From Octopus sinensis (taxonomy: Eukaryota), in the NCBI RefSeq assembly GCF_006345805.1, contig NW_021832310.1:1-31378 (forward strand): a stretch of 31,378 nucleotides of DNA. The letters are read 5' to 3'. The notes beneath the pieces were generated by a model. That model did no database searches. It was given only the letters and a program-made list of their open reading frames with translations, and was not told the origin of the DNA. Position 1 is the first letter of the stretch; each line of letters begins with the position of its first letter. This document shows, one piece after another, positions 1 through 31,378 of this stretch. The translations under genes and the position numbers were made by a program.

Positions 1-75
1 CGTACTGGAGTTGTTGCTTTTTGTGTGTGTTCTTCGTTTTATTTTGGATTTACCATAATATATATTGGATATACC

Positions 76-201
<126 letters not shown>

Positions 202-207
202 GTGTGT

Positions 208-463
208 GGAAGGCACGTGGCTTAGTGGTGTTAGAATCATGATCGTAAGATTATGGTTTCGATTCCTGAACCGGACGACGCGTTGTGATCTTGAGCAAAA
301 CACTTCATTTCACGTTGCTCCAGTCCACTCACCTGGCAAAGATGAGTAACGCTGCGATGGACTGGCGTCCCATCCAGCTGGGGAACACATACGCCATTGA
401 AACCGGGAAACAGGGCCCACGAGCCTGGCTAGGTTTTAAAAGGGCGCATTAATTATTTTTATT
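208..463 (+). mobile_element. tRNA-derived SINE, head A + tail 1
   Basis: A box TGGCTTAGTGG (218-228) and B box GGTTTCGATTCC (255-266). Core TTGAGCAAAACACTTCATTTCACGTTGCTCCAG is shared with copies at 4837, 6279 and 10590. Tail GTAACGCTGCGATGGACTGGCGTCC...AAAAGGGCGCA is shared with 5355-5466 (minus). Possible low-complexity TSD TATATACGTGTGT (195-207) / TATATACATGTGT (464-476). Confidence 0.9.
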
Positions 464-828
464 TATATACATGTGTATATAAATGCACGTACTGGAGCAT
501 ATTCAGAGACGTATATATCCGTGTATCCGTGCATGCATGTATGTATGGAAGTGCCTATGTATTTAGTCAACTGCTTTGCGCCGAATAATTATTCGATTAA
601 AACCGAGAGTGTACTGAGCATATTCCATATTCATTTTCTGTTTCATCACACACTCACCCCCACCCCACCCCACCAATAATTAATATTTTGCCGTTATTCG
701 GTGCTCGGATATAGATTTTTAAGCATATTGATTTCATTATTCACGTCTGAAGGTCAAGAATATTATTTCTCATCCAAGATGTACGGTCTTAAAACGATTA
801 GCCGTGTACGTTTGGGAGTGGTCTCATT

Positions 829-1167
829 ACACACACACACACACACACACATGCACACGCACATATATATTTATACACAGCCATATATACACATAATTAT
901 ACACACATATAAACATATATGAGTATATACATATATATATGTAAAGATAGATAGATATATATATATATATCTAACTATATGTTTATATCGATATTAGATA
1001 TATATATGCATATATATACAGTTTGTAAATACTTGTACCTATATAATATATATATATATTATATATATTATATATACATATACAATTATATTTATAGTAT
1101 ATATACATATATATGCATATATATATATATATATACAATTATATTTATAAATATATATATACATATA

Positions 1168-1212
<45 letters not shown>

Positions 1213-1499
1213 TTATAAATATATGCATAATTATACATGTTTATATATACACATACAAATATATCTATATATATATACAAATATATGCATACGTATATAT
1301 ATAATATAAATATATATATATATATATATATGTATATGTATATATATCTGTATGTATGGATATATGTGTGTGTACCATATATATTATATATATACCTCAC
1401 AAAATCTATATATACACATTATATTTATGTATTTACGTGTCTATATGCATATACATATATATCAATATATATATTATCATATATATATAAATATAATAT

Positions 1500-1543
<44 letters not shown>
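829..1543. repeat. Compound (CA)n/(TA)n microsatellite field
   Basis: Imperfect CA then TA dinucleotide arrays. Confidence 0.95.
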
Positions 1544-1545
<2 letters not shown>

Positions 1546-1894
1546 CTCGTTTTAATTGCAGTTGGCCATTATAAGGAATGTGCTGATTGTGGTTGATGCA
1601 CTTAATGGCAACGCTTCCTCTATATTTTCCATGCGATTTGTGGTTTTCCTTGTCGTTAGTGTGTTAATATTGATTACACGGCTAACTGCTTCTATTCTGC
1701 TCGTAGTTATTCCAATCTTCCAAATTCGAGATAGTTAATTGTACTTCCGTTTGCTATTGAAGACAAGTATGTTCGTTGTAGACGCCAAAAGTCTTGTAAA
1801 ACCTCGGCTATTTTGTTTCGACGCTAGCGCTTCACCTTCGTTTCTGAGTACAAATTACTCGTCTGAGTACGAGGCAGGCAGGAGGCTTTCTGTA

Positions 1895-1990
1895 TTTTTA
1901 ATATCCTTGGCTTGCTGAGGTCACTTGACGGCGGTCATGCAGGTGCACCGCCTAGAAAGGTTTAGTCGAACAGATCGACTCCTGCAATTA
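1895..1990 (-). mobile_element. 3' fragment of SINE family K, degenerate
   Basis: GTCACTTGACGGCGGTCATGCAGGTGCACCGCCT...TTTAGTCGAACAGATCGAC aligns with GTCATTTGACTGCGGCCATGCTGGAGCACCGCCTTTAATCGAGCAACTCGAC in the 11001-11399 copy. Confidence 0.75.
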
Positions 1991-1992
1991 CC

Positions 1993-2125
1993 CTTCTTCT
2001 TCTTCTTCTTCTTCTTCTTCTTCTTCTTCTTCTTCTTCTTCTTCTTTTCTCTTCTTCTTCTTCTTCCCTCCTCCTCCTCCTCCTCCTCCTCCTCCTTCTT
2101 CTTCTACTTCTTCCTCTTCTTTTTG

Positions 2126-2156
<31 letters not shown>

Positions 2157-2179
2157 ATTATTATTATTATTATTATTAG

Positions 2180-2254
<75 letters not shown>
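1993..2254. repeat. Compound (CTT)n/(CCT)n/(TTA)n trinucleotide tract
   Basis: Direct inspection. Confidence 0.97.
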
Positions 2255-2255
<1 letters not shown>

Positions 2256-2256
<1 letters not shown>

Positions 2257-2478
2257 GGTAGCGAGTTAGCAGAACCGTTAACACGTGGAAAGATGCATAG
2301 TGGTTATCCGCTCGTCGCTAATGTCTGAGTTCAAATTCCACCGAAGTCAACTTTGCCTTTTATCCTTTCGAGGGTCGATAAAATAAGTACCAGTTTTGTA
2401 CTGGGGTCAATGTATTCGACTAGTCCCCTCCCCCAAATTTTCAGGCCTTGTGCATATAGTAGAAAAGTCTATTATTAT
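2256..2478 (+). mobile_element. SINE family M, tail Y, diverged
   Basis: CGGTAGCGAGTTAGCAGAACCGTTAACACG head and GAGTTCAAATTCC B-box-like segment. Core GTCAACTTTGCCTTTTATCCTTTCG..GGTCGATAAAATAAGTACCAG and tail CCTTGTGCATATAGTAGAAAAG. Homologous to 4286, 5812, 20956 and 24999. Confidence 0.9.
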
Positions 2479-2529
2479 TGAGAGAGAGAACAGTGATACG
2501 GGGGTAAAATATACGAAGCCCAATATACC

Positions 2530-2984
2530 CATTATGACTACTCCTCTGATAAGGGTACACCAGTTACATGCATCACAACCATATGTGCGCGACAAGGTGA
2601 TCTCATATCAAGATAAATAGCGCATGACCTTGCAGGTGGGGCCCAGTTAGAATTTTCATCAGGTCAAGTAGCCCATCCAACTCAAAAGGTCCCTGAATAA
2701 GGGTTGTTTAAGGATGTGGAACGAAATATCCATGTTTCCAGAAGTGAATTGTCCAAACCCCAAAGAATTCCTCGCAACACATGGCTATGATGCTCCCCCA
2801 ATACTCCTGCTCATGATCAGAGATGCACATATCGTCAGCCACTAAGGGACATGCTCAATTGACAAGCACATCTGTGGTATTGAGCTATTTGCTGTAGACC
2901 ATATTTTATCCCAACACAAGACAACGTACATGATAACACTTCTAAACAGTTAAAATCAGAAGTCATGAGAGCCACTACCTGGGC

Positions 2985-2985
<1 letters not shown>
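2530..2985. mobile_element. Unclassified interspersed repeat (recalled as common in Octopus)
   Basis: Single copy in this window with no ORF homology. The call rests on my recollection of the segment CATGACCTTGCAGGTGGGGCCCAGTTAGAATTTTC...GATCAGAGATGCACATATCGTCAGCCACTAAGGGAC. Class and strand are unknown. Confidence 0.45.
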
Positions 2986-2987
<2 letters not shown>

Positions 2988-3032
<45 letters not shown>

Positions 3033-3114
3033 CATTATTATTATTATATTATTATTATTATTATTATCATTATCATCATTATAGTTGTTATTATTATTAT
3101 TATCATTATTATTA

Positions 3115-3160
<46 letters not shown>

Positions 3161-3188
3161 TATTATTATTGTTATTATTATCATTATT

Positions 3189-3250
<62 letters not shown>

Positions 3251-3299
3251 CATTATTATTGTTGTTGTTGTTGTTGTTGCTGTTATTGTTGTTATCTCT
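2988..3299. repeat. (TTA)n/(TCA)n/(TTG)n trinucleotide tract
   Basis: Direct inspection. Confidence 0.97.
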
Positions 3300-3410
3300 G
3301 TACGACACGATCGTCTATATCATTTAAATATTCTCTTATAAATTTTAACATCTCCTCTCCATTTTTAACAAAAATTGATAGTTTTATGGAATTTCTTTCC
3401 ATAAATTCAC

Positions 3411-3610
<200 letters not shown>

Positions 3611-3611
3611 C

Positions 3612-3820
3612 GTGTTTGCTTGAACCCGTATGAGTTACGACTGGCGTTGGTTTGTTTACGTTCTTATAGCTTAGTGGTACTTCAAAAAGAGAGCTACAGA
3701 ACACGTGCCAGGCTCAAAAATAATTACTGCAGTCGTTCTGCGTGACGAAGACCTTTCAAGGCGGTGCCTCAGCATGGCCGCAATACAATGACTGAAAGAA
3801 TTAAAAGAAGAATAAAAAGG
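3612..3820 (+). mobile_element. 3' half of SINE family K, degenerate
   Basis: AAGGCGGTGCCTCAGCATGGCCGCAATACAATGACTGAAAGAATTAAAAG matches the reverse complement of 11015-11065. Upstream TGGTTTGTTTACGTTC..TAGCTTAGTGGT matches the K body. Confidence 0.8.
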
Positions 3821-4285
3821 GATGTTTAGGGAGAGACATTTGTCGCATTCTGTCAATAATTAGTAATCAGTCGATGTTAATTAATTAATCCTTTCAATAT
3901 CATTGAAGTATGATTAAAATCGATAAGTGTAAATGATTAATTTTTTGAAAGGAATCTATTAACAGTTTGATTAATTCATGAAGTCAATTAGAATTAACTG
4001 AAATTATATAATTAGAGAAAGGTTTGCATTCCGATGACATTCATAATTCTAGCATTTGTCAAAATGCCAGAAATTCTTGAGGAAAGGGCCAATTGATTGT
4101 ATCGACCCCGCTTTGACAATACTCTGTTCAATGCTTTATTGAATTATCGGATTTGCTGCATTGCTTAAAAATTGTGTCATGTCGATGGACCTTCTGCAGG
4201 TTCTGAGTGGGGTATTAAACAACTATGAATAGCAAATTATGCGATTCGTGTTCGATTTGTGAGTAGTGCCGGTACTTTGGCGCTA

Positions 4286-4698
4286 AAGGCGGCGAGCTGG
4301 CAGAAACGTTAGCACACCGGGCGAAATGCATAGCCGTATTTCGTCTGCCATTACGTTCTGAGTTCAAATTCCGCCGAGGTCGACTTTGCCTTTCATCCTT
4401 TCGGGATCGATCAATTAAGTACCAGTTATGCACTGGGGTCGATGTAATCGACTTAATCCGTTCGTCTGTCCTTGTTTGTCCTCTCTGTGTTTAACCCCTT
4501 GTGGGTGGTAAAGAAATAAGCATTTCGTCTGCCGTTACGTTCTGAGTTCAAATTCCGCCGAGGTCGACTTCGCCTTTCATCCTTTCGGGATCGATCAAGT
4601 ACCAGTTACGCACTGGGGTCGATGTAATCGACTTAATCCGTTTGTCTGTCCTTGTTTGTCCTCTCTGTGTTTAACTCCTTGTGGGTAGTAAAGAAATA
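4286..4698 (+). mobile_element. SINE family M tandem dimer (full unit + head-less unit, both tail X)
   Basis: AAGGCGGCGAGCTGGCAGAAACGTTAGCAC head. The second unit restarts at CATTTCGTCTGCC (4521). Flanking direct repeat GGTACTTTGGC at 4271-4281 and 4699-4709. Confidence 0.93.
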
Positions 4699-4836
4699 GG
4701 TACTTTGGCTCAAATACATTTCCGGATTACTGATTTTTTCGAACCAGGGATAGTTACCTTGGTCAACATATTCTAAATTAAACAAAGATTAATGTTTTAC
4801 ACAAAGAATTAAATGTTGTATATTTAAATACGCATA

Positions 4837-5173
4837 CGAAGTCACATGCCTCAGTGGTTAGAGCAATGGGCACACAATCATTAGATTGTAAGTTCGATTC
4901 CTAGGCTGGGCTATGTGTTGTGTTCTTAAGCAAGACACTTTATTCCACGTTGCTCCAGTTCACTCAGCTGTAGAAATCATTTGCAATGTCGCTAGTGCCA
5001 AGTTGTATCGGCCTTTGCTTTTCCCTTGGATAACATCAGTGGCATGAAGGGGGAGGCTGGCGTGCATGGGCAACTGCTGGTCTTCCCTAAACAACCTTGC
5101 CTGGACCTGTGCCTTAGAAGGGAACTTTCCTCCTGCAATCCCATGGTCATTCATGACCGAAGAGGCTCTTTAT
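4837..5173 (+). mobile_element. tRNA-derived SINE, head A + tail 3
   Basis: A box TGCCTCAGTGG, B box AGTTCGATTCC, core CTTAAGCAAGACACTTTATTCCACGTTGCTCCAG. TSD ATACGCATA at 4828-4836 and 5174-5182. Confidence 0.88.
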
Positions 5174-5354
5174 ATACGCATATATATACAGAAGCAACAC
5201 TAATTTACGGAACATTCGGACCTAAAGAATTTTCCGGATTACTGATATTTCCGAACCAGAGGTAGTCACTTTAGTCAACACACTCTGAAATACAGATACC
5301 TGTGCAATACTATAAAAGATACAAGTTCATTAATAATGTACTGTTCAAGGTATT

Positions 5355-5657
5355 TTTTCTTTGCGCCCTTTTCAAGCCTAGCCAGGACCATGGTCCCGCT
5401 TTCCTGGTTTCTGTGGCGTATGAGTTCCCCCCAGCTGGACCGGACGCCAGTCCATCGCAGCGTTACCCAAGAAACAGGAAGAAAGAGTGAGAGAAAGTTG
5501 GGGCGAAAGAGTACAACAGGGGTCGCCCCCCCTAGCCTCGTGGAGCTTTAGGTATTTTCCCTCAATAAACACGCACAACGCCCGGTCTGGGAATCGAAAC
5601 CGAGATCCTCCGACCGCGAGTCCGCTGCCCTAACCACTGGGCCATTGCGCCTCCACA
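5355..5657 (-). mobile_element. tRNA-derived SINE, head B + tail 1
   Basis: Minus strand reads TGTGGAGGCGCAATGGCCCAGTGGTTAGGGCAGCGG...GGTTTCGATTCCC (A and B boxes). Perfect 11-bp TSD TTCAAGGTATT at 5344-5354 and 5658-5668. Confidence 0.95.
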
Positions 5658-5811
5658 TTCAAGGTATTAGCGAAGGCAAATTACCAATTAACTCATCTGT
5701 TAGCCGCGGAGATTTCTTACTCGGATATTAGAGCAGAGTATAAATAGTTCCAGACCATCAGTGTTCGGAAAGTCGGTACTGTGCCTGTATAAAGGCAATA
5801 TGCTGTTACGT

Positions 5812-6234
5812 ATGGGCGACGAGCTGGCAGAAACGTTAGCACGCCGGCAAAGTGCTTAGTACTATTTCGTCTGTCTTTACGTTCCGAGTTCAAATTCTGC
5901 CAAGTCGACTTTGACTTCCATCCTTTCGGGGTCGATTAAATAAATGCCGGTTACGCACTGGGGTGGATATAATCGACTTAATCCCTTTGTCTGTCCTTGT
6001 TTATCCTTGTGGGCAGTTAAGAAATAAGAGACGTTAGCACACCGGGTAAAATACTTAGCGCTATTTCGTCTGTCTTTACGTTCTGAGTCCAAATTCTGCC
6101 GAGGCCGACTTTGCCTTTCATCCTTTCGGGGTTGATAAATTAAGTACCAGTTGCGTACTAGGGTTGATCTAATCAACTGGCTCCCCCCCCCCCAAAAAAA
6201 AAAAATTGCGGACCTTGTGCCTAGAATAGTAAAG
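5812..6234 (+). mobile_element. SINE family M heterodimer (tail X unit + tail Y unit)
   Basis: GGCGACGAGCTGGCAGAAACGTTAGCACG head. The second unit starts at ACGTTAGCAC (6031). 15-bp TSD with one mismatch: AATATGCTGTTACGT (5797-5811) / AATATACTGTTACGT (6235-6249). Confidence 0.93.
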
Positions 6235-6278
6235 AATATACTGTTACGTGCATTTGAAATAAATGTCTCTCGAATACT

Positions 6279-6535
6279 GAAGATGCGTGGCTTAAGTGTT
6301 AGGGGTGTGGCACTCACGATCCCGCGATCGTGATCTCGATTTCCGGATCGGGCAGGTCGTTGTGTTTTTAAGCAAAACATTTCATTTCGCAAAGTTTCAT
6401 TTTACTCAGCTGTAAATGAGCGATTCTCTGACGGACAAGGCGCCCCATCCAGAGCTGAACGTTGCAACCTCGGTCCCTTATACGCCGTAGAAACCAGGAA
6501 ACCGTCTATAGGAGTCCTAGGACTCGAGACGTTAA
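6279..6535 (+). mobile_element. Degenerate SINE, head A + tail 1-like
   Basis: GATGCGTGGCTTAAGTGTTAG head, TTTTAAGCAAAACATTTCATTTC core, and GGCGCCCCATCCAG..TACGCCGTAGAAACCAGGAAAC tail similar to 346-420. Confidence 0.75.
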
Positions 6536-7349
6536 TGTTCATAGGTTGATGATGGTGATGTGCCTAACGTCAAGTCAATTAACATTGTGTAACGGTAGCA
6601 TTATTCTGTATTTAGTACTGATAGAAATAGTCAAACAAAGCCCGATATTAAATTAGTGCAAATACGCAATGTGACACAAGTGTTATTAATTAACTCGATA
6701 TCTATGACTAAAATAAAGTGGGCGAAAAAGAATCCGAGGGTGAACTAGTCCATAGTCTACCGGGCAAAAATCAAAACAGTTTGGGTTCAGACACAACCAT
6801 ATGGTTATAAAGTTGTTTCCGTATCCCGAGGTTTCGTGTCGATTTTAATATGCAAAATCTTAAACAAGTTTCTTCTATCATAGTTAAGCTTCGACTATAG
6901 TTTTGTAATTAAAGAAGTGTAGACAGAAATGCCGTGAGCCAGAGGAGGGCACAAAGCCATTTTTGAAGCGAGGATGATATTCTTAATCTGTTACCTTCTT
7001 TCATACTACCATGTGTTCCTTGAGTGTCTTTAGCAGAGCCCACGTTCTTTCAGATTTAAGGCAGGTCTACTGATTGAAGAAAAGTCATTCGCTTTATTTC
7101 CTTCATCTCTTTTATCCAGTATTGAGGAAGACGCCGCGCTGTTCTTTCTATTTTAACATATACATAGCAATTCTATTGATAAAATTCGTAGGAGAATATC
7201 AGACCACATGTTCTTTAAGCACGGCTCAGCATAATCATTTGTGGTTTATCTATTTATAGCCTTATCAGCCTCGAGTCCGGCAATTAAAAACGAATTACTT
7301 AATGTGTCTCGAAGTTTCTAAATTTACACGATGTAAACAACTTGCATAT

Positions 7350-8150
<801 letters not shown>

Positions 8151-8469
8151 ATATATATTTAAATACAGACAGACACGTCATTTACAGTCATGATGTAAAG
8201 AAACAAGAACTGTTGGTGGTGGCGATGGTGGTAGTGGTGGGAGTTATTTGCCAGTGATATATGTAGCTGAGCACATAGTAACAGTGGTAGTAGTGGTATT
8301 TTTAGTTGTAGTGCGGAGGTGAAAGGCCACTAGAACTATATTACTGTTCGGTATGAAGAATTAAATGTTGCCGCCTGGAAAAATATTGGTTTGACAGAAC
8401 CAGACGATTTATTTATTGATGTATCGTCGCCATATTTTGTTTGTTACATTGCGACTAACGAGAGCAACA

Positions 8470-8503
8470 TTAACTACGAGAACGGCTACGATGACGACGA
8501 CGG

Positions 8504-8563
<60 letters not shown>

Positions 8564-8610
8564 TAATAATAATAATAATAATAATGATCACAATAACAAC
8601 AACAACAACC
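8470..8610. repeat. (GAC)n/(AAC)n/(AAT)n trinucleotide tract
   Basis: Direct inspection. Confidence 0.93.
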
Positions 8611-9785
8611 TTATATACAGTAGTCTACTTTACATTATTAATGCGTTCAACCCGCAGCGTACGAAAAAGCCAGTCATATCTTTACATACTTGAAATGCAG
8701 GAATGAATGATTTCGTGTCGGTTTTTAAAAGCAATCCCAATCGCTATTAACAATTGAAGCAATATTTTAGCTGATAAGAAAGAAAAGGAAAAACTGTTGG
8801 TCTTTGCAGGACTAAAGAATTTCGGGATTTTTCATTACTTTCCATTAGTTTTTCCCTACTGGATGTCGATAAATTCAAACGTCAAATCATCGAGGCAACG
8901 GATTTTTCTCGAATGAGCACAACGATAGAGTAGCCATATTTAATGAAAGGATAAGATATGGTTAAGAGATAGCGTTGGACCATAACTAGTAATATATCAA
9001 TATCTGGCGTTTAGATTTAATCGCTAGATATGTGAATCACAAGTATTGAACAGTGTAAGTATTCAACAGAAATCATTCGGAAACAAAATATTTTATCAAT
9101 AGTGGAGAATAGGGGAAAATTGACTCAAAATCCATTGAAGCTTTGAAAAACAAAAATGTCAATTTGACATATTCGTCTCTCCAAAATCTGCAAAACATGT
9201 TTGATGAGTTTTATTTTATTTTGTTCTAGGTTTATTTATTGTTATTTTACTTCTTTCGTTTTGTCTATGAAAATAATCTCTGGGTAACGACTATGTAAAG
9301 TATTCAAGAAATGAGCAACATTATATATATACATCGACGCGCGTATAGATACACACGCAAACGCACAGGCATACACAGACATAGACTCACACACACGCCA
9401 GCACAAATACACACACACACAACTCATATATGCAAATGAGGAATATCAATAACGACTGAAACAATAACAAAGTAGGGAGTTATGTGCAAGAGCTCATGCA
9501 TACAGGCATTCATGAATGAACGATTATATAAAAAAACACTTATGAAAAGTGTGTAAATTCGCAACCTTGCCCATATATGCACATATAGACGTAATTATAT
9601 ATGTAAACAATTGGTTACAAAGACACACACACAGACACAAACAGACACAAACACCCATATTTATATGTACATACAGACACACAGACACAGACGCGCATAC
9701 ATAAATGTGCTTTTGCCAATTTTCTCTTGATGAGGAGAGCCGGACTATACATATATATAAATGTATATATATATATATATATATA

Positions 9786-10097
9786 TGGAGGCGCAATGGC
9801 CCAGTGATTAGGGCAGCGGACTCGCGGTCATAGGATCGCGGTTTTGACTCCCAGACCGGGCGTTGTGAGTGTTTATTGAGCGAAAACACCTAATGCTCCA
9901 GGAGGCTCCGGCAGGGGGTGATGGCAATTCCTGCTGTACTCTTTCGCCACAACTTTCTCTCAATCTTTCTTCTGTAGGCCTGCTCGCTTAGCCAGCAGGG
10001 TGGCGTCATTTGAAGGCTACAACAATGCGAAGCACATTGTGACCAGCGATGTGGAGCAGCGTCTGATAGCCTGGTCGGTCACGGTGATCACAGTGAT
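9786..10097 (+). mobile_element. tRNA-derived SINE, head B + tail 2
   Basis: TGGAGGCGCAATGGCCCAGTGATTAGGGCAGCGGACTCGCGGTC head is collinear with the 5657 copy for about 190 bp. It then carries a different tail ending GGTCGGTCACGGTGATCACAGTGAT. Sits within a (TA)n tract. Confidence 0.93.
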
Positions 10098-10589
10098 ATA
10101 TATATATATATATATTTATATAATATATATGTATATGTATATATTGTATATATACATACACACACACATGTATGAATAAATATATATTTATACACATATA
10201 CACCCATACTATATATATATATATTATATATATATATATATATACACACGACACATACACACACAGACACTGATGTTCAATTTGTTGAACGCGCATTTTA
10301 CCGTGTTATTGATTCATAATTTTAAAAGCATGATTTGTAAAGCAACTCCGGAAGGATTCTCCTTGTAATACATGCTTAGAACGGGTCAGGTTATGCTTAA
10401 CATTTCGGAAGACGCTGAATCATTCTAGAATGAAAGAGACTAGTGAAGTTACTTTTTGACAAACGTCAGATTTCGGATTTGATAGTAATTATAAAAGAAG
10501 CGAGGGATGTTGTTATACTTATGCAATGTAGAGCATCCAGTCTGTAAAGAGAAGGGATGAGTTTCATTCCTTCAGATAACCCAAAACTA

Positions 10590-10908
10590 GTACTCCATTG
10601 GCTACGATAGTGAGGTCGGGTTTCATCTGATCCGATCAACAGAAAAGCATTCTCGTGATATGAATGTGCAAGTGGGCGAGCCCTCTACAGACACGTTTAC
10701 CCATAACATAGTTCTCAGGGAGATTCAGTGCCACACGGAATGCGACAAAGCTGGCTATTTGAAAGATATGTAGTATTCATTTTGCCAGTTGATTGAACTA
10801 GAGCAACCTCAAATAAATAGTCCTACTCAAGGACACAACGTGCTGTCGGAAATCGAGCCCACGACCTTCCGATCGCTAGCCGAAAACCTTAACCACGAAG
10901 CCACGCGC
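10590..10908 (-). mobile_element. tRNA-derived SINE, head A + tail 4
   Basis: Minus strand reads GCGCGTGGCTTCGTGGTTAAGG..GGCTCGATTTCC..GTTGTGTCCTTGAGTAGGAC..GTTGCTCTAGTTCAATCAACTGGCAAAATGAATAC, collinear with 208-350, then an unrelated tail. Confidence 0.85.
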
Positions 10909-11000
10909 TCTCTCTTAGATAAAGTTATCTGAAAACCAGCAGACATCAGTCTAAGACTAAGTAATGAATGTGAGCTCTCGACAGAGATACAGAATGTTAT

Positions 11001-11399
11001 ACTCTCTTTTTCTCTTTTACTTGTTTCAGTCATTTGACTGCGGCCATGCTGGAGCACCGCCTTTAATCGAGCAACTCGACCCCGGGACTTATTCTTTTGT
11101 AAGCCCAGTACTTATTCTATCGGTCTCTTTTTGCCGAACCGCTAAGTGACGGGAACATAAACACACCAGCATCGGTTGTCAAGCAATGCTAGGGGGACAA
11201 ACACAAAGACGCATATATATATATATACATATATACGACGGGCTTCTTTTCAGTTTCCGTCTACCAAATCCACTCACAAGGCTTTGGTCGGCCCGAGGCT
11301 ATAGCAGAAGACACTTGCCCAAGGTGCCACACAGTGGGACTGAACCCGGAACCATGTGGTTGGTAAACAAGCTACTTACCACACAGCCACTCCTGCGCC
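11001..11399 (-). mobile_element. Full-length SINE family K
   Basis: Minus strand GGCGCAGGAGTGGCTGTGTGGTAAG (A box)..GGTTCCGGGTTCAGTCCC (B box). Internal (TA)n at about 11214-11236 and 3' (AAAAG)n-like tail. Near-identical to 25919-26358. Confidence 0.95.
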
Positions 11400-11766
11400 C
11401 GTTATGCATCTTTTTCTTATATAGATTTTAAACTCCCCCACTTTGTGTTCACTCGTCGTGCTTAGATTCAGCTTCTTCCATTGAACAGTCATCGATGGAG
11501 AGCTCCCTCCTACGCTTCTCAATTAAGTTATGTTCCCTTCTTTCGCGTCCAAATTTATACGATCCTCCTAACTCTTTAGCATTCAGGTTATTCTATCAAA
11601 TGCAATACTTACATCATCAAATTGTTTTGAACTAATTATGCATTACATTGTAGCTTCGAAAGGTAGATAATGTGATTGTTTATTGTTAGAGTGACATTGT
11701 AGAGTAGGTGTGCAAAGCCAGATCTTGCCAGTTAGAACATAAAAACAGGGAGAATATTTAGACAGG

Positions 11767-11957
11767 ATACATATGTGTGTATGCATATGTATGTATGTAT
11801 GTATGCATGTGTATATATATGTATGCATGAGTATGTATCTGTGTGTTTATGTATTGGCATAAAACCCAGGACATACACGCAAAAAAAGCAAAAACATTGC
11901 AACACATGCCATAGCCTCATTCATAAACAGCGGCGCTCATACGCCCCTTCATCGATT
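11767..11957 (+). repeat. Left arm of long inverted repeat
   Basis: 11821-11957 is the reverse complement of 13664-13800 with about 8 differences in 137 bp. 11767-11792 is the exact reverse complement of 13801-13826. Confidence 0.95.
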
Positions 11958-12295
11958 AATTGCTAAAAGGATAATTATACAATGCCCTCAACTATAATCC
12001 TAGACTCAAACACTTCTCAAAATCTACGGAAGAGAGAACAACACACCATAATGTTCTAAACGAATCCAAGCATCTTCGATGCAAATTCTCTCCAAGATTT
12101 CTCAAACATATAACGATTTCTTCATCCAAAGATCTCTCAAAATCCACAAAATTACCAATGTCACACTATAGGACCTTGAAAGAAAAATTCAAGCAATCCA
12201 GAAACAAGCGTCCCGCAAGATATCAGACAGTTAAGTAAACGTACCACAGCTGCAATGGAAAGGAGACTACTCGGAAAACAAATCTGTACAATGTG

Positions 12296-12432
12296 TCGTA
12301 TGCGTGGCAGTATGGTAAAAAGCTTACCTTATAATTTCATGGCTCCAGGTTATTTCCCCCTTCATGGCACCTCGGGTAAGCCTTCTACAATAGCCTTGGG
12401 TCCACCAAACACCTGTGAGTGGATTAAAGAAA
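12296..12432 (+). mobile_element. Degenerate 5' part of SINE family K
   Basis: CGTGGCAGTATGGTAAAAAGCTTACC..CATGGCTCCAGGTT..TGGCACCTCGGGTAAG..CTTCTACAATAGCCTTGGGTCCACCAAA..TGTGAGTGGATT matches the K head, and is followed by TA/CA microsatellite. Confidence 0.75.
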
Positions 12433-12444
12433 CCTATCCTGAAT

Positions 12445-13625
12445 ATATATATATATACATACACACACACATATATATATACACACATACAAACACACAC
12501 ACTCACTCACACGCACGCACACACACACACACACACACGCACACACACACACACACTAGAAAAAGAGTCAATGTAGAAAATACCTCATTTTAGGTGCCTA
12601 ATTCAACTGAAAATTATTTATATATGTGTGTGTGTGTGTGAGTGTATGTATATGTATATGTATATATACATACAAACACACTTTCAGTATTTTCCAAGTA
12701 TTGTATACACAGACAGTCAGTCAGTACAGACGCGCGAATGGAAAAATACATACATGTCTTCATAAGCATTATATATCTATCTATGTATCTATACAAATGT
12801 ACAGGAGCATACACACACTCACAAACACACACACACACAGACATATACACACACATACACATATATATATATACATATATGTATAGGCCCATTTTTTTTC
12901 TTGACCCAGATAATCAAATAATATTTCACACATATTATTATATCGATAAGTCAGAAAATATATTGCCCTAATCGATAATTTTGCGTGCGCATACATACAA
13001 ATATATATATATATATATATATGAATATATATGTGTGTATGTATGTGCGTTTGTGACGGTGTACACATATGTGTGTACGGGTCTATATATCTCTTTGTAT
13101 TTTTATTACGAATGTGAATATGTATTAGATGCGCTGATGTGCGCCATGGGATTTCTCTGTGTGTGTTTTATCAAAGAAATGTGGAAGTGTTCATATAAAG
13201 CATTAGTTTCAACGAGAGAATGTATGTATAGATGTAAGTACGAATTCTATATAGGTGTAGACATCCACGCAGGCGCACACACACACACACACATACACAT
13301 TCATAAATGTAAACGTACTCATCAGACATACATACATACACACATACATGAACGCTAATATATATAAATATAAATATATATATATACATATAATACATAT
13401 ATATGCATATATACATATGATATAATGTATAGATATATATATATGTGTGTTGCTGTGTAATATATATATTATATATATATATATACATATAAACCTATAT
13501 ATGCATATATTTATATATATACTCATATGTGTATATTTACATATATATATTTATACACACATACACACACACATATGTATATTCATATATGTGTGTGTGT
13601 GTGTGTATATATATATATTTATATG
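12445..13625. repeat. Interrupted (TA)n/(CA)n/(TG)n microsatellite field
   Basis: Multiple imperfect dinucleotide arrays with short unique spacers. Confidence 0.9.
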
Positions 13626-13663
13626 CCCTTGGCACTATATTGATATTTGTAGTGTGTCCACCG

Positions 13664-13826
13664 AATCGATGAAGGACCGTATGAGCGCCGCTGTTTATGA
13701 ATGAGTCTATGGTATGTGTTGCAATGTTTTTTGCTTTTTTGTGTGTATGTCCTGGGTTTTGTGCCAATACATAAACACACAGATACATACTCATGCATAC
13801 ATACATATGCATACACACATATGTAT
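13664..13826 (-). repeat. Right arm of long inverted repeat
   Basis: Reverse complement of 11767-11957. The ORF track also shows it as the duplicated peptide VLQCF..FCVYVLGF.PIHKHTDTYSCIH on opposite strands. Confidence 0.95.
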
Positions 13827-13879
13827 ATATATATATACGCATTCAAACAAACAGACGCGTATTTCTTTTTAATTGGTTT

Positions 13880-14120
13880 TTTGTTTTTGTTGTTGTTCAG
13901 CCCAAGGTCATTTATGATCGAATGGACCGATGATCAAAGGCAATCTATTCATGATCATACATCACGTCTGCTTCCTGTGTGTAAGGGAGCGCAAGACCAG
14001 ATTATCCCAACGCGTCCCTCTCTAACTTTACAGACGAGTTACGATGTCAGAAATATGCGTTTGCTATTTCTAGCATGACGGATGTCCACATGGAGTCTCT
14101 CTCATTGGTTCGTTTAGTCG
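13880..14120. mobile_element. Unclassified degenerate interspersed repeat (recalled as common in Octopus)
   Basis: TTGTTCAGCCCAAGGTCA..TGATCGAATGGACCGATGATCAAAGGC..TGCTATTTCTAGCA resembles a repeat I recall. Single copy here, unverified. Confidence 0.35.
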
Positions 14121-14139
14121 ACATACTTCATGAATCAAT

Positions 14140-15355
<1,216 letters not shown>

Positions 15356-15498
15356 TGCGCTCGTTCTACTTTGTTGAATGCTTAACTGTTAAGAATCATC
15401 TGTTGCTCTTCGTCTATGCACAGAACAGACCTACTTCAAAGGCTACAATTTCGTAAATTGGAACTTGTTTTCATGCTGGAAACATTACATTTACCTAC

Positions 15499-15568
15499 TG
15501 ACATTCAACATCAATCACGGTCGATAGTCGCTGATGGACTCTAGTGTACAACAAAATATGCAGAAGGT
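15499..15568 (-). other. Candidate 70-nt exon (unverified)
   Basis: Minus-strand acceptor TTTTTGTGTTTTTACAG and donor CA|GTAGGT. One frame is open: LLHILLYTRVHQRLSTVIDVEC. No homology recognised. Confidence 0.2.
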
Positions 15569-15601
15569 CTGTAAAAACACAAAAATTGGATATATGTGTA
15601 T

Positions 15602-15666
<65 letters not shown>

Positions 15667-15719
15667 TTATCAAAAATTCAACAAGAGGAGGTTCAACAGA
15701 AACACGATATCTACTGCCA

Positions 15720-16430
15720 TCACTACCAATAAACAACATCATTACGACTACCACCATCACTATCACAACCACTACCATCACCATCGACCATTAATCACTA
15801 TCAACACTATTATCTCCACCGCAGCAATCATATCCGCGATTACGATAAGCACCACATCCACGACTACCACCATCGCTACCACCGCCATCAGGAGCAACTA
15901 CCAACACCACCACTACTCTAACTGCAGAACACCAGCACCAGCACAAACACCGACACAGAGACCAACGCTATCACCACCACCACCAGCACCGTCACCACCA
16001 CCACCACTACCACCACCACCACCACTCCACCTGCGGAACACTAGCACCAACACCAATGCTCTCACTACCAGTACTACTACTACTACAACTACTACTACTA
16101 CTACCACCACCACCATCACCAACGACACCACGACCGCCGCCGCCGCCGCCGCTACCATCACCACCACCACCACCACGACCGCAACCGCCCCCACCGCCAC
16201 CGCCGTCACCACCACCACCACTACCACCTCTACCTCCACCACCGTCTCTAGCCCATATCACCAGGAATGCCGCCGCCGCCGCCGCGCCGCCACCACCACC
16301 ACCACCACCACCACCACCACCAACGAGAAAAACAACAACAACATCTTTACCATTATCAATCACCAACACCAGTATAGTCACTGCCTCCTCCCACCAATCT
16401 GCCATCACCACCTCTACCTCCACCTCCTCC
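15720..16430. repeat. (CAC)n/(TAC)n/(GCC)n imperfect trinucleotide block
   Basis: Direct inspection; gives poly-Pro/Thr/Gly/Val ORFs. Confidence 0.92.
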
Positions 16431-16616
16431 GGAAGGGTATTATAAACGATAACAATTCAAAAAAACTTGCCTTTAAAGTTTACGCAGACGCCATTTTGAT
16501 GTCCTGCGTTTAAAAAATAAACAAACGTAGGATATACACGAAATATATATTAAGAAATATCAAGAGATACAATTATAAAAAATCAGTAAAATGTAAAACA
16601 AACACTGCCACTAACG

Positions 16617-16955
16617 TTGCTGGTGCTGATGGTGATGGTGATGGTTATGGTGGTAGCGATGGTGGCGACGATGATGGTGATGGAGATGGTGATACTGATG
16701 ATGATGGATTTGGTGGTGCTAGTGATGCCTATACCGATGATGATGATAATGATGATGATGAGAAGGAAGAGGAGGGAAACGAGAATATGGAAGAAGAAGA
16801 AGAAGAAGAAGAAGAAGGAGAAGAAGAAGAGGGGTAGTAGGAGCAGGAGAAAGATGTGGAATGAGTAAAAGGTGAAGAACGAAGAAAAGAAGGAAAAATA
16901 GGAGGCGAAGGAGGAAAAGAAGGAGGAGTAGCAGGGGAGAAGAAGGAGGAAGTAA
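16617..16955. repeat. (GAT/GGT)n then (GAA/GGA)n purine-rich trinucleotide block
   Basis: Direct inspection. Confidence 0.92.
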
Positions 16956-17204
16956 TGTTGAAAGTAGTTGTGGTGTTTCGTTTCAGGTCAGTTCTGTTTA
17001 AGTATAATACCTATTTATTACGTTCAAAAGCGTTGCACTTCCGATCGGGTTGTCTTCAAGTTAAGTGTATCCTTTTAGAGTGCGATATAAGAAAAATATA
17101 CGTAATCAACCTGATTTCACCATTAACAATATATCTGACGTCAATTTTGAAGCAAGTCTGTGTTAGCATCAACTTCTCAAAGCTTGTATTAATATAACGT
17201 TTAT

Positions 17205-17550
17205 GTTTTATCCTTTATATGTGTCAGTCATTGGACTGCATCAATGCTGGGGCACCGCCTTCAAGGGTTTCAGTCAAACAAATCGGGGTCAATACTTGTT
17301 TTTTTTTTATTTTAAAGTCTCTTTCTTATTATATTGAAGTTCTTTTGTTGAATGGCTAAGTTAAAGGAGCATAGACCAACCAATATCAGTTGTCAAGTAT
17401 TGAGGGTGGCAGACACAAACACACACATGCCCGCACGCACCCACGTATGAACGACGGACTTTTGTAATTTTCTATCAACAGAATACATTCGCAAGGCCTT
17501 GGTCAGTCCGGAGCTATAATAGGAGACACGTGCTCAAAGGGTCAGGCAAT
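17205..17550 (-). mobile_element. Old, 5'-truncated SINE family K
   Basis: GTCAGTCATTGGACTGCATCAATGCTGGGGCACCGCCT..GTTGTCAAG..GCAAGGCCTTGGTCAGTCCGGAGCTATAATAGGAGACAC is collinear with 11020-11320. Confidence 0.8.
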
Positions 17551-17693
17551 AGTTTTAAGATTAAAATATTTCTGTAGAAACCTCAAAACCCCTTGACCAC
17601 TGTCCGGTAACTGGAAAAAAAATCAGATAAGAGAGTATAACCGTGGGGAAATATCTTTCTATAACCAAACTGAGTAAATTTCATATATACCAA

Positions 17694-17741
17694 GTGATCC
17701 CGTGATCACGTGATCCCGTGATCACGTGATCGAGCAGACTA
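17694..17741 (-). mobile_element. 3' tail remnant of head B/tail 2 SINE with expanded GTGATCMC repeats
   Basis: GTGATCAC-GTGATCGAGCAGACTATT aligns 22/27 with the reverse complement of the 9786-10097 tail, GTGATCACCGTGACCGACCAGGCTATC. Confidence 0.6.
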
Positions 17742-18105
17742 TTTTTCTTGTTTGTCTCAATTGGAATCAAATAAAGAAAGCCCCTCCCCATTGATAAATC
17801 TAAATAACAAAGTGAACTCAGTGATTACAAATCTACAGATGGGGAAAGACCTTCTACTACCATGTTCTTAATGATAAAATTAACCTCTCTGTCTATATAT
17901 CTGCCATCTTTGTAATGTTGGCAAATGAAATAAGTATAAAAATGCACATTGTCTATTTAATTAAAAAAATCTATATGTGGCTGAAGGTTGCTTTACATTT
18001 TAAAACTGATGTAATACTTAAATTGTTTAATAAAATGAAGTAGCATGAAACGATTGTACTACACTACCTTGGATATCCTTGTTGCTTGTTTTAAGTATAT
18101 ATATA

Positions 18106-18501
18106 TCTTTATATATAAAAGTCAAGTTGTGCGTCTGTCTCCTACGATTTAGATTCCTAACTACTCCCACATTTTGCGGTGCAGTTTAACCAAAACCGGG
18201 TATCTTATAGTCGTGATTCATATCGAGCTCTTCTGGGTATTAACGCGCGTCTACGATGAGTCTACGATTAAAAAAAAATTTACCATAATTTTTTCCATTT
18301 TAATGCATTTTTTTCGCTATTATATAAAGAAAGTAACTCTCTAAAAATGTCTACGATGAGTCAACGATTTAAAAAAAAATTTACCATCATTTTCTTTCCA
18401 TTTTTAATGCATTTTTTTGCTATTTTTTGGCTATAACTCTCTAAAAATGCTTATATAGTTATTTCCCTTACAAACCCGAGCAACACCGGGCGATACTGCT
18501 A

Positions 18502-18502
<1 letters not shown>
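18106..18502 (+). mobile_element. Non-autonomous Helitron, 397 bp
   Basis: Inserted between A and T. 5' TCTTTATATATAAAAG; 3' hairpin CCCG-AGCAACAC-CGGG (18475-18490), followed 8 nt later by CTAG (18499-18502) and T. No TSD. Internal 100-bp tandem duplication at 18249-18348 / 18349-18448. Confidence 0.9.

Positions 18503-18560
<58 letters not shown>
18503..18560. repeat. (TA)n microsatellite
   Basis: Direct inspection. Confidence 0.97.
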
Positions 18561-18561
<1 letters not shown>

Positions 18562-18562
<1 letters not shown>

Positions 18563-18621
18563 ACCGGTATTCCATCGGTTACGATGACGTGTTTTCCAGT
18601 TGATTTGATCAACGGAACACC
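18562..18621 (-). mobile_element. 3' end fragment of tail 4 SINE
   Basis: GTATTCCATCGGTTACGATGACG..CCAGTTGATTTGATCAACGGAA resembles 10590-10645 (GTACTCCATTGGCTACGATAGTG..CATCTGATCCGATCAACAGAA). Confidence 0.65.
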
Positions 18622-18784
18622 CTGCGTGGTACCTTGGGCAAGTGTCTTCTACTATAGTCTCGGCCTGCCTGGACGCTTGTGAGTGGATTTGGTGGAGGGT
18701 TTATGAAAGAAGCTCATTATATAGATAGATAAATATATGCATATATCTCTTGATAGATAAATAGAAAGATAGATATATGTAAAC

Positions 18785-18820
<36 letters not shown>

Positions 18821-18867
18821 TTGTGTATGTGTGTGTATGTATGTATGTATGTATGTATGTATGTATG

Positions 18868-18900
<33 letters not shown>

Positions 18901-19103
18901 GTGTGTGTGCATGTATGTCTCTTTGTCCGTGATCACTGTTTAATAAGCGGTGTTGATGTGTTTAGGTCTTTGTAACCGAGTGGTTCGACAAAAGAGATTG
19001 ATAGAATATTAGTAGTTTTTCGATTCATTCTACAAAAAATTCTTCAAGGTGGTGCCCCAGCCTGACCACAATCTAATGAGTGAAACAAGTAAAGGATAAA
19101 AAA
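18622..19103 (+). mobile_element. 5'-truncated SINE family K with expanded internal microsatellite
   Basis: CTGCGTGGTACCTTGGGCAAGTGTCTTCTACTATAG..TGTGAGTGGATTTGGT, then about 200 bp of TA/TATG repeats (18718-18920), then AAGGTGGTGCCCCAGCCTGACCACAATCTAATGAGTGAAACAAGTAAAGGATAAAA. Confidence 0.88.
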
Positions 19104-20854
19104 TATCAAAAGGTGGTACGAAATCGAAAACATAAACTCAAAGAATTCTAAATAATATCAAAGAACCAAAATCGTCATGCTATCAATCCTTGAGAGCATT
19201 TAATGTTAGAATTCATCACTGAATTTCCATAGTAATATAGATGGCGTGAGGGTATCTAAGCTGGTATAAAAACATGAAATCTACCTTCAAAATTTGCAGA
19301 AATATCTATTTGAACGACGACGTATGGAACTTAGTATCAGATGCCAAAAACGAAAATGAAAACAAAGCAAAACGTCAATAATCACTGAATATATATTCAG
19401 TATCGCATAGCGAAGTATGGTAAGCATTATCGATAAATATAATCGATTTACAAAAGTAAGTATCAAACCATGAAAGTATCAAATCAATTTATAAAGATCA
19501 GATATCAAAGTGTCCATGAATGTATGAGAGTAGTTTTGAAATAGCTCAAATCTGTATCAATTTATCACAAAATCAGAGTCTCAAAGCATCAATGTATGAA
19601 AGTCTGAAACAAACACCAATCAATGATCAAACAGGGATCGATCATCAAACGCTCAAAATTAGTATCACTACATCAAAGTCTCAAGGTCAGTACGAATGCA
19701 TTGATATAAGACAAATGTTACTAATGCTTCCAAAAATAGGAAAATAGGCATTGAAGTGTAACAAATGTACCAACATGAGTTTCAACTCATTTGATAATGG
19801 AAATTAGATACTCTGCGAGTATCAACGACTGAATCGATATACAAAAAAAGATGCCATAGACGTGTGGATATCAATTTCATCAGTATCAGCATAAAATCCA
19901 TTAACTTATCAAAATGAGTACCAAGTACGAAAGTCGGTGCATGATATTAAATATAGCTTCAGAAATCTGAATCAGTATCAAGCTTTTGACTGAATGCACA
20001 CGAGTAACAAATAATTAAACTTAGATCAAAGCGTGCACAATCTCACACTATCTAATTTAGTACTAAAGGTTCAGATTATCAAATAGAGTGCTAATGTGCC
20101 GAAATCCTTATCAAAGAAACAAAGACGAGCTTCAAGAGACCACCGAATTATTAAAGTGCCCAAGTTAGCAGTTAGTTCTTAGAGTGCATTACTGTGATAA
20201 ATTAGATTGTTAAATATTAAAGTAAATACTATATTATAATAACAGAAAAAAAGCTTTGCATAAAATCATCGAAATTACTATCAACTTTTAAGTTTAGTAA
20301 ATGTCAAGAGAGTGAATGATAATAACTGCTTGATATGAAAATATTAATTTCGGCATTTTAGTATTACAAGGTCAAATAAGTACAAGGTCAAATAAGGGAA
20401 GGGAGTGTAAAATATATCGAACTCGGGAATATTGTAATGTCAAAGTGAACATCAGTGTAAGAAGAATAGAACCAAAAGGCATTCAATAATCAGATATTCT
20501 TACACAGAGTATGAATGGATTAAGTCTGTATCGACACATCAAGTCTCAAAGTAGGTTTCAAGTGTTAATTCAATACTCTAAACAAGAATGTGATTAAGAA
20601 TGTGTTTAAATATTAAATCCGGTATCAAATATGGAAATATCAAATCAAGTATTAAAGTTTATTAGCTTCAAATATCAAATGTATTTCATTATGATATCTA
20701 GTTCAAGGATCAAATATAATAGACTTCACAATGAGGCATCAAGCTGTTAAAATAAGTCCCATGGTAATGTTCAAGTCTTAATCTTTCAAAGTTGAATTTT
20801 AGAGTATAGAATATCATTGTGTATCAAAAAGTTTGAGGGGACGAGAACAAGTAG

Positions 20855-21615
20855 GCTATACCGAACCCCAATACATGGCTGGTATCTATTTTATTGAGCC
20901 TGAAAGGAAGAAAGATAAAGTAGACCTCAACGGAATGTAAACACAGAACGTGTTAGCTTCTTTTCTACTCTAGGCACAAGGCCCGAAATTTTTGGGAGGG
21001 GGCTAGTCGATTAGATTAACTGCAGTACGTAACTGGTACTTAATTTATCGACCCCGGAAGGAGGAAAGGCAAATTCGACCTCGGCAGAATTTCAACCCAT
21101 AATAATCTTTTCTACTCTACGCACAAGGTCCGAAATCTTTGAGGGCGGTTGCAGTCGATTAGATCGACCTCAATACGCAACTGGTAATTAATTTATCCAT
21201 CCCGAAAGTATGAAAGGCAAAGTCGACCTCCGCGAAATCTGAATTCAGAACATAAAGACAGACGAAATACCGCTAGGCATTTCCCCCAGCGTGCTAACGT
21301 TTCCTATTTCTTTATTGCCCACAAGGGGATAAACATAGAGGAGACAAACAGGGACAGACAAAGAGATTAAGTTGATTAGATCGACCTCAGTGCGTAACTG
21401 GTGCTTAATTTATCGACCCCCAAAGGATGAAAGGCAAAGTCGACCTCGGCGGAATTTGAACTTAGAACGTAAAGACAGACGAAATACCGCTAAGTACTTC
21501 GCCCGGCGTGCTTAACGTTTCCGCCAGCTCGCTGTCTTAGAACATGTTACCTTCTGAGGAAGAAATACCGCTCGAAATTTTGTCCGACCTGGTGATTCCG
21601 TCAGCGAAATATCCT
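20855..21615 (-). mobile_element. Old family M SINE split by a younger family M multimer
   Basis: Old head at about 21550-21615 (GAAATACCGCT) and old body at 20855-20955. They are separated by an insert flanked by AGAACGTGTTA (20945-20955) / AGAACATGTTA (21539-21549). Confidence 0.75.
20956..21538 (-). mobile_element. SINE family M trimer (X unit + Y unit + partial Y unit)
   Basis: Unit 1 at about 21537-21303 has the head and tail X. Unit 2 at about 21302-21100 starts at AAACGTTAGCACG and has tail Y. Unit 3 at about 21095-20958 starts near the B box and has tail Y. Confidence 0.9.
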
Positions 21616-22691
21616 TTACGTATAAAATATTAAAATCCATATTAAAATATTGCAGTCAGCATGAAACATAAAATGGCGCAAATTTGACTTACAATCGTTG
21701 TATGAAACACAATGACAAGTGTGAATGCGAATATAGTGTACAAGCATCATCAAAATATCAAAGGTCATAAACTGGGAAAAAAATGTGATTTTGTATCTAA
21801 GTAAAAAATGTAGTGGTAACATACACGAGTATTAGCATATCTGATAAAGTATCGAAGTATGAAATAATTAGTGCTTATTAGACTAACAAACTTTGTCTAA
21901 TAGTATTAAGTTATTAACGTCACACTTCCCTTAAAATTCAATATTTTACCGCATGTGACGTTAAATTATCTAAGTTTAATCTATTTGTATATTAAAGCAA
22001 ATTTTTGAAGTAGGTATATGTCATCATTAGGTGTAATGTATTATATTATTTAAGTTAACACGAAATAGTCGAGTTAGTATTAATATTAGTATAGATTTCT
22101 ATATCACAATAATATTTATGTGTGAAAGTAAGTTTTCAATTTATCTGCAAATGCAACAGCGTTCAAATCAGAATGAATAATCAAACCGAGTTCCAAGTAT
22201 TAATTCACTAACACGCGCGCGCGCCTATAGTTACTGTTGGTATATCAGATATCAAAGACACAAAATGGCGGCATTTTAGAACGATTAGAATCAGCTCCAG
22301 ATGTCTGTATCAAATTAGCAAAACCAGAATAATAAAGCAGGAAAATATGGTGGCACAATGTCAAATTTAAAAGTTAATATCTGATACAAAATCAGCACCA
22401 ACACAACAACAAAAAAAAAACATGTAAATACATTATTTTGAAAGTGCTAAGAATAGAAAAGAAAATTTTAAAGTAAAAAGTTAAGTTTCAAATTACAGAA
22501 ATGAGTTTCAAAATGTGGGTTTCCATTATTTCCATTATTTACATTATTTACATTTAACGGATATTTGTCCTCATCTTGTTTGTTGTTAACCCAACGTTTC
22601 GGCTGATATACAGCCCAGTCTTCATCAAATGTCTTGGAGAAATTTCGAACATGGGTTCTCATTCTTGAGGTATTTTCCGATGCTGTTGTTG

Positions 22692-22762
<71 letters not shown>

Positions 22763-22825
22763 GTTATTAATATTATTATTATTATTATTATTATTATCAT
22801 CATTATTATTATTATTATTATTATT

Positions 22826-23270
22826 TTCTGTCTTACTTCAAATTTTCTTCAATTTCTCGCCGGGTGTTTTCCGTACACCTAGAGCAGAGAAGCTCATTGA
22901 ATGCATTCCTATATTACACACGCAAATTCACAGGTAAAATATGTATTTAAAAAAGTTAATAAATAAATTCATGAATGGATGTTGTTTTCACAGCGATAAT
23001 GCTCTTTTCAGTACATGAGTCGTTCCAGTTAACACGACTTTTTGCACTTTCTGTAGGGATGGTAAACCTGGTATCATTTTCAAATAGGTTTCAGTACCTT
23101 TTTTTTTTATCATTCTTAGAGATTCTACAATCACTGTTACTGTAATCGCCTTGAAACGCCACATTTTTTTCAATTTCTATAAGCAAGTCTTTATATTTAC
23201 TGATTTTGTCAAATTCTTTTGCTGCTATATTGTGATCGCAAGGAATACTCATGTCAATTAATAAACAATT
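22826..23270 (-). mobile_element. 5'-truncated R4/Dong-like non-LTR retrotransposon (3' end)
   Basis: Coding remnant 23270-22988, putative 3' UTR 22987-22826, ending in an (AAT)n tract. Confidence 0.85.
22988..23270 (-). pseudogene. Restriction-like endonuclease C-terminus of R4/Dong-type LINE, frameshifted
   Basis: CLLIDMSIPCDHNIAAKEFDKISKYKDLLIEIEK / MWRFKAITVTVIVESLRMIKKKGTETYLKMIPGLPSLQKVQKVVLTGTTHVLKRALSL*. This fits the IDxxxP..KE.K..KY.DL..EI...W....VP+++G.LG pattern of RLE-type LINE C-termini. One extra A in the A-run near 23165 shifts the frame. Confidence 0.85.
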
Positions 23271-23275
23271 ATTAT

Positions 23276-23319
<44 letters not shown>

Positions 23320-24998
23320 ACTACTACTACTACTATTATTATTATTACTATTATTATTATTATCATTATCATTATTATCATTATCATCATTATCATTATC
23401 ATTATTATCATTATCATTATTATCATTATTATTGTTATTATTATTATTCACGTCCCTGCCGGGAATCGAACTTGGAATCTCTTAAATATAGAACTGTAAA
23501 ATGTGGGTTAAACTGCGAAAATCAGTATCAAACACAGGAGGCAGGGAGCTACAAAAAATATAACTGTGTATTAAAATTAATATCAAATTATAAAACGGAG
23601 TATTAACTATATTAATATCAAATGGAGTATCGAGCATCGGAGTATTACATGGGATATTAGCTGTCCAAGTATCACATACGGTATCAACTATTGCAGTACC
23701 AAATACAGTATCAAATATCCGAGTATCAAAGCTAATCTGAATTCGGTTTCAAAATACCTAAGTAAAGCTCAAGCTGTGACAACAACATCAGTATCAAGAT
23801 GTCAGACTAAATATCAAAGAAACGAATTATTCTGTTTATTTTTCCACTGAAATTTTTTAAATGATCAATGTATCATAATAGTGTCAAGTTCAAACGACGA
23901 TATCCAAACCTGAAGTTTAGGACAAACAATATTCAAATTCGTATCAAATCTAAAAGTCACTATTTATTTCGAAAGTTTTTATTTAGTCTGAAATCAGATC
24001 TAAAGTTATTACCGGCGTATTAATTTATCGAAATATCAGGTTAACTAAATCAATATCAAATGTGCAAAGGAGGATCAACGTATTAAAGCCTGTATCAATT
24101 ACAAAACTAGCTTTCAACAAATCAAAATTAATTCCTCATTAATAAAATCTGTGCTAAGAGATTGGAATATTGAATTAAAAGTCAATTATATCACAGAATT
24201 ATATCAAAATATCACAGAAGCAAAATAAATTTTGAAGGTACTACGAAGGAATCATTGTACCAATGTCTCAAAAGTTAGAAGAGTATCAAAAATTATTTTG
24301 AAATCAATATGAAGAAATTGCTGTACCAAAGTTTTCAAAGTCGGTATCAAAACCAGTATCAATGGGCGAATGCCAATATGAAATAAATATATATTCGAAT
24401 TAGTTTAAGCGTATCAAATTATCGAAGCCAGTGACAAAGTAGTAACGTGTTAGTGTATTAAATTCAGTCGGGAATATAAATAGCAGACATAAGACTAATA
24501 CTAAAATATGTTAGAAAATTTGAAAGTTTGAAAGTTTGAAAAGTTTGAAAATGGATGTTTGTATCAGAAATTCAAAAAATAGTTTTAAAAGTCAAATTAT
24601 TAAATATCTGTGGTATATAAACTAAACCGATATCAACGTGACAAATTTAGTACCAATGTATCAATTTATCTTTGTAAACCAAAACAACCACAGACATATC
24701 AATTTCGTTTGCTGAAATTTTGAAATCTTCTGTAAAATTTCAAAACTTATAGGTCGTTGTCAAGTATCGGAGCCAGATCTTGAAATATCAAATAATGGAA
24801 GTCAATACTGAGATATGAAAAGTCAATATAGAATATAAAAAGTTAGTCTCACGTTTCAAATCGTATAATATTAGGTATAAATATTTGAAAGTCAATATCA
24901 GATATAACCATCAGACTCAAAGTCGCCACTAATGTAACAAACTGTAAGAATATCGAAGTGAAATTGGAATATAAATGTTAATACTAAACTTGAATAAA

Positions 24999-25192
24999 AG
25001 GCGGCGAGCTGGTAGAATCGTTGCCGCGCCGGGGAAAAATATCTAGCGGCATTTCGCTCCTCGTTATGTTCTGAGTTCAAATTCCGCTGAGGTCGATAAA
25101 ATAAGTACCAGTTGAGCAGTAGGGTAGTGGGAGTCGACTTACATCCTCTCTCAATATTGCTGGCTTTGTGGCAAAATTTGAAACCAATATTA
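24999..25192 (+). mobile_element. SINE family M with 27-nt internal deletion and a third tail variant
   Basis: AGGCGGCGAGCTGGTAGAATCG head and GAGTTCAAATTCC. A single GGTCGA (25091-25096) stands where other copies have GGTCGA-21 nt-GGTCGA. Tail TGCTGGCTTTGTGGCAAAATTTGAAACC. Confidence 0.88.
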
Positions 25193-25330
25193 ACGCTGAA
25201 GAGTCAATAATACAAGTATCAGTTTCTGAATCGGTATGGAATATTAAATACACTGAAATTGCTAGCAAGCATCAGAATCACTATGAAACCCAGGATCGAT
25301 ATTTCTGTAGAAATATCGATACATCAATAC

Positions 25331-25610
25331 TGAGGTCTGTCCTGAGCGCCTGGAATCATTAGGTCCGGGCATAATCTAGTTTCCAGTGCATATGACTGAA
25401 ATTATGACACTCCCCGCTGAACGGAGGGCTTTTTGGTTCCAGGATAAACTTCCCAGCTATTGTTGTGTCCCGTTTATATCTGGGTGACCTGCAGCCAGGC
25501 GGAACGAAGTGCTTTTGATCGCGAACACAACGAATCCGCTGGGCCAGGAGTCGAACCCACGATCTTACGATCACAAGTGCAATACGGTAACCAATAGGCC
25601 ACACGTTCTC
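25331..25610 (-). mobile_element. tRNA-derived SINE with distinct body
   Basis: Minus strand GTGTGGCCTATTGGTT (A box)..GGGTTCGACTCC (B box)..GTTGTGTTCGCGATCAAAAGCACTTCG, resembling the head A core, then a unique body. The 3' boundary is approximate. Confidence 0.75.
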
Positions 25611-25918
25611 ACCAAACCATCAAACACAAAACCAAAATTTGAAGTTCAGCAGCGATATTATAAAATCAGGATCAAGATGGTGGTCTTATGTCTATATCAA
25701 AAACAATTATTTGTTTAAAGTGTAAAAGGAAAAAATTCTGGCAGGATCATCATTGGGGAAGTATACGCATGACAACTACGACTGGCACGTGACTTATTTG
25801 GCTCTGTATTGAATCTTACCGAATTCCTTTTTCAACAGGTCCTTTTTCCAACATAAAAAAGAAGAAAAAAATTATTTTTTAGTTTGTTCTGTCACGCACA
25901 ATATTTCTAACCATTATA

Positions 25919-26159
25919 TACTCTTTTACTCTTTTACTTGTTTCAGTCATTTGACTGCGGCCATGTTTGAACACCGTCTTTAGTCGAACAAATCGAACCC
26001 AGGACTATTCTTTGTAAGCCTAGTACTTACTTATGCTATCGGTCTCTTTTGCCGAACCGCTAAGTTACGGGGACGTTAACACACGAGCATCGGTTGTGAA
26101 GCGACGGTGGTGGGAGGAAAAACACAGACACACAAATATACACACACACACACACACTT

Positions 26160-26192
<33 letters not shown>

Positions 26193-26358
26193 CATATATA
26201 CGATGGGCTTCTTTCAGTTTCCGTCTACCAAATCCACTCACAAGGCTTTAATCGGCCCGAGGCTATAGTAGAAGACACTTGCCCAAGGTGCCACGCAGTG
26301 GGACTGAACCCGGAACCATGTGGTTGGTAAGCAAGCTACTCACCACACAAACACTCAT
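25919..26358 (-). mobile_element. Near full-length SINE family K
   Basis: Near-identical to 11001-11399, with internal (CA)n(TA)n at about 26125-26195. Confidence 0.95.
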
Positions 26359-26649
26359 GTAAAATGTTTATTTCTAAACTTTTAACCGAAAGATTGCGTA
26401 AACTTTGCCTGAAATAACTTTTGAATTTACGGAATCAATTTATTTCATTGAAAAGATCTGGGCTATCCATCGACAATCTCACGTGGGAAATGAAACCATC
26501 TCATCGGTAACCCCGCAAAAAAAAAGAAAACGTCCATTTCTCCAATTCCCTTCCTCAGCCAATCATTGAGTTAAACCTAACAGCGAATAGGATTCTATGG
26601 CCAATGTTTTCGTTGCACTAAAAACCCTGAAATCCGTTCTTTCGAACAG

Positions 26650-26733
26650 AGCTTGTTCGACACAAAGTTTAGCACGAGAGCATCATACTGACGATGTTAG
26701 AAAACGAATTTCTTTGGAAGACTTTTGTCAAAA
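26650..26733 (+). other. Candidate 84-nt symmetric (phase 2-2) exon (unverified)
   Basis: Acceptor CCGTTCTTTCGAACAG and donor AA|GTATGC. Only one frame is open: ACSTQSLAREHHTDDVRKRISLEDFCQ(K). No homology recognised with confidence. Confidence 0.25.
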
Positions 26734-27424
26734 GTATGCTGTGTAAAACATTATAAAAACATTATATGTTAAACACGTCCGTTCCTTGCGGTGTGACTCA
26801 ATCAAACGTGGGGACTGGCGAATAAGCGTCGACAGAGAAGATACGAAGCAATATCAATCACAACTTCTTGTGAAAGCGAACAAATGTGACCCTTACACAC
26901 CCTTGAATGTCCTCGTTGGCTTTCATTTCAGATCTGCACAGCTGTTCATTCCTACACACGTCATCTTTGATTTGTATGGGCGGTGATTGTCTCTTTCTTT
27001 ACTGGTAGCCAGATGTTCATTAAAAACGCTGCACCGAACACACTTGACCTAATAATTTATGATAACTTGCGAACCTGATCATCGTTGTGTCTAGCCAGTC
27101 AGTTTACCATTTGAATGAAATCAGCGTCTTACCTATACACATTATAAATTTGAGCCAATTTATTCTGACATTTATGTCAACAATTATTTACTTGTTCAGG
27201 CAATTTGGTGGGCGTTCTGTTGCGTTAATCATCAAAAATAATAAGGGGATGGGCTGTTCCACTATCATAGATACGGTTCCCACATCATATCTCCATTTTT
27301 GCATACTGCTCATACACAAGTCAAATTCAACATGGAATTGATTACGACATTTGTACTCGCACCACTTGAACATCGGGGCCCTTAAAACAAATTTTCGTTA
27401 GTTTCAACTTTATAGGCCTAAAAC

Positions 27425-27515
27425 ATGTAAGAACTGGGTTGGATTTGTTCCACTAAAATTCAGCAAGCTGGTGCTCCAGCATGGCCTCAGTCTCACGACT
27501 GAAACGAGGAGAAGA
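27425..27515 (+). mobile_element. 3' fragment of SINE family K
   Basis: GGATTTGTTCCACTAAAATTC..GGTGCTCCAGCATGGCCTCAGTCTCACGACTGAAAC matches the K 3' end. Confidence 0.75.
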
Positions 27516-27829
27516 TTCCTTTAGATTTTGTAACCTTTATTGCGTGTTTCTGCGAAGAAAGAAATATATGTTATAATGTATTGGGAATTAGGACATAACA
27601 CAACATTTTATTTCTTGCAGGATTAATTAGCAAAGCTGCTGAGGATCACGCGCAGAAAAAAAATCAAATTAAAGATGGAGCACAAACTATAAATGCGAAC
27701 ACATTAGTGGACAGTTGCCGCCATTTTTATCCACACCTCCTCTTTAATATCGTTAATATCATGATAGCCATTATATGAAACATAGCTGTCGTTATATAGC
27801 CGCCATCTTTCACTCTAATACTCATCATC

Positions 27830-28199
27830 AGCATCACAAACAACACCACCAGCACCGCCACCGCTACGCTAATAACATCGTCATCATTATTATTATCATC
27901 ATCATCACCATCATCATCATCACTACCATTATCGTCATCGTCCTCGTCGTCATCATCGGCATCATCATCATCTCATCATCATCACCCCCACCACCACTAT
28001 CATCATCATAATCATCATCATCATCATTATCATCATCATTATCATCATCATTATCATCATCATAATCATCATCATCGTCGGCGTCGTCATCATCTTCAAC
28101 ACTATCATAATCATCGTTGACTTCATCGTTGTCATCGTGGTTGTCGCCGTCACCGTGGCCGTCGTGGTCATCTTCATAATAATCCACATCATCGTCATC

Positions 28200-28230
<31 letters not shown>

Positions 28231-28965
28231 CCGCCGTCGTCGCAACCACCACCACCACCGTCGTCGTCGTCATCATCATCGTTCTGATAGTATGCAATCA
28301 CAACGTATGCTGTAAACAGCGTCCTCTTCTTTGTCCACTTCCTCATCGCCATATTTTCCATCATCGTCATCTTAATTATCTCTATTATCTTCACTATTAT
28401 CGCTATTATCACAATTTTCCATTTTTACCAAAATCAGCATTATCAGTGTCAACTTTATCATCAAATCCATTAACGGCATCATTATTGTCATCATCATCAT
28501 TATCATCATCGTCATCGTTGTCATCGTCATCATCGTCGTCGTCGTCATCATCATCATCATCTTCGTCGTCATCATCATAATCATCGTCATTGTCGTCGTC
28601 GTCATCATCATCATCGTCATCGTCGTCGTCGTCGTCGTCATCATCATCATAATCGTCGTCATTGTCGTCGTCATCATTATCATCATCATCATTATCATCA
28701 TCATCATCATCATCATCATTATCATCATCACTCTCATCAATATTTTTATGATTTTCAGAAACCATCACCATCTTAATCCATATGTTCAGCGTTTAAATTC
28801 GTAATCTTCCTCACAACCAACAACTTCAACATCACATTCATTATCACCACTACAATTGCCATCATCATCCTCATCACACCATCACCATCACCATCACCAT
28901 CACCATCACCATCATCATCATCATCATCATCATCACCATCATCGTGGTCGTGGTCGTTGTCTTCG
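27830..28965. repeat. (CAT)n/(CGT)n imperfect trinucleotide field
   Basis: Direct inspection; gives poly-Asp/Met ORFs on the minus strand. Confidence 0.93.
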
Positions 28966-29399
28966 TTGTTGATTGTCACTAAACATTGCGCAATGTCTGA
29001 AGAATTGCTCTGAGCCAAAGTTCCATGATTGGATGATATGGCAAATAAGGAAACTTCAGCACTTCTCGAACAAACCAGTTTTATTACTTTCAAACACCCC
29101 AAGCAATCATGGCGACTGCAGACTCTGACGACTTCTACTTCCTTTCCTTCTCTTTCTTTCTTTCTTGCCTTCTTTTTCTTTCTTTCCTTCTTTCTTTCTT
29201 TCTTTCATTATTCATTTATTTCTTTCGTTATTTCTATATTTCATTTGTCTTCTATTTTGATTTGTGAAATTCCACCCGGCTCTGTAAGACAACTATAACT
29301 GGTTTATGTAGAAAACGAGAAGACAAAAAAACAAAACAAAACAAAAAATATCAAAAAACAAAAAACAAAATAATACAAAAATCAACAAAATATATCTGA

Positions 29400-29401
29400 A
29401 A

Positions 29402-29433
<32 letters not shown>

Positions 29434-29486
29434 ACACCATCTCCACCATCACCAACACCACCACCACTACCACCACCACCACCACC

Positions 29487-29530
<44 letters not shown>

Positions 29531-29734
29531 AACTACTACTACTACTACTGACAATGACAGCAAAGACGACAACAGCAACATTGATAATATAACTTGTTCC
29601 AGAACAAATTCAGTAGAAAAGCAGTAAATATATCACGGGGGCAAATAACATTATTTTTATTCTTCTTCTTATTATTATTATGGTGATGAATGATAATATT
29701 AATATTAATAAAAATAAAAATGATAATAATAATG

Positions 29735-29799
<65 letters not shown>

Positions 29800-29846
29800 C
29801 ATAATAATAATAATAATAATAATATAATAATAATAATAATAATAAT

Positions 29847-29887
<41 letters not shown>

Positions 29888-29930
29888 AACAACGACAACT
29901 ACAACGACAACAACAACAACAACAATAACA
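29400..29930. repeat. (TAC/CAC)n and (TAA)n/(TGA)n/(CAA)n trinucleotide tracts
   Basis: Direct inspection. Confidence 0.93.
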
Positions 29931-30004
29931 ATCCTGGCAATATAAACCCACGCAAATGTATGAAAATTATCATGTGTTGTGATATATATTTTAGTGGAAC
30001 CATT

Positions 30005-30203
30005 ATATACATACATACATACATACAAACATACATGCATACATACATACATGCATACATACACACACACACACCCATATATATATATGTATACATTTAC
30101 GTATATATATGTATATATATCTATATATATATATGTATGTGTATATATATATGTATATATAGATGTATACCTATATATATATATATATGTGTGTGTGTGT
30201 CTG

Positions 30204-30280
<77 letters not shown>

Positions 30281-30380
30281 CAGATAGATATACTTGTACA
30301 TACAAAGTATATATGATATATATATATATATATATAACTATACAGATATATATATGCATAAAGATAGATAGGTAGATAGA
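30005..30380. repeat. (TACA)n/(TA)n/(GATA)n microsatellite field
   Basis: Direct inspection. Confidence 0.95.
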
Positions 30381-30619
30381 TGGATCGCTTTTTATCACGG
30401 TTCTTGTTCACTTTATTTATAATTTATTATATTTACATTCTTCTACTTTTTAATTTCTTTTTTGTTTTGCATTTTTTGTTTTGTCTCTGCTATCTTTAAC
30501 CCTTATGCGTCGGTTCCTTAGCGGGTTGTATGAAAATTTATCATCAGATATCTCCTCACACGCCGCCATAATCCTTTTCCGCGAGACGTTTTATTTAGTT
30601 TTATTACGTAATTATCGCT

Positions 30620-30654
<35 letters not shown>

Positions 30655-31098
30655 GGCCGTCGTCGTCATCATCATTAGTATTATTATTTTTATTATTTGT
30701 GATTGATTTGTGTATTTATGCTTTCGTCAAGAATGCGTTTTGTCTTAATTTCAAGGGACATTATTTTTCGAAATGGTTATCTATATTTCAAGACCTTAAT
30801 TTTTTTAATGCATTTCGGCCCTTCGAAACATTTTTATTTCTCTCTCAAAATATTACTTACATTTTCCTATTTTTACGTGTTTTATTCACTGTGTTTTTTA
30901 ATATTATGTTATTCTTCCCAACTGCTATCTCTTTGCGTTTTTCGTTCATATTTTCTTTTCTCTATTCTCGTTTTTCGCCTCTCCTTTCAGACTTCTTTTA
31001 GTGAATGTTTTTCCATTTTTTACGTCCCTTCACTTAATCTTTCGTTGTATGTATATTTATTTATTTATTTCTTCTCATTTCATTATCTGCTTCATAAT

Positions 31099-31099
<1 letters not shown>

Positions 31100-31152
<53 letters not shown>

Positions 31153-31378
31153 CACCACCACCACTACTACTACCACCACCACCACCACCACCACCACTAC
31201 TACTACCACTACTACTACCACCACCACCACCACCAACACCACCACTACTACAACTACTACTACAATTCTACTACTACTACTATACTACTATACTACTGCT
31301 ACTACTACTCTACTGCTCTACTACTACTGCTTCTACTACTACTATACTACTACTACTACTACTACAACTACTACTACT
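31100..31378. repeat. (TAC)n/(CAC)n trinucleotide tract running off the window end
   Basis: Direct inspection. Confidence 0.96.

What the first reader, a model, noticed from the sequence alone, without database searches (positions are those of the whole stretch)
19103..25710. Hidden ~6.6-kb strand-biased RTATCAA domain with a decayed 27-bp (12+15) higher-order repeat
Seen: this apparently unique AT-rich stretch is almost free of the microsatellites that fill the rest of the window. It is packed with plus-strand GTATCA/ATATCA motifs (e.g. 19103, 19155, 19334, 19460, 19476, 19502, 19554, 19662, 19819, 19868, 19883, 19975, 23525, 23791, 23811, 23941, 24053, 24092, 24283, 24344, 24356, 24411, 24561, 24658, 24785), while the reverse-complement form is much rarer. 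At 23600-23737 the motif starts alternate exactly 15,12,15,12,15,12,15,12,15 bp, with a consensus close to GTATCAAATATCCGA-GTATCAAATACA. The same 12/15/12 phasing recurs 3 kb away at 20610-20660, and a 14-mer TGTATCAATTTATC is shared between about 19553 and 24657. Inference: an ancient minisatellite or satellite domain that repeat finders would probably miss, later invaded by SINEs and a LINE. If the core hexamer is better preserved than the spacers, it could have been retained as a homotypic binding array (TGATAC is a Six/sine oculis-type core) or as a repeated motif in a lncRNA. That functional reading is speculative.
Basis: partly seen in the sequence, partly recalled or inferred. Interest (0 to 1): 0.72.

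Follow-up and report, generated by a model that had tools for sequence, protein, structure and literature searches.

The report
Old decayed AT-rich minisatellite block
A roughly 4.4-kb stretch of non-coding DNA, later split by mobile-element insertions, is packed with same-strand copies of the short word RTATCAAA; it is most likely the worn-down remnant of a short tandem repeat, which is ordinary, and nothing points to a function.

Summary
RTATCA occurs 52 times on the + strand and 6 times on the - strand in 19103-25710. Dinucleotide shuffles give 10.7±3.2 on the + strand (z≈13), and the rest of the window has 0.7 per kb. All 25 listed positions check out, as do the exact 15/12 alternation at 23600-23737, the 12/15/12 echo at 20610-20649 and the shared 14-mer.

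With the insertions removed, the domain is one ~4.4-kb block. The insertions are SINEs at 20851-21539, 24997-25192 and 25341-25611, and a LINE tail with microsatellites at 22421-23499. The block has even motif density, sharp edges and no perfect microsatellites.

The 27-bp higher-order repeat is local. It is strong only at 23579-23737, with faint relics at three or four other spots. Outside it there is no 27/54-bp phasing, only weak 8/12/20-bp signals. In simulations, a domain-wide 27-bp array that decayed to this motif count would still be strongly periodic.

One-mismatch variants are also + strand biased, with a transition-to-transversion ratio near 2:1. This fits neutral decay of about 25% per site.

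I read it as an old, heterogeneous-unit AT-rich minisatellite (cryptically simple DNA) invaded by transposons. The binding-array and lncRNA readings have no support here and could not be tested. No other genomic DNA from this organism could be obtained for comparison.

The parts
19103..20850 (+). Segment A of the RTATCAAA-rich block
   Evidence: 17 RTATCA (+) vs 4 (-), shuffle z 6.2. There are 3-7 near-8-mers per 250 bp. The left edge abuts a dispersed repeat at 19037-19102.
19453..19687 (+). Relic of an 8/12-bp-unit tandem array inside segment A
   Evidence: Wraparound alignment to AGTATCAA scores 93 against a shuffle 95% maximum of 33.5; the 12-, 15- and 27-mer units score 31-39 at 19453-19515. 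Weak period-4/8 autocorrelation in 19103-20130.
20610..20717 (+). Faint echo of the 12/15 array
   Evidence: Starts spaced 12,15,12. BLAST matches 20603-20656 to 23662-23715 at 74% over 54 bp, E 3e-5. Wraparound scores are 34-51, above the shuffle threshold. Lag-27 z is only 2.5.
20851..21539 (+). Inserted SINE copies (about three partial units in tandem); not part of the original block
   Evidence: Matches other copies in the window at 2260-2475, 4286-4700 and 5820-6239 with 72-87% identity. TRF reports period 148 at 20959-21230. No RTATCA inside.
21540..22420 (+). Segment B of the block, with lower exact-motif density
   Evidence: 5 RTATCA (+) vs 1 (-), z 2.7. About 15 near-8-mers (+) vs 1 (-) in 21501-22500. 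The first ~80 bp may still be SINE tail.
22421..23499 (-). Inserted block: minus-strand LINE ORF2 C-terminal fragment and another retroelement fragment, with (TAA)n and (GTA)n/(ATA)n tails
   Evidence: The minus-strand reading frame at 22991-23258 has 54-74% identical protein homologues. One homologue lies on a contig between genes with Exo_endo_phos_2 and RVT_1 Pfam hits. L123 is 74% identical at the DNA level to 22793-23268. TRF microsatellites at 22695-22825 and 23276-23448.
23500..25000 (+). Segment C of the block, the densest part
   Evidence: 27 RTATCA (+) vs 0 (-), z 13.3; z 12.5 without the periodic core.
23579..23737 (+). The only clear minisatellite: about 5 copies of a 27-bp unit made of a 15-mer and a 12-mer
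   Evidence: Exact 15/12 alternation. TRF periods 27 and 12. Lag identity is 0.61 at 27, 0.46 at 12 and 0.42 at 15; the 27-mers are 63% identical pairwise. Wraparound score is 124 against a shuffle threshold of 30.
24202..24362 (+). Small relics of 8- and 12-15-bp units
   Evidence: Wraparound hits at 24202-24290 (8-mer unit, score 46) and 24335-24362 (15-mer unit, score 27, at threshold). BLAST matches 24041-24085 to 23603-23647 at 73%.
24997..25192 (-). Inserted SINE copy in the opposite orientation to the 20851-21539 copies
   Evidence: BLAST and inverted-repeat matches to the other SINE copies.
25193..25340 (+). Short continuation of the block between two SINEs
   Evidence: Motif-like words GTATCAG, ATATTAAA, GCATCAG and ACATCAAT on the + strand. 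Only one exact RTATCA.
25341..25611 (-). Inserted second SINE family
   Evidence: 25473-25611 matches 240-331, 4877-4972 and 6278-6416. The left boundary and the strand were judged by eye from the sequence.
25612..25710 (+). Probable right-hand tail of the block
   Evidence: CCATCAAAC, GGATCAAG and ATATCAAAAAC on the + strand. Motif density falls to background after about 25710.

Best explanation
The region is a single old block of about 4.4 kb of AT-rich, cryptically simple DNA. It is the decayed product of repeated short-range tandem duplication (replication slippage or unequal exchange) of units built on the 8-mer RTATCAAA with spacers of varying length, giving units mostly of 8, 12, 15 and 20 bp. 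Tandem duplication keeps orientation, so all copies lie on one strand.

The block then accumulated roughly 25% substitutions per site. It was split by at least four retroelement insertions (SINEs and a LINE tail that brought microsatellites with it). The 27-bp (15+12) array at 23579-23737 is one local expansion in which a pair of units was amplified together; it is not the ancestral structure of the whole domain. The block most likely has no sequence-specific function.

Shown here: motif enrichment, strand bias, block boundaries, insertions, the local array, and the absence of domain-wide 27-bp periodicity. Inferred: the slippage mechanism, the heterogeneous ancestral units, neutrality, and the relative timing of events.
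For: Enrichment and strand bias far exceed shuffles.

Motif density is even across the three main segments and drops to zero exactly inside the TE insertions, so the block predates them.

All the commoner one-mismatch variants of TATCAA are also + strand biased (TATTAA 22:6, TATGAA 9:0, CATCAA 7:0, AATCAA 7:0). After subtracting the - strand count, the excess per variant is about 7.2 for transitions and 3.8 for transversions, a mutation-like spectrum. The ratio of one-mismatch to exact copies implies d≈0.23-0.28. That back-calculates to about 200 original units with a mean length of about 22 bp (my arithmetic).

Distances between motif-like starts peak at 8, 12, 15 and 20 bp. Autocorrelation is modestly raised at lags 8, 12 and 20.

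Several short patches still align to tandem 8/12/15/27-mers above shuffle thresholds.

The region has no long ORF, no Pfam domain, no Rfam or tRNA hit and no terminal inverted repeats. No other part of the window shows a comparable dispersed word enrichment.
Against: No orthologous or paralogous sequence from the same organism could be obtained, so neutrality and single-copy status are inferred, not shown.

In the 27-bp array the hexamer columns match the consensus more often than the spacer columns do (88% vs 68%, Fisher p 0.007), which could hint at constraint. However, shifted registers score nearly as high (50-52 of 60 against 53), and the array was found through its motifs, which biases this comparison.

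Why a block built by slippage contains no perfect microsatellite, when 10-13% of the surrounding sequence does, is not explained.
Confidence: 0.7

Rival explanations
1. One reading: the whole 6.6-kb domain was once a homogeneous 27-bp (12+15) higher-order satellite that has since decayed everywhere except 23600-23737.
For: The 27-bp array is real. A 54-bp stretch at 20603-20656 aligns to it at 74%. 24041-24085 aligns weakly.
Against: Outside the core, lags 27, 15 and 54 show nothing (z 1.4, -0.7, -2.0), while lag 8 has z 5.4. Motif positions show no 27- or 54-bp phasing (z<0).

In simulated neutral decay, an array left with 57-64 RTATCA has z27 of 11-23 at indel/substitution ratios of 0.1-0.2. 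z27 falls to about 1 only at 0.8 indel events per substitution, and no setting reproduces the lag-8 excess.

The core array itself kept perfect 15/12 spacing over 135 bp although its 27-mers are only 63% identical pairwise. That argues for a low local indel rate.

The 20622 27-mer's 74-78% identity to core units is about what two shared 8-mers alone would give.
Confidence: 0.07
2. The block is a copy, or the internal non-coding region, of an old unclassified mobile element or dispersed satellite family of this genome. It would then be one of many copies rather than a locus-specific minisatellite.
For: The block has sharp edges and uniform internal composition. A curated Octopus vulgaris repeat annotation reports about 66% of that genome as repeats and includes a class of unknown repeats (PMC13282606), though that this window comes from an octopus is itself unconfirmed. 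Non-autonomous elements often carry internal short-repeat arrays (general knowledge).
Against: There are no terminal inverted repeats at the ends and no coding remnant. There is no second copy in the other 25 kb of the window. The 75-aa ORF from the block has no relative among 5.8 billion predicted proteins, though that is a weak test. Both edges coincide with later TE insertions, so the true termini cannot be read.
Confidence: 0.15
3. The motif array is maintained for a function. It could be a homotypic DNA platform for a factor that recognises TGATAC/TGATAT (Six/So type) or ATCAAAG (which, from my own knowledge, resembles the TCF/LEF core). Alternatively it could be a repeated UAUCAAA element in a strand-specific transcript such as a lncRNA or intron that binds an RNA-binding protein.
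For: TGATAC, GGTATCA and GATATCA are among the reported So sites (PMC5145141). ATCAAAG occurs 9:0 and TCAAAG 16:0 on + vs -. Strict strand polarity would suit an RNA-level role. The core columns are somewhat better kept than the spacers in the 27-bp array.
Against: Strand polarity is explained more simply by tandem duplication. DNA-binding clusters do not need it.

The base before GTATCA/ATATCA is A in 29 of 50 sites and G in 7 of 50, so few sites fit the longer So consensus.

Decayed variants are plentiful with a mutation-like spectrum. In particular C-to-T in the core gives TATTAA at 22:6.

The core-versus-spacer contrast disappears when the register is shifted. There is no Rfam match. No data on expression, chromatin or conservation were available.
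Confidence: 0.05

Closest known systems
Decayed minisatellite / cryptically simple DNA (Tautz, Trick and Dover 1986 concept; cited from memory)
   Same: It is a non-coding, strand-polar scramble of a short word and its variants. It was produced by repeated local duplication and then blurred by substitution. It is mostly invisible to tandem-repeat finders.
   Different: The block is unusually long (about 4.4 kb) and evenly dense for a sequence with so little remaining periodicity. It contains no perfect microsatellite.
AT-rich minisatellites with units of variable length, such as those at the human rare fragile sites FRA16B and FRA10B (cited from memory)
   Same: AT-rich, with units of roughly 10-50 bp that share a core but differ in length, arranged head to tail on one strand.
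   Different: Those arrays are young, highly similar and expandable. This one is about 25% decayed per site, and only about 150 bp is still recognisably tandem. No evidence of instability is available.
Higher-order repeat (HOR) organisation of satellite DNA, as in alpha satellite
   Same: In 23579-23737 a pair of diverged sub-units (15 + 12 bp) is repeated as one 27-bp unit. Identity at lag 27 (0.61) exceeds identity at lags 12 and 15 (0.46, 0.42).
   Different: There are only about 5 copies, at 63% pairwise identity. It is not a long homogenised array, and the pattern does not extend across the domain.
Homotypic clusters of transcription-factor sites and repeat modules of lncRNAs (e.g. Xist or Firre repeats; cited from memory)
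   Same: Many copies of one short motif are concentrated in a few kb.
   Different: No evidence of constraint, transcription or binding. The orientation bias and variant spectrum point to origin by duplication followed by neutral decay.

Membership tests
Minisatellite (tandem repeat, unit about 10-60 bp) | Head-to-tail copies of a unit with detectable periodicity | tested here: met
   Met for 23579-23737 only: TRF periods 27 and 12, lag-27 z 7.6, exact 15/12 spacing.
Minisatellite (tandem repeat, unit about 10-60 bp) | The same periodicity across the whole claimed domain, 19103-25710 | tested here: not met
   No lag-27, lag-15 or lag-54 signal and no motif phasing outside the core. Only weak lags 8, 12 and 20 and a few short relics remain.
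Higher-order repeat satellite | Copies one HOR period apart are more alike than neighbouring sub-units | tested here: met
   Met locally: identity is 0.61 at lag 27 against 0.46 and 0.42 at lags 12 and 15.
Higher-order repeat satellite | A long, homogenised array of many HOR copies, usually present at many loci | tested here: not met
   About 5 copies, 63% pairwise identity. Simulation excludes a decayed domain-wide array. Genome-wide copy number could not be tested.
Transposable element | Terminal structures (TIRs or LTRs) or coding remnants | tested here: not met
   No inverted repeats at the block ends. No long ORF or Pfam domain in the motif-bearing parts.
Transposable element | Multiple dispersed copies in the genome | not testable with these tools
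   No host genome was searchable. There is no second copy in the window. ORF-based look-ups found nothing.
Six/sine oculis binding-site cluster | Sites matching the reported So or Six sequences (GGTATCA, GATATCA, TGATAC) | tested here: inconclusive
   The TGATAC core is present 27 times on the reverse complement. A G before the hexamer is seen in only 7 of 50 sites. The site list comes from PMC5145141.
Six/sine oculis binding-site cluster | Evolutionary constraint on the sites, or evidence of occupancy | not testable with these tools
   No orthologues or functional data. Internal proxies (variant spectrum, register test) give no support.
Structured or known non-coding RNA | A match to a curated RNA family | tested here: not met
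   No Rfam hit at gathering threshold or at E≤1. No tRNA or tmRNA.

The most novel reading that the evidence does not exclude
The block is a conserved, strand-specifically transcribed repeat module (lncRNA or intronic) or a homotypic DNA platform, in which RTATCAAA/UAUCAAA cores are kept by selection while spacers drift. That would explain how about 50 exact cores persist with almost no residual periodicity.
Probability: 0.04. Interest if true: 0.6.

Novelty: new member of a known kind. Interest (0 to 1): 0.15.

Why it matters
It matters little biologically. It shows that a kb-scale, strand-polar word enrichment can hide in sequence that looks unique and that TRF mostly misses. It also shows that such a block can be dated relative to SINE and LINE insertions. 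It would matter more only if comparative or expression data showed constraint on the core motif, or if the block proved to be an unrecognised abundant repeat family relevant to repeat annotation of this genome.

Tried and rejected
- **Domain-wide 27-bp HOR.** Rejected by autocorrelation, motif-phase analysis, wraparound alignment and decay simulation.
- **Longer hidden repeat unit.** Self-BLAST with word size 9 and +1/-1 scoring found only alignments of 54 bp or less inside the block.
- **Transposon ends.** No TIRs were found.
- **Coding or RNA gene.** There is no ORF of note. Stop-free frames of 75 aa (19520-19744) and 89 aa (23581-23847, running through the period-27 array) have no meaningful Pfam hit: the only one is E 0.017, 13.6 bits, against a cutoff of 27. 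There were no Rfam or tRNA hits.
- **Other DNA from the same organism.**
  - Exact-ORF look-ups returned nothing on record.
  - Protein searches with a block ORF and with a SINE-derived ORF returned nothing.
  - The LINE-tail ORF gave 6 homologues. The three contigs I fetched (L121-L123) share no SINE with the window, and only L123 matches the LINE fragment at the DNA level. L121 and L122 have unbiased RTATCA counts (11:11 and 16:23).
- **Metagenome scan.** A search for three GTATCAA at 11-16-bp spacing returned 120 unrelated contigs with generic tandem repeats. This was uninformative.
- **Core versus spacer conservation.** The test inside the 27-bp array is nominally significant but not robust to shifting the register, and it is biased by how the array was found.
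- **Origin from the window's (TATC)n microsatellites.** I considered this because of the multiple-of-4 lags. I rejected it on composition: the block is 41% A, against 50% T for (TATC)n.
Full report

Yes. In 19103-25710 there are 52 RTATCA on the + strand and 6 on the - strand. The remaining 24.8 kb of the window has 17 and 14.

One thousand dinucleotide-preserving shuffles of the region give 10.7±3.2 on the + strand (maximum 23, z 12.9). The - strand count is as expected. Enrichment holds separately in 19103-20850 (z 6.2) and in 23500-25000 (z 13.3, or 12.5 with 23600-23737 removed). It is weaker in 21600-22420 (z 2.7).

The motif extends to A-RTATCAAA-T/G. Allowing one mismatch to RTATCAAA gives 95 (+) vs 10 (-) inside the region and 29 vs 27 outside.

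The finer details also check out:
- Motif-like starts at 23600-23723 are spaced exactly 15,12,15,12,15,12,15,12,15.
- Starts at 20610, 20622, 20637 and 20649 are spaced 12,15,12.
- The 14-mer TGTATCAATTTATC occurs only at 19553 and 24657.
- The motif-bearing parts contain no perfect microsatellite (0 of 4380 bp), against 10-13% in the rest of the window.

**2. Anatomy**

A 250-bp sliding count shows the + strand motif at an even 3-10 near-8-mers per 250 bp in 19.1-20.8 kb, 21.5-22.5 kb and 23.5-25.0 kb. The count is 0-1 per 250 bp in the stretches between them. Those stretches are insertions:
- 20851-21539 is about three partial tandem copies of a SINE. The same SINE is present at 2260-2475, 4286-4700, 5820-6239 and, inverted, at 24997-25192.
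- 22421-23499 holds minus-strand retroelement fragments with (TAA)n and (GTA)n tails. The reading frame at 22991-23258 has 54-74% identical homologues. One homologue sits on a contig between genes with Exo_endo_phos_2 and RVT_1 Pfam hits, so this is a LINE ORF2 tail.
- 25341-25611 is a second SINE family.

With these removed, the domain is one block of about 4.4 kb. Its left edge abuts another dispersed repeat at 19037-19102. Its right edge fades at about 25710. The block therefore predates all these insertions.

**3. How much of it is a 27-bp higher-order repeat?**

Only about 150 bp. In 23600-23737, lag-27 autocorrelation has z 7.6 and lag-54 has z 6.1. Identity is 0.61 at lag 27, against 0.46 and 0.42 at lags 12 and 15, so the 15+12 pair really is the repeated unit there. 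The five 27-mers are only 63% identical pairwise.

Wraparound alignment to 8-, 12-, 15- and 27-mer consensus units exceeds the shuffle 95% maximum at 23579-23730 (score 124 against 30). It does so weakly at 19453-19515 (extending to 19687 for the 8-mer unit), 20611-20717, 24202-24290, 24335-24362, 21826-21866 and 20001-20102.

Elsewhere there is no signal:
- Sub-segments show no lag-27, lag-15 or lag-54 signal.
- Pairwise distances between motif sites show no 27- or 54-bp phasing (z below 0).
- Self-BLAST finds no longer hidden unit.

The residual structure sits at lags 8, 12 and 20. For the domain without the core, z is 5.4, 3.1 and 3.0 at those lags. Distances between motif-like starts peak at 8, 12, 15 and 20 bp.

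I simulated neutral decay of a homogeneous 27-bp array of the same length. When 57-64 RTATCA remain, lag-27 z is still 11-23 at indel-to-substitution ratios of 0.1-0.2. It falls to the observed level only at 0.8 indel events per substitution. No setting reproduces the lag-8 excess. The core array kept perfect spacing over 135 bp despite its divergence, so the local indel rate looks low. The domain-wide 27-bp origin is therefore rejected. The 27-mer is a local variant within a family of heterogeneous units built on the 8-mer.

**4. Decay or maintenance?**

All the commoner one-mismatch variants of TATCAA are themselves + strand biased: TATTAA 22:6, TATGAA 9:0, CATCAA 7:0, AATCAA 7:0, GATCAA 5:0 and TGTCAA 5:0. 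Using the - strand as background, the excess is about 43 over six transition variants and about 45 over twelve transversion variants. That is roughly 2:1 per variant, as expected from mutation.

The ratio of one-mismatch to exact copies implies about 0.28 substitutions per site for the hexamer and about 0.23 for the octamer. This back-calculates to about 200 original units with a mean length of about 22 bp. That agrees with the unit lengths seen. All of this is my arithmetic on those calls.

In the 27-bp array the hexamer columns match the consensus in 88% of cells and the other columns in 68% (Fisher p 0.007). However, shifted registers score 50-52 of 60 against 53, and the array was noticed through its motifs. 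I therefore do not count this as evidence of constraint. CpG is not depleted (observed/expected 0.98).

**5. What it is not**

- There is no long ORF. Stop-free frames of 75 and 89 aa exist, but they have no meaningful Pfam hit.
- There is no Rfam family at gathering threshold or at E≤1, and no tRNA.
- There are no terminal inverted repeats at the block ends.
- No other part of the window has a comparable dispersed word enrichment. Every other over-represented 6-mer belongs to an overt microsatellite or a SINE.

**6. Comparison beyond the window**

This failed. No genomic DNA from the same organism was reachable:
- Exact-ORF look-ups and protein searches with a block ORF and a SINE ORF returned nothing.
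- The three contigs fetched through the LINE-tail homologues do not share the window's SINE.
- A metagenome scan for three phased GTATCAA returned unrelated generic repeats.
- The literature search found no described cephalopod satellite with this motif.

I could not confirm it.

**7. Most likely explanation (confidence about 0.7)**

The block is an old, heterogeneous-unit, AT-rich minisatellite, that is, cryptically simple DNA. It was made by repeated short-range tandem duplication, which fixes one orientation. It then decayed neutrally by about 25% per site and was split by retroelement insertions. One 15+12 pair was amplified locally about five times.

**8. Rivals**

- A copy of an unclassified mobile element or satellite family (0.15). 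This could not be tested without the genome.
This is largely refuted.
- A maintained binding or RNA motif array (0.05). The TGATAC core is among the reported So sites (PMC5145141). But only 7 of 50 sites have the preceding G of GGTATCA/GATATCA. Strand polarity is explained by duplication. Nothing internal indicates constraint.

**9. Verdict**

The origin story is half right. The functional idea is unsupported. This is an ordinary kind of sequence, so interest is low.

Noticed in passing
window 17694-17731: A perfect 16-bp tandem repeat, GTGATCCCGTGATCAC, in 2.4 copies (TRF 100% match). It creates two palindromic GATCACGTGATC words, each containing a CACGTG E-box, inside otherwise unique sequence.
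   Followed up: no
window 18245-18449: A tandem duplication of roughly 100 bp (gtctacgatgagtc[t/a]acgatt...aaaaaaaaatttaccat...taatgcattttttt...ctctctaaaaat appears twice), seen by eye in the sequence.
   Followed up: no
window 19037-19105; 17202-17270(-); 11007-11066(-); 25924-25980(-): A third dispersed repeat family, about 60-70 bp matched at 74-82% identity, has at least four copies in the window. One copy forms the left border of the motif block. By eye, 27470-27510 looks like another copy.
   Followed up: partly
window 20864-21538, 2260-2475, 4286-4700, 5820-6239, 24997-25192: One SINE family occurs at five places in 31 kb. Twice it forms short tandem arrays of partial units: TRF period 180 at 4338-4698 and period 148 at 20959-21230. 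This suggests the SINE itself tends to duplicate in tandem, or that insertions nest.
   Followed up: partly
window 15500-16500: A C-rich (CAC/CCA)n low-complexity block with extreme GC skew (-0.57) and positive AT skew. It gives long artefactual proline-rich and glycine-rich ORFs.
   Followed up: no
window 23581-23847 (+): An 89-codon stop-free frame runs through the 27-bp array. The periods 12, 15 and 27 are all multiples of 3, which gives an 'SI..' peptide repeat. There is no start codon context and no meaningful Pfam hit. I take it as a by-product of the repeat, not a gene.
   Followed up: partly
window 26360-27860: This is the only long repeat-free, GC-richer (about 40%) stretch near the block. 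It has no over-represented words and includes two CCAAT-containing words around 26555-26610. I did not examine it for exons or promoter function.
   Followed up: no
L121 (ENA ERZ25066855 ctg916, 620 kb) and L122 (ENA ERZ21867824, 98 kb): Long contigs filed in ENA assembly records of the metagenome collection carry LINE-type genes (RVT_1, Exo_endo_phos_2) and homologues of the window's LINE tail. They are probably animal DNA inside metagenome assemblies. They lack the window's SINE.
   Followed up: partly
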